Positions 1-64,000 of a DNA stretch of 64,000 bases are shown piece by piece. Each line of letters starts with the position of its first letter. The first letter of the stretch is position 1. The position numbers and the translations under genes were made by a program. Location: IMG/VR virus record IMGVR_UViG_3300045988_131228, positions 96,001-160,000 of that record. The stretch is one strand, 5' to 3'. Under the pieces are notes generated by a model. That model saw only the letters and a list, made by a program, of their open reading frames with translations, did not search any database and had not been told where the DNA came from. The DNA is from a virus.

Positions 1-1097
1 CTGATGGTACAGTTCTTCCATATTGTATCGGTTCTGCTTATGTATCGGGTGTTGCTTTTGATGGATTACTTAGAAGTCAACCTGGACTAAAACCTGAGAA
101 ATGGCAATGTCATAATAATATGATTACAAATTATCAGAAGAAAGGTAAAGGACATTGGGGAGCTGGTGCAGAAAGAAATACATTCCAGATTCTTTTTAAC
201 ATTATTAAAGGTGCTACAAAAAATAGTCAGAGTCTATTCCAAGGTTGTACATCATATAATTTCCAATACTCTGCTTCTATTCAATCTGCGGATGCACATA
301 CATACTTCCCTGTTACAAATGCACAGGCACAAAATATTCTTGTTGGTTCTTATGTATCAGTTGGATATGGAGAATTAAAAACTGATACTAATACAGTAAA
401 TATTGATCGTGGAGTAAAGAATATGCACAAATATGCCGATGATGTAAAAGTGTTGCGTATTGAAACACTTGATGAGAATAATAAAGCTGTATATCTTGAC
501 ATTGAAACAGGATTTAATACTACTCCTGTTAAGTTATCCGATACGGTAAATGCATCCATTACTCTCTCATCTATGCATTGGTGGTCTGGAACTACGGATA
601 AAGTTATTGGTAGACATGATGGAAGTTATGTTTCTAACACTGATGGAAAACATCCATATAGAGTACAGGGTCGTGAGTATGCTGTAGGTGGATATATGGT
701 TGCATCTGATACAGTTATGGATTTCCAAAGCGATTATAGCAAGAAAGTATATATTGCTCCAAAAAGTCTTGCTCATAGTTCTTCTGACGCAACAATTAGA
801 AGTAAATATACATGCATTGGTACAATTCCTGCTAATTCAGATGGAAAAGGATCTGATTATTGGATTGGTGACATTTCAGTTGATGTTAATACTGGTGGAT
901 GGTTCCCATCTGCAAAAGGTTCTTCAAATTCCCAAGGTTGGGCTGATATGTTATACGCAGGTGGTACAAGCACTTCTGGCACAAGAGAATATCTGATGGG
1001 CGGTACTCTTGGGGTTTGGTCTAATGCTGGTTCTGCTTTCCTCCATGCCAGGGGCTGGATTTCTTGGGTTGATTGGTTCGTTCTCGGTGCCGATTAA
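1..1097 (+). CDS. DGR target protein, putative tail fibre / receptor-binding protein (5' end outside window)
   Basis: Frame open from nt 3 to TAA 1095-1097 (track ORF 120..1097 begins at an internal ATG). Last virion-type gene before the lysis genes. Extreme C-terminus (998-1090) is the variable copy of the repeat at 2686-2778. Confidence 0.8.
   Translation, partial: DGTVLPYCIGSAYVSGVAFDGLLRSQPGLKPEKWQCHNNMITNYQKKGKGHWGAGAERNTFQILFNIIKGATKNSQSLFQGCTSYNFQYSASIQSADAHTYFPVTNAQAQNILVGSYVSVGYGELKTDTNTVNIDRGVKNMHKYADDVKVLRIETLDENNKAVYLDIETGFNTTPVKLSDTVNASITLSSMHWWSGTTDKVIGRHDGSYVSNTDGKHPYRVQGREYAVGGYMVASDTVMDFQSDYSKKVYIAPKSLAHSSSDATIRSKYTCIGTIPANSDGKGSDYWIGDISVDVNTGGWFPSAKGSSNSQGWADMLYAGGTSTSGTREYLMGGTLGVWSNAGSAFLHARGWISWVDWFVLGAD
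998..1090 (+). repeat. DGR variable region (VR)
   Basis: 93 nt aligning without gaps to 2686-2778. 15 mismatches, all opposite an A in the downstream copy. Ends 7 nt before the stop codon. Confidence 0.85.
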
Positions 1098-1131
1098 AAA
1101 CAGGTTGTCCAAGGGGTGAATTTTTGAACGA

Positions 1132-1146
1132 ACTTGCGAAGCAAGT
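1132..1146 (+). promoter_or_regulatory. Hairpin ACTTGC-GAA-GCAAGT about 40 nt downstream of VR (candidate DGR target-recognition hairpin)
   Basis: Perfect 6-bp stem with 3-nt loop read directly. Its role is inferred from position relative to VR. Confidence 0.35.
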
Positions 1147-1156
1147 GAAGAGAAAA

Positions 1157-1178
1157 AAGAGGGGACTTCTCCCCTCTT
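1157..1178 (+). terminator. GC-rich hairpin (9-bp stem AAGAGGGGA/TCCCCTCTT, loop CTTC) after the tail-fibre-like gene
   Basis: Stem-loop read directly. A-run upstream and a weak T/A-rich tail downstream. Could act as a terminator and/or as the DGR cruciform element. Confidence 0.55.
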
Positions 1179-1262
1179 AATAAAAAAGAAAGAAGGTAAC
1201 TACTTATCAAAGAAATATGGTCACAAGAACGAGTAAATATATTTAACGATTCTGTAGATAAA

Positions 1263-1715
1263 ATGATTAATGGTTTGAATCAATATCAAGCTATTGCATT
1301 TACAGACGGTGCATATTCGCAAAATAAAAATAAAGGTGGATATGGCATTGTTTTATTTACTCAAGACAATAAAGAAACTTATGATAAAGTATTTCGTTGG
1401 AAAACACAATCTCACCAACAAATCATAAAACTTCATAATGTCGGTGCTGAATGTGAAGCTGTAAAATTTGTTGTTAAGAAAGCTATCGAAAAAAATCTTC
1501 AAAAAATCACTATATTTTATGATTATGAAGGAATACTTAAATGGCTCACAAGAGAATGGAATGCAAATCAAGAATATACTAAGGATTATGTAAACACTAT
1601 GTTACTATACTCAAAACAAATTCAAATAGGTTTTGTAAAGGTAAAATCCCATTGTGGAATAACATACAACGAATTAGCAGATGAGATTGCAACAAACGCA
1701 TTATTAAAACCTTAA
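1263..1715 (+). CDS. RNase H (type 1, RNase HI fold) family protein
   Basis: AFTDGA, GGYG, ECEA, IFYDY and VKSHCG..NELADEIA match the D-E-D-H-D catalytic layout of RNase HI. Lies between DGR VR and TR. Confidence 0.8.
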   Translation: MINGLNQYQAIAFTDGAYSQNKNKGGYGIVLFTQDNKETYDKVFRWKTQSHQQIIKLHNVGAECEAVKFVVKKAIEKNLQKITIFYDYEGILKWLTREWNANQEYTKDYVNTMLLYSKQIQIGFVKVKSHCGITYNELADEIATNALLKP

Positions 1716-1780
1716 ACAGAGAATTAATCAAGAGTGTGAAAGCACTCTTATTTTATTGTACAAATTTAGGAGGAAACCAT

Positions 1781-2658
1781 TTGGAAGAACATAATGAAGC
1801 AAAATATATTGTTTATTGTCATACCAACAAAATAAATAATAAAAATACATTGGTCAAACTTGTCATACATTAAAAATCAGATCTGGTAAGGATGGATGTC
1901 GGTATCATGCATGTGCATATTTTTGGAATGCTATTCAGAAATATGAATGGGATAATTTTGAGCATGAGATTTTATTCGAAGATCTTTCTAAGGAAAGTGC
2001 TGATAGAATTGAAAAAATATTAATTCAAACTTTTAAAACGCAAAATTCTAACTATGGATATAATATTCAGAATGGTGGCACATTTGGGAATACTGCCCCA
2101 CCAGAAGATTTGACTGGTAAACAATTTGGTCGGCTTACTGTCATTGGTAGGGATTTCTCAATTAATAAAGAAGTTAGATGGTTATGTCAATGTAGTTGCG
2201 GTAATCCAGAATTAGTTAGCGTGAGTACACATAATCTCAATAGATGTTATACACAGTCATGCGGTTGCTATAGAAAAGAAAAAGCAAAACAAGATAGTAC
2301 TATTCATGGAATGACTGGCACAAAAATTCATAATAAATGGTTATCTCTTATTGCTAGGGAGAATGTTTGCAATGAATGGAAACAAAACTTTATGAATTTC
2401 TATGATTGGGCGATGTCTCATGGATATGAAGATAATTTATTTTTATGTCGTATAGAATTAGATAAAGGATTTAATCCAGATAATTGTATATGGATGACAA
2501 AGAAAGAGTACATAAGAAAAAATCAATCAAAATCGTATACATATGATGGTAAGACCATGACTCTTCCAGAATGGGCTAGTTTATATAATTTGAAAACAAA
2601 AACTTTAGAAGCCAGATTGAATAGAGGTAAATCTATTGAAGAAGCTTTAAGTATGTAA
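1781..2658 (+). pseudogene. GIY-YIG homing endonuclease, reading frame broken in the A5 run 1841-1845
   Basis: AGGAGG-N7-TTG 1781. N-terminal piece KYIVYCHTNKINNK (GIY) stops at 1871-1873. The second frame, open from 1843, continues YIGQT...NIQNGG and joins track ORF 2110..2658. One extra A would restore NNKKYIGQT. Confidence 0.75.
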
Positions 2659-2685
2659 AATAAGTATTAAACGGTCTTACACTAC

Positions 2686-2778
2686 GGGCGGTAATCTTAG
2701 GGATAGGTCTAATGCTGGTACTGCATACCTCAATGCCAGGAGCAGGATTTCTTGGGATAATTGGTACAATCTCGGTGC
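2686..2778 (+). repeat. DGR template repeat (TR)
   Basis: Non-coding copy of 998-1090. Carries A at all 15 mismatch positions. In the VR frame it reads GGNLRDRSNAGTAYLNARSRISWDNWYNLGA. Confidence 0.85.
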
Positions 2779-2906
2779 GGAATATATTTAAAATATTTAT
2801 TCTTTAGTAGTGTGTTTCGTACTTGTAAAAAAGTATTTAATCGAAAGATTAACGTAACCTGATGGTTAAAATTATTTTCATAAACCAACCTCGCTAACAT
2901 AGGAGG

Positions 2907-2926
2907 AACTATATTCTAATATAGTT
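2907..2926 (+). other. Perfect 8-bp hairpin (AACTATAT-TCTA-ATATAGTT) in the TR-RT spacer
   Basis: Read directly. Lies in the about 265-nt non-coding spacer that in characterised DGRs forms the structured, self-priming part of the DGR RNA. Confidence 0.35.
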
Positions 2927-3044
2927 GGGCTTAGTAGTATTGACGAAAAGCCTTTTAAATATAATCGTGTATACGATATATGGATTGATAAAATATACTA
3001 TCTAATATTTATTTTATATACAAAAAAATAAAACAGGAGGTATT

Positions 3045-4245
3045 ATGCACGAAGAAATACTGTAAAAATATCGACATTACAAATCGTGATTTAATTTCAA
3101 ATGCAACATATCGTTGTCTAGCAGACAAATATAAACGTAACGATACACTGGAATTATTATCCGATATTTCTGGATTAAGAAAATGTCAAATATACAACAT
3201 CTATTATCGGTACGGTAGAAAAGCAATAAGACCATTTGTTGAAATTCTAATAACTGTAATTCGTTCAGAACTTATCAGCAAATCTATATCATTTCCACCA
3301 ATCTGGTACAAAGAAAAGATTGATCCTTCTTCTCATAAAATCCGTAATATAGGAATCCAACATGTAAAACAACAAATATATGATTATATTGCAATTGAAG
3401 GACTTAAACCATTATTATGTCGCATAGGCGTTCATCAATATGCTTCTATCAAAGATAGAGGATGCTTAAAAGGCTCTCGTATAATACAAAGATGGATGCG
3501 TAATAAATCTCTTAAATATTTTGCTAAACTGGACATTCGTAAATGTTATCCATCCATTCCACAGGATAAGTTAATTCAATTCTTAGAAAAACATATTAAA
3601 AACGATATGTTAATGTGGCTTATCAAAGAACTTGTTAATAGCTTTGAACAAGGCTTATCTATTGGCTCTTTTCTTTCTCAATACCTCTGTAATCTGTATC
3701 TATCCCAAATATATCACTTTATAGGACATCTACACAAAGTAAGAAGACATAAAGATGGAACTAAGTCTTCTATTTGTCTTGTATATCATAGATTGTTCTA
3801 TATGGACGACATATTAATGATTGGAACATCAGCTAAAGACATGCATAAAGCAGTCAAGGAAGTTATTAAATATTGCAAATCTCTTGGTCTAAAAATAAAA
3901 GAATCATGGTTTGTACAGAAAATGTCATTTGTTGATAGAAAATGTGATGGATCATTTATTGATATGATGGGATTCCGTATTTATAGAACTCATATTACTA
4001 TTCGTAGACGAGTATTTAAAAGAATTCGCAGAATAGCTATACGAATATGGAAACGAATAAAGACTCATCAAAAAGTTTTAGAATCTCATGCAAGAAAAAT
4101 AATCTCCTACTGGGGATTGTTAAAAAATAGTAACTCAGTAAAAGTAATTCAAAAATATCATGTAAAAGATATTATGAAAATCTCTAAGAAAGTGGTGAAA
4201 GAATATGACAAAATCTCGCTTTATGGAAAAGCAGCCTTCTGTTAA
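3045..4245 (+). CDS. DGR-type reverse transcriptase (frame discontinuity within the first 7 codons)
   Basis: IGSFLSQ at 3661-3681 and YMDD at 3799-3810. The frame is open from 2992 but has no ATG/GTG/TTG before 3496. An SD-preceded ATG at 3045 is one nt out of frame and stops at 3063-3065. Confidence 0.85.
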
Positions 4246-4558
4246 GGTTGTTGAAAAAGATAAGGTATACGCATACGTCTGTCTAAATGAAACAGAAGTT
4301 ACAGAAAATCATGTTAATGATAGAGAATCTGTTTCTATAACTATGTATGAATATGACTACAATGAAATCATTGAAGATATTGGTGTTCTGGATATTGATG
4401 ATATCAAAGCCAATCCAGAAAAATATCTCAATTATGAAAAAGCAGTTGAAAAGACTGACAAAGAACGTATTGCAGAACTTGAAGCAATGAATGCAGAACT
4501 GTCTACTACTGTAGATAGTATCTTAACTGATGTATTACCTACCCTTATGGGTGCGTAA
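4205..4558 (+). CDS. hypothetical protein (acidic, C-terminal coiled coil)
   Basis: GGTGA-N6-ATG start. Overlaps the RT 3' end. No motif recognised. Confidence 0.6.
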   Translation: MTKSRFMEKQPSVKVVEKDKVYAYVCLNETEVTENHVNDRESVSITMYEYDYNEIIEDIGVLDIDDIKANPEKYLNYEKAVEKTDKERIAELEAMNAELSTTVDSILTDVLPTLMGA

Positions 4559-4596
4559 TTATATAACTCTATTAATAGAAAGGACATAGAAAGGAT

Positions 4597-4779
4597 ATGA
4601 AAGATATGACAACATTTATTGCACGTATGATTATGAAAGAAGCAGACAAAAGTATTGAAGCAGGTCAGAAGAAATACAGAGCGTATTTTGTGAAAACTAA
4701 ACTGTATAAGAACTGGAAGGAAGATGTAGATACTATTCTCATTACAGATGGTTATGATGATGTAATTGTTGAAGCATGA
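4597..4779 (+). CDS. hypothetical small protein
   Basis: 60-aa ORF followed by two hairpin terminators. Confidence 0.5.
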   Translation: MKDMTTFIARMIMKEADKSIEAGQKKYRAYFVKTKLYKNWKEDVDTILITDGYDDVIVEA

Positions 4780-4806
4780 ATAAAAAGAATGTATAAACTT
4801 TTGTCG

Positions 4807-4831
4807 AAGAGGTGAGATACCTCTTATTTTT
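4807..4831 (+). terminator. Rho-independent terminator (AAGAGGT-GAGAT-ACCTCTT + T-run)
   Basis: 7-bp stem plus ATTTTT read directly. Confidence 0.6.
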
Positions 4832-4848
4832 ATGCTCAAATTTAGAGG

Positions 4849-4881
4849 GAGTCTTGTGTTATAGCAAGGCTCTCTATTTTT
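4849..4881 (+). terminator. Second tandem hairpin + T5 run
   Basis: GAGTCTTG/CAAGGCTC stem (one G-T pair) followed by TCTATTTTT. Confidence 0.45.
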
Positions 4882-4900
4882 ATGAAAATGAGGTGATTTT

Positions 4901-6610
4901 ATGGCTAAATATACACAGTCACAAATGAATATTTTAATTAAAATTATCGCCGCTGTAGAAACTGGTGGTCAAATATATGGTCAAGCTAGATATGATGATT
5001 ATACTCCTGCTTATGCTAATTGTTCTAATGAAACATCATGTACAATTGGTGCTTTTCAAGAGTATGGAAGTTTAGCAAAAGGATTATTACAAGAAATTTT
5101 AAATACTTATCCAACAACTTTCAGAAAGTACGATAATGCAGGAATTGAATCAGATTTACAACGTGCATCATGGACAGGTTATAGTCCTGCTAGAGGTTCT
5201 GCAAAAGCTAAAGCAATTCAAGCAATTATCAGTTCTCCTGATGGAATTAAAGTGCAGAATAATCGCATTCAAAAACAAATGGAATCTCATATCGCATTCG
5301 CTCAGAAACAAGGTGTATCTGATGTGGATGCTCTTTTTATGTGTGCAAACTTTATTCATCAAGGTGGTCAATCTGCTTGTACACGTATCTTAAAGAAAAC
5401 GCAAAAGCCATATACATTAGATCATTTATATGCAGCTTGCAAAACTGATACAGGTAATCAAGTTGGTGCTTATAAGACAAGACAACAAAAAGTATATGGT
5501 TGGCTAAAAGAAAAAATCAGTAACAAAAACATATCTAATAACAACTCAAATAATACCCTACAAGGAAGTGATAATATGACAACAGAAAAAGCAATTAATG
5601 CTCTTATTGCTACTGCTCAGGCGGAAATTGGATATATGGAAAAGAAATCTAATGCACAACTTGATGATAAAACAGCAAATGTTGGGGATGGTAACTATAC
5701 AAAATATTGGAGAGATTTAAAGCCGTCATGGAATGGATCTGCTTGGTGTGCTGTATGGGTATCGTGGTGTATGTATAAGACTTTTGGACTTGAAACTGCG
5801 AAAAAATTACTTAAACATGAGAATGATTTCCCATATGTTTATTGCCCTACTCTTGGCGCAAGATTTACAAAATATGCTAATCCTCAGCGTGGAGACATTG
5901 TAATCTTCTATCGCAATGGAACATTTGCTCATACTGGTATTGTTACTAAAGTTGAGGGTGATAAGTTCTACACAATTGAAGGAAATACAAATAATGGAAG
6001 CACGATAATAGCCAATGGAGGATCGGTATGTTCCAAAAGTTATAATAATTCAAATCTTCCAGGCACTAAATTCTGTCGTCCAGATTACTCTATCGTTAAA
6101 TCAATTATGAACTCATCTTCTACTTCAAAACCATCCACATCAACCTACAAAAAATGGGTAGGTGCAGCCACAAAAGATGGCACAGATGTATTTGCAAATC
6201 CTACAGGAACATCAAAATTATCTACATATCCAAAGCTAAATAAAGATAATTTAGTAGATGTAATTGGTGTGTCTGGAACACGTTATCAAGTGAAAATTGC
6301 AGATAAATTTGTAGGATATGTTGAAAAAACCAACATCAAAGATCCTAATGCAGTTGTTACAAAACCTAGTGCTTCTACAAGTAAACCTAAATATCCATTT
6401 GTCGGAGAAGTAACCGCATCTGAGTTAAATGTGCGTACTGGCGCAGGAACAAATTATGGTAAATTATCATCTTATCCAATTCTTAAAAGAGGGAACTTAG
6501 TAGATGTGTTAAAAGCCAAAAAAGATACATCTGGAAATAAATGGTATCAAGTTAGAATTGCAGGTAAGTACACAGGTTATGTATCTGCTCAGTACATTAA
6601 GAAGAAATAA
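4901..6610 (+). CDS. Endolysin: N-terminal domain of unassigned family + CHAP amidase/peptidase + two SH3b wall-binding repeats
   Basis: CHAP Cys/His context (GSAWCAVWVSWC ... FAHTGIV). Two C-terminal SH3_3-like repeats (..RYQVKIADKFVGYVE; ..WYQVRIAGKYTGYVS). GAGGTGA-N4-ATG start. Confidence 0.85.
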   Translation: MAKYTQSQMNILIKIIAAVETGGQIYGQARYDDYTPAYANCSNETSCTIGAFQEYGSLAKGLLQEILNTYPTTFRKYDNAGIESDLQRASWTGYSPARGSAKAKAIQAIISSPDGIKVQNNRIQKQMESHIAFAQKQGVSDVDALFMCANFIHQGGQSACTRILKKTQKPYTLDHLYAACKTDTGNQVGAYKTRQQKVYGWLKEKISNKNISNNNSNNTLQGSDNMTTEKAINALIATAQAEIGYMEKKSNAQLDDKTANVGDGNYTKYWRDLKPSWNGSAWCAVWVSWCMYKTFGLETAKKLLKHENDFPYVYCPTLGARFTKYANPQRGDIVIFYRNGTFAHTGIVTKVEGDKFYTIEGNTNNGSTIIANGGSVCSKSYNNSNLPGTKFCRPDYSIVKSIMNSSSTSKPSTSTYKKWVGAATKDGTDVFANPTGTSKLSTYPKLNKDNLVDVIGVSGTRYQVKIADKFVGYVEKTNIKDPNAVVTKPSASTSKPKYPFVGEVTASELNVRTGAGTNYGKLSSYPILKRGNLVDVLKAKKDTSGNKWYQVRIAGKYTGYVSAQYIKKK

Positions 6611-6646
6611 TTTTAGCTTTTTGCGGAAAGGATTGAGGGATATGAG

Positions 6647-7213
6647 ATGATTAGTACATTAAATGAGATAAATTCACAGGGGATATTTACAATTATCCTC
6701 TGTGTAGTATTAGTTCTTCTATTGATCGTAGAAGGTACTAAATTATGGAAAGGAACGCTTGAATCACTTGACTTGAAGTCTGGTAAGGAATTAAGAGAAA
6801 ACGCCGTAAATGAACGACTAGACACATTAGAAAGCGAATTAGAAAAAGTCAAGACAACATTTCTTGATAATCAAGAAACGTATCATGGACAAAGTATTGA
6901 AATTCGTAATAATCTTCAAGAGAATCAAGAGAATTTGAGTAAACAAATGGCAGAATTAAAACAACTATTTATCAATAAAGAAATTGATGATATGCGTTGG
7001 GAAATGTTAGATTTTGCAAGTGCGATTATGAATCATCGTAGATGCAGCAAAGAACAGTATGATCATGTTATTGATACATATGTTAAGTATGAACAGATAC
7101 TTGAAGAAAATCATATGGAGAATGGTCGAGTAACATCTTCTATGGAATTTGTAAATGATAAATATAAAAAATTAATGAGTGTTGGGTTTGATCACGATAA
7201 ATTAGAAGAATAA
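6647..7213 (+). CDS. Holin-like membrane protein (BhlA/UviB-like: N-terminal TM helix + coiled coil)
   Basis: One N-terminal hydrophobic helix (IFTIILCVVLVLLLIV), then a charged coiled coil. Lies immediately after the endolysin. Confidence 0.5.
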   Translation: MISTLNEINSQGIFTIILCVVLVLLLIVEGTKLWKGTLESLDLKSGKELRENAVNERLDTLESELEKVKTTFLDNQETYHGQSIEIRNNLQENQENLSKQMAELKQLFINKEIDDMRWEMLDFASAIMNHRRCSKEQYDHVIDTYVKYEQILEENHMENGRVTSSMEFVNDKYKKLMSVGFDHDKLEE

Positions 7214-7220
7214 ATAATTA

Positions 7221-7258
7221 TAGGGTAATCAGATTAATTTCTGGTTACCCTATTTTTT
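7221..7258. terminator. Bidirectional terminator between convergent units
   Basis: 12-bp stem TAGGGTAATCAG/CTGGTTACCCTA (one G-T pair), T6 downstream on +, A/T-rich on the other side. Confidence 0.65.
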
Positions 7259-7262
7259 ACGC

Positions 7263-7466
7263 TTACATACTGATTACTGGAATATAAACAAGATTTGTAT
7301 TCTTATTGTTACAATTTTTTAAAACGGCACGATATAACATCATGGCTTCTTTTTCAGATATCACGTTCCCAAATGTAGTAAACTTTATATTTGGATTTAT
7401 ACGATAAACTTCATTAATAAGATTTTTTGTATTATTATTTTCATATTTTAATTGATTTGTGTTCAT
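7263..7466 (-). CDS. hypothetical 67-aa protein, autonomous transcription unit (moron-like)
   Basis: Own consensus promoter (7489-7517), SD GGAGGT and flanking terminators. No motif recognised. Confidence 0.55.
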   Translation of the reverse strand: MNTNQLKYENNNTKNLINEVYRINPNIKFTTFGNVISEKEAMMLYRAVLKNCNNKNTNLVYIPVISM

Positions 7467-7488
7467 AGCATCTTACCTCCATGCTTAC

Positions 7489-7517
7489 ATTATACAAACA
7501 TTTGTTCTGCAAGTCAA
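7489..7517 (-). promoter_or_regulatory. Sigma-70/SigA-type promoter TTGACT-N17-TATAAT
   Basis: Minus-strand -35 at 7517..7512, 17-nt spacer, -10 at 7494..7489. About 25 nt upstream of ATG 7466. Confidence 0.65.
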
Positions 7518-7534
7518 GAGAATAAAAATAATTT

Positions 7535-7573
7535 AGGACAGTTGAGTAATGATACTCTTCTGTCCTATTTTTT
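7535..7573. terminator. Hairpin AGGACAG...CTGTCCT + T6 (A-run on the opposite side)
   Basis: Read directly. Insulates the small gene from the recombinase transcript. Confidence 0.55.
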
Positions 7574-7597
7574 ACGTCTGTAAATTGTAAATAAAAT

Positions 7598-7635
7598 AAT
7601 ACCCCACGGTATGATTTCTCACACCATGAGGTATT
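7598..7635 (-). terminator. Imperfect long hairpin after the recombinase gene
   Basis: AATACCCCACGGT / ACCATGAGGTATT arms, U-rich tail on the minus strand. Confidence 0.45.
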
Positions 7636-7664
7636 ATATATCGTTTGGACATTAATAGAACTCT

Positions 7665-9518
7665 TTATAGTTCTACTGCGACATCAATGATTGCGTCAGA
7701 CCATTGATTCTTACGTAAGTATTTACCAATAGACTTTCTGTAATCTTGTGCCATTTTATAAGTAATAACGAAATTTAAGTTAATTATTTCGCCTTTGTTT
7801 CTGCGATAGCTGCCTGTGCTGCTATGGACAGAAGATAGGCTATCATCATTACTTAATATCTGAGCAGAATAATTATTTTTGCGTCCTTCTACTTGTGTGT
7901 CTAAATATATGTCTGAGTTCTTATCATAATCATTTCCTAAACTAATATACCATCTAAATTTATTGTTATCAAGAACAAGAACTCTTGAAATGAATTTATC
8001 AATGATATATTTTGGCAACTTAGGTTGTGAAAAATCTATAACCTCATTCATGGCTTGTTTTATAACTTCTATCTTTTTTTCAATTGATTCTGGTTCATCT
8101 GATTCAACTTCGTCAATTGTTAATTCAGAATTTAATATAGAAATCTGTTCAGTGATCGTATTTTTTGATTCAGCAAACTCTTCTTTTGATATTTCACCAT
8201 CTGCTCTCATTTCTATTAAGTTCTGTAATCGTTTTTGTAGTTTTTCTATTTTTAATTCTGTTTCCTTGATATTCTTTTTATTTGGTTTTACATCTTCTTC
8301 ATAGTTTTCAGATATCATTTTTAATGCTAATATAACAGATTCACCTTTATTCTTCCAAATATGTTCTATAACCATTTTTGCCATCATATCAAGTTTCCAA
8401 TCTGCAACCATTCTAATTCCACAATATCCATCCGTATCTAATCCGTTCTTTTCACGAAATTGTTTACTTCCATAATTAAGCTGTCTTTGGCATTGATATC
8501 CATATACTGCTTCACCAGTCTTATTGGTTCTCCATTTATTCCTTCTAAAAGAACTACCACAATTACATAGAAGTTTTTTACTCCAAAATTCTTTTACGTC
8601 TTTTTTACCAGATAATTTATCGCCTACAGATTTTGTACGTCTAGCGATTATTTTTTGCACATCATCCCATTTATTTTGTGGTATAATAACAGGAATGTTT
8701 ACTTTCTGATACATATAACTGTCTCTATCAAGATTATTAATTCTCTTTTGCTCAAGATAGTTATTACTATGTGATTGACCATAAGCAAGCACACCTGTAT
8801 ATGTTGATTTTTTTAATATTCTCATTACACGTTCAGCAGACCATTTTATATCTCCACTTGCATTCTTACGTTGCTGAACAGATAATGACTTAGCGATTTT
8901 CATTGATCCAAGACCATCTAAATACATATCATAAATCATTCTAACTGTTTCAGCCTGTTCTTCGTTAATTACATAGGTAATTCCAACACGATCATATCCT
9001 AAGATATTTCCATTACCATACAATGAGCCATTTTCTCTACTGATTTTTTGTCCTGCTTTAACACGATCAGAAGTCTTTCGGCTTTCTTCTTGTGCTAATG
9101 TAGCCATCAATGTAAGTCGTAATTCCCCATCACCATCCATAGTCCAAATATTATCATCTACAAAATATACTTCTATATTATATTTGCTTTTGAGTTCTCT
9201 GGTATATACCAAAGTGTCTACTGTATTTCTAGCAAATCTACATACCTCTCTTGTTACTATTAAATCAAATTTCCCTTTTTTAGAGTCTTCAATCATCCTT
9301 AAAAATCCTGGACGTTTCTTTGCTTGAGTACCTGTTATTCCTTCATCAATATACTTTTCAACTAAATTCCAATTGGGGTGGAACTTTAATTGATCGTCAT
9401 ACCATTGCATTTGGTTTTGTAATGCTGATAATTGTGCTTCATGTTCAGTTGAAACACGTCCATAAAAAGCAATATTTCTTGGTCTATTTCTATCGAGGGA
9501 CGTTATATAATTATCCAT
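7665..9518 (-). CDS. Large serine recombinase (phage integrase)
   Basis: N-terminal resolvase domain (IAFYGRVSTEHEAQ, catalytic Ser). Large C-terminal recombinase domain with a Cys zinc ribbon and coiled coil. Start moved to AGGAG-preceded ATG 9518 (track TTG 9533). Confidence 0.9.
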   Translation of the reverse strand: MDNYITSLDRNRPRNIAFYGRVSTEHEAQLSALQNQMQWYDDQLKFHPNWNLVEKYIDEGITGTQAKKRPGFLRMIEDSKKGKFDLIVTREVCRFARNTVDTLVYTRELKSKYNIEVYFVDDNIWTMDGDGELRLTLMATLAQEESRKTSDRVKAGQKISRENGSLYGNGNILGYDRVGITYVINEEQAETVRMIYDMYLDGLGSMKIAKSLSVQQRKNASGDIKWSAERVMRILKKSTYTGVLAYGQSHSNNYLEQKRINNLDRDSYMYQKVNIPVIIPQNKWDDVQKIIARRTKSVGDKLSGKKDVKEFWSKKLLCNCGSSFRRNKWRTNKTGEAVYGYQCQRQLNYGSKQFREKNGLDTDGYCGIRMVADWKLDMMAKMVIEHIWKNKGESVILALKMISENYEEDVKPNKKNIKETELKIEKLQKRLQNLIEMRADGEISKEEFAESKNTITEQISILNSELTIDEVESDEPESIEKKIEVIKQAMNEVIDFSQPKLPKYIIDKFISRVLVLDNNKFRWYISLGNDYDKNSDIYLDTQVEGRKNNYSAQILSNDDSLSSVHSSTGSYRRNKGEIINLNFVITYKMAQDYRKSIGKYLRKNQWSDAIIDVAVEL

Positions 9519-9532
9519 GTTATCTCCTTTCA

Positions 9533-9582
9533 AAAATAAAGCCTATTTTATATACTATTATATATAAAATAAGCCTTATTTT
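9533..9582. repeat. Two related A/T-rich palindromic sites (AAAATAA(A)GCC(T)TATTTT) bracketing the recombinase promoter
   Basis: 9566-9582 is an 8+1+8 perfect palindrome. 9533-9549 is a shifted copy with 6-bp arms. Centres are about 33 bp apart. Confidence 0.45.
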
Positions 9583-9585
9583 CAA
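9557..9585 (-). promoter_or_regulatory. Promoter TTGAAA-N17-TATAAT upstream of the recombinase gene
   Basis: -35 at 9585..9580, -10 at 9562..9557, read directly. Confidence 0.6.
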
Positions 9586-9600
9586 CAGTATTTTTCTATA

Positions 9601-9735
9601 TTATGTAATCTTATACTTTTTCAAAATATTATCATAAGTTCTTTTATTAATAATGCCTTGTTCATATAAGATATTTATAATAATCAATGCACCATTTTCA
9701 TCACTGATTATATTATTTGATTCTTTTGCTTCTAT
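9601..9735 (-). CDS. hypothetical 44-aa protein with putative ATA start
   Basis: AAAGGGTGA-N6-ATA. 44 stop-free codons ending at TAA 9603..9601. The only canonical in-frame start is TTG at codon 17. Confidence 0.35.
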   Translation of the reverse strand: MEAKESNNIISDENGALIIINILYEQGIINKRTYDNILKKYKIT

Positions 9736-9741
9736 ATTACA

Positions 9742-10275
9742 TCACCCTTTATTCTTGTCCGTACTGCCAAATCCACCATTACGAGAAGTTTCTACTTTAT
9801 CATCTTCTGTGATTCCATATTCCATGAATAAGCCTTGACAAAATGAATTTCCCCTAAGAATTTTAATCTCTTTATTTCCTTCATTTGAGAGTTTAACAAA
9901 GATATGACCTTCATTATCACTATAATAAAAATCGCTATCCACAACTCCAACGGTGTTACAAAGTCTAACTTTAAATTTGAATCCTAATCCACTTCTAGGA
10001 TACAGCATTAACACCCAATCAGTATTCATTCCACATCTGATTCCAGTAGGAATTTTAATGGTTTCACCAGGCTTTAAAGTGAATGTCAGAGGACTTACAA
10101 AGTCATATCCTGCGCTACCTTTTGTTGCTCTTTTGGGTAGTGTAATTGCTCCGTAAATACTCTCAATCTCACGTCTGGTTGATGTATCTAATTCAGGAAT
10201 ATCAAATGTATCAAGCCAATCTTTTTCAAACTGTCCGTATGTAACTTTCTCAAATTTTGCAACTCTCTTTGCCAT
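9742..10275 (-). CDS. dut: dUTP diphosphatase (trimeric dUTPase)
   Basis: GSAGYDF, RSGLGFK and C-terminal GGFGSTD motifs. Confidence 0.9.
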   Translation of the reverse strand: MAKRVAKFEKVTYGQFEKDWLDTFDIPELDTSTRREIESIYGAITLPKRATKGSAGYDFVSPLTFTLKPGETIKIPTGIRCGMNTDWVLMLYPRSGLGFKFKVRLCNTVGVVDSDFYYSDNEGHIFVKLSNEGNKEIKILRGNSFCQGLFMEYGITEDDKVETSRNGGFGSTDKNKG

Positions 10276-10319
10276 ATTGCTAATCTCCTTTGTGTATGTA
10301 ATTTGTTATAATTATTTTA

Positions 10320-10694
10320 TTAATAATGTGTGTTAAGCCCACGCTCAACGAGATATTGAATAGCTTTATCACCATCACGAAAGTTTAAAAGTTCATTAAT
10401 TGTAGGTTTGTATTCTGTCCATGTGGTTTTAATTTCTATGTTTAATTCTTCTTTCCATTGCTTAATTGAGAAATAATCATGATAATAAAACTTTAATCCT
10501 TTTCTTGTTTTACGAAGTCCATATGGTAAATATAAACCTAGTTTCTCGTATATATTCAATATATTATCCCAATCGGCTTTGATGGATGGTGTATCTGGAA
10601 TTATTTCTGATATTTCATCTTTATATAACTTGATAAGAAATGGACGTATTTTATTAATGAAAACTTCTGTTCTTGATTTATAATACTTAAGCAT
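10320..10694 (-). CDS. hypothetical protein
   Basis: 124-aa co-directional ORF. No motif recognised. Confidence 0.6.
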   Translation of the reverse strand: MLKYYKSRTEVFINKIRPFLIKLYKDEISEIIPDTPSIKADWDNILNIYEKLGLYLPYGLRKTRKGLKFYYHDYFSIKQWKEELNIEIKTTWTEYKPTINELLNFRDGDKAIQYLVERGLNTHY

Positions 10695-10695
10695 T

Positions 10696-11124
10696 TTACA
10701 ACTCCTTTAGCTTAGATTGAGCTTCTTCATATGTAAAAAAGTATTTTTTACCAATATCCTTTTTAGAAATATAATCCAAATGATCAATAAGGTTAATTGT
10801 GTCTATATAGTATTCTTTTTTACTACTACAACCATAGTCGTTACAATGGTTACATTCATCACTATATCCATCGTGTTCTATCCCTTTATGACATTTCGAC
10901 CATCTAAAATCAATATAATAAAGTGTTATATCATTACTTAATTTTATTGATTGTTTAATATTGTCAGATTGTTCATAATTTGCTAATTGGCGAGCAATTT
11001 TATTAAGAGTTTTCCATTTTTTATTTTTGGCAAGCTGCTTAATTGTAAGTCCTTTATCAGATGGATAACCGTCTGGGTGAAACAATATATCCCCTTTTTC
11101 AGTAACGTAAGTTAATTTCTTCAT
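10696..11124 (-). CDS. hypothetical protein with Cys/His cluster
   Basis: 142-aa ORF containing CHKGIEHDGYSDECNHCNDYGC. Confidence 0.6.
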   Translation of the reverse strand: MKKLTYVTEKGDILFHPDGYPSDKGLTIKQLAKNKKWKTLNKIARQLANYEQSDNIKQSIKLSNDITLYYIDFRWSKCHKGIEHDGYSDECNHCNDYGCSSKKEYYIDTINLIDHLDYISKKDIGKKYFFTYEEAQSKLKEL

Positions 11125-11458
11125 TTATATCTCCCATAAATATTTTATGTAGTGATTCCAATTCATTTCTAACTGCATATACACGTCTATTTTTACAGAT
11201 TCCTTATCAAAATCACCAATCAAAGGAGCTATTAAAATCTCCCACTCGCATTTACACCAATAGCAATGCATAGTTGATGATTTTACTATTTTCTCTAAAT
11301 CCTTCTTGTGTATAATTATCTTTGTGATTCAATAATTCAAGAATTTCTTGTTTGTAACTTATATGATTAAAGATATTAAATACTTTCATTTGTCTTTTAT
11401 TTATATCAGACACAAATACATTCCATTCTAAATCAACGTTATTTTTAATATTCCTCAT
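11125..11458 (-). CDS. hypothetical protein, frame split at the 4-nt homopolymer 11281-11284
   Basis: Track ORF 11252..11458 stops early. A second frame (..MHCYWCKCEWEIL..YLWEI) runs to TAA 11127..11125, directly abutting the next ATG. Confidence 0.45.
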
Positions 11459-11714
11459 AATATGTTTCTCCGTTTATTTGCGGATATTTTTGTTCTGCAT
11501 TGTGTATTCTTTTAAGAGCAATTGAACGATTATCAAAGACATTTTCATCTATCTCATTGAACCCTAGTAAATATGCACGTTTGTCTTTCTTGTCTACACC
11601 GCAGAACCAATTATCCATAACAGTTCTTATCACTAAATCGCACAAATCGTATGTACCTGTTTCTGGAAATACTCGTGTATAATATACGGTATCTCCCTTA
11701 TTAATAGTCTTCAT
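11445..11714 (-). CDS. hypothetical protein
   Basis: Track ORF 11445..11732 starts at TTG. First ATG is at 11714. Confidence 0.55.
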   Translation of the reverse strand: MKTINKGDTVYYTRVFPETGTYDLCDLVIRTVMDNWFCGVDKKDKRAYLLGFNEIDENVFDNRSIALKRIHNAEQKYPQINGETYYEEY

Positions 11715-12027
11715 TCTCTGATACTTCCTCAAAAATATCTTTCATATTACTCATGAATTTGTTATACGCTTTTACTACTTTTTTGTAGAGTTTATTATTA
11801 CCTCTATCATCTGGATTATAGAATGGTGCGAATAATGTTCCATTTGCATATCGTACATTTGTTGATACGAAGTAATCTTCTTTATCTACGGTAAGATTAA
11901 GAATAATTTCTTCTGTATACAATGGTTTGTTCAGTATATACTGAGTTGTGGTTACTCTGAAATTATTAGATACAAAATCTCTATCTTTGACTGATTGTTT
12001 TACACGATATGTTTTTGGTTCTACCAT
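11701..12027 (-). CDS. hypothetical protein
   Basis: AAAGGAG-preceded ATG 12027 (track start 12069 lies upstream). Confidence 0.55.
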   Translation of the reverse strand: MVEPKTYRVKQSVKDRDFVSNNFRVTTTQYILNKPLYTEEIILNLTVDKEDYFVSTNVRYANGTLFAPFYNPDDRGNNKLYKKVVKAYNKFMSNMKDIFEEVSENEDY

Positions 12028-12081
12028 AAGATTTTCTCCTTTTGTACGGGAGTCAATTAAGACTCCCATAGTTATTTTTAT

Positions 12082-14352
12082 TTAATCACATTTACTCCAT
12101 CCACAGTTTTTGCAGACATTACATCCACCTTCAAACGTAAGTTCTTCCCCACACACAGGACAAGGATTTTTAATGTCAACATTAACTGTAAGTTCTTTGC
12201 TTTCAATGTTTTTCTTAATTGTCTGTGACTTCACAGAGATATCTTTATCACCATCGGAAATACTCTCTTGCATTTCTTTGTACATTTCAATTAATGCATT
12301 AGCTACCGCATCTGGACAACACTTACCTTTACTTGTATCATGTTTTGTCATTGTTCTACCTACATAAGAAGGGCAAGCAGGACAACTTTTTAATTGATCT
12401 GCAATCGTATATACGTCAACACCTGCTCTAGCACTTAATGAAATAAGTCGAGATACAGCAGCTAAGTTTGATTGACAACCACCTGTAGAACCTTTTGAAA
12501 TATAAGTTTCAAGCAATTCTCCACTAATAGGATCAAACATTGCTACAACATGTAAACTTCCGCAACCAGACATAATCTTACGTTTTAGCCCAATTACATT
12601 GTCATCCGCAACAACAATATATCCTCTTGGAAGTGGTTTGGTTTCTTCTATTGCATCATTTTCTTTTGTTGATGAAGTTGTCAAAATACCTGCACGTTTA
12701 CATCCATCTCTAAAGATAGTCACACCTTTTAATCCAGCATCCCATGCAGTCATGTATAATCCTTCCACCTGTTCAACCGTAAAATCATTTGGAACATTAA
12801 CAGTAGAACTGATAGATGCATCAATGTGCGACTGCCAAATACTTTGCATATAAATTCTGTTCTTATAATCAAGTGTCTGAGCTGTTACAAAGTAATCTGG
12901 TAATTCAGAATCATCTTTTAATCCATGTTTTTCCATATATTCTTTTACAATTGGAGTATAGACTTTATAATATTCATCATGACCTTTAAGAGACTCTGTT
13001 TTTCTTGTATAGTAGTTTGCAAAAATAGGTTCAATACCACCAGATACACCAATCATAGTTGAAAGAGATCCAGTTGGTGCAATTGTAAGTAACTGAGAGT
13101 TCCTAAGTCCAAATGATTCTACTAATTCTTTTGTTTCTCCTAATGCATTTTTACTATAAAACGCTGATTGTTCTACCGCTTCTGGTTTATATTTAGGATA
13201 TACACCATATTCTTTTGCTAACACAGCAGATGTTTTAATCGCCATATCTGCCATAGTATGTCCAATCATGTCACATAAATCAATGGCTTCTGGACTACCA
13301 TATTTAATTCCCAGTTTAATAAGCAAATCGGCAAGACCAAAGATTCCAAGTCCAATCTGTCTCCAATCATATACAGATTCTCTTTGTTCTTTTAATGGAT
13401 GGAGTGGAAGTCCTTCATCTAATACTTCATTTAATGCAATAACAGACGATTTGACACAATGCTTAAAACTCTCAAAATCAAATCCTGTATCACATGCAAA
13501 TTCAGCTAGGTTAATGCTACCAAGAAGGCATGAACCTCCCGCTGGCAAAGGTTCTTCTGCGCATGGATTTGTTCCTGCATATTCAAACTCATCATCACAA
13601 CTAAGTAGATTCCAATTATTGATTCTGTCCCAGAAAAGCATTCCAGGTTCAGCATAATCCCAGTTCATTTCACACATTTTATGAAACATTTCATATGCAT
13701 CAATTTCTTTAGTGATGGTTTCTCCTGTTTCTAACCTAGTAAATGATAGAGTAAATGGAGTTTTATTCTTTACCGCAGCCATAAACTTGTCTGTAATTCT
13801 AATAGAGATATTAGCTTTTGTGACTCTATCAAGATCTGATTTAATACCAATAAATTCTTCTAAGTCTGGATGCTCACATGAAAGACTAAGCATTAAAGCT
13901 CCTCTACGTCCCGCTTGCCCGATTAATCCAGTAACCATAGAATATAAATCCATAAACGATACAGAGCCAGTTGTTTCTTTAGCGGCATTATTGACCTTTG
14001 CACCTCTTGGAGATAATTTACTAATATCAACTCCACATCCACCACCATAGCTATATGTACGAGCAAGTTTTTTAGCGCAGTCAAAGATACTTTCAATATT
14101 GTCTTCTGGTTGTTCAATTACATAGCAATTACTGAGACTAATTTTACGTCCTTTATTCTCAAGACCTCTATTGGCAAGAATACGGCCACCGAATAAAAAC
14201 TTTTTCTCTTTAATTAAATTAGCAATTTCTGAATTTCCACCAGATACACGATTAATCCACTCATCAAAAGTTTCATTTTCATATCTGTATTTTCTTTCCC
14301 AAATATCTTGTCCTAATTGATTCTCTGTTCCTAACCATTCCTGTACTGTCAT
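12082..14352 (-). CDS. nrdJ: Class II (adenosylcobalamin-dependent) ribonucleotide reductase
   Basis: 756 aa. NPCAEEPLPAGGSCLLGSINL active-site loop. C-terminal CPVCG..CNVCKNCGWSKC zinc finger typical of NrdJ. Confidence 0.85.
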   Translation of the reverse strand: MTVQEWLGTENQLGQDIWERKYRYENETFDEWINRVSGGNSEIANLIKEKKFLFGGRILANRGLENKGRKISLSNCYVIEQPEDNIESIFDCAKKLARTYSYGGGCGVDISKLSPRGAKVNNAAKETTGSVSFMDLYSMVTGLIGQAGRRGALMLSLSCEHPDLEEFIGIKSDLDRVTKANISIRITDKFMAAVKNKTPFTLSFTRLETGETITKEIDAYEMFHKMCEMNWDYAEPGMLFWDRINNWNLLSCDDEFEYAGTNPCAEEPLPAGGSCLLGSINLAEFACDTGFDFESFKHCVKSSVIALNEVLDEGLPLHPLKEQRESVYDWRQIGLGIFGLADLLIKLGIKYGSPEAIDLCDMIGHTMADMAIKTSAVLAKEYGVYPKYKPEAVEQSAFYSKNALGETKELVESFGLRNSQLLTIAPTGSLSTMIGVSGGIEPIFANYYTRKTESLKGHDEYYKVYTPIVKEYMEKHGLKDDSELPDYFVTAQTLDYKNRIYMQSIWQSHIDASISSTVNVPNDFTVEQVEGLYMTAWDAGLKGVTIFRDGCKRAGILTTSSTKENDAIEETKPLPRGYIVVADDNVIGLKRKIMSGCGSLHVVAMFDPISGELLETYISKGSTGGCQSNLAAVSRLISLSARAGVDVYTIADQLKSCPACPSYVGRTMTKHDTSKGKCCPDAVANALIEMYKEMQESISDGDKDISVKSQTIKKNIESKELTVNVDIKNPCPVCGEELTFEGGCNVCKNCGWSKCD

Positions 14353-14504
14353 TCATTATCTCCTTTACCAAATCTCTTATTAAATATTTTCTTCTCAATC
14401 TTCTCTCTATCTTTTGTTGAAACTGCCAAACACAAGCACATATACGCAATTACCAGTAAACACGCAATGATAAAAGTTCCAACTCCGATAACAACTACAT
14501 TCAT
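14349..14504 (-). CDS. small membrane protein (51 aa)
   Basis: ATG 14504. One hydrophobic helix (VVVIGVGTFIIACLLVIAYMCLCLAV). Its TGA overlaps the nrdJ ATG (ATGA). Confidence 0.45.
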   Translation of the reverse strand: MNVVVIGVGTFIIACLLVIAYMCLCLAVSTKDREKIEKKIFNKRFGKGDNE

Positions 14505-14518
14505 AATAACCACCCCTC

Positions 14519-14659
14519 TCACATATCTTTGATCTTAATTTTAAGTGCTTCTAATTCTTTATATTTATCAGTATCATATCTGGTATAATCTTTGATAATC
14601 ATATGAGTTTGTTCATTGCAAATAAGTTCTATAAGTAATTTCTTCTCGTTTTCGGTCAT
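14519..14659 (-). CDS. hypothetical 46-aa protein
   Basis: ATG 14659 to TGA 14521..14519, translated by hand. Below the track cutoff. Confidence 0.35.
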   Translation of the reverse strand: MTENEKKLLIELICNEQTHMIIKDYTRYDTDKYKELEALKIKIKDM

Positions 14660-14857
14660 TTTCTTATCTTCCTTTACTATTTTTCTCGTATATATTTATT
14701 TTCTCTTTTTTCGTGTTATAATATCCGTAGTGGAGATATTTATATAAATTGTTAATAGTCATAATTAGAATGTTTTCTGAAAATAGTAATATCAGATTTA
14801 TATTTAGCACATTATCTTTATCTACAAGATGTAACCTATCAACCAATATCTCCACTC

Positions 14858-15055
14858 TTATGAACAAATTCTTTTGATTTCACCGTTGCCACCATCTTTA
14901 CATTTCAAAACAAGATGTGTGCATAATGAGTCAGCACAGTTTGGTTTGTGTGCAATCATATCAATTACATATTCTCTATTCTCAACTTCAACAGTAATGA
15001 AATTATCCCCAATGCGTTTTAATTCCCGTACTAGCTCTCCGCTACTAATAATCAC
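14858..15055 (-). CDS. hypothetical protein
   Basis: 65-aa ORF overlapping the 3' end of the nucleotidase gene by 4 nt. Confidence 0.5.
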   Translation of the reverse strand: MIISSGELVRELKRIGDNFITVEVENREYVIDMIAHKPNCADSLCTHLVLKCKDGGNGEIKRICS

Positions 15056-15642
15056 TTCTCCAAAGTCACCTCTTTCCCAATTCCTAGCAGATATTGTCTA
15101 ATTTCAGCCCAATTCTGTAATCTTTTACCTGTCCAATCTTTATTCCAACTATATGTTCTACCAAAACAAATATTTTCTTTTGCATTGGAAGTTGCAAGAT
15201 TTTTTGTACTATCATCAATGAATAATCCGTCACTCATATCAATGTGTGACTTATCGGAATGTTCTTTGAGATTTACGCCAATAAATTCTATATTTGGAAA
15301 TCTTTTCTTAATCCATTCCTCTTTTTGTTTAAGATTAGGTGAATATCCATGTGACACAATTTTAATAGAATAGTATTCAAATAGTTCATTGATTGCACGT
15401 TCAGCCCAAGGCATAAAATGTAATCTCTCAAAGAATCTTGGCTGATTAAAGTACAAATCAATATATCCAGGTGGAGCACAATTACATTCTTCAAATCCCC
15501 AAGTATCAACAGTCCACCAATTTACATAATGGAATTTCTTGTAATATTGAAAATCTTCATTATATAAATCAACAATCGCATCTATGGTGGCGACTAACGT
15601 TCCATCAAAATCAACATATAATGTTTTAATATCATTTCTCAT
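15052..15642 (-). CDS. 5'(3')-deoxyribonucleotidase, HAD superfamily (NT5C/YorS-like)
   Basis: VDFDGTLV (DxDxT) motif near the N-terminus. About 196 aa. Nucleotide-metabolism context. Confidence 0.7.
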   Translation of the reverse strand: MRNDIKTLYVDFDGTLVATIDAIVDLYNEDFQYYKKFHYVNWWTVDTWGFEECNCAPPGYIDLYFNQPRFFERLHFMPWAERAINELFEYYSIKIVSHGYSPNLKQKEEWIKKRFPNIEFIGVNLKEHSDKSHIDMSDGLFIDDSTKNLATSNAKENICFGRTYSWNKDWTGKRLQNWAEIRQYLLGIGKEVTLEK

Positions 15643-16213
15643 CTGTGATACCTCGTTTTGCTCTGTCTTTATTGATTACACGTACCATTTTCGCAACAGA
15701 TTCTTCCAGACTTCTATCATTCAATACAAAGTAATCAATAAGATTGGATTTCTCAAAGTTGGAAAATTCTGCACTTTCCTTGATGTAATTAGCTTGCCAA
15801 GCGTCATAATCTCCACGTTTTCTTGCTCTTTGTCGTAAATCATTGTATGGAACATTCACCATAATGGTTACTAATTCAATATCCATATCTTTTGTTTTAA
15901 GTTTTAATTCGTAATATCCTGTGGGATTGATAATGTAGAAGTCATTATCTAAGAGTTGTTGTTTTGTTGCGAAATTGCAATATCCTACTCTATCAGTATA
16001 GGCAATCATATCATTACGATATTTCTCTATTTCATCTGGTAAAATTAATATATGGTCTGAATTTTCTTTTGTTTCACCTTGTCGTAGATATTGTCTAGTT
16101 GAATATGAGCGCAAGATATTCATATTCAATTGCTTTGCAGCTTCTTTTGTCACAGTTGATTTGCCTGATCCTGTTCTTCCTAATACACAATATACTGTAT
16201 GTATAATAATCAC
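15632..16213 (-). CDS. P-loop nucleotide kinase (guanylate-kinase-like / dNMP kinase)
   Basis: Walker A GRTGSGKST. STRQYLRQGE resembles the guanylate kinase TTRxPRxGE motif. Confidence 0.65.
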   Translation of the reverse strand: MIIIHTVYCVLGRTGSGKSTVTKEAAKQLNMNILRSYSTRQYLRQGETKENSDHILILPDEIEKYRNDMIAYTDRVGYCNFATKQQLLDNDFYIINPTGYYELKLKTKDMDIELVTIMVNVPYNDLRQRARKRGDYDAWQANYIKESAEFSNFEKSNLIDYFVLNDRSLEESVAKMVRVINKDRAKRGITDEK

Positions 16214-16884
16214 GCTTCCTTTCTTGGCTTACGACCGCAAGATTTAGTCTCATCACAATATCCAGTTAATTCACATTTGGGTTTAAACATATTATCAACA
16301 ATCCACGCCCATTCATCTGAATATTCTCTTAAAACATTTTCAATAGTGGAAAATAATTCTCTAAATTCCCAATATGCTCTTGTACATTTTCTTACATGAC
16401 TCATATCAATGAGATTACGAAGATTTCTTTTTTCAACAATTTTCGTTGTCATTCCTAATGGAAGCAAATTCGCAAGATCTTCTCTTGGAATACCTAAGTC
16501 ATTTAATTCTGACAATGCTTTTCTAATGTTTTTCACAGCTTGATTATATGTAATTGTTGCATCTCCATTTGATTTAATAGATTTAGGAACGATAATATCA
16601 AAGTCATTGTAATTGATATATCTTGTAGACGCTTGTAACCAAGGGGATAATCCACCTACATGTCTTTCGTATTCTCTCATTACTCTTGCACTAAATCCAT
16701 CAATAACCATATGAACATCAGGAAATTCAAATGTACGTCCATGACCAGATTTAATACAGTCAACACCACGTTTATAGTTTTTTTCAGCGTTTGTCACATC
16801 TGCTCCCCAACAAATACCTGCTCTATTACCAATAAGTGTAATTGGTGTTTTAGTTGTTTCTGACAAAATTGTAATTGTTCCCAT
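16210..16884 (-). CDS. thyX: Flavin-dependent thymidylate synthase
   Basis: ThyX signature region ERHVGGLSPWLQASTRY (RHRxxSxxxxSxR-like). About 224 aa. Confidence 0.8.
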   Translation of the reverse strand: MGTITILSETTKTPITLIGNRAGICWGADVTNAEKNYKRGVDCIKSGHGRTFEFPDVHMVIDGFSARVMREYERHVGGLSPWLQASTRYINYNDFDIIVPKSIKSNGDATITYNQAVKNIRKALSELNDLGIPREDLANLLPLGMTTKIVEKRNLRNLIDMSHVRKCTRAYWEFRELFSTIENVLREYSDEWAWIVDNMFKPKCELTGYCDETKSCGRKPRKEA

Positions 16885-16887
16885 TCT

Positions 16888-17130
16888 TTATTCCTCCACA
16901 ATCCATAATCTAATATCTTCTTTGAATTGATTACATAATTTTTCATCATCCGATAAGAAATTTACAACACACGCTTTATTAAGACTTGTGCTTAGAATCC
17001 CCATAATAGATTTGGCATCAATCGTGTACCTAGAATATACATAGTCGATATCCACATCTTTATATTCTCCACATTTTGCTACAAACAATCCTGCGTCATT
17101 GATTGTGTTTAATTTGACTTTGCACTTCAT
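16888..17130 (-). CDS. HPr/Crh-like phosphocarrier-fold protein lacking the His15 equivalent
   Basis: 80 aa. IDAKSIMGILS matches the HPr Ser46 region (NLKSIMGVMS). The GIHARPA site reads GLFVAKC. Confidence 0.55.
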   Translation of the reverse strand: MKCKVKLNTINDAGLFVAKCGEYKDVDIDYVYSRYTIDAKSIMGILSTSLNKACVVNFLSDDEKLCNQFKEDIRLWIVEE

Positions 17131-17157
17131 TTTATAAAATCCTTTCTTATTATAATG

Positions 17158-19131
17158 TTAATTTAATAGTTGCATAAATTGTTCTTCATTGATAATTTGC
17201 ACTCCCAATGATTTTGCTTTCTTGTTCTTACTGGAAGAAGATTCAATATCATTATTAATCAACGCAAATGTCTTAGCCGATACAGAACCAGATACTTTAC
17301 CGCCATTTGATTCAATAATAGATTTCAGTTCATCTCTATTACTGTATTTCTCTAATGATCCTGTAATAACGAATGTTTTTCCTTGTAAGGTATTTTGAGC
17401 ATTATTAGACTCACTAGGAATTTTAAATGTAAATTCTTTACTCAATTCAAAAACTTTATTCATGTGTGTTATGGCAAATTTTTGAATATTATTACTTGCA
17501 ACTACACCGATACCATCTACTTTAAGATTCCAAAAATATCCATATCCACAAGAGAAACAATGATAAAATTCATCAAAGTTATATTTAAAATGTTTAGCAA
17601 TATCTTTACTTGCACTTTTGCCAATCATGGGTACGGAAAGTGCATAAATAAATCTGTTAAGTGTAGTTTCTTTGCTCTTTTCAATAGATTCTAACAACTT
17701 ATCTACTGATTTTTTACCAAATCCATCAAGACCATACATTTTCCCTTTATAATCGGATAGATGATAAATACTCTTAATGGAATCTAACCATTCAAGAGAA
17801 ATAAATTTCTCAAGTGTAGCTTCTGACAATCCGTCAATATTCAGTGCATTCCTACTTACTGCATGAACAAGTTTACCTAATAATTTACCTTGACAATCAT
17901 CATTCATACACATGAGAACTTCTGAATCATTTTCTTTTACAATTTTAGTTTCTCCACCACAAATAGGACATTTATCTGGAATTGTAAAATTATTAGATTT
18001 ATCAATACTATCATGTACTTTGGGGATAACTTTATTTGAGCGATATACTCTGATTCTGTCACCGATACCAAGAGATAATTTCTTGATATAAGAAATGTTA
18101 TGTAATGTAGCTCTGGTAGTAATTGCACCATCTAAATCAATAGGTTCAAATATTGCTACTGGGTTAATCAATCCTGTCTTAGAAGTATTCCATTCAATAT
18201 CTTTTAGTACAGTTTCATATAATTGATCTTCATATTTATATGCAATGGAATGTCTAAAGAATTTATCAGTCTTGCCTAATGATTCTCCATAATCGTAATC
18301 ATCATATGTCATTACTGCACCGTCATATGGAATATTGTTCTCATCAGCAACATCTTTAATTGTATCTAATACAGTTTGGGTATTTTCGCATCCTATATAT
18401 GGAATCATTGGAACTCTTTCAAATCCACACTTTTCTGCATTTAGCAAATCTTCATAAACAGATTTATGTTCAAATCCTTTAATAACACGCCAAGCAATAA
18501 ATCTCATATTTCTTTGTGCAGCTTCGTTACTATCTAATAAAAGTAATGAGCCAGATACTAGATTTCTTGGATGTTTATATTTTTTATCTGTATCTTTAAT
18601 GTTTTCATTAATTTTATTGAATGTGTCCCATCCAATAATCGTTTCTCCATCAACAATTAACTCATCATAATATGGGATTTTCTTTGGAATATTTTTGATT
18701 GTTAATACATTTTGGAGAACATCTGTACCTTCATAACCATTACCTCTAGTAACAGCACTTACTAATTCTCCATGAATATACTTTAATGTCGTACTAAGAC
18801 CATCACATTTCACAGATACAATACACTGTTTATTTCCTGCAAATTGTTTCAAATCGTTAATAGATTTTGTCTTGTCGAGCGATAACATCAAATGATCAAG
18901 TTTAACTTCATTCAATTTATCTGATACGGTATATCCAACGTTTTGAGTAGGACTGTTTGGAAAGATGATGTTTTCTTGATTTTCCAACATCTGTAATTCT
19001 TCATATTTTTTATCCCAGTCATAATCAGACATAATTGGTGTACTTGTGTAATATGCAATAGAAGCATTATTTAGTTCTTCAATCAAACTTTTCATCTTTT
19101 CAATACGTTCATATCTACTTTTTATTCCCAT
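17158..19131 (-). CDS. ligA: NAD-dependent DNA ligase
   Basis: KCDG adenylation motif, CPICGG..C..C zinc finger, C-terminal BRCT (GKTFVITGSL). 657 aa. Confidence 0.9.
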   Translation of the reverse strand: MGIKSRYERIEKMKSLIEELNNASIAYYTSTPIMSDYDWDKKYEELQMLENQENIIFPNSPTQNVGYTVSDKLNEVKLDHLMLSLDKTKSINDLKQFAGNKQCIVSVKCDGLSTTLKYIHGELVSAVTRGNGYEGTDVLQNVLTIKNIPKKIPYYDELIVDGETIIGWDTFNKINENIKDTDKKYKHPRNLVSGSLLLLDSNEAAQRNMRFIAWRVIKGFEHKSVYEDLLNAEKCGFERVPMIPYIGCENTQTVLDTIKDVADENNIPYDGAVMTYDDYDYGESLGKTDKFFRHSIAYKYEDQLYETVLKDIEWNTSKTGLINPVAIFEPIDLDGAITTRATLHNISYIKKLSLGIGDRIRVYRSNKVIPKVHDSIDKSNNFTIPDKCPICGGETKIVKENDSEVLMCMNDDCQGKLLGKLVHAVSRNALNIDGLSEATLEKFISLEWLDSIKSIYHLSDYKGKMYGLDGFGKKSVDKLLESIEKSKETTLNRFIYALSVPMIGKSASKDIAKHFKYNFDEFYHCFSCGYGYFWNLKVDGIGVVASNNIQKFAITHMNKVFELSKEFTFKIPSESNNAQNTLQGKTFVITGSLEKYSNRDELKSIIESNGGKVSGSVSAKTFALINNDIESSSSKNKKAKSLGVQIINEEQFMQLLN

Positions 19132-19358
19132 ACGTTATAACTCCTTATTCCAATGTCAACAATTCGTGTAAATGGGTTCTCATCTTTCTTACATTTGATG
19201 ACACCTATAAATACAACATCGTTACTTGTATCATATTTCTTTTTATGTTCCATGAGATAATCCCATGCTTGTTGCATAGTGGTGAATTTATCTCCCATCC
19301 ATCCGCTATTATCACCATATTTCACACAAGGAACATATTTATAATTCTTCTTACTCAT
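19122..19358 (-). CDS. hypothetical protein
   Basis: 78-aa packed ORF. Confidence 0.55.
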   Translation of the reverse strand: MSKKNYKYVPCVKYGDNSGWMGDKFTTMQQAWDYLMEHKKKYDTSNDVVFIGVIKCKKDENPFTRIVDIGIRSYNVWE

Positions 19359-19573
19359 TTATTCTCCTTATAATATGGACTTTTCTTTGCATATTCTTTC
19401 AGATACTTTAACATCTCTGATTCTTCTGGAAAGAATGGATTTCGTTTATGCTCAAGTGCAACATAATTTAGAAAGTTTATCATCAACTGACCAAATCGTA
19501 AGTCCGGATAACATTGCATCCATACTCTTTCTAACTCTTTAGTAAATTCTGGTATTCTATTCTTGTCTCTCAT
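19355..19573 (-). CDS. hypothetical protein
   Basis: GGAGGT-preceded ATG 19573 (track start 19585). Confidence 0.55.
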   Translation of the reverse strand: MRDKNRIPEFTKELERVWMQCYPDLRFGQLMINFLNYVALEHKRNPFFPEESEMLKYLKEYAKKSPYYKENK

Positions 19574-19597
19574 TTTGACCTCCATGAAACAGCTCTT

Positions 19598-19765
19598 TCA
19601 TACATATATAAATTCTGCTAATGCATTATAATATCCAGCTAATACTCCTATCACCTGAATAGCTGTAATAATGACTAATAGTGCAAAGAAATGTAATCTC
19701 TTTATATTGATTTTTAAGCAAAATACGCTCAATATCGCCCAACAAATAAGATTTATAACGTTCAA
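19598..19765 (-). CDS. possible small two-TM membrane protein (55 aa, TTG start)
   Basis: Hand translation. Hydrophobic segments NLICWAILSVFCL and FFALLVIITAIQVIGVLAGYY. No clear SD. A competing 50-aa ATG ORF lies in another frame. Confidence 0.25.
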   Translation of the reverse strand: MNVINLICWAILSVFCLKINIKRLHFFALLVIITAIQVIGVLAGYYNALAEFIYV

Positions 19766-19788
19766 AAATAGTTAAATTCATATTTTTC

Positions 19789-20091
19789 TTATTTAATATC
19801 TCCATTCATTTTTGCTTTAAATAACGCTTTTAAATAATCTTGTGGGTTGTCCTTTGCTGCTTGGAATCCTACTTTTTGTCTTTTAATATCATCAAGTACG
19901 ATTTTATATTTAGGACTATTACTTACTTCTTCTCTATATTTCTGCACTTCTTCACGGGTTACTATCTCTTTATCAACTAAAATTCTCAATACAACTTGTA
20001 CATCAATTGCTGTTTTAAGAATAGTTTCTTGTACTTGCAATTCGTGCAGAGCTTCTTCTGGTTTATAAAACTTATCATTACTTACTGGCAT
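19789..20091 (-). CDS. hypothetical protein
   Basis: 100-aa packed ORF. Confidence 0.55.
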   Translation of the reverse strand: MPVSNDKFYKPEEALHELQVQETILKTAIDVQVVLRILVDKEIVTREEVQKYREEVSNSPKYKIVLDDIKRQKVGFQAAKDNPQDYLKALFKAKMNGDIK

Positions 20092-20696
20092 TTAATATCT
20101 TCCTTTCCAATAATTTCTGCTAATGTTCTCGGTGTATAATCCATGTAATTTATCATACAACCAACATTTTTAGCAATACATTTGATATTATGTTTCTCAT
20201 TCAGCGATTCTATAAAGTCTTGAAAGATGGTTTCTTCATTTGAATTATGAACGTGACCATATAACTGAATGCTCCATACCTTATATTCTTCTCCATCTCT
20301 TCTATAATGATGTTGATGATTCCAGAAAGCTAATGGATAGTGTGAAAGAACTACATTATATTCTTTACCATTGATATTATCTTTTACTTCCTTATAATCA
20401 CAAACTTCTACAAATAGTTGCTTATATCTTTGGTCTTTCACTCTATCGTGATTGCCAACGATTAAATGTTTGTTACCTTTCAGTTTGCTTACAAATGAGA
20501 TTACATCTTCATTCTCTTTCCACGCTAAATCACCAAGGATATAAACATGATCAGCATTAGTAATTACATTATTCCAATTTGCTTTAATCGTTTTGTGCAT
20601 TTCTTCAAGTGTTTTAAATGGTCTATTATCAAAATTAGAACCTTCATCTGTTACATTCTTATGGAATAAATGCACATCTGAGATATAGTAATTCAT
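20082..20696 (-). CDS. Metallophosphoesterase (calcineurin-like)
   Basis: ISDVHLFH, GDLAW, GNHD and GHVH motifs in canonical order. Confidence 0.75.
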   Translation of the reverse strand: MNYYISDVHLFHKNVTDEGSNFDNRPFKTLEEMHKTIKANWNNVITNADHVYILGDLAWKENEDVISFVSKLKGNKHLIVGNHDRVKDQRYKQLFVEVCDYKEVKDNINGKEYNVVLSHYPLAFWNHQHHYRRDGEEYKVWSIQLYGHVHNSNEETIFQDFIESLNEKHNIKCIAKNVGCMINYMDYTPRTLAEIIGKEDIKCQ

Positions 20697-21004
20697 TATT
20701 CATCATTCACTTTCTTAAATTTATAAATAGAATTTTCTGTTTCGACATTTATACAAGTAATTTCTCCATTCTTATCTTTAATATATTCAAAAGACTTTAC
20801 AAAACTTGTTCTTAATACTAAGTATCTCATTGGTGTACCATCGGAATCTCTTACATATTTAATAATTAATGGAAAGCCAATTAAAATATCATTAATATCA
20901 AGGCTGATAATTCTTCCAATCCGCATAGGGTATCTATCGTCCTGCCTATCTAACCCTTTTAATGTTCCTTTACTATGTTTGATGCTTGCAATTTTGTATA
21001 ACAT
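20696..21004 (-). CDS. hypothetical protein
   Basis: 102-aa packed ORF. Confidence 0.55.
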   Translation of the reverse strand: MLYKIASIKHSKGTLKGLDRQDDRYPMRIGRIISLDINDILIGFPLIIKYVRDSDGTPMRYLVLRTSFVKSFEYIKDKNGEITCINVETENSIYKFKKVNDE

Positions 21005-21006
21005 AT

Positions 21007-21396
21007 TTATTCTCCCATATCATGAAATTCTCTACCGTTAAGAATATTAATGAGTGCATTTTTATCTCTTTCTAATGCAAGTGAATATGAACACTTTGCA
21101 ATAGAATCAGATTGAGATAATGGTTCTCTTTCTAATTCTTCATCAATTTTCTTATCAAGAAATTCTACAAATCTCCACAAACGCTCTTCAATTGAAGAAA
21201 CTAAGTTGCCATGAATGTCACCATTTGTATCAATCTGTACATCAGAAACACTCAGTTTATTAAAGTTAGTTACTTCTTTCTTACTTAACCATTTAATCCA
21301 TTTGTTGCATTTCTTACAATACAGTCCTGTCTGTGTGCCACTTTCTTTTGTGTAAAATTCTTCACAACCACATTTATTACATTTTTCTGGAATAAT
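21007..21396 (-). CDS. hypothetical zinc-ribbon protein (129 aa) with putative ATT start
   Basis: 130 stop-free codons verified by hand. AGAGGTGA-N6-ATT ATT. N-terminal CNKCGC..CKKC. No ATG/GTG/TTG before codon 73. Stop lies 2 nt from the next ATG. Confidence 0.6.
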   Translation of the reverse strand: MIPEKCNKCGCEEFYTKESGTQTGLYCKKCNKWIKWLSKKEVTNFNKLSVSDVQIDTNGDIHGNLVSSIEERLWRFVEFLDKKIDEELEREPLSQSDSIAKCSYSLALERDKNALINILNGREFHDMGE

Positions 21397-21418
21397 AGTT
21401 GTTCACCTCTTTTCTTAC

Positions 21419-21465
21419 ATACTATATATAGTATTTATTTTAATTTAATACACTATATATAGTAT
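21419..21465. repeat. Two copies of a 16-bp palindrome (ATACTATATATAGTAT / ACACTATATATAGTAT), 31 bp centre to centre
   Basis: Read directly in the 98-nt gap upstream of 21396. Copy 1 is a perfect palindrome; copy 2 differs at one flank base. Confidence 0.6.
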
Positions 21466-21494
21466 TGTTTCTGACATGAAATTCTGCTTTCATT

Positions 21495-21710
21495 TTATTT
21501 CCATATTCCTGATTTTAATTTTTCTTGCGCTTCATCTTTATCCAAAATATAGATATCTCTTTCACAAGCGTTACATACACCATAAACATCTTTTCCATCA
21601 TATTCATAATGATAAACATTTGATCCACAACCACATGGATTCTTCTCATGTGGAACATAGTAACTATGAATGGTTTTAGGTGCATCTTTATAATATTGTT
21701 TTGTTCTCAT
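21495..21710 (-). CDS. hypothetical Cys-rich protein
   Basis: 71 aa with CGCGS..CNAC. Confidence 0.5.
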   Translation of the reverse strand: MRTKQYYKDAPKTIHSYYVPHEKNPCGCGSNVYHYEYDGKDVYGVCNACERDIYILDKDEAQEKLKSGIWK

Positions 21711-21922
21711 ATGATATCCTCCATATCGTAATTCTCTCTTATGTAATCACATAAATCATTCATAACTGAAATAATATGTTCATCATCTTTTAATACAGGA
21801 TGAATATTACACATACATGAGCCATTTGCCCCATATTTTTTGAATTTCTGCATATTAAATGTGATCCATAGGAGAGGTGTTTTTGTAAGATTCTTTGTTA
21901 GTAGTCGTGTTATGATTTTCAT
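21707..21922 (-). CDS. hypothetical protein
   Basis: 71-aa ORF with a 4-nt overlap with its neighbour. Confidence 0.5.
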   Translation of the reverse strand: MKIITRLLTKNLTKTPLLWITFNMQKFKKYGANGSCMCNIHPVLKDDEHIISVMNDLCDYIRENYDMEDII

Positions 21923-21930
21923 TTAGTCAT

Positions 21931-22470
21931 CTACTTTAATATTTTTGAATCTAAACAATTCTTACATAATTCATAAATTATCCTGCCCATATATTCTCTT
22001 TTAATAAAATAAATGTGCATTTTATTACGATTTTGCCATGTCAATAAGGTTCTTAAAAAAGATGTTGGATTTAGTTTTGATTTATAATTTTCTGTAAAAA
22101 TGTCTTCTATATTATCATTCTCTATCAGAAGATAATTTTTCTCTACATTAATCATGCGATTAAACTCTTTGAAGATCCTATCATCATCTTTCGATACGTT
22201 TGCGATATTCCCAGCTAACTCACTTACAGAATTTTTTCTTTCAATACATAATTCATCACTAAAATATGTGTCAATTGAGAAGCCCAATTCCGGGCAACTC
22301 TCAATCATTAATCCATAATCACCTGTTTTCAATGCTTTTGATTTCCACCGAATTTTATTTCGGTCAAACCATTCTGTAACACTTTTATTATTCTGTTCCC
22401 TAGAATCAACCAAAATTATCATATGTGATAATAATTCTTTATATTTTTTATCTGTATAATATTGTTTCAT
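21931..22470 (-). CDS. ERCC4/Mus81-type structure-specific nuclease
   Basis: VDSREQ ... GDY ... ERKNSVSEL, the ERCC4 domain motif order. Confidence 0.65.
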   Translation of the reverse strand: MKQYYTDKKYKELLSHMIILVDSREQNNKSVTEWFDRNKIRWKSKALKTGDYGLMIESCPELGFSIDTYFSDELCIERKNSVSELAGNIANVSKDDDRIFKEFNRMINVEKNYLLIENDNIEDIFTENYKSKLNPTSFLRTLLTWQNRNKMHIYFIKREYMGRIIYELCKNCLDSKILK

Positions 22471-22478
22471 TTAAACTC

Positions 22479-25400
22479 CTAACAAATTTGGTATTCAGTA
22501 ACCCACCATTCTTGTTCATCTATCTTTTGCCATTGTCCATCAATCTTTTTCTTTTTTGGTTCTTTATGTTGATTTGTAACTTTTACAATATCTCCACGTT
22601 TAATAGGATTTTGTTTGAAAATTTTCTTACTAATTTTTACTGGAATTGTATTTCCATTGGCAAGAGCATAAAGTTTTACCTTTGGAGAATAATCAACATT
22701 TAAGTCTTCTACAAAGCAATAACCTGCATATTTTTTATCGACTATATCCATATAACCCAAAACTTCGTATCTTGATAATAACTTCTCTTTTAAAGAAACT
22801 TTTTCGTCAAAATTTCCAGCTAATTCATCTATAATAGCCTTTGAATCAATTCTCATAAAAGTCTTCACTGTTTCTGAACCACAATGCTTTCTAAGAACAT
22901 CAAAATCAATTCCAAATTCAAACGCTTTATCTTTTTTAAATTGTGATAGATATTTCTTATTCTTATAAAATTTCATGAAAACATCAAAATAGTTTAGAAG
23001 ATATTTAATATCACCATAGTCTGAAAAATAATCAATATTAATAAGATCTTTTATTCTGCTATCGGCAATGCCATTTGTTTTAAGACATACAAATAAATCA
23101 GATAAGTTAGAATAACTGCCTTTACCTAGCTCATATAATGTATTTGCAATTGCTGTTGAGAAATTTTTAATAGACGATAGAGATGGATTTATACATCCAT
23201 TATTCTTATCAATGGAAAATTTTCGGTTATCTAATCCAAATTTATATGATCCAACTCGTATTTTTGCATATTCAAACATTTCTTTTTTATATGCGGAAAC
23301 TTTATCCTTATCACCTTTATCTGAATAATGTTGCATCATTACGGCATAAAATTCATATGGGTAATGAGCTTTACAATATGCTCCATATACAGAGTCGAAA
23401 CCGTAGCTCAAAGCATGAGAGGCATTGAAAGAATATTTTGATGCGGCTTCTATGATCTCCCAAGTCTTTTCAAAACCATTTTCACTACCAACATTTTTAA
23501 CCCATCCTTTAAGCAACTTAGCCTTTAATTCTGCTAATTCTTTTTCCTTAAATTTCTTTTTACTTATTTTCTTGATAATAGCATATGTCTCTGTTTGTTC
23601 AATTCCAAGCCATCCAAGATAAGTCATAATAGATTCCTGGTACATCATATAGTGAAAAGAATCTTTTAAAAGGTTATCTAGCTCTGTAACACCTGTTGTA
23701 TATGGTAGTCTATTTAAAAAATTATTAAGCTGTGTTTTAAATCCTGGTCTTAAAGCAGCAACTAAAGATGTTAATTCCATCATATTTTGTGGTTTATATT
23801 TTTTGCAACATTGCACACCAAATGAAGATTCACACTGATTAATTCCAAGAGTATAACCACTAGAATATACGTCCCATGTTTTTTCATCGTCCTCTATAAG
23901 TTTTGTCATTTCTGGAACTGTAGGAGTTTTAATCCCAGCTTCTTTGAAAATATTATTGATTGTAAGCCAAATATCTACTTTTAGTAAATCATTCTTAACA
24001 AACTTATAGTTTTCTGCAACCATTCCATCAATAACAGTGGTTATTACTTCTTTTTTTGTCGCTTCGGATTTACACCTAATTAAACCCACTTCTCGCTTAA
24101 TATCTCCATCATAAATCAAATAGCCACATGGGGCTTGAGATTTTGAATTGATAATTCCTCTATATTTTTTGCTTTCATCTATATAACTTTTATATTTTTT
24201 ATCTACAAAGGTATACAAGTCAATAGAATCTTTCATATCATCTTCTGCATTCTTTAAAGCTTTTTCATATTCTTTAATCTGACTTGTAATTTCATTAGAA
24301 ATTTCAAAATCTAATCCTTGAGATTTTGCATATAACTTGAATGCTGATGATACCTGTAACGGCTTATATGATATCATTGGATATGCATGACCTTCACCCA
24401 TTACCTTAATTTGTGCATCCGCAAAAATCTCAGGAGTACCTAAATTCAAGTCTAAATCCGGTAAACTTTTTGTTTTTAAAATTCTCGTTTTTGAAATAAA
24501 TCTATCTGGATATAACTTTACAGGTGAAATAAATCTATCAATGTTACTGAAACCTAATAATGAATTAACATAATAAGATACTCCACTTCCTCTTCCTGTT
24601 TTTGTAATTATTCCCCCATTCTCAACGCCAGTTTTAACAAGCTCATAATCTATGAGGAAATAATCAGCCATTTTTGTATCAATAATTGCATTTAATTCAT
24701 ACTCAATTCCATCTTTATATTCTTTAAATCTCTCTGGTGATACAGTATTTTTAATTTCATTCCATTTTGAATACACCAAATTATGTAATGTTGTATCTCT
24801 CCATTCTTGTGATTTATCTCCTACCCATTCACCATTAAAAAGATAATTTTTAGGAAGCTTTATGTTTTTATTTAAAACAATATCGTCAAAATCTAAAAGA
24901 ATATCTGTATTTTTAATACATTCATCAATTTGTTCATTGGTTAAAATACCTTGTTTTTTTAATCTTCTACGAGCTTCTTGCTCATCAGGATAATCCATAT
25001 ACCATCCTTGTTCATCTTCATCATATGCGATACCTCTTGCTTCTAAATAATTATCTCTTTCCTTATATTGATCTGGATATATATAATGACTATCACAACC
25101 AAGGATTAATTTGATTCCAAATTCATCATGCAAATCAATTATTCTTTTATTTATTTTCTTTTGAATATCAGTATTATGATACTGAATCTCCAAAAAGAAA
25201 TTATCTTTAAAATGTCTATATAATTTTTCTGTAATCTCATCAATATCGTTGTAAGCCCAATATTTCAAACAAGCAGTTGTTACCATGATATTTTCAGGTT
25301 TTACATTTAATAAAAGATTGATGTCAATTCTTGGTTGTCCATAAAACCCATCTATACTTGCAACAGAAAGAATTTCATTAATATCTCTACGTCCCTCTTC

Positions 25401-25787
25401 ATTTTTAGCTAATAAAATTATATGGCAATTAGTTCTGTCTTTGACAAATTCATTCGGAATTTCTTTGCCTGTTTTTTTATCTATTTTGGGATATTCCGCT
25501 AATCTGTCTTTTACCCAATATGCTTCTGCTCCAAACACAAATTTAAGTTTCTTCTTTTCAAACTGTTCTTGTGTTAATAATCCAGATTCTACATCTTTTA
25601 AAAGCTTATCATTATGCTTTTGAACCAATTCGTATGGGACGTAATAATTTCCTTGATAGCCATGTTCTACGCTTGATATTACATTTTGCCCTAATTCTAC
25701 TGCTCTTTGTATATATTCCTCATATGATGCAGCACAATCAGTAATTAAAACATTACTATAAGATGTGTGTTTATGATAATTTTGCAT
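22479..25787 (-). CDS. dnaE: DNA polymerase III alpha subunit-like replicative polymerase
   Basis: 1102 aa. N-terminal PHP motif (YHKHTSYS). GRGSGVSYYVNSLLG resembles the DnaE GRGSAAGSLV core. Confidence 0.85.
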   Translation of the reverse strand: MQNYHKHTSYSNVLITDCAASYEEYIQRAVELGQNVISSVEHGYQGNYYVPYELVQKHNDKLLKDVESGLLTQEQFEKKKLKFVFGAEAYWVKDRLAEYPKIDKKTGKEIPNEFVKDRTNCHIILLAKNEEGRRDINEILSVASIDGFYGQPRIDINLLLNVKPENIMVTTACLKYWAYNDIDEITEKLYRHFKDNFFLEIQYHNTDIQKKINKRIIDLHDEFGIKLILGCDSHYIYPDQYKERDNYLEARGIAYDEDEQGWYMDYPDEQEARRRLKKQGILTNEQIDECIKNTDILLDFDDIVLNKNIKLPKNYLFNGEWVGDKSQEWRDTTLHNLVYSKWNEIKNTVSPERFKEYKDGIEYELNAIIDTKMADYFLIDYELVKTGVENGGIITKTGRGSGVSYYVNSLLGFSNIDRFISPVKLYPDRFISKTRILKTKSLPDLDLNLGTPEIFADAQIKVMGEGHAYPMISYKPLQVSSAFKLYAKSQGLDFEISNEITSQIKEYEKALKNAEDDMKDSIDLYTFVDKKYKSYIDESKKYRGIINSKSQAPCGYLIYDGDIKREVGLIRCKSEATKKEVITTVIDGMVAENYKFVKNDLLKVDIWLTINNIFKEAGIKTPTVPEMTKLIEDDEKTWDVYSSGYTLGINQCESSFGVQCCKKYKPQNMMELTSLVAALRPGFKTQLNNFLNRLPYTTGVTELDNLLKDSFHYMMYQESIMTYLGWLGIEQTETYAIIKKISKKKFKEKELAELKAKLLKGWVKNVGSENGFEKTWEIIEAASKYSFNASHALSYGFDSVYGAYCKAHYPYEFYAVMMQHYSDKGDKDKVSAYKKEMFEYAKIRVGSYKFGLDNRKFSIDKNNGCINPSLSSIKNFSTAIANTLYELGKGSYSNLSDLFVCLKTNGIADSRIKDLINIDYFSDYGDIKYLLNYFDVFMKFYKNKKYLSQFKKDKAFEFGIDFDVLRKHCGSETVKTFMRIDSKAIIDELAGNFDEKVSLKEKLLSRYEVLGYMDIVDKKYAGYCFVEDLNVDYSPKVKLYALANGNTIPVKISKKIFKQNPIKRGDIVKVTNQHKEPKKKKIDGQWQKIDEQEWWVTEYQIC

Positions 25788-25795
25788 AGTATCTC

Positions 25796-26653
25796 CTACT
25801 CATATGTGTCCGTTTCTGGGTTATATTGTCTATTATCTTCTTGTTGTTTTTTACCAGTAGGTTTTGGCTTATATTCGCAAGCATGATTACGTTGACCGCA
25901 CAAATAATGGCAATAATAATAATCTGGATTTGGATTCCATTCGCTTTCTTTTTCAATGAGACTAAGCGTATCTTTCGCCCATTGAATAGCTTCGTCATAT
26001 TCTTCCTTAACCCAAGGAATCTCTATCCATTTTTGATCTTTGAACATATTCCATTTCAGTTTTGATACTGAACCATATTTTTTTATCACTGGGATTGAAT
26101 ATAAATAGAGTTGTCGTTTAAATTCTAAAAAATGTTGTTGATCAGATTTGCTAATTTTACCGTTTTTTAAAATTTTTAAACTTGCCGATTTATGATCTAT
26201 AATAATAATCTCATTCGTTTTTTTATCTTTAACAAGTAAATCTATATATCCTATAAAATCCTTGCCATTAATAGTAAATTCAACTTTTTCTTCGACACCA
26301 AGAATCTCATAATTCTCCAAATCTAAATCAATATTATCGAAATAATCAATACCTTTATCATAATAAGACTGCCTAATGTCTACGAATTTATTTGGTGGAG
26401 CATTATGAGGAACGTCTTGATTAAAATGTTCCTCATAATATTCATTTAATTCAAATAATGAAAGTTCCCCTTTCTCATACTTTTCAAGGATTTTATGAAC
26501 AAGTGAACCATATTCACCAAAAAATCCATTTTCAGATTTATTACATTCGAGATAATGTAATTTCCATTCATACGGGCAATTATAATATGAGTTTAATCTT
26601 GAAAATGACCATTGCATTGTTCCAAGCAAAAAATCCAGTTCTTCATCCATCAT
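25796..26653 (-). CDS. PD-(D/E)XK exonuclease, Cas4/RecB-like
   Basis: GYIDLLVKD...IIIIDHKS core. N-terminal Cys plus C-terminal CHYLCGQRNHAC cluster, as in Cas4-type Fe-S nucleases. Confidence 0.7.
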   Translation of the reverse strand: MMDEELDFLLGTMQWSFSRLNSYYNCPYEWKLHYLECNKSENGFFGEYGSLVHKILEKYEKGELSLFELNEYYEEHFNQDVPHNAPPNKFVDIRQSYYDKGIDYFDNIDLDLENYEILGVEEKVEFTINGKDFIGYIDLLVKDKKTNEIIIIDHKSASLKILKNGKISKSDQQHFLEFKRQLYLYSIPVIKKYGSVSKLKWNMFKDQKWIEIPWVKEEYDEAIQWAKDTLSLIEKESEWNPNPDYYYCHYLCGQRNHACEYKPKPTGKKQQEDNRQYNPETDTYE

Positions 26654-26667
26654 AATAATAAGTCTCC

Positions 26668-28584
26668 TTAATGGTCTGGAAATGTATTATCTACAGACCT
26701 ATCTATATATGGTAATTTATCTGTGTATATGTCACTATCCCAAGCAAATTGAGCATCATATTCTTCATAGTCCGTATAAAATCTTCGAGAAGTTAAGTCA
26801 TACCATAAACCCATTTGGAAATCTGCTTTTCCTAATAATCTATCTTTGATCACCGTAAGTACTACATCAAAGTTATACCATTTTGATTTTGCATCAGCTT
26901 TTTCTTTTTTGGAAACTCGTCTTAGACCTATTGATCTCATAGCAAGATTAATAATATTAGAAGTTCCAGATATGTCGTACATTTCAATGTCAGAATTTGT
27001 ATCTTGTGTTTTTCTTGGATGAGCAATCAAAACTACTGCTACATTAAATTTTGCAGCAAACTTAATCAAAGAATTAATCAAATTTGTTTGAGCCGTATTT
27101 TTATCACTCTCTGCACAATTCAGGTCAATCATCATAAGGTTATCAAGCACAATTAATTTACATCCAAACTTTCTTACACATTCTTCTGCGGATTTTAAAA
27201 CTGAATCAACATCATTAGGTTCATCATCTCTATAGATAAACAATTTTTTGTTGTAATACGTTTGCATCTTTTTTTGAATAGATTGAGGTACTATGTAATA
27301 TTTTCGATTGTCTCTACTTGTTTTTTCAACCATATTTCTTCTACCTGCTATAATTGTATTGAACCAATTAGCAGACATTCTTTCAGGCATTTCTTTTGAA
27401 AACAAAAATACAGGGTTACCATCATCTATTGTTCTTGCAATTGTCTGATCTATAATTGAAGTTTTTCCACTACCAGGTCTTCCAGATAGAACAGTTAATG
27501 TTCCATAGAAAATTTTCAATAATTCTTCATCCAATGGTTTGATTCCTGTCTTAACTCCATCCATTTGAGAAATATCAAGTTCCTCAATTTCAGAATAATC
27601 AACAACACTTTTTACTGGAACATCTTTTGCATCTGAAATGAGATTCATCACAAAATTTTTCCCACCTATTTGTAAGCAATCATTAATATCTTTTATTGGA
27701 ACTTTTTTACCATTCTCTTTTTCAAAATATTCTGGTGCTGTTATATATTTTGTTCTCCATGTTCCTAAACGGTAAATACACTCTTTCCTCATTTTAATAC
27801 CTGCTTCATCATTGTCAGACCAGATAATAATTGAATCAAAATTGTTTAACCAATCCCAATTTTCTTCAATCCAATGAAGATTTCCTGCACCAAGAGGAAC
27901 ACTTACAGTGTTAATATATCCTGCCTCAATAGCACTTGCACAATCCGTTTCCCCTTCTGTAATCAATAATGGTTTTGATGTATTGACTCTATTCATGTTG
28001 AATAATAAAGCTGATGTATCAGAGTCTTTTTGGCACCATGTTTTCGGTTGCCCCGAATGTTTTTCTATTGTTCTTGCAGGTCTATATTTGACCATTGTTA
28101 GAACATCATTTGTGTCATAGAAATTAAATACTCCATTTCCATGTAAGTCTTCTCTGATGTCAAGATAATCAATTACATTTTTTGAAATTCCTCGTTTGCC
28201 CCAATATTCAAGGACATTTGTTTTACCATTTAACGGTTCTTCGTGTGGATATCTATAGTTTCTTCTAGTTTTTACATCTTTTTCTCCAAAGCTATATTCA
28301 ACATTTGCTTTATCAAATAAATATTTTGCCGCTTCTAAAAATGTATTTCCTTTTTCCATTAAAACATCAATGATATCAACTGTTTTATTACACCCGAAAC
28401 AATGGAAAGTATAATTCTTTTTATTGTAAATAAAGCTTGCAGTATCTTCATTATGATATGGACAACATGCCTTTAAATTTTTTTCATCAAAATTATCCAG
28501 TTCAAGCAATTCTGCTATTAAAAAAGCGTTTTTGTCACCTAGCTTTTCTTTCGCTTTTTCAATGTCTTTTTTATCAATTAGCAT
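26668..28584 (-). CDS. Bifunctional primase-helicase (DnaG-type zinc finger/Toprim + DnaB/RecA-type NTPase)
   Basis: CPYHNEDTASF..HCFGC, TEGETDCASA (Toprim), GRPGSGKTS (Walker A), LIVLDNLM (Walker B). Confidence 0.85.
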   Translation of the reverse strand: MLIDKKDIEKAKEKLGDKNAFLIAELLELDNFDEKNLKACCPYHNEDTASFIYNKKNYTFHCFGCNKTVDIIDVLMEKGNTFLEAAKYLFDKANVEYSFGEKDVKTRRNYRYPHEEPLNGKTNVLEYWGKRGISKNVIDYLDIREDLHGNGVFNFYDTNDVLTMVKYRPARTIEKHSGQPKTWCQKDSDTSALLFNMNRVNTSKPLLITEGETDCASAIEAGYINTVSVPLGAGNLHWIEENWDWLNNFDSIIIWSDNDEAGIKMRKECIYRLGTWRTKYITAPEYFEKENGKKVPIKDINDCLQIGGKNFVMNLISDAKDVPVKSVVDYSEIEELDISQMDGVKTGIKPLDEELLKIFYGTLTVLSGRPGSGKTSIIDQTIARTIDDGNPVFLFSKEMPERMSANWFNTIIAGRRNMVEKTSRDNRKYYIVPQSIQKKMQTYYNKKLFIYRDDEPNDVDSVLKSAEECVRKFGCKLIVLDNLMMIDLNCAESDKNTAQTNLINSLIKFAAKFNVAVVLIAHPRKTQDTNSDIEMYDISGTSNIINLAMRSIGLRRVSKKEKADAKSKWYNFDVVLTVIKDRLLGKADFQMGLWYDLTSRRFYTDYEEYDAQFAWDSDIYTDKLPYIDRSVDNTFPDH

Positions 28585-28595
28585 CTGCTCACCAC

Positions 28596-28952
28596 CTATA
28601 CTTTAAATTCTTGCTCATAAAATAACTTTCTGATGCCATACAAAACTTGCACTGGCTTTTGAGAATAATACAATTTTGACGACTCAATATTTTTCCTAAT
28701 GTATTCTATAGGGACTCTATTTTTAAAAACCATTGTGTTTATTGCTCTATAAGCAATAGGATATTTTGTCTTATCTTCTATATAGCTCATGTATGTATTG
28801 ACACAATCAGTAATCTCTTGTTTCATACCTGCACAATCCCAATGATAATGTTTCCTATTAATAACCACGGATTCAGAGTCTTTAATTCTGTCCCCGTGGT
28901 GTAAACAATATTTATATGCGCAGATATATTCTTTTTCTTTTTTACCTGCCAT
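28596..28952 (-). CDS. hypothetical protein
   Basis: 118 aa, lying between the SSB and primase genes. Confidence 0.55.
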   Translation of the reverse strand: MAGKKEKEYICAYKYCLHHGDRIKDSESVVINRKHYHWDCAGMKQEITDCVNTYMSYIEDKTKYPIAYRAINTMVFKNRVPIEYIRKNIESSKLYYSQKPVQVLYGIRKLFYEQEFKV

Positions 28953-28963
28953 ATCTACCTCTT

Positions 28964-29392
28964 TTAGTTAAATGGAAGTTCTTCCTCAATACCATCTGGA
29001 ATACTCATGAATTTATCACTTCCAGGAGCAGGTGTTTTATTAACATTACTTGTAGAGTTTTCAGAAGAATTTTTGCTTTCTGCAAATTCTACCTGTTCTA
29101 CAATGACATCAGTTGTATAAACTTTAATTCCATCTTTGTTTGTATAACTTCCAGTTTGAATACGTCCTTCTACAACAAACTTCGTACCCTGATGTCCATA
29201 TTTTTCAATAAATTCTGCGGTTTTCCCAAAAGCCACACAGCTAATGAAATCGGCAGTCTGTTCATCACCTTGTCTTTTGAACCTTCGATCTACAGCCAGA
29301 GTAAATCTCGCAACTGCGGATGAATTTTCTCCCTGTGTATATCTTACTTCTGCATCTCTTGTCATTCTTCCCATTAACATTACTTTATTCAT
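28964..29392 (-). CDS. ssb: Single-stranded DNA-binding protein
   Basis: OB-fold N-terminus MNKVMLMGRMTRDAEVRYT. Acidic C-terminal tip EEELPFN. Confidence 0.9.
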   Translation of the reverse strand: MNKVMLMGRMTRDAEVRYTQGENSSAVARFTLAVDRRFKRQGDEQTADFISCVAFGKTAEFIEKYGHQGTKFVVEGRIQTGSYTNKDGIKVYTTDVIVEQVEFAESKNSSENSTSNVNKTPAPGSDKFMSIPDGIEEELPFN

Positions 29393-29410
29393 TATATTTT
29401 CCTCCTATAA

Positions 29411-30358
29411 TTACGCCTGTACTGGTTTGATTTCTTTTACTTTTGCTAAACATTCTTTTGCTGCTTCTAAATCTTTAATTGCATTTGGGTTGCCACTTGG
29501 AACATATTCTTTCAGAGCATTCATTAATTCTGCATTTTTTGTGCCACCAAGTTTCGTGCAAAAAGAGATAATTTCTTTTTTGATGGAAATAATATCATCT
29601 TCTACATTTTGAGCTGTAGATGCTGTAAATTTAGGTCTTGTTGGTTCAATATCCGATGTATTAGCCCACTTGATAATTTTCTGTCCATGAGATTCTGTAA
29701 GTAATGTTGCATTATCATTCTCAAAAATATGAGTATTATCTTTCTGAGGTTCAGCCATATGAGTTTTCTGATCTACTGTAAACGTACAAGTAAATTCGTA
29801 TTCAAACCCATCTCTCTGTTTCGCTCCTACCCCAAGTTTTTTAACACTTGTTTTACCTCTATCATCTTTTTCAATTTCGTACTGATCTTTTCCTCGCATA
29901 GTTGCGATTAAATGAATTGGACTTGTGGCAAGTTTATTGATAAATGCATCGTGTCTTGGAGTTACTTTCGCCCATGCTTGATATGTCCCACCAGCTTTTT
30001 GCTGTAATTCAAGACAACCGCCTTTACCATCCCATTCAGGGGATGTGCTGTCCATAATTAAGATGTCATATTTTTCTTCGACTGCAAAATCAATTACATC
30101 AGAAAACTGTTCTGGATTAAAAGGTTCTACAAGATCAACAATGTCATAATCAAATTCATTTGCATAGTATCTACCTCTTGCGCCCTCTGTATTAGCAAGT
30201 AAAATTCTACAAGGTTTTCCAGTGATTTTTTCGAGTTCTTCACGCATTCCAGTGGCTAATCTTAATGCAGAATATGTTTTCCCACCACCTGACGGAGCCA
30301 TAAGTGCCACCTTTGTATAAATTTTTTCTCTTACTGCTTTTTGTACTTTAAAAGCCAT
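29411..30358 (-). CDS. Sak4-like / AAA_24 RecA-fold ATPase (recombination mediator)
   Basis: Walker A APSGGGKT, Walker B ILIMDS. Adjacent to ssb. Confidence 0.7.
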   Translation of the reverse strand: MAFKVQKAVREKIYTKVALMAPSGGGKTYSALRLATGMREELEKITGKPCRILLANTEGARGRYYANEFDYDIVDLVEPFNPEQFSDVIDFAVEEKYDILIMDSTSPEWDGKGGCLELQQKAGGTYQAWAKVTPRHDAFINKLATSPIHLIATMRGKDQYEIEKDDRGKTSVKKLGVGAKQRDGFEYEFTCTFTVDQKTHMAEPQKDNTHIFENDNATLLTESHGQKIIKWANTSDIEPTRPKFTASTAQNVEDDIISIKKEIISFCTKLGGTKNAELMNALKEYVPSGNPNAIKDLEAAKECLAKVKEIKPVQA

Positions 30359-30450
30359 AGTCTTAAATCCTCCTGTGATTTTTATTCTTTGTTTTTAATA
30401 TGTAATAACATTTATGTGAACACACTCATATTTGAGTGTAGTAACATGGA

Positions 30451-30479
30451 ATTAAATCTATGATAAAATTCTATGTCAA
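30451..30479 (-). promoter_or_regulatory. Promoter TTGACA-N17-TTTAAT for the replication/recombination operon
   Basis: -35 at 30479..30474, -10 at 30456..30451. Lies in the 244-nt gap. A 7-bp hairpin (30422-30439) would fall in the leader. Confidence 0.45.
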
Positions 30480-30602
30480 CAGTGATTTATGGGTATAAAA
30501 TCCCAAGGGTATGCTGCTAACCACCCATTTTTTTATTTCTCTATTCAGTTTCAATTTATTTGGAAAATTCGATTCGATTGAATCTATAAGATTTATTTCT
30601 CT

Positions 30603-30875
30603 TTATTTTTTAACTGGTAAAATTGAAATAATGTATCGTCCTGGAAGTATTAATAACTCACCATCTTCTGTTTGAAAATGGAACTGTTCAAACAATCCCA
30701 TAATATTTATTAATTTTACATTTCTATATCTTTTATAAAACATTATGTCTCTTGTTGAATTAATAAAATTATGATTAAACTTAACATCATCTCGACATCC
30801 AGTGCATTCTACATTATAATTCCTGTCAATCATTTGACAAATCGTTTCATTCCATTTTTTATAATTGTCATTCAT
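30603..30875 (-). CDS. hypothetical protein
   Basis: 90-aa ORF. Confidence 0.55.
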   Translation of the reverse strand: MNDNYKKWNETICQMIDRNYNVECTGCRDDVKFNHNFINSTRDIMFYKRYRNVKLINIMGLFEQFHFQTEDGELLILPGRYIISILPVKK

Positions 30876-30904
30876 ATTTTATATTCTCCGATGAAATTTG
30901 GATT

Positions 30905-31216
30905 TTAATTTTCTTCCTGTCTACCTGACCAATCACATTGAGTACATAACTCATCAAGTTCATTCATATGTTTTTCAAGATATTCCATAATATCTTTAAC
31001 AATATTAATGTCGCAAATACCAATTACTCCCTTTTGCTTTTCATTATCAATATATATTCCGTCTGAACAATCATATTTTATTGGAATATCAAAGACCTCA
31101 TCAAAGCTTCCTTCACTAAGCGATACTGTAATTCCATTTGGTTCAACTACAACTTTAAAATTATGTGATTTGTCATATTTCATAATTTTAACAATGTCTT
31201 CTACTACATTAATCAT
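30905..31216 (-). CDS. hypothetical acidic protein
   Basis: 103-aa ORF. Confidence 0.55.
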   Translation of the reverse strand: MINVVEDIVKIMKYDKSHNFKVVVEPNGITVSLSEGSFDEVFDIPIKYDCSDGIYIDNEKQKGVIGICDINIVKDIMEYLEKHMNELDELCTQCDWSGRQEEN

Positions 31217-31584
31217 TTATTCTCCTTTTCATCATCCTCATTCACAATCTTGTCAATCTGATCTGTAATATAATCAACTACATTCTTACCAGTTTTGCCA
31301 ATTGTTTGAATATTATCTGGTGTAATTTCATTTGCTACCATCATTGTATATATTGTTTCAGTGCTTGGAGTAATAACTAAAACAACTGCACTGATAATAG
31401 ATGTTATTACGCATTTTTTCATAAAATTTTTATGAGTTAATACAGATCCATATTCTATGTCACCCTCAATGAATGCTATAAATATCGCAATTATGCAACA
31501 TACTAAAATACATCCAGCAAGAATTTTCAAAGAATCTACTCTACTAGCGAAATAAATCACCAAAGGGCTAATAATCGGTTTCAT
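31213..31584 (-). CDS. membrane protein (about 3 TM helices)
   Basis: Hydrophobic segments ILAGCILVCCIIAIFIAFI and ITSIISAVVLVI. Confidence 0.55.
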   Translation of the reverse strand: MKPIISPLVIYFASRVDSLKILAGCILVCCIIAIFIAFIEGDIEYGSVLTHKNFMKKCVITSIISAVVLVITPSTETIYTMMVANEITPDNIQTIGKTGKNVVDYITDQIDKIVNEDDEKENK

Positions 31585-31621
31585 TTTCTCACATCCTATC
31601 TATCTGAAACGAAAGTTTTAT

Positions 31622-32260
31622 TTATAAATTCTCTAACTTTTTTAACTCTTTCTGAGCATTTTCAATAGTTTCTTTAAGATCTCTAATCTTATATTCTCTT
31701 TCTGCTAGAAGTTTCTTTTCATTTTCTTCTTTATCATTCGCATAAAATTTATCTTCAAACTCCCAATAATCATGTTCATCTCCACTCCATGAGTGATTCG
31801 ATACAAGAAAACTTTTTCTAACTTCGACACTTGGAGCTTCCCAATCACATCCATGTCCACAACAATGTTTATCTTCTCTATAATCTGGATCACCAAGACT
31901 ACATTGACAATCTCCCCAATTACGTTCATCGTAACTGAATGTAATTTCATATCTAAAATCTGATTCTTCTGCACATTTCCAATTATTATTTTCAGTTTCA
32001 TTGTAAAGAAATACATTTACCTTACAGATACAATAATTATCATCTCCAATTACAATATCATAATTATCACAATCTCTTAAATCAGAACAAAATTTATTAC
32101 AACATTCATAATTATTCGTTAAATCTTGCCATAGCACAGATACCAAAAACGGGATATCCAGCTTTTTACCATTTGGTTCTTTATATGTATTCTCGTATTT
32201 CAATACATCAATCAACTGTTCTATGAAATTTTGAATTGTAATATTGACACTATGCTTCAT
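31622..32260 (-). CDS. hypothetical Cys/His-rich protein
   Basis: AAAGGAG-preceded ATG 32260 (track TTG 32281). Contains CCGHGC. Confidence 0.55.
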   Translation of the reverse strand: MKHSVNITIQNFIEQLIDVLKYENTYKEPNGKKLDIPFLVSVLWQDLTNNYECCNKFCSDLRDCDNYDIVIGDDNYCICKVNVFLYNETENNNWKCAEESDFRYEITFSYDERNWGDCQCSLGDPDYREDKHCCGHGCDWEAPSVEVRKSFLVSNHSWSGDEHDYWEFEDKFYANDKEENEKKLLAEREYKIRDLKETIENAQKELKKLENL

Positions 32261-32277
32261 ATGTATTCGTTCTCCTT

Positions 32278-32454
32278 TCAATATCCTCTCATCTCAAATA
32301 GTTCTTCTTCATATGAGATACACTCATATCTTTTACAATTGTCCACTGTACATTGAAATTCTCCGCACCAAGGACTTCCATCTCCCATATGATCATATGG
32401 ACAATGATAATCTTTTCTGCAATATTCACAGTTTGTATATTTCTCACATGCCAT
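32278..32454 (-). CDS. hypothetical Cys-rich protein
   Basis: ATG 32454 just after the upstream stop (track start 32508 lies inside the neighbouring gene). 9 Cys in 58 aa. Confidence 0.5.
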   Translation of the reverse strand: MACEKYTNCEYCRKDYHCPYDHMGDGSPWCGEFQCTVDNCKRYECISYEEELFEMRGY

Positions 32455-32455
32455 T

Positions 32456-32773
32456 TTATTTATTCTCCACTTTATTACATAACATAACTGAGTTATCATT
32501 ACTTGCAAATCCTCTATATGTTATTTCTTTGTTGTTTAATTTTGCTTTCTGACAAGCGAATTGAGCATTTAAAATTTCATTTTTAGATAAATATTCACTA
32601 TTAATCTTAGAAATAATTTCCTCAACTTCTTTTCTATGCTTACATACGTCAGATTTAACACATGAAAAACATGGAATGTCGTATGACACACTTTCCATAT
32701 GTAAATATCCTGTAGTTATTGTATTTTTCATTATTCTAATTTCTCCTTTATGATAATTTATTTGTAAGAACAT
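32456..32773 (-). CDS. hypothetical protein
   Basis: 105-aa ORF. Confidence 0.55.
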   Translation of the reverse strand: MFLQINYHKGEIRIMKNTITTGYLHMESVSYDIPCFSCVKSDVCKHRKEVEEIISKINSEYLSKNEILNAQFACQKAKLNNKEITYRGFASNDNSVMLCNKVENK

Positions 32774-32885
32774 TTAATGCTTTTACAAATTCCAGCTTTA
32801 ACTCTCTGATTACATCTAATGGATTAATCTCAACAGGTTTTTCAATTTTACCAGTTACTTTAATGTTCATTTATTTATTCTCCAT

Positions 32886-33152
32886 CTACCAAGAAATTAT
32901 CAATGTCTCACTCTTCTCTGATGTGTCAAAACATGAGACATGATAATTTTTGTCAATACATAAAATTCCAATTAAATCATTTAATAAAGGAATTAGATGA
33001 AAGTTTTCACACACAGTATCATTAATTGAATTTTTGCCATTTGTTGAAGCTTCGATGATTTCTTTATTTATATTATTAAGATGTTTTTTTAATGTGTCTT
33101 CATACCTTACGGCGTTTTTCACTAATTCTCCATCTGTTTCTGCATTAATCAT
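32886..33152 (-). CDS. hypothetical protein
   Basis: 88-aa ORF. Confidence 0.5.
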   Translation of the reverse strand: MINAETDGELVKNAVRYEDTLKKHLNNINKEIIEASTNGKNSINDTVCENFHLIPLLNDLIGILCIDKNYHVSCFDTSEKSETLIISW

Positions 33153-33157
33153 AAATC

Positions 33158-33502
33158 TTATTCTCCTAATATTTTCTTCACATCTAACACATCAATCTTC
33201 TGGTAATGATATTCATTTGGTGATTCGATATAATTTTTATTCAATTTATCATTTACATCATTTACACAAAATACTGTGCATCTACTACCATGACCATCAC
33301 TATTGAAATGAATTTCTGCGTTATCGCAAGTTTCTTTACCTGTTTCAAACCAATCTTTTCGACACTCAAAGCACTTCATAGATAATTTATATTTCTCATT
33401 CATTTTATCAACAAAATATTTTGCTGATTCTTCATCATATGTAATTCCATCTATTACTTCTCCATAAGAATGAGTGATTAGGTATACATTGTCATTATCC
33501 AT
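33158..33502 (-). CDS. hypothetical protein
   Basis: 114-aa ORF. Confidence 0.55.
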   Translation of the reverse strand: MDNDNVYLITHSYGEVIDGITYDEESAKYFVDKMNEKYKLSMKCFECRKDWFETGKETCDNAEIHFNSDGHGSRCTVFCVNDVNDKLNKNYIESPNEYHYQKIDVLDVKKILGE

Positions 33503-33686
33503 TTTTACTTTCTCCTATTAATGATTTTGCTAATTTATCCCAATCAGAAATGTATTCTTCTTTTGATAATTCCCTTAATACTTCTCCCATTGGTAAATGT
33601 GATATACCGGATTCTCTCGCTGCTTCAATTGCTGTTTTACTGTTAGTAATTAATTCTACAAATTTTGCAATTTTAATATCTTTCAT
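33495..33686 (-). CDS. hypothetical protein, possible helix-turn-helix
   Basis: 63 aa. TAIEAARESGISH resembles an HTH turn. Weak evidence. Confidence 0.45.
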   Translation of the reverse strand: MKDIKIAKFVELITNSKTAIEAARESGISHLPMGEVLRELSKEEYISDWDKLAKSLIGESKNG

Positions 33687-34105
33687 AACTTATCACCATC
33701 CTTTACAAATTCAAATTCTCCATTTGTATATGAATGTAACTTCCACCCTTTTACAATTTCAAATCTATGAACATAATTTGGATGTCCATGTTTCTTTAGC
33801 ATCTTTTTATTAATTCTCTTCTTTTTATGCCATTTACATGGAATAAGTTTTGAAACTTTAATATCATATTTATCAGGAATCTTAAATTTATCAATACTAA
33901 AAGCTTTATATATCTTTTGATAATCAGCAAGTTCAGATACATCAATGCAAAATGAACCATCATATTTATCCAATCGTGATGTATATTTTGTATTATATTC
34001 ATACCTCAAATCACCATCTTGAATATTATTAATTTGCATAATCGGTTTATCACCATTCATTAAATACATTTCATTAATTTCTTTATTCAAAATTTCTTTA
34101 TTCAA
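33683..34105 (-). CDS. hypothetical protein
   Basis: 140-aa ORF. Confidence 0.55.
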   Translation of the reverse strand: MNKEILNKEINEMYLMNGDKPIMQINNIQDGDLRYEYNTKYTSRLDKYDGSFCIDVSELADYQKIYKAFSIDKFKIPDKYDIKVSKLIPCKWHKKKRINKKMLKKHGHPNYVHRFEIVKGWKLHSYTNGEFEFVKDGDKL

Positions 34106-34149
34106 TTTTATTTCTCCTATGAAATTCAGAATTTATTTACTCTTATCTT

Positions 34150-34347
34150 TTAATTCTCCTTATGATATTCTTTATCTAACCAATGAATACAATTTTCAAT
34201 CGCAGCATCATAATTTTCAAAAATGTATCCACTTGGACTATACCAATAAGCAATTTCACCAACATAAATCTTTTTTACTAAATATGGTGAAAGTTCTTCA
34301 AGTGACATTGCTCTAAATCTATCTATATTCCTCATAATCCACCTCAC
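34150..34347 (-). CDS. hypothetical protein
   Basis: 65-aa ORF with a 4-nt overlap with the upstream gene. Confidence 0.5.
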   Translation of the reverse strand: MRWIMRNIDRFRAMSLEELSPYLVKKIYVGEIAYWYSPSGYIFENYDAAIENCIHWLDKEYHKEN

Positions 34348-35132
34348 ATATTAGTTTCTATACCATGCCATTTCTTATGTCTCTCCCAGTCTCGCCATTC
34401 GAGATTACCAAAATGGATTCTTAATTCTATATTCTCTATATCGTCCTGTGATAATATCCAATCACGATACTGTCTTACTTCACTATCCGTCAAATCATAA
34501 ATGTTCTTATAATAACCTAACACCTTGTCAATCTGTTCAATAGACCAATCATAATCAGATAAAGCAGCTTGACGTTTATATTCCGCAATATGTTCATCTA
34601 CTTCGTTCTGTGCTTCATCATATGTGCGATATACTTTTGAGCAGGTTACAGTTGTATGATTTGGAGTCCTATTGATTCCCCAATCTTGCGGATACCCCTT
34701 ATGTATTCTCCAACCATCTTTTGTGATTTCTGATTCAATAGATCCATGAAAAATATTAGAACGTTTCACTAGGAATCCTTTATCATATGCTTCTTTTAAT
34801 GTTTCTGGTTTATTGATATCCAGTTTGAAATTAATTTCTTCATCGGTTAAATCATCACTTTTAATTTCAAATAGCTTCGTATCATAACTCCAATTCTTAG
34901 GAAGCTTGTGAAATCTCTGTTCTGTTTCAAACTCGTCAATTGGAACGCCTTTTACATAATCAGAATAGATTCTTCTACGTTCTCTTGGTGCAAGATAATC
35001 AATATAAACATCAAATTTATACTGCTCATCTACCATTCCATAATGAACTGAATACTTATGTCCATACTGATGACACCAAAATACAATTTCGCCACTTTCA
35101 AATCTCTTATCCTTTGGTGGTATATTTGCCAT
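34344..35132 (-). CDS. hypothetical protein
   Basis: 262-aa ORF. Confidence 0.6.
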   Translation of the reverse strand: MANIPPKDKRFESGEIVFWCHQYGHKYSVHYGMVDEQYKFDVYIDYLAPRERRRIYSDYVKGVPIDEFETEQRFHKLPKNWSYDTKLFEIKSDDLTDEEINFKLDINKPETLKEAYDKGFLVKRSNIFHGSIESEITKDGWRIHKGYPQDWGINRTPNHTTVTCSKVYRTYDEAQNEVDEHIAEYKRQAALSDYDWSIEQIDKVLGYYKNIYDLTDSEVRQYRDWILSQDDIENIELRIHFGNLEWRDWERHKKWHGIETNM

Positions 35133-35232
35133 AATTATTCCCCTTTCCTATTTATTTTTGAATGTGTAGGTAAGGAATTGAACCCTACCATTCTATATTT
35201 CTTCATATAGAATCACACCATGTCTACACTAT

Positions 35233-35991
35233 TTATTTCTCTGTTGCATCGACAACTGCATTCATACTATTATCATATGAATATTCTCCAAAATATTTTT
35301 GTTCTGCTGCTTTTCTTATTTTAATTGCGTTATTAACATCCGAAAATAATCCCAAGTGTATTTTTTGTTTATCAACCTTTATTTCCGCAACCCATTTATT
35401 TCGTAAATTGTGATACCATACACCAGTTATTCCTGATGAATTATGCTTTTTTAATTTTGTATTCATAACATTTTGTTCTTGAGTACATTTTCTAAGAACG
35501 GCTTTTCTATTATCTAAAAGATTATGTTTTATATGATCTGCAACTTCGTTTGTATCTGTCACATTCATAATACATCTATGCAAATATAAGATTTTATTAC
35601 CTTTTAAACGGGTAAACACATATCCATTATTACTTTTCAACCAACAATAATTTTTAATTTTATCATAATCTTCTAAATCAAAATAAAATTCTTCATTAGT
35701 ATTGGAAGTCCATCCTATGCCATATTCACCAGAAAGATCATACTGATTATATTTTTTATGAATTTTACTCCTAACCTCTTTCGCTAAACATCCACATGAT
35801 TTAGTAGAACCGTTTTTTAAATTTTCTCCTATTACAACAATCATCGTTTGATTTTCACAATTACATTGACACAACCACTGGACTCGTTTTCTTCCATTTT
35901 CTTGAACTTTATCTTCTACTCTTTTAATTACAGTTAAACGACCAAATTGTTGTCCAGTTAAATCTCTAAGTTTTGATATATTTATCACCAC
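35233..35991 (-). CDS. HNH homing endonuclease with AP2 DNA-binding domain (free-standing)
   Basis: HNH region HRCIM..ADHIKHNLLDNR..NVMN. AP2-like SSGITGVWYHNLRNKWVAEI..LGLF. The N-terminal LTGQQFGRLTVI..WLCQCNC..SCGC module is shared with the GIY-YIG gene. Start ambiguous (GTG within the SD, or ATA 5 nt after GGTGA). Confidence 0.8.
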   Translation of the reverse strand: MVINISKLRDLTGQQFGRLTVIKRVEDKVQENGRKRVQWLCQCNCENQTMIVVIGENLKNGSTKSCGCLAKEVRSKIHKKYNQYDLSGEYGIGWTSNTNEEFYFDLEDYDKIKNYCWLKSNNGYVFTRLKGNKILYLHRCIMNVTDTNEVADHIKHNLLDNRKAVLRKCTQEQNVMNTKLKKHNSSGITGVWYHNLRNKWVAEIKVDKQKIHLGLFSDVNNAIKIRKAAEQKYFGEYSYDNSMNAVVDATEK

Positions 35992-36007
35992 CTTTCCAAC
36001 ATGTACA

Positions 36008-36310
36008 TCACTTATTCATTGTCAAAATCTTCTCAAAAATATCATAAGTCGCTACAAATTTTGAAGCCAATACATCTGGTGATTCTATTGATTCTATTCT
36101 CTTTAATGTATTCCTCATTCTGTATGCAAGTTCTTTTATATTATTCAATAAGCGTTCCATTTCAGAAATATCTCTTGTAACTAACGCTCCAATAAAAGCA
36201 TTTTGTAACAACATCATATCTTCATTTAATACATTCAGATTGTAATTTGTAAGTAGTTCACAATTGTCCAACTTTTTCGCAAGAATTTGAAAATCTTCGT
36301 TTATACTCAT
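36008..36310 (-). CDS. hypothetical protein
   Basis: 100-aa ORF. Confidence 0.55.
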   Translation of the reverse strand: MSINEDFQILAKKLDNCELLTNYNLNVLNEDMMLLQNAFIGALVTRDISEMERLLNNIKELAYRMRNTLKRIESIESPDVLASKFVATYDIFEKILTMNK

Positions 36311-36342
36311 AATGTTCTCACTTTCTCTATGAAATCAGAGTT

Positions 36343-36852
36343 TTAATTAGTCCTATAATCTTCTTTCTCAAACTCAATTTCACCTGATTCATAATCTTTT
36401 GACACTATAACATAGTATTCTTTATCTTCATCGAATTTGTACATATGTACCATACTGTTACCAGAACCCATAAAATAGGAATATTCTTCTGGGTTTTCTC
36501 TAAAATATTCAATTCCTTGCTGAATCCATTTATTAATTTCTTCATCTGAAATTTCAATAGCTTTAAACTCTTTGCTTGATACAGTAAAATGAGTCGGATA
36601 TTTTACATTTGACGCACAAATATCAATAGCATCATCTTCAAATTCTTCAACATCCATCTCATAATTGCAACATGGACAGGTTACATATGGCAATCCTAGA
36701 TATCCTATATGAGTATCTTCTCTTGATACTTCAAGAATAGATCCGCAATTTCCACATTTTATTTTTACTTTTTCTACTCTGAGTTTAGTTTGCTCTGGTA
36801 GTTGATGCGGATTCCTGGGTTGATTTTTATAATTATTTTGAATTACTTTCAT
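36343..36852 (-). CDS. hypothetical zinc-ribbon protein
   Basis: GGAGG-preceded ATG 36852. Contains CGNCGS..CPCC. Confidence 0.55.
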   Translation of the reverse strand: MKVIQNNYKNQPRNPHQLPEQTKLRVEKVKIKCGNCGSILEVSREDTHIGYLGLPYVTCPCCNYEMDVEEFEDDAIDICASNVKYPTHFTVSSKEFKAIEISDEEINKWIQQGIEYFRENPEEYSYFMGSGNSMVHMYKFDEDKEYYVIVSKDYESGEIEFEKEDYRTN

Positions 36853-37442
36853 TGTTTTCCTCCATTTACTCCATAACCTAAAATAAAACAATCATCAATT
36901 AATCTCTCATTAATGTATTTTCCGCAAGACAATCGAAATAATTGATCTCCATATGGCTCTTTAACAGGATATATCTCATGATACCATCCATTAATTTTGT
37001 TTCTGATAATAATATCAGGATAATCTTGTAAATACATTCGTCCAATCCATTCTGGTAAACAACTATTCCAAGGATATACCGTTACAAATTTAATTTTTGC
37101 TTCGTTAAGCCATTGTCTGATTCTAATGTCGCTATCCACAAAAACAACGTCTACTTTACCTATATTCTCTTTTATATATTGAATAAAATTATTTGGGAAA
37201 TTTGGATTATCAACACTAATAATTTGTTGTTTGAATTGATTTAGATGTGCTTCTGTAGACATAAGATGCAGGCTTGATTCCCACCATTGACGTTCTTTTT
37301 CAATTTCTTCTTCATTTGGTAATCGCTTTATTGTCTTAAAATCATAAATATTTACATCCAATATATTATAATCTTTGATGTGTTCACTTGCATATGTTTT
37401 ACCGCAACAAGTATAAGCACTAATAATTAACGTATTCTTCAT
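36849..37442 (-). CDS. P-loop NTPase/kinase-like protein
   Basis: Walker A AYTCCGKT close to the N-terminus. ATG 37442 overlaps the upstream stop (ATGA). Confidence 0.5.
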   Translation of the reverse strand: MKNTLIISAYTCCGKTYASEHIKDYNILDVNIYDFKTIKRLPNEEEIEKERQWWESSLHLMSTEAHLNQFKQQIISVDNPNFPNNFIQYIKENIGKVDVVFVDSDIRIRQWLNEAKIKFVTVYPWNSCLPEWIGRMYLQDYPDIIIRNKINGWYHEIYPVKEPYGDQLFRLSCGKYINERLIDDCFILGYGVNGGKQ

Positions 37443-38038
37443 ACTGATTCTCCTATATAAACCCATTTTAATTTCTCATGAATATTTATATTATCAATCG
37501 GAAAATAAATCACACATGGGTATTTGTCTGGTATATTAGCAAATTCTCCACCACGATCATAATATTCTCTAATTGTTTCTAAAACTTCTCCTGTATCATC
37601 ATCTACATTTGGGCTAAATCCGAAATATTTTTCGCAATATTCAGGATTACCAAAATATTGTTGAACCATTTCTATGAAGTTAATCATTTCATTTTTATCA
37701 TGAATGATATTGAGATATTCTATTGGATTATATGCGTCACAATTAGCAACATAATGTGTGGGAAATGTGATATTCGATTGAATATTTTCAAGATTTGTTC
37801 TCATAGAGCATATGTTGAACGGATGATTTAATTCACAATATTTGCATTTATAGCAGTCATGTTCAAATTCATTATGATTATGTACACCTGTGTCTACAAA
37901 CTTGACACAACTATCATTATAACCAGGAATACAACGATGATCTAATCTAAATGAACCATCATCATTTCTAATTATATCTTTATATTTGTTAAGCAGGAAT
38001 TTTATATTCTGCTTTTCAGTTGATGTTGGATATATCAT
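37439..38038 (-). CDS. hypothetical protein
   Basis: 199-aa ORF. Confidence 0.6.
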   Translation of the reverse strand: MIYPTSTEKQNIKFLLNKYKDIIRNDDGSFRLDHRCIPGYNDSCVKFVDTGVHNHNEFEHDCYKCKYCELNHPFNICSMRTNLENIQSNITFPTHYVANCDAYNPIEYLNIIHDKNEMINFIEMVQQYFGNPEYCEKYFGFSPNVDDDTGEVLETIREYYDRGGEFANIPDKYPCVIYFPIDNINIHEKLKWVYIGESV

Positions 38039-38074
38039 ATATTATGGCTTTTCTCCTTTCATGAAATGAAAATT

Positions 38075-38383
38075 TCAGACTAATTTACGTTCTCTTAATT
38101 CTGTCCATTTCTTAAAATCATCAATTGTAAATTCTTCTGACTTAATATCATCACGTAATAATACAGTATAATGAGGTACATCTTCGTTTAAATTCTGGTC
38201 AAGGAAGTCATTAATCACAGCAAATGAATTATAAATGCCTAATTTATATGCTTTCTTCTCAGATTCAGTCATACCAGTACAAACATTTACCTCTGTATCT
38301 CCTAATACTTTCTTATATGTATTAATACTTTCTACTATCATCATGACTTCATTTTCTTTTGTATTTGTCCTATTCGATTTCAT
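38075..38383 (-). CDS. hypothetical protein
   Basis: GGAGG-preceded ATG 38383 (track start 38407). Confidence 0.55.
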   Translation of the reverse strand: MKSNRTNTKENEVMMIVESINTYKKVLGDTEVNVCTGMTESEKKAYKLGIYNSFAVINDFLDQNLNEDVPHYTVLLRDDIKSEEFTIDDFKKWTELRERKLV

Positions 38384-38645
38384 GTAATGTATCCTCCAAC
38401 TTCTCAATTTCTTCTCTCAACTCATCATTCTGCAAATCAAGAGCATTATTTTCATTTTGCAAATCTTCGTTTTCTTTTTCTAAATCATAAACTTTATCTA
38501 ACAATTCCTGATATTCTTCATCGCTATGTATCGGTGTTAGCTTCTCAATCTCATCCGCCAAATCCGAATTGTAATAACTTCTTACAAGACAAGCAGCATC
38601 TTGAAGATTATTAACTTCTTCCCAATTACCTTCAATCAGAATCAT
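38370..38645 (-). CDS. hypothetical acidic coiled-coil protein
   Basis: 91-aa ORF. Confidence 0.55.
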   Translation of the reverse strand: MILIEGNWEEVNNLQDAACLVRSYYNSDLADEIEKLTPIHSDEEYQELLDKVYDLEKENEDLQNENNALDLQNDELREEIEKLEDTLHEIE

Positions 38646-38815
38646 TTCATTTCTCCTTTAGATGACATATAAATAAACTGATTTTTAAATTCTTTGACCT
38701 CATCGGATGTTTTAAAAAATGGCTGTAAAATTTCATTTATTTCCTCTTCATGTTCAATACACCAATTGTCAAATGAATCATCTATAATTTTTAATTCTGC
38801 TCGTTGACCTCTCAT
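38642..38815 (-). CDS. hypothetical protein
   Basis: GGAGTGA-N7-ATG 38815 immediately after the upstream stop. Track start 38884 overlaps the neighbour by 62 nt. Confidence 0.45.
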   Translation of the reverse strand: MRGQRAELKIIDDSFDNWCIEHEEEINEILQPFFKTSDEVKEFKNQFIYMSSKGEMK

Positions 38816-38822
38816 ACACCAT

Positions 38823-39194
38823 TCACTCCACAATATCACATCGTTCAAATTCAATTGAATATTTTGGAATGTAATTGATACCATAAGATTTCATATAATC
38901 TTCAATAGCATGTACACAATTTCTTCCAAACTTTTCTGCATTATTTCCATCCATAATTGCATGATATAGTAATTCTTCATAGTTTCTAATATGTTTATAA
39001 TTTTTGTAACTATAATCAGGGACTAAAGTAAAACTTCTTTTTTCTGGTGGAATCCACATTTGAAACCCCTCTATATGTTGGAACGTAGGTTTCCCATTAA
39101 TCGTAAATTCATTTTTTTCGTTCATAAAATATTTTGTCTGAGAATTACCATAAAAACATAAAGATACTTTAATCCCACGTTTTATATAATTCAT
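38823..39194 (-). CDS. hypothetical protein
   Basis: 123-aa ORF. Confidence 0.55.
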   Translation of the reverse strand: MNYIKRGIKVSLCFYGNSQTKYFMNEKNEFTINGKPTFQHIEGFQMWIPPEKRSFTLVPDYSYKNYKHIRNYEELLYHAIMDGNNAEKFGRNCVHAIEDYMKSYGINYIPKYSIEFERCDIVE

Positions 39195-39197
39195 ATA

Positions 39198-39371
39198 TCA
39201 CTTCTCCATTTCATTAAGCAATTTCTCACAACGTTTAATATGGTATCTTAGTTTTCTATTTCTTTCGCTATCTGTACGACCGTGACTACAACATTGATTA
39301 AATCCAAGAATATCTTCTGCTAATTCCTTTGAATATTCTACAAATTGCTTTGTAACTTTAACATTATTCAT
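39198..39371 (-). CDS. hypothetical 57-aa protein
   Basis: Hand-translated MNNVKVTKQF...NEMEK with GAGGTGA upstream. Below the track cutoff. Confidence 0.4.
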   Translation of the reverse strand: MNNVKVTKQFVEYSKELAEDILGFNQCCSHGRTDSERNRKLRYHIKRCEKLLNEMEK

Positions 39372-39469
39372 TCATTTATCACCTCATATGTGTCTTTTAA
39401 GGCATATTTTGGTCAAAAATACACCTCAAAAGACGTAATTTTTATGATGAAAGGGAACTTTCATCTGAT

Positions 39470-39694
39470 CTAAATTTCTCCCTTTACTCCACAATTATCA
39501 GCAATAGTCCAATCATCACATGCCATATTTTCAATAGTATATGTAATATCCTCTGAATCTCTGATATTGATAACTCTACCATCATGACAATACATCATGA
39601 CTTCATTACCATCCAGTTCCCACCAACCTGTCCAATGTTTCCTCTTGATCTTATGCCCTCTTTTAAGTGAAAATAATGCGCTTGCAAAATTCAT
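39470..39694 (-). CDS. hypothetical protein
   Basis: 74-aa ORF, GGGAGG-N6-ATG. Confidence 0.55.
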   Translation of the reverse strand: MNFASALFSLKRGHKIKRKHWTGWWELDGNEVMMYCHDGRVINIRDSEDITYTIENMACDDWTIADNCGVKGEI

Positions 39695-39697
39695 AGT

Positions 39698-39952
39698 TTA
39701 CCTCCCAATTTTTGCTAAAAGTTTTAACAATAGTTTCTGATACCAGTACAAATGTAAATCATGTCCCATCAGCTCAAGAAACTCTTCTGGATGCTTCTGA
39801 TAATATAAAATTCGATTCTTGTCTATTTCTTTACTACTAGGTTGTGTTGTAGTTTCCCATTCTTCAAATTTAATTCTTGTTGGATAACTACGTTTACTAT
39901 CTTTTGATTCTATATTCTCTAATTTACTTCCATTTTTGAATTTAATTTCTAT
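39698..39952 (-). CDS. hypothetical 84-aa protein with putative ATA start
   Basis: AGAGGTGA-N6-ATA. 85 codons verified by hand. The only internal ATG is at codon 62. Its stop is embedded in the next gene's SD. Confidence 0.55.
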   Translation of the reverse strand: MEIKFKNGSKLENIESKDSKRSYPTRIKFEEWETTTQPSSKEIDKNRILYYQKHPEEFLELMGHDLHLYWYQKLLLKLLAKIGR

Positions 39953-39964
39953 CGTAAATCACCT

Positions 39965-40366
39965 CTAAATCTTTTCTAAACATACGGCGCAATCAACTTT
40001 TTGTGAAATTCCATTGAACGCTAATTTATCATTTACTTTATTAATATACCAAGCATAAGGGCTAATACCTTCGTTCATTTTTTCTGCTAATTTATCTGCT
40101 TTTTCCTGGTGCTCATATGCTATATTGCCATATTTAAGTTTCTCTGAATCCCATACAGTATTCCCTATCTTTGTTTTAAATGTTAAATATGATTCATACT
40201 CTTTAATATATTCTCTAACTACCGAAAGCATTTTAGGGATATTTTCTTCTAGCACAGAATCTCCAATGAACTCTTTCGGATATAAGATTACAATTTTATC
40301 ATCCCATGGACAATCAACACTTAACACTGGTTGTATGCAATAATTATTATCATCAAATAATCTCAT
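39965..40366 (-). CDS. hypothetical protein
   Basis: 133-aa ORF. Confidence 0.55.
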   Translation of the reverse strand: MRLFDDNNYCIQPVLSVDCPWDDKIVILYPKEFIGDSVLEENIPKMLSVVREYIKEYESYLTFKTKIGNTVWDSEKLKYGNIAYEHQEKADKLAEKMNEGISPYAWYINKVNDKLAFNGISQKVDCAVCLEKI

Positions 40367-40379
40367 TATTTATTCCTTT

Positions 40380-40649
40380 TTATTCATCTACTATTTCAAA
40401 CTCTTCTTTAAATTGTGTATCTGTATATCTCGTCCGTGTTCCTTCGTCCCAGTCAAAAACATACCAATCATTATAAAAATAATAATGTATTCCATAACCT
40501 AATTTTTCAATTGCACAACGTATATCATCATCATATTTAATAAAAATATTTTTTCCATTAAGACAAGGTTCTAACGTCCGTAAAATTTCATCTCTATTTT
40601 CTTTTGTAAACTGCACACACTCAAATTGTTCTTTTCTTACACATTTCAT
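40380..40649 (-). CDS. hypothetical protein
   Basis: 89-aa ORF. Confidence 0.55.
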   Translation of the reverse strand: MKCVRKEQFECVQFTKENRDEILRTLEPCLNGKNIFIKYDDDIRCAIEKLGYGIHYYFYNDWYVFDWDEGTRTRYTDTQFKEEFEIVDE

Positions 40650-40787
40650 TGTTATCCCTTTCTTTCTCCTTCATCTGTTTGCAAAATTCTCTATATCTTC
40701 TTGTATATTCATAAGATTCTCCAAATATATTATTCACACCTTGAAAAAATAATTTCATCTTTAATTTTTGCCTATTTTCATGCCATT

Positions 40788-41030
40788 TTAGAGCATTTCT
40801 GGATGTTCATTAAACATTTTTAAGAACTTCTTCTCATCATCTTTGTCTGTACACCACAATTCTAATTCTTCCCCATGATCTCCTACCAGAGCTGCGACTG
40901 CTACATATTGCGTTAGTGCAGATTTGAGATTATATTTATCACCATATACAGATGTTAATGTTACTTCTCCTTTGCATCCGTTTACTACTTCTAAAAATGT
41001 TTCTACGTTTTTAATGTTTTTGATTTTCAT
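40788..41030 (-). CDS. hypothetical protein, weakly HPr-like
   Basis: 80 aa. YNLKSALTQY..GEELELWCTDKDDEKKF loosely parallels the HPr Ser46 region and C-terminal helix. Low confidence. Confidence 0.5.
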   Translation of the reverse strand: MKIKNIKNVETFLEVVNGCKGEVTLTSVYGDKYNLKSALTQYVAVAALVGDHGEELELWCTDKDDEKKFLKMFNEHPEML

Positions 41031-41034
41031 TTAT

Positions 41035-41595
41035 TTATCCTCTTCTTTCTTTAATAGATTTCAATGGTCTATCATATTCGTGCAATTGTTCTATAATTAA
41101 ATCTTTTGGTAATAAATCTTTACAAAAATATGCTGTTGCAAACGGGCTTCCTTTAACCACTGAGTTCATGTGTTTTTTATCATGATAACAAACTCTTGAA
41201 TCAAAGCTTAAAATTTGTATACCTTGTTTAAAATATTGGAATCTACTTTTACCCTGTAAGGAATTTAGCGGAAGAAGTACCGCAAAAGGTTTGTAAAATG
41301 AATATAGTCTATTCAAGACTTTATCTTTTATAGAAAATGGTGGGTTAGATACGATAATATCCCACTGATCAGGCTCATATTCAAAGAAATTTTGATTATC
41401 TTTTAATGAGCTTCTAATTACTGTATATCCACATTCTTTTAAACGAATGTAAAATGCAGACCATTCTTCATCAAACGGACACCAAATGACTTTATCCTTC
41501 GGTAAATATTTCATAATGTGATCTACTATATAAAAAGGTGAATAAAGTTCATTATTTTCTTTATCTGATGTTAAATAACCAATATTTAATGCCAT
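41035..41595 (-). CDS. Putative N6-adenine DNA methyltransferase
   Basis: Catalytic motif IVSNPPF. Small (186 aa) orphan enzyme with no nuclease partner. Confidence 0.6.
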   Translation of the reverse strand: MALNIGYLTSDKENNELYSPFYIVDHIMKYLPKDKVIWCPFDEEWSAFYIRLKECGYTVIRSSLKDNQNFFEYEPDQWDIIVSNPPFSIKDKVLNRLYSFYKPFAVLLPLNSLQGKSRFQYFKQGIQILSFDSRVCYHDKKHMNSVVKGSPFATAYFCKDLLPKDLIIEQLHEYDRPLKSIKERRG

Positions 41596-41810
41596 ATTTG
41601 TCCCTAAAGTGCCGCGCAGCTTACCTCATGAGACTATGTTTTCCTTTCTTCTATCAATTGTTTCTTTCATGTGATATATTAAATCACTAATATTTATGCG
41701 GTTTCAGCGTCCCAAAACCACATGATATTATGTATTCTAGTTATGTTATCTCTTTCAGAAGTCAGTAAAATCAAGGATTTTCAAAACTACGATGAAAGAA
41801 ATATTTTATG

Positions 41811-42008
41811 TTACTTTTTGTCTTTATATCTTGTGTAAGCATCACTTACGATTTTATTAAAATATAAACGTTGTTCTATTTCTCTATAAATGCTTTGCGT
41901 AATATGATTCTCGGTTTTCTTTACCATATAATCTTCCACTGTTTTAAAATTATTCAACAATTTTTCTTTGTCTGATAATTTGTTATTCTGTTTCTTCTTT
42001 CTCTTCAT
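41811..42008 (-). CDS. hypothetical basic protein
   Basis: ATG 42008 lies after the upstream stop (track start 42068 overlaps the neighbour). Confidence 0.45.
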   Translation of the reverse strand: MKRKKKQNNKLSDKEKLLNNFKTVEDYMVKKTENHITQSIYREIEQRLYFNKIVSDAYTRYKDKK

Positions 42009-42015
42009 GTTTAAC

Positions 42016-42327
42016 CTATAGCATCTCCGCAACTTTCTTTGCAAAAATATCCTTGATATTCTTATCAATTACATCACAAATAACTTTCTCTGTTGCTTCT
42101 TTTACATACGTTTCTAATGTTTTATCTTTAATTTTTCGATTTGGATTCCATTTATCCGCTGATACTAATGCTCCAATTCTTTTAGTTACAATCTTTTCAA
42201 TTTCATCATCAAGATTCCCTACAATTACATCTTCAATGTACTTATCCATTGCAAGTTTAACTTTTTGATCAAGTTCTTCACTATCAACTTGCAGATTTAA
42301 AATTAATTTTGGTTCTGATTTCTTCAT
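42016..42327 (-). CDS. hypothetical protein
   Basis: 103-aa ORF. Confidence 0.55.
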   Translation of the reverse strand: MKKSEPKLILNLQVDSEELDQKVKLAMDKYIEDVIVGNLDDEIEKIVTKRIGALVSADKWNPNRKIKDKTLETYVKEATEKVICDVIDKNIKDIFAKKVAEML

Positions 42328-42341
42328 ATTTTAATCCTTTC

Positions 42342-42611
42342 TTATTCCTCAGTAATGCAAGTGTTTGTTACTTTTTTATATACATCCTCATATAATTCTT
42401 GCTTATCACCGTTGTATGTATATTCAGCATAAATGCCATCACCAGAAACCGTAGTAGAAGCAAGACATTTATAGTTTTGTAGAGTCTTACATGACCAAAC
42501 AATAAATACATCATTCAAATCAACTTCATCTTCTGGATAATTTTCATAATACCATTCTACTAATTTCTTTAAACATACTTTCTGAAAGTGATTCATTCCT
42601 GTAATAATCAT
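42342..42611 (-). CDS. hypothetical protein
   Basis: 89-aa ORF. Confidence 0.55.
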   Translation of the reverse strand: MIITGMNHFQKVCLKKLVEWYYENYPEDEVDLNDVFIVWSCKTLQNYKCLASTTVSGDGIYAEYTYNGDKQELYEDVYKKVTNTCITEE

Positions 42612-42617
42612 AATTCT

Positions 42618-43074
42618 TTAATCCTCCACTGGTTCATATTTTTTAAATAATTCACCCATTGTTAAATGATTGAATTTTGCTATATCCATTGCACAAGCCA
42701 CAACATTATGTGGTGTAGAAGCTCCAATAAATTCACATAGATACTCTGATAATAATTGATATTTAATATCTTTTGATATTTCTTCATTCCAAGGTTTTCT
42801 AATCCATCCAATCATTTTCTGATTATTGATTATTACTTCTCCTTTATAAAGTGAATATAATACACTACCGTTACTACTTCTCCACCAAGCATCTTCACCT
42901 GCGCATTTCACAAATTTTTCTTCTGACATATCTGAAATCATATCAAATATTTCATCATCCATTAACCAAACTTCATATCTATTACTTTTGTATGTACATA
43001 CTGTTCCATATTCTTTTGGATAATCCAGTACAAAAAAAGAATTGCTCAAGGTTATTACCTAAAATCTCTTTCAT
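42618..43074 (-). CDS. hypothetical protein, frame break in the 7-nt homopolymer 43032-43038
   Basis: GGTGGTGA-N4-ATG 43074 is out of frame with the long ORF (track TTG 43049). The frames meet in a T7 run on the coding strand. Confidence 0.5.
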
Positions 43075-43078
43075 TTTC

Positions 43079-43432
43079 TCACCACCCTAAATACCGAAAC
43101 CATTTTGCAAATAATGTCAATCCTTCTTGAATCTTATCATTCAGTTCATTGTATTTATCCATCCAATCGGAATCCTTAAAATTTATAGACGCATATATCT
43201 CATAATCATTAGCAACTTGCTCGAATGACCAAATCATTTTATCCAATAGAGCATCCCATTTCTCAGGTGTATTCGCTTCGCCATATCCAGGATAAGCAAT
43301 GGTTAATTTCTTATACATCTTTAATCTTGGGAGAACATATTTTGCAATATTACAATCCAGATCCCATGTTTCTTTTGGATTGACATATAGTCCTTGCTTC
43401 TTTAACCGCTTTTTATGTACTCTTTTATTCAT
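43079..43432 (-). CDS. hypothetical protein
   Basis: 117-aa ORF. Confidence 0.55.
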   Translation of the reverse strand: MNKRVHKKRLKKQGLYVNPKETWDLDCNIAKYVLPRLKMYKKLTIAYPGYGEANTPEKWDALLDKMIWSFEQVANDYEIYASINFKDSDWMDKYNELNDKIQEGLTLFAKWFRYLGW

Positions 43433-43445
43433 AAAACATCACTCA

Positions 43446-43835
43446 TCATAATATTCCAATTAAAATCCACCATGTAAAAATAATTTGAATAACGTGGATT
43501 ATCTGATCTTGAATTAAATTAATTTTCTTTTCATTAGCTTTCAGATTGTCTACAAACATATGTATCATTAAATTAACAATTAACAATACAGGTTTCCATA
43601 TTCCACCAGTTACCATAAGAGCAATCGTTGGTGATAACATAATCATAAATGACCAACTAAAGCTATGCATAAACAACGCTACGAGGTAATCATATTTATA
43701 TAATTTCTCTGGTGCGTTATTTTCCCACCATGTTTTTTTCTTTGCAGATGCTAACCATCCTTGCAAATAATAATCATCTACAACATGACAGAAAATCATT
43801 GTAAATAAGATAAATATTTTATATGCAATATTCAT
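43446..43835 (-). CDS. integral membrane protein (DUF3307-like)
   Basis: Multiple hydrophobic helices. N-terminal HVVDDYYLQ-type motif. Confidence 0.55.
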   Translation of the reverse strand: MNIAYKIFILFTMIFCHVVDDYYLQGWLASAKKKTWWENNAPEKLYKYDYLVALFMHSFSWSFMIMLSPTIALMVTGGIWKPVLLIVNLMIHMFVDNLKANEKKINLIQDQIIHVIQIIFTWWILIGIL

Positions 43836-43844
43836 AAAACACCT

Positions 43845-44606
43845 CTAAAATCCTGTTTGTTTTCCAATAAAATTAATTGGTTCATCTGTTACTTTATTTA
43901 TTCCATGTCCAATTACTTCAAGATAATATTCTTCTTTGCTTTCATCTTGTCTAATAACGAATTGAACTGTTCCATAGAAATCTCTGATTATAGTTGCTGT
44001 AAAAGATTCTTTTAAATCACAATCGTAATCTGGATTATATTTCAACACTTCATCAAGTGATATAACAGATACCAAACCTGCATCTGCACAAAATCTTCCG
44101 ATAGGTTCTTTTGTATCTGAATTAAATGTAGTGCAACTCCAATCACCATATAACGTATCACATGTCATATAATGATTTATTCCTAATTTCTCCATATCAT
44201 ATCCGTAACAACAGGTACTCCAATCATCTTTTTTATCTTCTCGTATGATATAACATGGATCAGTAATCAAAATATCTCCATTAAAAATCATCGGATCACT
44301 ATCTAAATATTCATGTAGAATCTTCTTTTTAGTGTACTGATTAAATAATTTTTCAACACCTGATGACCTTATTAAATCTAAATAATGTTCACATTCTTCA
44401 TAATCATATCCACGTTTTGCACATTTATTAAGAATTGCCATCCTCAATAAAGTATCTGGTGTGCTATGATATTTCGACTCAAGGTCATACATAATACAAT
44501 CAAAATCTTTGTCAGAAATTTTAAATTCTTCTTTTAAAAGTCTTACAATTTCTGGTTTTACACTCTTACACTCTTTTATTCTCTCTGCGTACCATATTTT
44601 ATCCAT
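43845..44606 (-). CDS. hypothetical protein
   Basis: 253-aa ORF. Confidence 0.6.
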   Translation of the reverse strand: MDKIWYAERIKECKSVKPEIVRLLKEEFKISDKDFDCIMYDLESKYHSTPDTLLRMAILNKCAKRGYDYEECEHYLDLIRSSGVEKLFNQYTKKKILHEYLDSDPMIFNGDILITDPCYIIREDKKDDWSTCCYGYDMEKLGINHYMTCDTLYGDWSCTTFNSDTKEPIGRFCADAGLVSVISLDEVLKYNPDYDCDLKESFTATIIRDFYGTVQFVIRQDESKEEYYLEVIGHGINKVTDEPINFIGKQTGF

Positions 44607-44639
44607 CTATTTACTCCATGAAATCGAGATTTTATCGGA

Positions 44640-44822
44640 TTAAACTACATCATCTACTTCCAGGTCTGTTGTTTCGATAGTAATTTTAATAGTTGACTTG
44701 TCTATTGCTTCACTGTTTGTTATTCTACTATACGATACAGTAACAAGATCTGATTCAGTATTAAATCTTTCAGCTACAACACTTACAATATCTTTCTCAT
44801 TTAATTCGTAAATTGTTCTCAT
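44640..44822 (-). CDS. hypothetical protein
   Basis: 60-aa ORF. Confidence 0.45.
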   Translation of the reverse strand: MRTIYELNEKDIVSVVAERFNTESDLVTVSYSRITNSEAIDKSTIKITIETTDLEVDDVV

Positions 44823-45103
44823 AAACTACAATCCTCCAATGCTTTAATTACTCTTTGTGTTTGTTTCTCTAATTCAACTTCTGCTTTTGCCTTGATATAT
44901 TCTTCTACTAAATCAACATTTACTTCAATATCTATTACATCATTTTCATACGGTTCACCAGTTAATTCTTCTCCATATGTAATTTCTTCAAATGGAATAA
45001 CGTAATATTCACCTGTTTCACCATCTGTGCAGCTAAATGTCAATTCAGTGTTTTCATCATAACCGATTTCTTTTAATTTTCTTATAAGTTCTGCAACTCT
45101 CAT
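44819..45103 (-). CDS. hypothetical acidic protein
   Basis: 94-aa ORF with 4-nt overlaps on both sides. Confidence 0.55.
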   Translation of the reverse strand: MRVAELIRKLKEIGYDENTELTFSCTDGETGEYYVIPFEEITYGEELTGEPYENDVIDIEVNVDLVEEYIKAKAEVELEKQTQRVIKALEDCSL

Positions 45104-45399
45104 TCACCAATTCCTCTCTCTTTACATAATTTTCTCAATGATTCTTCTGTGTATAATCTCCCTGTATCTTGTAACCATGTTACAAATTCATTCTTATCTT
45201 GAAAACAATGAGAACATCCATGATATATGTAGTGATGCTCCCAAAAATCATCCAAATAGCTACAACTATACATTGGTTCTCTTACAAATTCTTTCTTACA
45301 TTTTTCACATTTGTACCAGAATAATAAAGGTTTTATCTTCTTTACAGTAATAGAATCCATATGTATTTTTATAAATCTTTCTTTTGGATCACGTTTCAT
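45100..45399 (-). CDS. hypothetical zinc-ribbon protein
   Basis: CEKC ... CSHC. Confidence 0.55.
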   Translation of the reverse strand: MKRDPKERFIKIHMDSITVKKIKPLLFWYKCEKCKKEFVREPMYSCSYLDDFWEHHYIYHGCSHCFQDKNEFVTWLQDTGRLYTEESLRKLCKERGIGE

Positions 45400-45701
45400 T
45401 TATCATCACCATCTTTCTTTATACCTATATTCGCTATTTTATAAATGAATTTTGTGAATATTTTATTACTCTTTCGTTTCTTATGTCTTTCTCGAAAAAT
45501 GCCAAATGCGAAAAGAAAAAATGAAAATCCTCCCATAAGAATTAGACTTATAACATAATGCGCTCCTCCTTTAAAATAATTCTCATCATATGGTTTCCCT
45601 CTCATATCGCGTACACACACAAGCATCACCGATAATAATCCTATAAGTAACCATATGCCTACAATTATGATGCACTTTTTGCCTTCAAACATTATTTTCA
45701 C
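45396..45701 (-). CDS. membrane protein
   Basis: Two hydrophobic helices followed by a basic tail. Confidence 0.55.
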   Translation of the reverse strand: MKIMFEGKKCIIIVGIWLLIGLLSVMLVCVRDMRGKPYDENYFKGGAHYVISLILMGGFSFFLFAFGIFRERHKKRKSNKIFTKFIYKIANIGIKKDGDDK

Positions 45702-45730
45702 ATCCTCTCTGAAACGTTTGTTTCATGTAT

Positions 45731-46348
45731 TTACATATCATCCAAACTATCTAAAAATTGTTTCATCCATAGATTCTTTTCTTCTACTCTCCTTAATTCT
45801 TCTTGCCAATTTTTATATGCTCTTTTCAATTTTTCATCTGCATAGTCTTTTAAATTATCAATGTATTTCCTAACCGTATCATCAGAAGTATCTAATTCTT
45901 TATTTATGTCTTCTTCACACCATTCATATAAAGATGTATTCAACGACATATCAATTTGTTCTAAACAAAATTTCTTTAGATTTTCATGTTCTGGTGTTGG
46001 TGGAATCCATTTTTCAACTTCTTTTCGTACTTTTAAATACCTTTTATCTTCATCTTTATATTTTTCAAGTATTTTTTCTGCCATGCCCTTATTATCATTA
46101 TACTTAGATATTATATCTTCTTTTACCTCTTCAAGAGTCATGCTATATGCTTTTTCTCTTGACACTAAAGAATCTTTGTATGCTTTTTCATAATAAGGAT
46201 GTGGCTCAAAATGATTTGGTGTTGGAACATCTAAAGATTCATCTTTTAAGTCAACGGCAATTCCAAATGCTCTTGTACATAGTTTCAAAAACTCTTTACC
46301 AGATGTTATTTTCCCATCCTTAATATAAGACGTATATCCTGTTGGCAT
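45731..46348 (-). CDS. hypothetical protein
   Basis: 205-aa ORF. Confidence 0.6.
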   Translation of the reverse strand: MPTGYTSYIKDGKITSGKEFLKLCTRAFGIAVDLKDESLDVPTPNHFEPHPYYEKAYKDSLVSREKAYSMTLEEVKEDIISKYNDNKGMAEKILEKYKDEDKRYLKVRKEVEKWIPPTPEHENLKKFCLEQIDMSLNTSLYEWCEEDINKELDTSDDTVRKYIDNLKDYADEKLKRAYKNWQEELRRVEEKNLWMKQFLDSLDDM

Positions 46349-46740
46349 TATTTATCCTCACTTTCCAATTCTTTAATGCTAAACCAATCAATATTAAAAT
46401 AACCTTGTACTCTATACATATAAACCACTACTGGATATTCATTCTCTTTTGGTTTATTTTGAATTTCGTATTTATCAATCAATGGATTATTAATCTCATG
46501 TTCATCCGAGTACTTATCATTAGGATCTTCTAATACATATGGAACTTCAAACGTGTCCATCCAAGAACTCACACTATCAAATAATGAGTCTTCTGTTTGG
46601 AATTGCTCACCGCCAAATATGGCATCTTCACCTTTCCATTGATACATTTCTTTTGCAAAGTTAAGATAATCTTCATAGTTAGTGCATAAACTCCACCATG
46701 TATTAGTGAATCTTTTAGATTTGTGTACTATTACTATCAC
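46348..46740 (-). CDS. hypothetical protein
   Basis: 130-aa ORF. Confidence 0.55.
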   Translation of the reverse strand: MIVIVHKSKRFTNTWWSLCTNYEDYLNFAKEMYQWKGEDAIFGGEQFQTEDSLFDSVSSWMDTFEVPYVLEDPNDKYSDEHEINNPLIDKYEIQNKPKENEYPVVVYMYRVQGYFNIDWFSIKELESEDK

Positions 46741-46791
46741 CTCTATTTAGTTGTATTTTATGGAATCTTGAGCAGAAATGCTCTTAGAAAA

Positions 46792-47334
46792 TTACATATT
46801 ATCTAAAGCTTCAACAAATTCGCTACCACAATCACAAAATGTATAAATCATAGATTTCATAAGTCCCCAAGACATTCCTGAGTGACCTTGATTCTTCATT
46901 ACTTCAATACCTGCGACAATAGAATTATCCTTAACAGTTTTAATAATATCTAAACATTGACCTAACTCCATTCCTTCGTACAGATCACCTAATCTAATAG
47001 GTACGCATCTATCCCATTCGTCCCATTTGTCTTGTGATAAAACTTTATGTCCTTCTTTAATCCAATATTTTGTTAGTTCTGGAATTTTCTTTTTATGTTC
47101 TTCTTCTCTTCTGATTAAATCTTGTCTCATTTTTTCTTGTTCATCTTTAAATTCTTTAAATGTTTTACCAATACATTCAACATACGCTTCATCTACTGTC
47201 ATATCAGATGTTAATTTGTGACCATTAAATTCTCCAAAATATTTTTTACCAGTAGATTCTGCCTTACTATGCAGTAATTTAACTGAATCTTTAATGGATA
47301 ATCCACAATCAAAGTCAATTTTAATATAATCCAT
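46792..47334 (-). CDS. hypothetical protein
   Basis: AGAGAGGA-preceded ATG 47334 (track start 47376). Confidence 0.55.
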   Translation of the reverse strand: MDYIKIDFDCGLSIKDSVKLLHSKAESTGKKYFGEFNGHKLTSDMTVDEAYVECIGKTFKEFKDEQEKMRQDLIRREEEHKKKIPELTKYWIKEGHKVLSQDKWDEWDRCVPIRLGDLYEGMELGQCLDIIKTVKDNSIVAGIEVMKNQGHSGMSWGLMKSMIYTFCDCGSEFVEALDNM

Positions 47335-47372
47335 ATATTCATTCCTCTCTTTCCACAGATGAAAGTTTACTT

Positions 47373-47639
47373 TCATCTGTTAATTTTTGGTTGCCCTGTA
47401 ATTTCTCTCAAACAATCATTCCAACCTTTAACATTTCCATTAAATATTTCTCCACAATTTTTCTTACTAGGTAATTCTTTCAATGGACACCACTCTGGAC
47501 GACTATTATTTTCTTCTACATTGCTACATATTTCTCTTTTATTGTAATAACAAGATATTGAACCATCCATATCCAAAACACACAAATTACAGTCAAGACA
47601 TTTTTCTGGTGTATCTATTACCAATACCGATTTTCGCAT
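47373..47639 (-). CDS. hypothetical Cys-rich protein
   Basis: 88 aa with CLDCNLC...C...C...CPL. Confidence 0.55.
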   Translation of the reverse strand: MRKSVLVIDTPEKCLDCNLCVLDMDGSISCYYNKREICSNVEENNSRPEWCPLKELPSKKNCGEIFNGNVKGWNDCLREITGQPKINR

Positions 47640-47833
47640 TTAAGCACCTCTTCTTTTAGTTCCTGCACTACAATATTTGTATCAATCATGTTGCATGTGT
47701 TATTGATTTCAAGTCTTTCTCTAATTCGTTCCACAAACTTATCAATAATTCCATTTTTGATTTTTTCATCATGATTTCGCATCCATCCACTACCTTGTAA
47801 GAAAGAAACGCAGATTTCATTATTCAGTTTCAT
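47618..47833 (-). CDS. hypothetical protein
   Basis: GGTGA-N5-ATG 47833 (track start 47878). Confidence 0.5.
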   Translation of the reverse strand: MKLNNEICVSFLQGSGWMRNHDEKIKNGIIDKFVERIRERLEINNTCNMIDTNIVVQELKEEVLKCENRYW

Positions 47834-47846
47834 TCGCTTCACCTTT

Positions 47847-48122
47847 CTACACATACCACGCCCAAATCGGATTAACATTCATTTTTGGTGCGTTGCATTT
47901 TTTCCTAATTCTTTTATGCTTTTTAGCATTTTTCTCGATATAGCCGCCTCGTATTTTAATTCCTCTTTTTATATCCCTGTAGGCTTCCATTATTGGACTG
48001 TATGCCTGTTCAACAAGATATCCGCATCTTTCACACGATCCGTGGCGTTCAACTATTCCAAAATAGTACTCTGAGAAACTAATATATTCATAATCATTTG
48101 ATCCGCAAATAGGACAGTTCAT
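47847..48122 (-). CDS. hypothetical zinc-ribbon protein
   Basis: CPICGS ... CERCG. Confidence 0.55.
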   Translation of the reverse strand: MNCPICGSNDYEYISFSEYYFGIVERHGSCERCGYLVEQAYSPIMEAYRDIKRGIKIRGGYIEKNAKKHKRIRKKCNAPKMNVNPIWAWYV

Positions 48123-48376
48123 TCAGCTCCACCACCTTTTACAATATCAATGGCTCTATCAATTGTATTTGCAATATTTTTGTAAGCACAGTCTTTATCG
48201 GCATCACCCGTATTTGCGATTGTTAAAAAGTATCTCATTTTTAATTCTTTTAACTGCTCTACAACCTTGTCTACATCAAAAGCTGTCGACTGTTCATCAA
48301 TTACTGCACCTATTGCAAGATCTATATCTGAAATACCAAGTGAATCAATTGTTTTATCAGCATCTATTAATCTCAT
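48119..48376 (-). CDS. hypothetical protein
   Basis: 85-aa ORF. Confidence 0.55.
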   Translation of the reverse strand: MRLIDADKTIDSLGISDIDLAIGAVIDEQSTAFDVDKVVEQLKELKMRYFLTIANTGDADKDCAYKNIANTIDRAIDIVKGGGAE

Positions 48377-48456
48377 TTTTTATTTCTCCCAATCAATATA
48401 CATCCACTAAGTAACATCATAAACAACAATTCTACAATTACTGTAAATCCATCCAT

Positions 48457-48636
48457 TTATTCTTCTCCATACATACAAATTTCACACATATATTTACATT
48501 TCCCACAATGAGAATCATACCATTTGTTAAATTCATCTGTTTTTATTTCATGTGTAATATTTGTTTTTAGCCAATATTCATCATACTTGAATCCGCATAT
48601 ATCATGCATGTCCATATTATATAAATTCTTATTCAT
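48457..48636 (-). CDS. hypothetical 59-aa Cys-rich protein
   Basis: Hand-translated MNKNLYNMDM...HCGKCKYMCEICMYGEE. Below the track cutoff. Confidence 0.4.
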   Translation of the reverse strand: MNKNLYNMDMHDICGFKYDEYWLKTNITHEIKTDEFNKWYDSHCGKCKYMCEICMYGEE

Positions 48637-48653
48637 ATTTTTACCTTATCTAA

Positions 48654-48872
48654 TTACCTTGTTTCTTCTAAACCTAATTCTCTTTGCTTCTCTGCAATTC
48701 TTAATGGAATATATAATTTATGATACTCTTTCCTACATACATCACAATCACCATATCCATGTCCCCAACACCAATCACAGAACTTATCAAATTGCTTCTT
48801 TAATGCATCAGAAGAATCTGTATTTGCAAATCCTTCCCAGATGATTTCTGTTACAAAACTTATGTCACTCAC
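48654..48872 (-). CDS. hypothetical Cys-rich protein
   Basis: 72 aa with CDWCWGHGYGDCDVC. Confidence 0.5.
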   Translation of the reverse strand: MSDISFVTEIIWEGFANTDSSDALKKQFDKFCDWCWGHGYGDCDVCRKEYHKLYIPLRIAEKQRELGLEETR

Positions 48873-48899
48873 CCTTTCTTCACAAATGAAAGACGCATT

Positions 48900-49082
48900 T
48901 TATCCACGAAATATACCTATTCCATCGACACATTTACTACAATGATTGTTTGTACATGGTCTTAATCCTGCTTGATACAATAAACATTCGGAACATGCAG
49001 AAGGTACAAAGCCAATTCTTTCAGCTTTTGATCTCACTTCTTTCATTGTATTTCTATTTCTTGCCTTGACTGTTTCACTCAT
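48900..49082 (-). CDS. hypothetical Cys-rich 60-aa protein directly downstream of the radical-SAM gene
   Basis: Basic N-terminal half. C-terminal CSEC..C....CSKC. Confidence 0.5.
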   Translation of the reverse strand: MSETVKARNRNTMKEVRSKAERIGFVPSACSECLLYQAGLRPCTNNHCSKCVDGIGIFRG

Positions 49083-49092
49083 ATTGTTCTTT

Positions 49093-50046
49093 TCAACTCT
49101 TAATCACTTTCATATTTTTATTCCAACTACCTGAAATCGTACCGTCTGGATGAATAATAAATTCTCTACAAACATGATCATCTTCTATTTTCTCAACTTC
49201 ACTTAACATTTTCATATTTGAATAACTAAAAGTAATTAATGTATCTTTGTATTTCCATATTTCATATACATAGTAATCTTGAATTGTTTGTTCTACTAAC
49301 TCAAAATGATTATATGCATATTCAAGAATCTCATTGTATAACTTCTCTTTATCGTCATATTTAATACCACTATGATCGCTCAACTTCATAAGTTTTCTAA
49401 AAGATAAATCATCTGCAAACGAATATGCATCTATCATTTCTAATACATCTTCAATTGTATTTGCATCACATAATACACATTGCAATCTCATTTTTGTTTC
49501 AACTAATTTGCCTTTAATACATTTTAAATCAAATAAGGAAGGCATATATGTATTAAAAATTTCATTATTTCTCTTATCAGAAATTGCATGACGACTAATA
49601 TCTACAAAATCAAACAATCCATCAATTTTATCAAGATTATCTTCTAAATATTTACCATTTGTATTCATTGTAAGAAATTTAATATTATGATTTCTTAATA
49701 CATCACATAATTTATCAAATTCCTTAAACAACAATGGCTCGCCACCTGTAACGGAAACTGAATATAAAATGCCAGCATTTTCCATCTCAGTTAACATTTC
49801 ATCAACTTGTTTTACGAAATACTCTGCATTTTCGCAACGTTCAGCATTCTGCTCTACGCAGAAAAAACATTTTGCATTACACACATCAGTTAATTTTAGA
49901 TGTAAATGCCATAGCCACTCGTTTCTTTCTACTAAAACTTTATTACCGAATAAATTTACTTCTATTTTATCATCATAGGTTATTGGCAACTTTTCAACAT
50001 TACACTTATGAATATAATCTTTTATATCTTTAATTTGCACAAACAT
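49093..50046 (-). CDS. Radical SAM enzyme, unassigned subfamily
   Basis: CNAKCFFC (CxxxCxxC) about 55 aa from the N-terminus, followed by the SVTGGEPLL SAM-binding motif. No SPASM-type C-terminal Cys cluster visible. Confidence 0.75.
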   Translation of the reverse strand: MFVQIKDIKDYIHKCNVEKLPITYDDKIEVNLFGNKVLVERNEWLWHLHLKLTDVCNAKCFFCVEQNAERCENAEYFVKQVDEMLTEMENAGILYSVSVTGGEPLLFKEFDKLCDVLRNHNIKFLTMNTNGKYLEDNLDKIDGLFDFVDISRHAISDKRNNEIFNTYMPSLFDLKCIKGKLVETKMRLQCVLCDANTIEDVLEMIDAYSFADDLSFRKLMKLSDHSGIKYDDKEKLYNEILEYAYNHFELVEQTIQDYYVYEIWKYKDTLITFSYSNMKMLSEVEKIEDDHVCREFIIHPDGTISGSWNKNMKVIKS

Positions 50047-50081
50047 AAATATCTCTCCAATTCTTTCAATAAAAACACATT

Positions 50082-50594
50082 TTATTTATTAATAAGTAAT
50101 TCTTTTGGACAATAAATAATTCTCTTTCCTGCTTTTTGAGCTTTACGAATGGTAGACCAAACACCGCCAGACTTATTACCATCCCAAATTGCTAGTAAGA
50201 CATCACACTTATCAACTATGTATTGATCTCTTACGTTATCACAGCCTTTATAAAATTTATCTGATAATTCAACCCATTCAGTTGCTTTTAGCTTTAAAAA
50301 TTTATAATATTTATGTGATGAGTTATAATCTTTACAAGGAAGAATACAGTGTAATTTAATGCTATTTATGTAATGCATTGACACTCCTGCAATCGCAAAT
50401 GCAATATCACTCCCAGAAGCCATTCCTGTATATAAATCAAGTGGTTCATTATTATCTGCACAAGTCTTTATAAATTTACTCAATTCATCTATAATCCAAA
50501 ACTGAATTGGAGTCCATTTTTCATCTGTTTCATCTTCTGGTAAACCTAATCTTTGATTTCTGTGTCCTGTTATTCCAACTTTCATTTTACGCAC
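50082..50594 (-). CDS. SLOG-fold protein, YpsA/YoqJ (DUF1273)-like
   Basis: MKVGITGHR.., GMASGSDIAFA, and VLLAIWDGNKSGGVWSTI layout as in the DUF1273 family. Confidence 0.55.
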   Translation of the reverse strand: MRKMKVGITGHRNQRLGLPEDETDEKWTPIQFWIIDELSKFIKTCADNNEPLDLYTGMASGSDIAFAIAGVSMHYINSIKLHCILPCKDYNSSHKYYKFLKLKATEWVELSDKFYKGCDNVRDQYIVDKCDVLLAIWDGNKSGGVWSTIRKAQKAGKRIIYCPKELLINK

Positions 50595-50630
50595 CTCTCA
50601 TTTTTTGTCCTTGAAACTGCCGTTTTAACT

Positions 50631-50903
50631 TTAATGTCCAATCATTTCTTTAGTAATTTCTTTATATTTTGCTTTATAACCATACTCCCATTTTGAATTT
50701 AAAATTGTAAGAACAGAATTTTCTACATTATTAGAAAATCCAATTAAACAGTTTGCGTATCCATACTCCCTATCTTTATCGAAATCATAAGGATTTGAAA
50801 TTTTTACCGTTCTAATTTCTTTCAACTTTTTAATACACGCATTATGACTATATGGTGATGATGGTATGTCAACCAAATAATACTTTCTATTTCTTCGATC
50901 CAT
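50631..50903 (-). CDS. hypothetical protein
   Basis: 90-aa ORF. Confidence 0.55.
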   Translation of the reverse strand: MDRRNRKYYLVDIPSSPYSHNACIKKLKEIRTVKISNPYDFDKDREYGYANCLIGFSNNVENSVLTILNSKWEYGYKAKYKEITKEMIGH

Positions 50904-51285
50904 CGTTTTTCATTTCCTCCAACTTCTTCTCAGCTTCTTCTTTTGTAGCAAATACAAACGTTCCCCAAGGTTTACACATGTCAACAGTAAAACGATCCGC
51001 AAGAATAGTTGCATTCTTACCTGTCATACTTGTATAGATACAATATACAATCGTACCGATAGGTACTGGTAATCTCAACAGTAATTCATGTTCTTCTGCT
51101 TCTTTATAAAATTTTAATTCTTCCAACCACTTTACAAGTTGCATATGTTCTTCCGCACATTTTATACAATTAGTCTTTATATCATTGTCTACAGAATCAA
51201 TTGATTCAAAATCTGCACCTTTATAATTCTTTTCTGCTACTTCTTTTGCATGATCAATAGCTTCTTCAAGTGTTAATTCTCCCAT
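50887..51285 (-). CDS. hypothetical protein
   Basis: 132-aa ORF. Confidence 0.55.
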   Translation of the reverse strand: MGELTLEEAIDHAKEVAEKNYKGADFESIDSVDNDIKTNCIKCAEEHMQLVKWLEELKFYKEAEEHELLLRLPVPIGTIVYCIYTSMTGKNATILADRFTVDMCKPWGTFVFATKEEAEKKLEEMKNDGSKK

Positions 51286-51837
51286 TTACTTCACCTTTTT
51301 CAGTTTCTCCACCGCCAACTTTAAAGACTCAACAAACTCATCATTTAATGTTGCGTGATCTGGATTATGGATAAACTCTTCAAGTGTGTCAATTGCTTTT
51401 TCTTCTGTAAGCACTGTAAAATTTCCTGATTTTGCAATTTCAAGTATTTTGTCTATATTTTCTTTCCAAGCGGATATATAGCAAAGACTGCTACTGCATT
51501 TAGTATTCCTCATATACAATACACATTCTTGACACTTACGTGCATTGCATGAACTATCTAATTTTGAATACCACTCAATAAACTTTCTTGCTGTCATTTC
51601 TTTTGTTCCGAGAAGTTCTGATGCTTCGTAGAAAGTATAGCCCAAAGAAATTCTACTTCTTCTATAAACAATATTATCTGATGAGAATTTTAAAATATCT
51701 GGAAATGTGTATTGTTCAAATGGTTCACAATCATCTTTTTTATACCAGTGAAATCCCTGCTTTTCAGCTTCATTTAAAATATATTCATATTCTCTTCGTG
51801 TTTTGACCAAAACACATGTGTTCATTAAATTAACCAT
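51286..51837 (-). CDS. hypothetical protein
   Basis: 183-aa ORF, AGGAGGT-N8-ATG. Confidence 0.6.
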   Translation of the reverse strand: MVNLMNTCVLVKTRREYEYILNEAEKQGFHWYKKDDCEPFEQYTFPDILKFSSDNIVYRRSRISLGYTFYEASELLGTKEMTARKFIEWYSKLDSSCNARKCQECVLYMRNTKCSSSLCYISAWKENIDKILEIAKSGNFTVLTEEKAIDTLEEFIHNPDHATLNDEFVESLKLAVEKLKKVK

Positions 51838-51849
51838 CTACTCTACCTC

Positions 51850-52071
51850 CTAAAAAGACATATCTTCTAAATGCTCATAAATTTTATGCGGAATAAAACA
51901 AATTGCCATAAATACAAATCTTAATATTACTATTGGAATCTCTGCAAACAGACACAATATGAACCAAATACATACCAGTTTACTTCTTCTCCACCACTCC
52001 AAAGGTTTTCTTGAAATTTTTCCGTCCGTATTTCGTAATGCTTCAAAAGCAATTTTGCTTATTGCAATCAT
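51850..52071 (-). CDS. small membrane protein
   Basis: 73 aa with a central hydrophobic hairpin. Confidence 0.5.
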   Translation of the reverse strand: MIAISKIAFEALRNTDGKISRKPLEWWRRSKLVCIWFILCLFAEIPIVILRFVFMAICFIPHKIYEHLEDMSF

Positions 52072-52413
52072 CTACTCTACCTCTTCAAATTCTATCTTCT
52101 TACCAATGTATTTCTTCTTAATAACCTCATTTACATTGTTTGGATATGTTTTAATCACATAATCAATATCTATAACTACATCAATAATATAATCATCATT
52201 ATCCGTTACAATATCTCCTAATGTCCCACCAGGAACTCTAATAGCGTAACAATGTTCTTTCTTGTCAGAATCGGTTGCATATATATAATGCCTATATTTA
52301 CATCCTTCATATGATTCTCGTTTATTTAGTCCAGATAAAATATCCAATTCCTTTGTTAGCTCACAATAATATTCATCTCTACAGCATCCTTCGTATTTTC
52401 TTTTTAAAATCAT
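52072..52413 (-). CDS. hypothetical protein
   Basis: 113-aa ORF. Confidence 0.55.
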   Translation of the reverse strand: MILKRKYEGCCRDEYYCELTKELDILSGLNKRESYEGCKYRHYIYATDSDKKEHCYAIRVPGGTLGDIVTDNDDYIIDVVIDIDYVIKTYPNNVNEVIKKKYIGKKIEFEEVE

Positions 52414-52416
52414 ATT

Positions 52417-52716
52417 TTATCCCTCTTTAAACTTTTCTATTTTATCTTCTATTTCTGCAATTTCATCTTCCCAAAATTCAATTAATTTCTCTTCAATCTG
52501 TATTTTTGCATCTTCGATACTTTCAGCCATTAAATCATCATCTTCTACATTCATTTCTCTTGACACATAATTATAACATTCTGGAATTTTATTATCTTGT
52601 GCTACAATGGCAAGAATATTATCATCGTTTTCATCTTCATCAAATGGTATAAAATACAATGCATAGCATAATTTCCCATATTTATTGTTATCAATATTCT
52701 TCCAATATTTACTCAT
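52417..52716 (-). CDS. hypothetical acidic protein
   Basis: 99-aa ORF. Confidence 0.55.
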   Translation of the reverse strand: MSKYWKNIDNNKYGKLCYALYFIPFDEDENDDNILAIVAQDNKIPECYNYVSREMNVEDDDLMAESIEDAKIQIEEKLIEFWEDEIAEIEDKIEKFKEG

Positions 52717-52815
52717 ATCTTCTCCTTTTATGTATACGCTATATAGTACATTCCATCAATCAATATGCTATATATGGTGTTGTTATTGTCATGAAACCAG
52801 CGTTTAATTTTTTAA

Positions 52816-53409
52816 CTATTCATATTTTTCTTTTACACTATCGGCTTCTTTAATAGTAAGATTTCTTACTGCATTAAACTGATCTTTATATGATAAATCA
52901 TCAAATTCATATACTGTCATATTTTTTAATTCTTCTAAAGAATATAATTTACTTTCAATTATATTTTCATCACTGATAATACACGCAAGACTAATCTCAT
53001 TTTCATCTTTGTAAAATTCATGATTCTCAAACCATGTCGCATTATTATTCACACTATCATATAATCTTTGTCTGAACTCAGAAATTTGACACATATATTC
53101 TGCTAAAATGCTATATGATTTTGCTGATCCAATTGATGTGTCACCGTAACTCTCTTTAAAAATCGCATCGTCTTTTAAAATATCTGAAACATAAATATAT
53201 CTCCCATTACTTCTCTTTAATACTTCTTCTGTTTCTTTATCTGAAATATATCCTTTACCAAGCATCCAGAACAATAATGGTGTCCCATTTACAATACGTT
53301 CATTGTAATCAATGTAATCTTCTCCAGCTTCTTCCATAAATCTATGGAATACACAATAACATAAGAATGGATCTTTTAGTTCGTCTGGTGATTTAATAAT
53401 ATAACTCAT
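52816..53409 (-). CDS. hypothetical protein
   Basis: 197-aa ORF, AAAGGAGG-N8-ATG. Confidence 0.6.
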   Translation of the reverse strand: MSYIIKSPDELKDPFLCYCVFHRFMEEAGEDYIDYNERIVNGTPLLFWMLGKGYISDKETEEVLKRSNGRYIYVSDILKDDAIFKESYGDTSIGSAKSYSILAEYMCQISEFRQRLYDSVNNNATWFENHEFYKDENEISLACIISDENIIESKLYSLEELKNMTVYEFDDLSYKDQFNAVRNLTIKEADSVKEKYE

Positions 53410-53453
53410 AAATTATTCCTCCTTTGAAACTCGTGTTTCATCTAATACCTCTA

Positions 53454-53529
53454 TACAATATGCACAAAAATTCGTTTGAAATGCAACGAGAAATCAATAT
53501 ATTCCAATTCTTGTTTTGTGCATATTGTA
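53454..53529. repeat. Perfect 16-bp inverted repeat (TACAATATGCACAAAA / TTTTGTGCATATTGTA) with 44-nt spacer
   Basis: Arms at 53454-53469 and 53514-53529, read directly. The spacer holds a further 5-bp hairpin (TCGTT..AACGA). Confidence 0.6.
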
Positions 53530-53553
53530 CACTTTATATCTAATATTGTTTTA

Positions 53554-53693
53554 TCAATCTTTTAATAGCTGCGTTTCCCACTTTTCAGATAATTCTTCCA
53601 ATGATTCAATTGAATTTAGTTTATCTTATCAATATTAAATCCACTACTTTCCAGAACATAATCCTTTTGTTTTAGAAAATCTTCGTAATTCAT
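53554..53693 (-). CDS. small hypothetical protein split by a frame break at the 3-nt homopolymer 53620-53622
   Basis: MNYEDFLKQKDYVLESSGFNIDKI | KLNSIESLEELSEKWETQLLKD lie in two frames that join if one base is added. Confidence 0.3.
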
Positions 53694-53708
53694 TCAATCT
53701 CCTTTTCA

Positions 53709-54080
53709 TTATTTATTATATTTTTCTATAAAATCTAATTCTCCATTAGACTTTAATTTTTCATATTCTTTCATCCACTGACGAGCAGTATATCTATTGT
53801 TATTTATATTCTTCCATAAGTTTTCATCAAACGGTTTATCACATTCACAAATAAGTACGTGTTGACAAAACAGAAATATCTGACGGGAATATTCGGCAGA
53901 ATAGCCACGAAGTTTAGAATTTGAAATGTATGCTGAGTCATATAGATAACTGTCGGCTAAAATAGAATCATACATTTCAGTCTTTACATTCCAATAACAA
54001 CAAACTTTATAATACAAATCATTCATTTTATATGGTGGATGTAAGTATATCTGACTTCTCCATTCATAATGATCTAACAT
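53709..54080 (-). CDS. hypothetical protein
   Basis: 123-aa ORF. Confidence 0.55.
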   Translation of the reverse strand: MLDHYEWRSQIYLHPPYKMNDLYYKVCCYWNVKTEMYDSILADSYLYDSAYISNSKLRGYSAEYSRQIFLFCQHVLICECDKPFDENLWKNINNNRYTARQWMKEYEKLKSNGELDFIEKYNK

Positions 54081-54310
54081 ATATCACCGTGTCCTCTTAC
54101 AGACTCAATTTTTAAAATTACAGGTCTATATTTATTTTTGCCTTTTCTTTTGTCTGTAATTTCTTGTAATTTATCAAACAAAATTGGAAGTCCATATTCT
54201 GTATACCAAACATCACTATATTGTTTTACCTTTCCTACATAGCCATCTTTATCGACCGCTAAAGTGTAATAATCTACTTTCCACATATGATTTCTCCTAC
54301 CAAAGATCAT
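54074..54310 (-). CDS. hypothetical protein
   Basis: 78-aa ORF. Confidence 0.5.
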   Translation of the reverse strand: MIFGRRNHMWKVDYYTLAVDKDGYVGKVKQYSDVWYTEYGLPILFDKLQEITDKRKGKNKYRPVILKIESVRGHGDIC

Positions 54311-54521
54311 CCTTATCGTTTGCGTTCATCATCTGATCCAGTCTTTTCCCTATATTCTTAGATGCTATATCACGTATGAATAAATCAATTCTATTACAAC
54401 AATCATCACATAAATGTAATTGTACTGATTTGAATTTGCCATTTGAATGCATCATTGGAATATAATATCTTTCTAAATACTTCGATTCTTTTCCACATAA
54501 ATCACAGATATATTTAATCAT
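54297..54521 (-). CDS. hypothetical zinc-ribbon protein
   Basis: CDLCGK ... CDDCC. Confidence 0.5.
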   Translation of the reverse strand: MIKYICDLCGKESKYLERYYIPMMHSNGKFKSVQLHLCDDCCNRIDLFIRDIASKNIGKRLDQMMNANDKDDLW

Positions 54522-54544
54522 ATATTATTTCTCCTTAAAATATT

Positions 54545-54979
54545 TTAAATATAATCTTGTATTGTTCTTCTCAGTTCAGAAATTTTATATTCAAATATTC
54601 TAATTTGCTTCTGAATCTTATCTATTCTATCGTTTTCATATTTTACTTTATCTTCCATAATACCTTTCGCAAATCCTCGTTTAGTCAATTTATAAGCGAA
54701 AAAATCTTTATCAATTTGATTATAAACAATAGTTTTGTTGCTCTTACTTTTAATGTAATCTCTTGATACATATTCAGTTCCATAGCAAGCATTTTTATAC
54801 TCTAAATCATATTTTCCATTTTGATTTAGAGTTCTCTCGTACAATTCTTGTCGATCAGGTTCTCCACTTTCGCCAGTTCCATGCAATAAATAATGTTTTC
54901 CATCATAATCAAAAAGAATAGACCAATCTCTCACTTTCGTTATCTTTAATAACGAAACATCTTGAATATTAATCATCAA
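54545..54979 (-). CDS. hypothetical protein
   Basis: 144-aa ORF. Confidence 0.55.
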   Translation of the reverse strand: MMINIQDVSLLKITKVRDWSILFDYDGKHYLLHGTGESGEPDRQELYERTLNQNGKYDLEYKNACYGTEYVSRDYIKSKSNKTIVYNQIDKDFFAYKLTKRGFAKGIMEDKVKYENDRIDKIQKQIRIFEYKISELRRTIQDYI

Positions 54980-55009
54980 ATCACCTTCTAAAATGAAATA
55001 AATTTTTCA

Positions 55010-55162
55010 TCATGTAAAAAACATTACAAAAATAGTTACTATTAAAGAAATACTCATTATACTAATAACATCTATATTTCTTTTACATATCATTCCAGTT
55101 ATAGAACTTGCTGTACATACAATCCACATAACAATTAACAAAATTGTTGTACCTGTAATCAT
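55010..55162 (-). CDS. small two-TM membrane protein (50 aa)
   Basis: Hand translation MITGTTILLIVMWIVC...LIVTIFVMFFT. Its ATG overlaps the upstream TGA (ATGA). Confidence 0.4.
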   Translation of the reverse strand: MITGTTILLIVMWIVCTASSITGMICKRNIDVISIMSISLIVTIFVMFFT

Positions 55163-55512
55163 TCCTTCTCCTTCACAATCTTTACAGAATAACCAAGAGC
55201 TTTTTCAATATCTTCTAATGTCATTTCTTTTGGCTTTTGTTCATGCTCTATAATATTATTTAATAGCCATAAATCATTTTTGAATAATCCCGAAATCGTA
55301 CATTCACCAGTTAAGCCATCTTGTTCAATATTTACTTTATCTATTGCATCATCCATATCACCAATTACAATGTTTGTAGCATAAATATATGAATCTCCAA
55401 CATCTAATTTGATATCTAATAGAAACAGTTTATCTGATTTTTTAAGTTTCATATCTACGATTTTAACTAATCTCATTCCAAATTCCTCTTTTAAAATTTT
55501 TGTGTTTGTCAT
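55159..55512 (-). CDS. hypothetical protein
   Basis: 117-aa ORF. Confidence 0.55.
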   Translation of the reverse strand: MTNTKILKEEFGMRLVKIVDMKLKKSDKLFLLDIKLDVGDSYIYATNIVIGDMDDAIDKVNIEQDGLTGECTISGLFKNDLWLLNNIIEHEQKPKEMTLEDIEKALGYSVKIVKEKE

Positions 55513-55521
55513 AATGTCTCC

Positions 55522-55674
55522 TTATATAAAAGCATCTGTAATAACATCTGGAAGATTTTTTAAAAGTTTATCAACTCTATTTTCATTCTTCTTTCTTACA
55601 CGTTTTCTCTTATGATACATTGATAAACTACTACATTTAACAAATTGCTTACTCAATTTCGGTTCTTTACTCAT
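55522..55674 (-). CDS. hypothetical basic 50-aa protein
   Basis: Hand translation MSKEPKLSKQ...VITDAFI. Confidence 0.35.
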   Translation of the reverse strand: MSKEPKLSKQFVKCSSLSMYHKRKRVRKKNENRVDKLLKNLPDVITDAFI

Positions 55675-55684
55675 ATATTTCCTT

Positions 55685-56137
55685 TCAACCAAACGTAATT
55701 ACTCCACCTGGATATTCTCTGAAAAATTGTGATACTCGTTCTAATTGTTTATCCGTCAATTTAAAATATCTTTTTCGTAAAAATCTTCTCAAATCTCTAC
55801 GACTTCTAATAATTCTTCGTGGATAATTAGAAATCCTAAATGTGTCATGGTATTCAAGAACATCAGTATATAATTTTGAGCATTTTCCAATTTCCTTATA
55901 TGTCTTATCTATGCCTGAACCATATCCTAATTGCCACCAATAAAATCCATATACACAAGGAATATTTTCATTATATGATTTCATAAGAAGATCATATAAA
56001 TTCTTATCATATAATCCAATTTCAATATTCTTTTTAGAATCACCTGTTAAATAATATATTTCCTTTGGTGCGTTTTCTTTCATTTTCTCAAATTCTTTGT
56101 CTGTAATTGGTCTACTAAACCAAGTATGACATCCCAT
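55685..56137 (-). CDS. hypothetical protein
   Basis: 150-aa ORF. Confidence 0.55.
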   Translation of the reverse strand: MGCHTWFSRPITDKEFEKMKENAPKEIYYLTGDSKKNIEIGLYDKNLYDLLMKSYNENIPCVYGFYWWQLGYGSGIDKTYKEIGKCSKLYTDVLEYHDTFRISNYPRRIIRSRRDLRRFLRKRYFKLTDKQLERVSQFFREYPGGVITFG

Positions 56138-56151
56138 ATTTAATTCCCCTC

Positions 56152-56343
56152 TTAATCATGATTTTCTTTACTCAACTCTTGTTTATATCTTCTGTTTCTC
56201 CTTTTATTTTTAATACTTTGTTGTTCTTTTAAAAGTTTACATCCATTGCAATTATTTCTATTTTTACAGAACCAACAATTATCAGTTTCTAAGAACCACC
56301 AGTAAGGCGGAGACGGACGATGTTTTCTTTTTGCTTTGCCTAT
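56152..56343 (-). CDS. hypothetical basic Cys-rich 63-aa protein with putative ATA start
   Basis: AAAGGTGGTGA-N6-ATA. 64 codons verified by hand (IGKAKRKHRPSPPYWWFLETDNCWFCKNRNNCNGC...). Confidence 0.5.
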   Translation of the reverse strand: MGKAKRKHRPSPPYWWFLETDNCWFCKNRNNCNGCKLLKEQQSIKNKRRNRRYKQELSKENHD

Positions 56344-56387
56344 TGAGAATCACCACCTTTGATACAATGAAAGATTTCTTTCAACTG

Positions 56388-56822
56388 TTAATTATCGCAA
56401 ATTATGTATCTATATCCCATATTCTTACTACATAATTCAATCATATACGAATCTAAAGTATCAAATTTTATCAAACATCTTGTTCTATCATCAAAAAAGA
56501 ATTTTTCTCCAAATGTATCAAGTCCAGAACTTTCGTTAATTATTTTAATAAAATCAGATATCTCGTATATACAAACATTAAATCCAACAACACTAGCAAT
56601 TTCTTCCTCTGATAGAAGATCTTCGTTTTTTACACAATCCAAATATTCGTCTACTTCTCTACAAAAATTTTTATATAACGATTTAATATCTTTCCCACTA
56701 TATATACAATTTTCAGGAACTTTTTCAATATATCCCATTAATCTATTTGTTCTTGTTTCTAATTCAATAGTTCCTGTTAAACCTTTATATGATTTTAATT
56801 TTCCTAAAAATACTGTTTTCAT
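56388..56822 (-). CDS. hypothetical protein
   Basis: 144-aa ORF. The + strand ORF 56404..56874 is its shadow. Confidence 0.55.
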   Translation of the reverse strand: MKTVFLGKLKSYKGLTGTIELETRTNRLMGYIEKVPENCIYSGKDIKSLYKNFCREVDEYLDCVKNEDLLSEEEIASVVGFNVCIYEISDFIKIINESSGLDTFGEKFFFDDRTRCLIKFDTLDSYMIELCSKNMGYRYIICDN

Positions 56823-56826
56823 GAAA

Positions 56827-57003
56827 TCAACCTTTCATCTCATCAGATCCCCTACTTACACTCCAAAATTGTAAGAAATTATATTGAAAACATTCAGCAG
56901 AAAAGTCTGAATAACTCTGCAACTTATCTGGTTTGGCTTGCGCCTTGTAGCAATGACTACGTTTAGGGCAGTCACTACTACAGCACATTGTAATATCAGG
57001 CAT
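56827..57003 (-). CDS. hypothetical 58-aa Cys-rich protein (MPDITMCC..CP..C)
   Basis: Hand translation. ATG 57003 overlaps the end of the upstream small ORF. Confidence 0.4.
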   Translation of the reverse strand: MPDITMCCSSDCPKRSHCYKAQAKPDKLQSYSDFSAECFQYNFLQFWSVSRGSDEMKG

Positions 57004-57121
57004 TTTTATTACTGTCTTTCTTCTTACGTTTCACAGAATCAGCTTTAATTTTAAGATGCTCATTCTCAATTTTTCTCATCATTCCTCTGGATTTTCCTGT
57101 CTGCTTGCATGTAATTCCCAT
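56996..57121 (-). CDS. hypothetical basic 41-aa protein
   Basis: Hand translation MGITCKQTGKSRGMMRK... Confidence 0.3.
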   Translation of the reverse strand: MGITCKQTGKSRGMMRKIENEHLKIKADSVKRKKKDSNKNA

Positions 57122-57154
57122 GGTGTTTTCTCCTTTATTCTTTTCTTCTATATT

Positions 57155-58080
57155 TTATTTCTTCATAAAACTAAATATCCAAGCTATCATATCAACAGTC
57201 CAACCATTACCAATAGCTTCAAATCTTCTTGTCTTTGGCATTTTTACAATGTTTCCATCTTCGTTCAACCCAAACTCCGTATATCCATCTGGTAATGTTT
57301 GAAGTCTTTCTATCTCAACAGGACAAGTTTTCTTATATGTTTCTCCACCTAACCAAACGTTGAATTTAGTTTCAGTTCTACATCTTGGAACTGTTGGTGC
57401 TTTATTATCAAGAAAATACATCCTATCTTGCTGAGAAAAATGTCCTTTTCCGCTTAAATCATACTTTATGTAATTCTCACATTTAATCAATGTGTTTCTG
57501 ATACGATCATCAAAATGTTTAATCAGTTCAGAATCATCTACAATCACATCCTTTACTAAAATTCCTTTATCTTCTGGTTCTCCTTTTATTGGAATATTCG
57601 TCCAATATAATCTCTTGCGCCTCTGAGCTGAAACTAATTGGCTGTCTAAAAGCACAGGTTCAACACCAAGTTCTTTTGTGATAGCATCACGTATAGAATC
57701 TGCAATGCCATAATTGTTCTCATATAGAAAATATTTTGGTTTCGATTCATGTAACGCTCTTACATATTGCATAAACAATTTCCAACCATCTCCACCATGC
57801 ACGACTTCTCTTTTATGTTTTGCAGTTTTAGAACACTTTGCTGCTGAAAATTCAGTACAGGGACTACCACCAATTAACAAATCAATACCATCATATTTAC
57901 TAAAATCTTCATCAAAAACATCACCACATTGATAAATTGATGGATAATTATATCTACTTATCTTAATTGCATTCTGTTCAATCTCATAAGCATAGTAATC
58001 TTTAACCTTAAATCCAGATCTATCCAATGCAATTCTGCCACATGATATACCATCAAATAGACTTAATACTCTTAATCCAT
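57155..58080 (-). CDS. DNA (cytosine-5)-methyltransferase, 5' end unresolved
   Basis: Motif IV GGSPCTEFS, ENN(Y) motif VI-like, QRRKR, C-terminal GNGW. Motif I (LSLFDGISCG) is encoded in frame upstream of the first canonical start (TTG 58027). The frame is closed by TGA 58114..58112. ATG 58080 is one nt out of frame. Confidence 0.75.
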
Positions 58081-58296
58081 TCTCCGATGAATTATTATTT
58101 TTATCGGATAGTCATGAATGTCCGATTTATGCAGCATTACAAAGTTTATAGAAAGGAATTTAGGTAACTCCTAGGATAAAGTAGTTGTACAACTCCCTAT
58201 AAAATAAGGGAATTTGAGTCATTTAGTTGAAAATAATATTTCTTTGTTCTTGGAAATAATTTGGGTGATCACCCATAGAAATTTACTCGATATGTA

Positions 58297-58452
58297 TTAA
58301 TCATCCCAATAATCATAATCAGGATTCATAGGGCATTCAGGACATCTACAAACTAATTCTCCATATTCGTCCATATAATAATCATCACCATAACCACTAC
58401 ATTCATAACAGTAATCATATGGATCTTCTTCGTAATCGTCTAAATCATTCAT
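58297..58452 (-). CDS. hypothetical acidic 51-aa zinc-ribbon protein
   Basis: Hand translation MNDLDDYEEDPYDYCYECSG...CRCPEC... Confidence 0.4.
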   Translation of the reverse strand: MNDLDDYEEDPYDYCYECSGYGDDYYMDEYGELVCRCPECPMNPDYDYWDD

Positions 58453-58921
58453 CTTTCACCTCTAGTTTCTTTAAATCCTCAATACTCCAAGGTTCTTCAT
58501 CTTCCCATTTGATAAAGTCAAACATATTACCAAATAGATTATTAGAAATATAATAATAGTCACACATTGACATATTTTCGATACGCCAACCATCATATTC
58601 TTTAATTGGTAGTGAATCAATAGCATATAATACACCATTATTATCTCTTACAATGTACTTCCATTTAGCCAAAATCAAATCAAAGAACATTTTCTCTTTT
58701 GATGTAATTGTATACTTAGGTTTCTTTACATATTCTGATTCTGACCATTCATATCGTTTAATTCTACAAGTTTTTTCAGAATCTTTAGGACTTTTAAATA
58801 TACACTTCTTACAACTAATCTGACTACAATAGGTAATTTTGCTTGACTTTGTAACTGCAAATTCTAAACCTTTACACGCAACATCTAAAATTTCTTTAGC
58901 AAATTTTTCTCTATTCTTCAT
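58445..58921 (-). CDS. hypothetical protein
   Basis: 158-aa ORF. Confidence 0.55.
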   Translation of the reverse strand: MKNREKFAKEILDVACKGLEFAVTKSSKITYCSQISCKKCIFKSPKDSEKTCRIKRYEWSESEYVKKPKYTITSKEKMFFDLILAKWKYIVRDNNGVLYAIDSLPIKEYDGWRIENMSMCDYYYISNNLFGNMFDFIKWEDEEPWSIEDLKKLEVKDE

Positions 58922-58942
58922 TTAAACCTCCAATATACTTTA

Positions 58943-59197
58943 TTACATACGTATTTTGCTCACATTTTCATCTTTTGGCATTCTAAACGTAATATATTCA
59001 GAATCCCTTTTACAATAAGTTTTTTCAATTACATCTAAAACTTTTAACGCATTTTCTTCATTATATGCTCCCAATACTACTGAACTATTAGCATATGTAA
59101 TTTCAATATTGTTTATATGCGAATTGATTCTTTTAATTGAAATTGTTTTTCCTGCAATATCTACTAATTTTGTTCTATCTTGACTTCTGATTAACAT
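58943..59197 (-). CDS. hypothetical protein
   Basis: 84-aa ORF. Confidence 0.55.
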   Translation of the reverse strand: MLIRSQDRTKLVDIAGKTISIKRINSHINNIEITYANSSVVLGAYNEENALKVLDVIEKTYCKRDSEYITFRMPKDENVSKIRM

Positions 59198-59228
59198 ATT
59201 TTCTCCTTTGAAATGCCAATTTCTTCTG

Positions 59229-59414
59229 CTAGCTCAATTTCTTACCACACATAGGGCAATAATTAATTTTAACAACCAATCCATTTGAATCATATCCATG
59301 AATATCATATCCGTATGCAATAAGTTTTCTAGGATATTGAATTGCTATACCATAATCATTAGTTTTACCTATTATAAGTGGAACACCTTTATCACAATAT
59401 TTACATTTATTCAT
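59229..59414 (-). CDS. hypothetical zinc-ribbon protein
   Basis: CKYC ... CPMCG. Confidence 0.5.
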   Translation of the reverse strand: MNKCKYCDKGVPLIIGKTNDYGIAIQYPRKLIAYGYDIHGYDSNGLVVKINYCPMCGKKLS

Positions 59415-59429
59415 TTTTTTTATTTTCCA

Positions 59430-59729
59430 TTATTCAATACTTACTTTCTTTCCAGAATACATTTTCATCCGCTTCATCTTTTTAAGAAATAGTTTCATTT
59501 CGTATCCTGTAAGTCCTACACAAGTATTTCCAATTCCTTTATCATCTCCTAAATCTGGATCATAAGACTGCAAAATATGTCTACCAGATTTTTTGTGTAA
59601 AATGTCGACTTTTTGTGTAAAATTATATTTCTTATCTTTTCTTTCATAGCTACATCCATATTTATCTTCTTCAACTTTTGTAAATCCAATCTCTGCTATT
59701 TTCTCATCTACTGTTTTAAATAATTTCAT
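59430..59729 (-). CDS. hypothetical protein
   Basis: 99-aa ORF. Confidence 0.55.
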   Translation of the reverse strand: MKLFKTVDEKIAEIGFTKVEEDKYGCSYERKDKKYNFTQKVDILHKKSGRHILQSYDPDLGDDKGIGNTCVGLTGYEMKLFLKKMKRMKMYSGKKVSIE

Positions 59730-59764
59730 TTTGTGTCCTCCATATTTTAATTTTTATCATGATG

Positions 59765-60151
59765 TTACTTTTTAAATCCAGAACTATACTCAAAATCATC
59801 ATCATTGAATACAATAACTTCTTTATCACTCATACCACAAAATTCCATTTCATATTCTCTGATATAATTATCCATAGATTTCTGATGCATCTCTCCGAAA
59901 AATGGATATGGAAATGTACTCACTTCATGGTTTTTGACTTTATTGTAATCAATTCCTTTTGACACACTGATATGTTTATCAAATGCTTCTTCGTTAATTC
60001 TTACCCAGTCTATAATTGAGTTCATATTGAATGTATAAGCTGTTTCAGATCCTCTAGTATACGAAACAAAATCAATTACAAAATCTGTCCAGGGGTATTT
60101 CTTGCTTCTGAATATCATTCCTGTTTTATATTTCTCTTTATACTTTTTCAT
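59765..60151 (-). CDS. hypothetical protein
   Basis: 128-aa ORF. Confidence 0.55.
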   Translation of the reverse strand: MKKYKEKYKTGMIFRSKKYPWTDFVIDFVSYTRGSETAYTFNMNSIIDWVRINEEAFDKHISVSKGIDYNKVKNHEVSTFPYPFFGEMHQKSMDNYIREYEMEFCGMSDKEVIVFNDDDFEYSSGFKK

Positions 60152-60795
60152 TTACTCCTCTCATATTTCATTCTTCTCTCTACTTCTTTATCATTTTCCT
60201 CATCATTAAAATACTTGTAAGCTAACATCATAGGATAATCAGAATCTTTAGCTCTTGGATATAACATATATTCACACCAATTAACTTCTCCATCATCCCT
60301 AACCCAACTTGTCCCTTCGAATAAATTCAAGAAAACATTCTGATATGAATATTTTTCATTCTGCACAAAATAATCTTTGATGATTGTAGACTTATTATAT
60401 CCACTGATTTTTACAAGAATATTATCAATCATGACTCTTTTGCCTAATCGTACAAGCCATTTAATAAACTCTCTGTATGTTTCATCAAATTCTCTATCTC
60501 TCAAAGCAGCATCTACAACTAAGATGTATTCATCTTGTGTACGCAACATTCCTCTACTTCTTGTTCTCTCACCATACCAATCAGTTAAATTATTAGTTCT
60601 TTCACCAAATTCATCACAAGAACAGGAACTATTATGTCCATTCTTTTGAATTACATATACATCCATATCTTTCTCTGAACCAGAAACTATCGGTAAATGT
60701 GCCAGGACGGTATCAAGAATATACCTTTTCTGAGCTTGTGTGCATCCTATGGGAGATACTGTTATTGTTCCTGTTATGTAAGTCCAATATGACAT
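60148..60795 (-). CDS. hypothetical protein
   Basis: ATG 60795 just after the upstream TGA (track GTG 60804). Confidence 0.55.
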   Translation of the reverse strand: MSYWTYITGTITVSPIGCTQAQKRYILDTVLAHLPIVSGSEKDMDVYVIQKNGHNSSCSCDEFGERTNNLTDWYGERTRSRGMLRTQDEYILVVDAALRDREFDETYREFIKWLVRLGKRVMIDNILVKISGYNKSTIIKDYFVQNEKYSYQNVFLNLFEGTSWVRDDGEVNWCEYMLYPRAKDSDYPMMLAYKYFNDEENDKEVERRMKYERSK

Positions 60796-60800
60796 TATAA

Positions 60801-60986
60801 TCACTCACTTTCGTTATTATCTTCTGGTTGATTGAAGTAAATTCTGTCGATAATCTCATAAACTTCATCAACATCAAATGTTTCTACTTCTGGAAAATAT
60901 TTTCCGTTACAAATTCCACCGTGATAACGACTTGCATTATTATTCAACCTGTCTATTAATTCATTTCTAAATTCAACTGTTGTCAC
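60801..60986 (-). CDS. hypothetical protein
   Basis: 61-aa ORF. Confidence 0.45.
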   Translation of the reverse strand: MTTVEFRNELIDRLNNNASRYHGGICNGKYFPEVETFDVDEVYEIIDRIYFNQPEDNNESE

Positions 60987-61023
60987 TTTATCGCACCTCC
61001 TGAAAGCAATATTTCATATGTCG

Positions 61024-61197
61024 CTATATTCTCTGTTTTAATAATTTTGCCGTACTCTCAATTCTTTCAAGTAATGCCTTGTTATATTCATCAGGGATAT
61101 GTCCTTTTAATAATCCTAATACACAAAATTTAATATCTCCTAATTCTTCCATAATTGTCATCTGGTTTTCTAAAATTTCTCTAAATGCTGAGTTCAT
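61024..61197 (-). CDS. hypothetical 57-aa protein
   Basis: Hand translation MNSAFREILENQMT...KLLKQRI. Confidence 0.4.
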   Translation of the reverse strand: MNSAFREILENQMTIMEELGDIKFCVLGLLKGHIPDEYNKALLERIESTAKLLKQRI

Positions 61198-61327
61198 AAA
61201 ATAATCCTTTCTATAAATTTAATATTAATTTTTAATTATCCATTTTGGAAATATCGACTTGAACAAGTCATAGAAACATGATATGATTTTCTACATAGAT
61301 CACTGGTCTTGATCTATTCCAATAACT

Positions 61328-61657
61328 CTACTGATTGTCCACAACGTCAGTAGAGTTTTCTTTATGTACAGCAAAGCTATTTATATATTCTCTAAATTCT
61401 TCAAAATCTTCTTTAGAAAATATAGCCGATGCGTAGTAATAATCTTGATTGAATAAGATTGCAAAGATTTTTCGGAACTTTCTTCCTAATGTCCTAAAGA
61501 ATCCGTTATCTTGATCACGATAAAAGCTACCATTCGTATATGTCATATACATATAATCTTCAAAATCTTTATCAATCTTAAAGTGGATTCCATCATCACA
61601 TCCACATCTACAAGTTAAAATCAACTCTTTACCATCTTCTGTTCTTAATACCGCCAC
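61328..61657 (-). CDS. hypothetical protein
   Basis: 109-aa ORF, GGAGG-N8-GTG. Confidence 0.5.
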   Translation of the reverse strand: MAVLRTEDGKELILTCRCGCDDGIHFKIDKDFEDYMYMTYTNGSFYRDQDNGFFRTLGRKFRKIFAILFNQDYYYASAIFSKEDFEEFREYINSFAVHKENSTDVVDNQ

Positions 61658-61769
61658 CGCTATATCCTCCTAAATCTTCAATATTTAATTTTTGTCCTGT
61701 TAAAACTTTCCAAACATAATTCTGAATACGTTTTTCAATATGTTCTTTTAATTCTTTCTCTTTATCCAT
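61629..61769 (-). CDS. hypothetical small protein
   Basis: ATG 61769 overlaps the upstream TGA (TGATG). Track start 61811 lies inside the neighbouring gene. Confidence 0.4.
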   Translation of the reverse strand: MDKEKELKEHIEKRIQNYVWKVLTGQKLNIEDLGGYSGGGIKNRRW

Positions 61770-62029
61770 CAATAATCTCCCAAATATCCTGTGATAACTT
61801 CTATCATCCACAATAATTCATACCATACAATAGGTGCAAAAAAGCATTTTAAAAGCGAAATTGCTAATAATTTGACCGAAAATGCCCCTGCTGCAATGGA
61901 AAATAATAGATGAAAGACGGGTTTCATGAACAAAAATCCCCATGAAATTATCACGTTTGCTACCATCCCACCCAGAAAAACAATCCAACCTAACTTCCTA
62001 CGAAATTTATGTATCTTTTCTTTATTCAT
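61769..62029 (-). CDS. membrane protein
   Basis: 86 aa with three hydrophobic segments. Confidence 0.5.
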   Translation of the reverse strand: MNKEKIHKFRRKLGWIVFLGGMVANVIISWGFLFMKPVFHLLFSIAAGAFSVKLLAISLLKCFFAPIVWYELLWMIEVITGYLGDY

Positions 62030-62616
62030 TACTCTCCAATCAGCTCCTTATATACTTTTAATTTCTCAGCTAACTCAGGATTATCATTTGCATACATCTC
62101 ATATCGCTTTGTCTGATCCATTTCTGTAATCATTTTATCCATCTGTTTCTTAATCTTATCTGCTTCTTTCTTACATTCTGCTTTCTCTTTGCGTTCTTCC
62201 ATACGTTTATCATATGCTGATGTATCAACTTTGCAGATAACTTCTGCGGTAATACTTGCATTACATTCCTCTGGTGTAAGAATTTCCTCAATTGTAAGGA
62301 TATCTTTGTTTGAGCCACTTACTACAATTTTGTCTCCTGCTTTATATACTTTTCCATCATCATAAATTGCGTATGAATATTTCTTTCCGTAGCATCCTTC
62401 TTTTGTTACTGCGACCGCCTTATATCCTTCTAATTTCGCCATATCATTATCCTCACTTTCAATTATTACAACATCTTTTTTATATAGGTAAAGAATTATC
62501 CCATTGTCAAATTCAATCTGTACAATATCTGCATTTTCTTTAACAATTATCCCCTCTTTATAAAACATGCCATAAACATTACCAATGTATTTAACCCTAA
62601 GTCCTACACAACTCAA
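62029..62616 (-). CDS. hypothetical protein
   Basis: 195-aa ORF. Confidence 0.55.
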   Translation of the reverse strand: MSCVGLRVKYIGNVYGMFYKEGIIVKENADIVQIEFDNGIILYLYKKDVVIIESEDNDMAKLEGYKAVAVTKEGCYGKKYSYAIYDDGKVYKAGDKIVVSGSNKDILTIEEILTPEECNASITAEVICKVDTSAYDKRMEERKEKAECKKEADKIKKQMDKMITEMDQTKRYEMYANDNPELAEKLKVYKELIGE

Positions 62617-63416
62617 TTATTTACACCTTCTTTCAATCTCAACAATAATTTTACGTGGGTGTTGTCGTGAATATCGACATCGAAATCTTGTTTGATTTTA
62701 CTAGATGTAAATGGTAAGATATAATCTTCAAAATATATAATTTCATATTTATATGTAGGAATTTTACTAAGTAATTGTTCAAGAGTAATTGGAAAATAGT
62801 TTTCTCTCACTTCTCTATCCCAATTATCTTTATATCTATATTTCATGAGATAATGAATCAAATTCCTGTTATCTCGTAAACTTCCCCATATTGATTCATA
62901 ATCCATTATCTGTAATTCGTCTGCTCCCCTGATTACTTTTGTATAATCATTAATATCGCTCTGCCTATTGACTGATCTACTTACACAAAAATCTCTGATA
63001 GCTATGTATCCATAATCATATCCAAAAACATTATTCCAAAACTTATCAATTCCATTAATATTTGAATAAGAATATACTTCATGAATCACGCTTGATAAAT
63101 TTAATAATGTTTTATTTGGGTTATTTTCTTTCAAAGATTCTTTTAAATCACTTACATATTGAATGTTTTCTAGTTCATGAGGTGTCCTTGTTCCCGCAAG
63201 AGAAATCATAGCCTTGCTATTATCATATCCTATATATTGTAAATCTGGCATTTCACTATTCATTTCTCTAATTAATGTGCCATCAGCACATCCAAAATCA
63301 ACAACAGTGTTAATCTTCTCAATTTTACTCATCCAAAATAGTTTATCTGCGCTTGATTTCCCCATTCCTGATGTATAAGAATCATAATTCCTAATAATTT
63401 CTTCCACTATTTGCAC
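62613..63416 (-). CDS. Class I SAM-dependent methyltransferase (substrate unknown)
   Basis: Motif I VVDFGCADGTL. Start is either GTG 63416 or GTG 63407. Confidence 0.65.
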   Translation of the reverse strand: MQIVEEIIRNYDSYTSGMGKSSADKLFWMSKIEKINTVVDFGCADGTLIREMNSEMPDLQYIGYDNSKAMISLAGTRTPHELENIQYVSDLKESLKENNPNKTLLNLSSVIHEVYSYSNINGIDKFWNNVFGYDYGYIAIRDFCVSRSVNRQSDINDYTKVIRGADELQIMDYESIWGSLRDNRNLIHYLMKYRYKDNWDREVRENYFPITLEQLLSKIPTYKYEIIYFEDYILPFTSSKIKQDFDVDIHDNTHVKLLLRLKEGVNN

Positions 63417-63583
63417 CTCTTTTCTTCTGCTAATTTAAGCCATCTCAACAATTTTTCTTCTTCTCGCAACATTTCAGAATACATTTTGATAATCTGATCC
63501 TGTTCCTTATAAAACTGTCGTACATATCGAGGAAAATTATATCCAAACAACCACATAATTATTTTTTTCTTAATCCATGTCAT
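63407..63583 (-). CDS. hypothetical 58-aa protein
   Basis: GGTGA-N6-ATG 63583. Hand translation MTWIKKKIIMW... Confidence 0.4.
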   Translation of the reverse strand: MTWIKKKIIMWLFGYNFPRYVRQFYKEQDQIIKMYSEMLREEEKLLRWLKLAEEKRCK

Positions 63584-63589
63584 AATTTA

Positions 63590-63910
63590 TCACCCACTAT
63601 AATTTTCCCCGTAAATTGCGATTTCTGGTTTACCATTTTCATCTAATACATAATATGGCGTAATGCCACTATCAACATCACCATTTAAGAGAACATATAC
63701 AATTTTAGTTTCTGTATCATAAAGAAAAAATTCATCAATTAACATGTCACACATAGGATCTCTAAATCTTATTTTTTTAATCTCAACAAACTGACCAAAT
63801 ATATGATATTTATTTCCTTCTTTAGTAATTGTTCCATTATCGCCACATCCAGTAAACGAAAGTGCTAATCCAGATACAAGCAATCCAATTAATAGTTTCT
63901 TAACTTTCAT
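63590..63910 (-). CDS. Lipoprotein
   Basis: Signal peptide plus lipobox LSFTGC (MKVKKLLIGLLVSGLALSFTGCGDNG). Confidence 0.7.
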   Translation of the reverse strand: MKVKKLLIGLLVSGLALSFTGCGDNGTITKEGNKYHIFGQFVEIKKIRFRDPMCDMLIDEFFLYDTETKIVYVLLNGDVDSGITPYYVLDENGKPEIAIYGENYSG

Positions 63911-64000
63911 TTAATCACCATCCTTTTCTTTAGTTCATTCAGTAAATCATCATTAGAAAGTTGCTCTACAATTTCCTCTTTAAAACAGGTTTCAACTGTA
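63907..64000 (-). CDS. hypothetical protein, 5' part outside window
   Basis: Frame open to the window edge, ending ..NELKKRMVIK with its TGA overlapping the lipoprotein ATG. Confidence 0.4.
   Translation of the reverse strand, partial: TVETCFKEEIVEQLSNDDLLNELKKRMVIK

Follow-up and report, generated by a model that had tools for sequence, protein, structure and literature searches.

A highly probable diversity-generating retroelement at the tail-fibre gene of a large gut phage, with no Avd gene and with two genes inserted in its cassette

There is ample documentation of diversity-generating retroelements (DGRs) that act on phage receptor-binding proteins, and they are abundant in the gut. In the prototype, the DGR of Bordetella phage BPP-1 (mtd-avd-TR-brt), sequence is transferred from a template repeat (TR) of 134 nt to a variable repeat (VR) at the 3' end of the receptor-binding gene, the changes being specific to template adenines, and the TR lies directly 5' of the reverse transcriptase (RT) gene on the same strand. 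In a curated set of DGRs, the accessory-less type, Architecture A, made up 29% of the elements, and no RNase H domain was found among the RTs of the set (Wu et al. 2018, PMC5758913). DGRs are also reported to be common and active in prevalent Firmicutes phage families of the gut (bioRxiv 10.64898/2026.01.26.701711).

The locus described here lies at the left end of a 64-kb stretch of viral DNA (hereafter the window, meaning the whole stretch analysed), and we hold it to be, very probably, a genuine DGR on the tail-fibre gene of a large phage that infects gut Clostridia. It belongs to a well-known kind of system, lacks the customary helper gene and has two inserted genes, probably passengers. 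It shares with BPP-1 the adenine-specific relation of TR and VR, a receptor-binding gene with the VR at its 3' end, the TR directly 5' of the RT gene on the same strand, a TR-RT spacer with secondary structure, the (I/L/V)GxxxSQ motif of the RT, a VR that is G+C-rich at its 3' end and is followed by a structured element, and a covarying duplex bracketing the TR that resembles the 'cPRT Stop' of that phage. It differs from BPP-1 in the lack of Avd, in a shorter TR (93 against 134 nt), a longer spacer (about 270 nt, and about 200 nt in compact relatives, against 140 nt), a longer RT (398 against 328 aa) with ACG as its start codon, in the genes between VR and TR (RNase H and endonuclease here, avd in BPP-1), and in the unit behind the VR, which consists of two hairpins and a conserved GGGGTGAAT here and of a single hairpin in BPP-1. 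The subtype nearest in layout is Architecture A1 (PMC5758913), with target, TR and RT on one strand and none of the genes avd, HRDC, MSL and CH1; exactly this arrangement is found in the compact relatives (loci L020-L061), whereas the clade of the window has two genes inserted inside the cassette. An acidic ORF of 117 aa that overlaps the end of the RT gene is an ordinary phage gene and is like CH1 (160-169 aa) in charge only.

With the DGRs of gut Firmicutes and crAss-like phages the element has in common a human-gut phage, a Clostridia host and a tail fibre as target. The crAss-like phage cr55_1 encodes a related RT (28% identity). Among cultured phages, the closest RTs, those of Butyrivibrio phages Arawn and Idris and of Lactobacillus phage LBR48, show only about 31% identity. 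The phage lineage, with genomes of about 176 kb, is represented by MT835469, which carries no annotation in GenBank.

The core of the element consists of the following features.

3 to 1097, + strand: DGR target gene, encoding a tail-fibre or receptor-binding protein; its 3' 364 codons, the gene running past the left edge of the window
998 to 1090, + strand: variable repeat (VR), the last 31 codons ahead of the final Asp codon and the stop codon; 93-nt ungapped match to the TR
2686 to 2778, + strand: template repeat (TR), non-coding, intergenic between the endonuclease stop (2658) and the RT gene
3049 to 4245, + strand: DGR reverse transcriptase, 398 codons, apparent ACG start; RVT_1 at 1.5e-17
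3661 to 3681 and 3799 to 3810, + strand: RT motifs IGSFLSQ and YMDD, read directly from the sequence

VR and TR align over 93 nt without gaps and with 15 mismatches (at VR positions 1006, 1011, 1015, 1017, 1032, 1037, 1039, 1044, 1053, 1056, 1069, 1071, 1078, 1080 and 1081), and at each of the 15 the TR has A and the VR has C, G or T. The TR contains 22 adenines, so substituted in 15 cases, and none of its C, G or T is substituted. This computed comparison reproduces exactly the alignment that the first-pass annotation had made by hand, including its adenine-only substitutions and the 27 nt between the stop codon of the endonuclease gene and the TR. That annotation had let the VR begin in frame at 998; the 93-nt span stands, the frame itself opens at 999, and 998 still belongs, as its third base, to the ATG codon ahead of GGC. 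Beyond the 93 nt, weak homology can be followed as far as 1096, with a single non-A mismatch (VR C, TR G at 1091) that marks the 3' boundary of the VR. An independent repeat search returned the pair as the longest direct repeat of the first 8 kb, and a search of the 64-kb window for further VRs of this TR found this one only. Nearly all TR adenines (21 of 22) fall on codon positions 1 or 2, and five TR codons are AAT.

These mismatches bear on the plainest alternative, namely that a gene fragment was simply duplicated and then diverged, beside an unrelated RT of a group II intron, a retron or a defence system. If mismatch positions were random, all 15 would fall on the 22 adenines with a probability of C(22,15)/C(93,15) = 2.2e-12, and the adenine-only pattern recurs independently across related loci. 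For an unrelated RT speak weak, sub-threshold similarities to group II, Drt3a, UG17 and retron RT models (NCBIfam, PADLOC), which are expected of any RT in the superfamily. The NCBIfam scores are far under the cut-offs (53 bits against 300 for group II, 36 against 235 for retrons), and Rfam returned nothing at E <= 1 in positions 1-8000 except a chance snoRNA match, with no intron RNA and no retron msr/msd. Among solved structures, the top match of the RT family profile by far is 8ub7 (66 bits, E = 3e-17), which we take to be the Bordetella DGR RT (328 aa); group II RTs score at most 26 bits, and the matches listed up to E = 1 include neither a retron RT nor an Abi RT. The motifs IGSFLSQ and YMDD are where the first-pass annotation had put them and represent the (I/L/V)GxxxSQ motif 4 and the YxDD motif 5 of DGR RTs, and GLSIGSxLSQ is invariant among 13 relatives. 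A duplication beside an unrelated RT was rejected, its probability being next to nil, on the adenine-only alignment, the related loci, the VR polymorphism described below and the RT profile; the RT is of the DGR type, as had been proposed from its motifs.

The label 'tail-fibre-like' given earlier to the target gene is reasonable in view of structure matches, collagen repeats in some of its homologues (1660 in number) and its place a short way ahead of the endolysin gene. The gene matches phrog_17147 (2.7e-53), and its full-length homologues have 591 aa. An AF2 model of the last 200 aa reached a pLDDT of 89.6, and the modelled C-terminal domain resembles predicted phage tail-fibre structures in a viral structure library, among them the tail fibre of the crAss-like phage cr55_1 and an entry annotated 'Treponema denticola variable protein 1' (E = 1e-4, TM 0.6). 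As to the C-type lectin or Ig-like fold expected of a DGR variable region, a C-type lectin fold was not confirmed. The domain has no sequence match in Pfam or the PDB, and its model has no match below E = 1 among PDB folds; its similarity to the DGR variable protein TaqVP (5vf4) is local, limited to 51 columns (rmsd 2.2, E = 5).

We compared the element with 60 fetched phage loci that carry an RT relative. Nearly all of those with both a target 3' end and an RT have a VR/TR pair whose mismatches are confined, or almost confined, to template adenines. In nine genomes of a sister clade with near-identical TRs, the VR is polymorphic in 23 of 25 A columns and in 2 of 71 non-A columns, which means that the lineage diversifies. 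The VR is thus not invariant among relatives that share a TR, and on each of the three points on which the first-pass annotation had beforehand staked its reading (the alignment, the affinity of the RT, the invariance of the VR) the outcome favours a DGR.

The element might be a true DGR that is a fossil in this genome, its RT no longer made after a change of the start codon from ATG to ACG, its cassette split by insertions and its VR frozen. Consistent with this, most relatives have ATG at the homologous codon where the window has ACG, the adjoining endonuclease gene is visibly decaying, and some relatives that lost TR and RT from this site retain a VR-like region. Near the ribosome-binding site of the RT there is no in-frame ATG, GTG or TTG (an ATG at 3045 is out of frame). 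Against a fossil, the RT frame is intact over 398 codons with all catalytic motifs, and the ACG lies 8 nt past a perfect Shine-Dalgarno sequence, AGGAGG (3035-3040), and is common to at least nine of the fetched genomes (the window, L002-L006, L013 and L019 among them); in L016 the corresponding codon is ATT, right after an in-frame stop, so that non-AUG initiation is forced there. Furthermore, L002, L003 and L005, which belong to the ACG clade and have the same TR, differ in their VRs at A columns only (17 of 19 A columns vary, against 0 of 64 non-A columns), so homing went on after the change to ACG, unless ACG arose repeatedly. We consider a fossil unlikely. By analogy with BPP-1, the RT is presumably translated from the ACG codon and the element may be active in this particular genome; no second genome with exactly the TR of the window was found.

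Between the TR and the RT gene, and just upstream of the TR, the following RNA features were identified.

2678 to 2685, + strand: 5' strand of the TR-bracketing duplex, TACACTAC, pairing with 2807-2814
2779 to 3048, + strand: structured spacer RNA from TR to RT, about 270 nt, consensus fold with compensatory changes
2807 to 2814, + strand: 3' strand of the duplex
2819 to 2836, 2837 to 2852 and 2856 to 2867, + strand: spacer hairpins
2927 to 2952, + strand: conserved spacer sequence GGGCTTAGTAG...GAAAAGCC

The TR-bracketing duplex (8-9 bp) occurs in five covarying sequence variants across 113 loci; the helix is 100% paired, both partners have changed in 6 of its 8 pairs, and an adjacent hairpin covaries too. 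For the named spacer structure as a whole, 93.5% of the cells are paired and 17 pairs are changed on both sides, against at most 50% and 2-5 pairs when the partners are slid. The arrangement is of the 'cPRT Stop' type of BPP-1, in which sequence upstream of the TR pairs with the downstream spacer and a stem-loop follows. A duplex known from Avd-containing DGRs is in this way extended to an Avd-less lineage, which bears on how Avd-independent mutagenic homing works. We propose that an RNA would be transcribed with a short 5' flank, the TR and the spacer, that the 8-bp duplex would loop out the TR while the remaining spacer forms several hairpins, and that the RT from the gene directly downstream would copy the TR into cDNA, possibly by cis-priming as in BPP-1, with misincorporation opposite template adenines. 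The cDNA would then take the place of the VR in the tail-fibre gene, so that as many as about 15 of its final 31 codons would be recoded and the receptor-binding surface altered.

The 1.6 kb that separate VR from TR contain a terminator-like hairpin as well as two genes of foreign origin.

1263 to 1715, + strand: RNase H gene between target and TR, Pfam RNase_H 5.5e-14, clade-specific
1730 to 1749: terminator-like hairpin, after the RNase H gene
1781 to 2658, + strand: free-standing GIY-YIG homing endonuclease gene, with PHROG matches to homing and HNH endonucleases

In the compact relatives the target is followed by about 90 nt, the TR, a spacer of about 200 nt and the RT, with no ORF between target and RT. 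Neither Avd, a small and basic protein of the four-helix-bundle type, nor HRDC had a match among the cassette ORFs or the 68 small ORFs of the 64-kb window (E <= 0.01); the element is thus not of the Avd-dependent type of BPP-1 (Architecture B) and corresponds to the accessory-less Architecture A. The compact cassette without Avd is ancestral, and the genes of the RNase H and the endonuclease are later, clade-specific insertions. The 'non-canonical architecture' noted at first amounts to these two insertions in the catalogued Avd-less type of cassette. The endonuclease gene is frameshifted at an A5 run (1841-1845) and is without one C-terminal repeat; in L006, L011 and L016 the run is A6 and the gene intact, in L013 the run is A7, and the gene is missing with a clean junction in L001 and missing in seven further close relatives.

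The RNase H deserves separate consideration: DGR RTs have no such domain of their own (none was found in the curated survey, PMC5758913), and the enzyme might be a recruited accessory that removes the TR RNA from the RNA:cDNA hybrid. Its gene occupies the place of avd in BPP-1, between target and TR, is retained in all of the roughly 20 genomes of the close clade whether the endonuclease gene is there or not, and encodes the sole RNase H homologue detected in the 176-kb MT835469 and among the small ORFs of the window. Against such a role, compact clades diversify their VRs with the same RT family and no RNase H in any cassette, the gene neither overlaps nor is coupled with TR or RT, and the terminator-like hairpin follows it. 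Among the matches listed in the phage collection, those other than the sister phage MT835469 are RNase H genes of a generic kind from large phages of Staphylococcus and Bacillus that have no DGR. We therefore regard recruitment as improbable; the RNase H gene is probably a passenger, and neither inserted gene is probably needed for homing.

At the 3' end of the VR and behind it, the following elements were found.

1083 to 1097, + strand: G+C-rich 3' boundary of the VR, CTCGGTGCCG, then ATTAA, where the TR diverges (GCGGAATAT vs GCCGATTAA)
1113 to 1176, + strand: structured element right after the VR, GGGGTGAAT (1113-1121) and two hairpins
1132 to 1146, + strand: hairpin 1, ACTTGC-GAA-GCAAGT
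1159 to 1176, + strand: hairpin 2, GAGGGGA-CTTC-TCCCCTC

All clades have a similar G+C-rich end with GATTAA or GATTGA behind it, by analogy with BPP-1 a candidate for an IMH-like limit of homing, which would set the 3' limit of the replacement. The structured element, of which the first hairpin covaries, has a fold z-score of -3.1 (as DNA) and no T-tract on the + strand, and is likely to have a role in target recognition as a cis-acting mark. A bolder reading, which we think has only a slim chance of being right, takes the element for a DGR remodelled in three respects, in that the sole RNase H of the phage would process the RNA:cDNA hybrid, the non-AUG start (ACG or ATT) would deliberately throttle the output of RT, and the two hairpins with GGGGTGAAT next to the VR, an element not described before, would direct targeting without Avd; were it true, the locus would offer a tractable Avd-independent homing system with cis and trans requirements unlike those of BPP-1. 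As a DGR, the element adds little to those described, and its value is that of a comparative data set, in which one RT family is seen in compact Avd-less cassettes and in cassettes split by two inserted genes, beside relatives without TR and RT at the site. The same structured element follows the VR in every clade, and compact, split and TR-RT-lost forms all keep it. This natural series separates features linked to the VR (the post-VR element) from those linked to the TR (the spacer hairpins and the duplex that brackets it).

A base-by-base comparison of the variable repeat (VR, 998-1090), at the 3' end of the tail-fibre target gene, with the template repeat (TR, 2686-2778) gave 93 nt without gaps and with 15 differences, at exactly the positions that the first-pass annotation had listed from a hand alignment. 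At all of them the TR has A and the VR has C, G or T. Its count of 22 TR adenines, 15 of them substituted, with no C, G or T substituted, was also confirmed, and the chance that 15 of 15 randomly placed mismatches fall on the 22 A positions is P = 2.2e-12. The extent proposed for the repeat stands; the upstream copy is read in a frame that begins at 999, a correction of one base. The pair was recovered as the longest direct repeat of the first 8 kb by an independent repeat search, its homology stops at 1091 with a non-A mismatch, and no other match to the TR was found in the whole 64-kb window. Read in the VR frame, the TR contains five AAT codons and 21 of the 22 template adenines are at codon positions 1 or 2, a codon placement that is the classic template design of diversity-generating retroelements (DGRs).

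Features around the retroelement (strand as presented except where marked)
3-1097, tail-fibre target gene
1263-1715, RNase H gene
1781-2658, GIY-YIG homing endonuclease gene (TTG start at 1781)
3661-3681, reverse transcriptase (RT) motif IGSFLSQ, read in the sequence
3799-3810, RT motif YMDD, read in the sequence
4205-4558, acidic ORF (117 aa, pI 4.4), overlapping the RT stop by 41 nt
4597-4779, 60-aa ORF after the acidic ORF, ahead of the endolysin
4901-6610, CHAP plus SH3 endolysin
7665-9533, opposite strand, 622-aa serine integrase

The open frame of the RT runs from 3046/3049 to 4245; its product matches Pfam RVT_1 (1.5e-17) and PHROG 1423, and GLSIGSxLSQ is unchanged across an alignment of 13 relatives with identity down to 39%. 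When a profile of this alignment was searched against all PDB sequences, the top match was a 328-aa "Reverse transcriptase" (entries 8ub7-8ube; 66 bits, E = 3e-17), followed by an unrelated 224-aa RT (35 bits), with group II intron RTs at 26 bits or less. The length of 328 aa, the entry series and the context point to 8ub7 being the bRT that the BPP-1 cryo-EM study of the Bordetella phage dealt with. The window RT scored far under the cut-offs of the NCBIfam group II and retron RT models, and no Rfam family was present within 1-8000. In one related locus (L015, 7165-8349) a 394-aa ORF is inserted at the extreme end of the RT gene, replacing the last dozen or so codons; judged by eye alone, its sequence resembles a TnpB-type protein of the IS605 family.

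Scanning IMG/VR with the RT yielded 60 loci, and nearly all loci in which the target 3' end is present together with the RT have a VR/TR pair with mismatches only or almost only on template adenines. In nine genomes with a nearly identical TR the VR is polymorphic at 23 of 25 A columns versus 2 of 71 non-A columns, and both invariant A columns fall past the 3' boundary. Within the sub-clade of the window, three genomes (L002, L003 and L005) share one identical TR while their VRs differ, and among these three 17 of 19 A columns are variable versus 0 of 64 non-A columns. The VR is therefore not invariant among related genomes but varies almost only at A columns, and because this polymorphism is concentrated in A columns among genomes that share a TR, the lineage diversifies. 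The DGR of the window genome itself is presumably active at present; no sibling genome with the exact window TR was found among the viral contigs searched. With mismatches on template adenines only, DGR-type RT motifs and A-column variation of the VR, the interpretation of the first-pass annotation as a DGR proved right.

A sister genome, MT835469, is an unannotated phage genome of 176 kb from human faeces that is ~90% identical across this region, and RT relatives were found in assemblies of Lachnoclostridium, Butyricicoccus and other Clostridia. The window element is a known kind of system: in phages of gut Firmicutes DGRs are reported as both common and active (bioRxiv 10.64898/2026.01.26.701711), and its layout, which lacks the usual accessory protein Avd, is already catalogued, accessory-less cassettes being recognised as Architecture A (29% of 372 curated DGRs; PMC5758913). 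No match to the Avd or HRDC family was obtained among 68 small ORFs of the window. Its merit lies in a natural comparative series for the study of Avd-independent homing.

A compact cassette is seen in the more distant relatives, whose RTs are 39-56% identical: the target stop is followed by ~90 nt, the TR, a spacer of ~200 nt and the RT, with zero ORFs between. An RNase H gene between target and TR occurs only in the close clade (RT at least 90% identical), and the endonuclease gene only in part of this clade, its presence being independent of the RNase H allele carried; the window segment 1717-2660 is absent from MT835469. As judged from these sequence comparisons, the architecture, called non-canonical in the first-pass annotation, comes down to two insertions (RNase H, endonuclease) into a compact cassette of the catalogued Avd-less layout. 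The window endonuclease is frameshifted in the A run 1841-1845 (A5, versus A6 in intact copies and A7 in the related locus L013). Of the two C-terminal repeats of ~48 aa found in L002 and L006 it has lost one, so that it shows the decay that is usual for homing endonuclease genes.

The RNase H gene product matches Pfam RNase_H and is the sole RNase H homologue detected in MT835469, as might be expected if it processed the cDNA intermediate of the DGR. This role has a low probability, however, because the gene is restricted to the close clade and its listed homologues in the phage collection, MT835469 aside, come from large Staphylococcus and Bacillus phages and are RNase H genes of the ordinary kind. 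Given its absence from compact cassettes and the generic nature of the listed homologues, a DGR-specific protein is not supported, and it is best read as a passenger. A 39-nt direct repeat (1736-1774 and 4812-4850, 74% identical) comprises the 3' arm of a terminator-like hairpin and a downstream TTTAGGAGG-like stretch; one copy lies after the RNase H gene, at the 5' border of the inserted endonuclease gene, and the other after the 60-aa ORF, before the endolysin gene. A promoter scan gave nothing above chance. The TRs of close relatives (the window compared with L006, L002, L013 and L016) are mosaic, the 3' half of the window TR being that of L006 and the 5' half unlike it, and within each of these genomes the VR tracks the TR. 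The mosaicism suggests recombination inside the TR, with which the adjoining homing endonuclease may possibly have helped.

Within 3035-3065 the window RT has no in-frame ATG, GTG or TTG close to the ribosome-binding site; the ATG at 3045 is not in frame with the RT and opens a six-codon ORF that ends at TAA 3065, overlapping the RT start. In most relatives the RT starts with ATG-AAA-CGA-TAT-TGT (MKRYCKN), and the codon homologous to this ATG is ACG (3049), 7-8 nt past AGGAGG (8 nt in the window), in the window and in L002-L006, L013 and L019 (with ACG shared by at least eight other fetched genomes), while in L016 it is ATT, immediately after an in-frame TGA. A frameshift by sequencing error, which the out-of-frame ATG might suggest, was rejected, since at least six independent genomes carry the identical sequence, ACG recurs in two more with other upstream sequence, and the ATT of L016 follows an in-frame stop. 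Most likely, the RT is translated from a near-cognate codon and would accordingly be made at a low level.

The 8 nt immediately 5' of the TR (TACACTAC, 2678-2685) are complementary to GTAGTGTG (2807-2814) in the spacer. Over 113 loci this bracketing duplex has five sequence variants, each wholly paired over 8-9 bp, and in a 12-sequence alignment it is 100% paired, with both-sided changes in 6 of 8 pairs.

Variants of the TR-bracketing duplex (5' strand, 3' strand)
TACACTAC, GTAGTGTA
TGTGTTAC, GTAACACA
TACGACGCA, TGCGTCGTA
TACGGCGCA, TGCGTCGTA
GGTAGAGCA, TGCTCTATC

The test of the whole spacer structure took in seven helices: besides the duplex there were a long-range helix, three hairpins and a stem together with the helix inside it. 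Paired cells make up 93.5% versus 34-50% with partners slid by 1-3 columns, and both-sided changes were seen in 17 pairs versus 2-5 in the slid controls; one spacer hairpin is under-counted because in the alignment the window clade is shifted by two columns. The layout of duplex and spacer parallels the DGR RNA of BPP-1, for which a cryo-EM study described a duplex between the region upstream of the TR and the spacer. This duplex and the small stem-loop that follows it make up the "cPRT Stop", on which cis-primed reverse transcription depends. In that work 207 Avd-containing DGRs were predicted to have such a duplex, whereas the equivalent duplex here belongs to an Avd-less lineage.

Behind the VR lies a conserved element (1113-1176) composed of GGGGTGAAT, a covarying hairpin and a GAGGGG-loop-CCCC hairpin. 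It can fold in two ways (window 1113-1176; L023, a related locus, 5612-5690), either as two side-by-side hairpins or in a nested form in which the GGGG of GGGGTGAAT is base-paired to CCCC in the second hairpin, and it has no T-tract on the + strand. In the compact clades it is enclosed by an outer stem (GGTCGT/ACGACC, CACCTTG/CAAGGTG) that covaries between clades and is missing from the window's clade. The element stays beside the VR despite the RNase H and endonuclease insertions and is kept in relatives without TR-RT at this site, and it thus belongs to the target side. Guo et al. in 2011 are said to have described a hairpin after the BPP-1 VR, and by analogy with it the element is likely a target mark for homing.

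In all clades the acidic ORF and the end of the RT gene share 17-65 nt, and neither this ORF nor the 60-aa ORF has a family match. In 12 related phages the homologue of the acidic ORF directly follows the target gene, ~105 nt past the stop, with no RT between. It was accordingly rejected as a CH1-like or novel accessory gene and is an ordinary phage gene, with the TR-RT inserted between it and the fibre gene; a resemblance to XkdW found no support in Pfam. These 12 loci (L115-L119, L121-L123, L125-L127 and L133; ~3760-4010 in each) carry the fibre gene and the post-VR element, then the acidic ORF, with neither TR nor RT within 4 kb, and their VR-like last 31 codons still differ strongly from genome to genome. 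Either their TR-RT is sited elsewhere or it was lost following diversification.

Full-length homologues of the target have 591 aa, some with collagen repeats, and assemblies of Blautia wexlerae and Lachnospiraceae are the source of some. Sequence searches of Pfam and PDB, run with single sequences and with a 9-member profile, detected no C-type lectin domain. A first AF2 model (364-aa fragment, shallow alignment) reached a pLDDT of 28, and a second, of the last 200 aa from 61 diverse representatives, was confident at 89.6. The second model had no significant match in the PDB, with a local, non-significant match to the DGR variable protein TaqVP over 51 columns only. In a viral library it matched predicted phage tail fibres, including one of the crAss-like phage cr55_1, which also encodes a related RT, as well as a protein that carries the annotation Treponema denticola variable protein 1. 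The tail-fibre label given to the target is thus supported by the predicted structure. Farther downstream, the first ~220 residues of the endolysin are not conserved in the closest relative. The window has no tRNA genes, and its remainder is a full minus-strand replication module with ribonucleotide reductase, NAD-dependent ligase, DNA polymerase and primase-helicase.

Follow-up and report, generated by a model that had tools for sequence, protein, structure and literature searches.

A reverse transcriptase (RT) that copies RNA into cDNA needs an RNase H for removal of the template, and retrons and group II introns borrow this activity from their host. In BPP-1-type DGRs the essential partner of the RT is Avd, a basic pentameric helical barrel. 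The BPP-1 cassette (mtd-avd-TR-brt) combines a target gene carrying VR at its 3′ end, a small ORF directly 5′ of TR, TR itself and the RT gene; it mutagenizes adenines specifically and has a GC hairpin 3′ of VR. DGR RTs have no RNase H domain (PMC5758913), as the original prediction for the locus described here also held, and a host RNase H-like activity, postulated speculatively for BPP-1 homing, is the sole proposal for how DGR cDNA leaves its template RNA and enters VR (PMC5703328). The accessory genes described to date fall into the classes avd, HRDC, MSL and CH1, with the tentative PAG1-4; 26% of curated DGRs are without an avd homologue, and 29% belong to Architecture A, which has no accessory gene (PMC5758913). 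RNase H is not among these classes as they are described in the text of that paper, and our literature search turned up no publication in which an RNase H gene is described as part of a DGR, in keeping with the view already taken in the original prediction that it is not an established one.

The window (the whole 64-kb stretch of gut-phage DNA analyzed here) opens inside a cassette that resembles that of BPP-1 in all the respects listed above except one. Bases 1-6610 of the plus strand hold, in order, the 3′ part of a target gene, an RNase H gene, a homing endonuclease gene, TR, the RT gene, a 117-aa ORF, a 60-aa ORF and a CHAP/SH3 lysin gene (Table 1). VR and TR align over 99 nt without gaps and with 18 mismatches, 16 of which fall on TR adenines; this adenine-biased pair and the RT motifs LSIGSFLSQ and YMDD identify the element as a genuine DGR. 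The frame of the target gene is open from base 3 and is truncated by the start of the window, and its homologues in related loci, 550-590 aa long, lie upstream of the cassette. The GC hairpin of the post-VR element (1157-1178) lies 5′ of the RNase H gene. This element is common to DGRs with and without RNase H and, by analogy with BPP-1, its hairpin probably flanks the IMH in these DGRs. At the RT start position, alignment shows ACG (3049) in the window versus ATG in relatives; an out-of-frame ATG lies close by, at 3045. What sets the locus apart from BPP-1 is the avd slot, which here holds an RNase HI enzyme and is empty in sister elements, with no Avd found in the window. By gene layout, the wider RT family (target-TR-RT, with no avd, HRDC or MSL) is like Architecture A and the Avd-less Lineage 3 (PMC5758913), but unlike Architecture A DGRs one clade has added a conserved RNase H inside the cassette.

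Table 1. Coordinates of the DGR and of neighboring features in the window.
Feature	Position	Strand	Basis or remark
DGR target gene, 3′ part (tail-fiber / receptor-binding protein)	3..1097	+	phrog_17147 6.4e-45, profile positions 286-584
VR, 3′ end of target gene	996..1094	+	ungapped 99-nt match to TR
Post-VR cis element GGGGTGAATTTT ... GCGAAGC ... GC hairpin AAGAGGGG-N4-CCCCTCTT	1113..1178	+	conserved
RNase HI gene without hybrid-binding domain	1263..1715 (150 aa); probable start ATC 1206	+	Pfam, PHROG, structure model
Hairpin and T-run, terminator-like	1730..1749	+	conserved in endonuclease-bearing loci, absent from endonuclease-free loci
GIY-YIG/HNH-type homing endonuclease gene, frameshifted near 1841	1781..2658	+	GIY-YIG 3.7e-4, phrog_374 2.4e-46, phrog_314 3.2e-19
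TR	2684..2782	+	conserved 5′ block from ~2669
DGR reverse transcriptase	3049..4245	+	Pfam RVT_1 1.6e-17; phrog_1423 5.7e-58; LSIGSFLSQ, YMDD
Acidic 117-aa ORF (orf117), pI 4.4, overlapping the RT stop	4205..4558	+	four beta strands and one long helix, pLDDT 85.5
60-aa ORF	4597..4779	+	between cassette and lysin; conserved among close relatives only

An Rfam scan of bases 1-8000 of the window gave no matches, and a promoter scan was uninformative because in this AT-rich DNA the number of sites was not above that in shuffled sequence. From 7.6 to 64 kb the window has ~30% G+C and its genes are on the minus strand; they encode a serine recombinase together with a module for phage replication and the metabolism of nucleotides, whose members include a DnaE-type polymerase, primase-helicase, NAD-ligase, PD-(D/E)XK nuclease, RNR, ThyX and dUTPase. 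The window is largely collinear with MT835469.1, an unannotated record of a complete 176-kb gut phage. A relative belonging to the same RT family was seen in a Lachnoclostridium MAG.

The original prediction had placed a 150-aa protein of RNase HI fold between VR and TR, and Pfam, PHROG, AlphaFold and the VR/TR alignment all bear this out. The ORF matches Pfam RNase_H (PF00075) at 5.5e-14 with 53 bits (cut-off 25.8), Pfam RVT_3, and PHROG 531 ‘RNase H’ at 1.1e-24. Among solved structures it is closest to 2KQ2, an RNase H-related protein (7e-14); E. coli RNase HI comes next, and the active-site region of the latter aligns with the catalytic residues of the window protein. The AlphaFold model (pLDDT 93.7, pTM 0.89) is matched by Foldseek to E. 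coli RNase HI with a probability of 1.0, and its TM scores to the RNase H1 of E. coli, Chlorobium, Mycobacterium and Halobacterium are 0.65-0.72. The catalytic layout read from the sequence (FTDGA, ECEA, IFYDY and VKSHCG..NELADEIA) is indeed present, and our alignments show no variation at D15, E63, D87, H130 or D140 among 34 relatives. The protein is thus a type-1 RNase H with an intact active site; it looks active and would be predicted to cleave the RNA strand of RNA:DNA hybrids. In fold, in its D-E-D-H-D site and in belonging to the YDYEG motif subfamily it is like the bacterial and phage type-1 enzymes (E. coli RNase HI, the RNase H1 of Bacillota with its hybrid-binding domain, the RNase H of large Staphylococcus and Bacillus phages, and 2KQ2), to which it is 33-45% identical. 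It belongs to a clade of its own and, unlike its nearest relatives, has no N-terminal hybrid-binding domain; it carries a conserved 19-residue N-terminal peptide instead. This peptide, encoded upstream of 1263, is conserved in frame among relatives, and the codon at the position equivalent to 1206 is ATG, ATT, ATA or CTG in those relatives and ATC in the window. Because the peptide is conserved in frame behind a near-cognate start codon, the gene probably starts 57 nt further upstream, at ATC 1206, and would encode a weakly initiated protein of 169 aa.

Linkage of this RNase H to the DGR extends well beyond the window. All 18 IMG/VR contigs with close RT relatives (≥90% identity) carry RNase H between target and RT. 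In about 40 related places, whose RNase H clusters span 99% to 47% identity, the order is always target–RNase H–TR–RT, as seen in one GTDB MAG, in GenBank MT835469.1 and in 10 metagenome loci. The eight clusters looked up at 47-68% identity conform without exception, with RNase H directly 5′ of an RVT_1 gene across a TR-sized gap and after a target of 550-620 aa. Wherever both repeats are readable in the related loci, TR/VR differences are adenine-biased. In endonuclease-free loci from five sublineages the conserved TR block begins less than 10 nt past the RNase H stop, with no intervening hairpin, and the part of TR that matches VR starts ~19-23 nt after that stop. In the loci examined, the genes seen in the VR-TR interval were RNase H alone or RNase H accompanied by the endonuclease. 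Unlike other type-1 RNases H, the DGR-linked clade was found only directly upstream of a DGR TR, with no member elsewhere among the ~40 places. The co-occurrence proposed as a check in the original prediction was therefore observed in every intact DGR of one RT clade, down to 47% RNase H identity. RNase H homologues at unrelated positions, which had been named as counter-evidence, were found in a weak form, among more distant members of the family: at ≤41% identity these sit in replication modules or bacterial chromosomes, with no RT nearby. RNase H relatives at ≤45% identity have no such RT nearby where enough flank is readable; many bear an N-terminal extension of the hybrid-binding-domain type, and some lie on megabase-sized bacterial contigs.

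We next compared the histories of the two genes. In an NJ tree of 94 distinct RTs, the DGRs with RNase H form one clade (bootstrap 199/200), and the DGR-linked RNase H genes likewise form one clade (NJ tree without bootstrap); two deep subclades agree between the trees. The nearest sister clades, with RTs 56-62% identical to that of the window, have no RNase H. A single member of the RT clade, L103, was considered as an in-clade DGR without RNase H and rejected: it has no separate TR/VR pair, it matches L083 at 97% identity beginning just past the RNase H stop, and its cassette has collapsed by VR-TR recombination. Among 78 more distant DGR-RT loci, RNase H was found only in two contigs, both of the known clade; a search there for convergent recruitment of RNase H by other DGR lineages thus yielded none. 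Linkage is complete in one RT clade and absent from all other sampled DGR lineages, a distribution that points to a gene gained once and then kept for a long time.

The linked RNase H genes are under purifying selection, as judged from dN/dS values of 0.02-0.25 for most pairs and up to ~0.4 for the most diverged, similar to those of the RT. In some pairs the divergence of the two genes is sharply different: between the window and L006, RNase H is 79% identical (dS 2.4) versus 91% (dS 0.33) for the RT. This discordance indicates exchange of alleles in a slot that was still occupied by an RNase H, possibly by endonuclease-driven co-conversion. When MT835469 is compared with L079 or L081, only the target-RNase H-RT-orf117 block is homologous and the 5-6 kb flanks are unrelated, which shows that the cassette, RNase H included, has been transferred from one phage backbone to another. 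Some of the contigs with unrelated backbones are short and have integrase or Tn7-like genes nearby.

Our preferred interpretation is that in one lineage of phage DGRs without Avd the RNase H has become a fixed part, inherited along with the element and with a role in homing, to which we assign a probability of about 0.48. The gene probably goes back to one capture of a host-type RNase H with a hybrid-binding domain, and the domain was then lost. Because the RNase H is inherited with the element across its whole lineage, it may be a built-in helper for the removal of template RNA. We infer that the enzyme would share a transcription unit with the TR RNA and the RT. It would then degrade the TR-RNA strand of the RNA:cDNA hybrid made by an RT without an RNase H domain, and/or remove the remnant of an RNA primer, and adenine-mutagenized single-stranded cDNA would be freed for replacement of VR. 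A contribution to retrohoming is plausible, with close to even odds, and fits the position of the gene, its persistence in different backbones and the requirement for an RNase H-like activity that has been put forward in the literature. The more specific proposal, in which a captured host-type RNase HI without hybrid-binding domain acts as an element-encoded enzyme of the avd slot, co-expressed with TR RNA and RT, and clears template or primer, is held tentatively, at slightly less than even odds. Such a partnership would be like that of the retroviral and LTR-element RT-RNase H fusions, in which an RT copying RNA is paired with an RNase H. Unlike those fusions, and unlike retrons and group II introns, the RNase H would here be a separate gene carried by the element, neither a fused domain nor a host enzyme.

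The most serious alternative is that the gene is a passenger, a general phage RNase H (for primer or R-loop removal, or counter-defense) that was inserted once and trapped in the VR-TR interval, this interval being a hotspot for morons or homing endonucleases beside tail-fiber and lysis genes. We consider this somewhat less probable than a role in homing, at rather more than an outside chance. It is favored by the finding that MT835469.1, a complete genome of 176 kb, has no RNase H catalytic domain besides that encoded by the DGR-linked gene; a second HMM match in that genome (175190-176209) was examined and rejected as only a hybrid-binding domain fused to a helicase. The phage also runs a primase-dependent replisome of its own, which in the window comprises DnaE-type polymerase, primase-helicase, NAD-ligase and PD-(D/E)XK nuclease, with no 5′-3′ flap nuclease seen among the ORFs scanned, so that a general role in replication would also explain the purifying selection. 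The nearest relatives outside DGRs point the same way: two distant RNase H genes adjoin DnaB/primase or helicase genes of large phages, and the same RNase H family occurs in phages of Staphylococcus and Bacillus whose genomes are ~130-165 kb long. Against a passenger, the gene moves with the DGR block between phages with unrelated flanks and stays under purifying selection in all those backbones, and members of its clade were never found, in about 40 places, at a position other than directly before a TR. None of the large-phage contigs with RNase H-less sister DGRs is among the 80 listed of the 81 IMG/VR contigs in which a search, limited by its peptide patterns, found the family. Repeated insertion of homing endonucleases in the neighborhood of the cassette and the exchange of alleles both count for a passenger; the interval was not seen to hold any other kind of gene, which argues against a general hotspot.

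Two further results bear on the choice between a passenger and an accessory enzyme. Sister DGRs without RNase H or Avd show, in those tested, clean adenine-specific TR/VR differences, and the RNase H would therefore be dispensable for the basic mechanism of this RT family, as a passenger would be. A functional link is also not strengthened by convergence, since among the 78 distant loci RNase H is confined to the known clade. It may be noted as well, against a role in homing, that any gene located in the VR-TR interval is passed on with the cassette irrespective of its function. A role as DGR accessory stands at roughly 0.48, and the passenger explanation, a substantial contender, comes second.

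Far less likely is that the acidic ORF 4205-4558 is the real accessory factor, either as a cryptic Avd or as a CH1-like protein, and that the RNase H is irrelevant. In favor of this idea, most members of the RT family have the N-terminal domain of orf117 overlapping or abutting their RT stop, with tblastn matches down to ~38-40% RT identity, and the protein resembles the CH1 class of avd-less DGRs in its small size and acidity (pI 4.1-4.7). CH1 proteins are nevertheless 160-169 aa long and belong to a different set of DGRs, as far as their descriptions allow a comparison. An Avd would be expected to be a basic protein of ~110-130 aa with a helical bundle fold; the acidity assigned to orf117 in the original prediction was confirmed, and its model, a beta sheet with one long helix, contains no helical bundle, so a cryptic Avd was rejected. 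The ORF has no Pfam match, no PDB sequence match and no PDB fold match. The possibility that orf117 is a DGR-specific partner was rejected as well, because 22 of the 76 loci of its family in IMG/VR have no RT and the gene there directly follows a target-like tail-fiber gene. We therefore regard orf117 as a tail-fiber-associated gene of the tail module that is neither a DGR accessory nor an Avd, and the RT-less loci imply that the TR-RT unit entered between two tail genes that were already in place. The 60-aa ORF further downstream had no family match in Pfam or PHROG.

It is slightly less likely still that the RNase H took over the essential RT-partner role that Avd has in BPP-1-type DGRs, a substitution that the original prediction implied. 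The position of the gene immediately upstream of TR is that of avd, and the claim that no Avd-like gene lies in 1098-4900 proved correct: Pfam scans of the ORFs on both strands gave no match to Avd/23S_rRNA_IVP, the model and fold search of ORF 4205-4558 agree, and no Avd was found among the 81 small ORFs (85-190 aa) of the whole window. Substitution nevertheless fails on the sister lineages that stand closest in this RT family, in which the VR-TR gap is ~80-250 nt with no gene inside and no Avd; gaps in all the more distant clades are of the same size, too short for a gene. Since these gene-less, Avd-less sisters keep adenine-specific differences, the RT family is independent of Avd whether RNase H is present or not. 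Roughly one in four known DGRs is also without avd (PMC5758913), and the RNase H fold has nothing in common with that of Avd. These comparisons argue that the RNase H is a lineage-specific addition and not a substitute for Avd.

The endonuclease gene has a TTG start at 1781, and alignment reveals a single frameshift, a 1-nt deletion in an A-run near 1841; ORF 2110-2658 is the C-terminal remainder of this broken gene. The original prediction named the RNase H as the only intact ORF between VR and TR; the interval also holds this frameshifted gene. The endonuclease is absent in about half of the close relatives, where RNase H is kept, and from the interval between RNase H and TR in the deeper sublineages L076, L079, L081, L083, L088, L419 and L422, all of which have RNase H. 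Relative to these endonuclease-free loci, the endonuclease is a later insertion between RNase H and TR, outside the core cassette, and the terminator-like hairpin arrived with it. The least likely of the alternatives, raised in the original prediction, that the RNase H is cargo of the GIY-YIG homing endonuclease to which it is adjacent in the window, is accordingly rejected, because close and deep relatives alike carry the RNase H without the endonuclease and because endonuclease and hairpin are an insertion relative to those loci. In the window, the endonuclease gene and the hairpin now separate the RNase H from TR, an observation that counts against a role in homing.

The existence of a lineage with RNase H beside sisters that have none provides a ready-made comparison for the processing of DGR cDNA. 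The cassette is compact: if the endonuclease is left aside, RNase H, TR and RT together with the target 3′ end span only ~3 kb, and the dependence of homing on RNase H is directly testable with this cassette. If the RNase H does not contribute, the locus would be an example of a gene trapped between the repeats of a mobile cassette and carried from phage to phage. If it does boost homing, it would represent a fifth, enzymatic class of DGR accessory gene and a convergent assembly of an RT/RNase H pair, with a prokaryotic retroelement recreating the retroviral partnership in trans. Such an enzyme could also help engineered DGR or retron mutagenesis, in which removal of the template RNA may limit yield.

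In the window region 3045-3051, alignment with relatives places an ACG codon of the RT gene at the exact position of their ATG start. Four related loci (about 8000) likewise lack ATG at this position: the codon is ACG in L001, L005 and L012 and ATT in L015. An ATG located 4 nt 5′ of the RT start position is out of frame and opens a mini-ORF of 6 codons. In the same alleles whose RT has a non-ATG start codon, the ancestral start of RNase H is ATC or ATT. The RT and RNase H of this subclade may be subject either to deliberate weak translation of both or to decay of both.

RNase H alleles are much more diverged than the neighbouring RT, and free-standing homing endonuclease genes around the cassette are present in some loci and absent in others; in the copy of the window, a run of A near 1841 has lost 1 nt. 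Co-conversion linked to the homing endonuclease could be a cause of an RNase H allele divergence so far above that of the adjacent RT. L103, a clade member that has neither RNase H nor a separate VR, is a collapsed cassette: when compared with the DGR locus L083 (655 onward), the target reading frame of L103 (5689-5900) continues directly into TR-derived sequence. Loss of both components by VR-TR recombination is consistent with this organization. The conserved element located 3′ of VR is common to DGRs of the family both with and without RNase H and, by analogy, is probably an IMH-flanking structure.

Coordinates of features in the window and in related loci
Feature	Locus	Coordinates	Strand	Remarks
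Conserved non-coding element 3′ of VR	window	1113-1178		GGGGTGAATTTT, small GCGAAGC hairpin, then GC hairpin AAGAGGGG-N4-CCCCTCTT
GIY-YIG/HNH-type homing endonuclease gene	window	1781-2658		free-standing; also L002, L004, L014 and L076 downstream of 60-aa ORF
Acidic post-RT protein	window	4205-4558
Acidic post-RT protein	L081	7850-8500
Acidic post-RT protein	L105	7163-7789
Large serine recombinase gene	window	7665-9533	-	adjoins lysis genes
Tyrosine integrase gene	L420	2197-3195		directly 5′ of DGR target gene
Tyrosine integrase gene	L422	131-1126		directly 5′ of DGR target gene
TniQ/TniB (Tn7-like) genes	L081	12509-13354		few kb 3′ of RNase H-carrying DGR cassette
TniQ/TniB (Tn7-like) genes	L083	5227-7631		few kb 3′ of RNase H-carrying DGR cassette

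The acidic post-RT protein, which has homologues in L081, L105 and other loci, occurs in a short form (99-119 aa) and a long form (207-216 aa) that have their N-terminal domain in common, the C-terminal domain of the long forms giving a weak DUF4376-like match (E about 0.1). The protein probably serves fibre assembly or attachment.

Two distant RNase H-carrying DGR cassettes, in L081 and L083, have Tn7-like genes a few kb 3′ of them. The tyrosine integrase of L420 is flanked by an Mtd_N/Phage_fiber_2 fibre gene on one side and by the target on the other; an integrase beside the target gene may mark movement of the cassette or target module.

In the complete gut phage relative MT835469.1, a PIF1/RecD-like helicase is fused to an RNA:DNA hybrid-binding domain of the Cauli_VI/RNase H1 N-terminal type (175190-176209; L261), and the linear record finishes a few bases beyond the ORF. 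With this fusion, that phage has a second hybrid-recognising protein.

The window phage appears to be about 170 kb in size with its own replisome, and the large serine recombinase gene beside its lysis genes suggests that it may be temperate.
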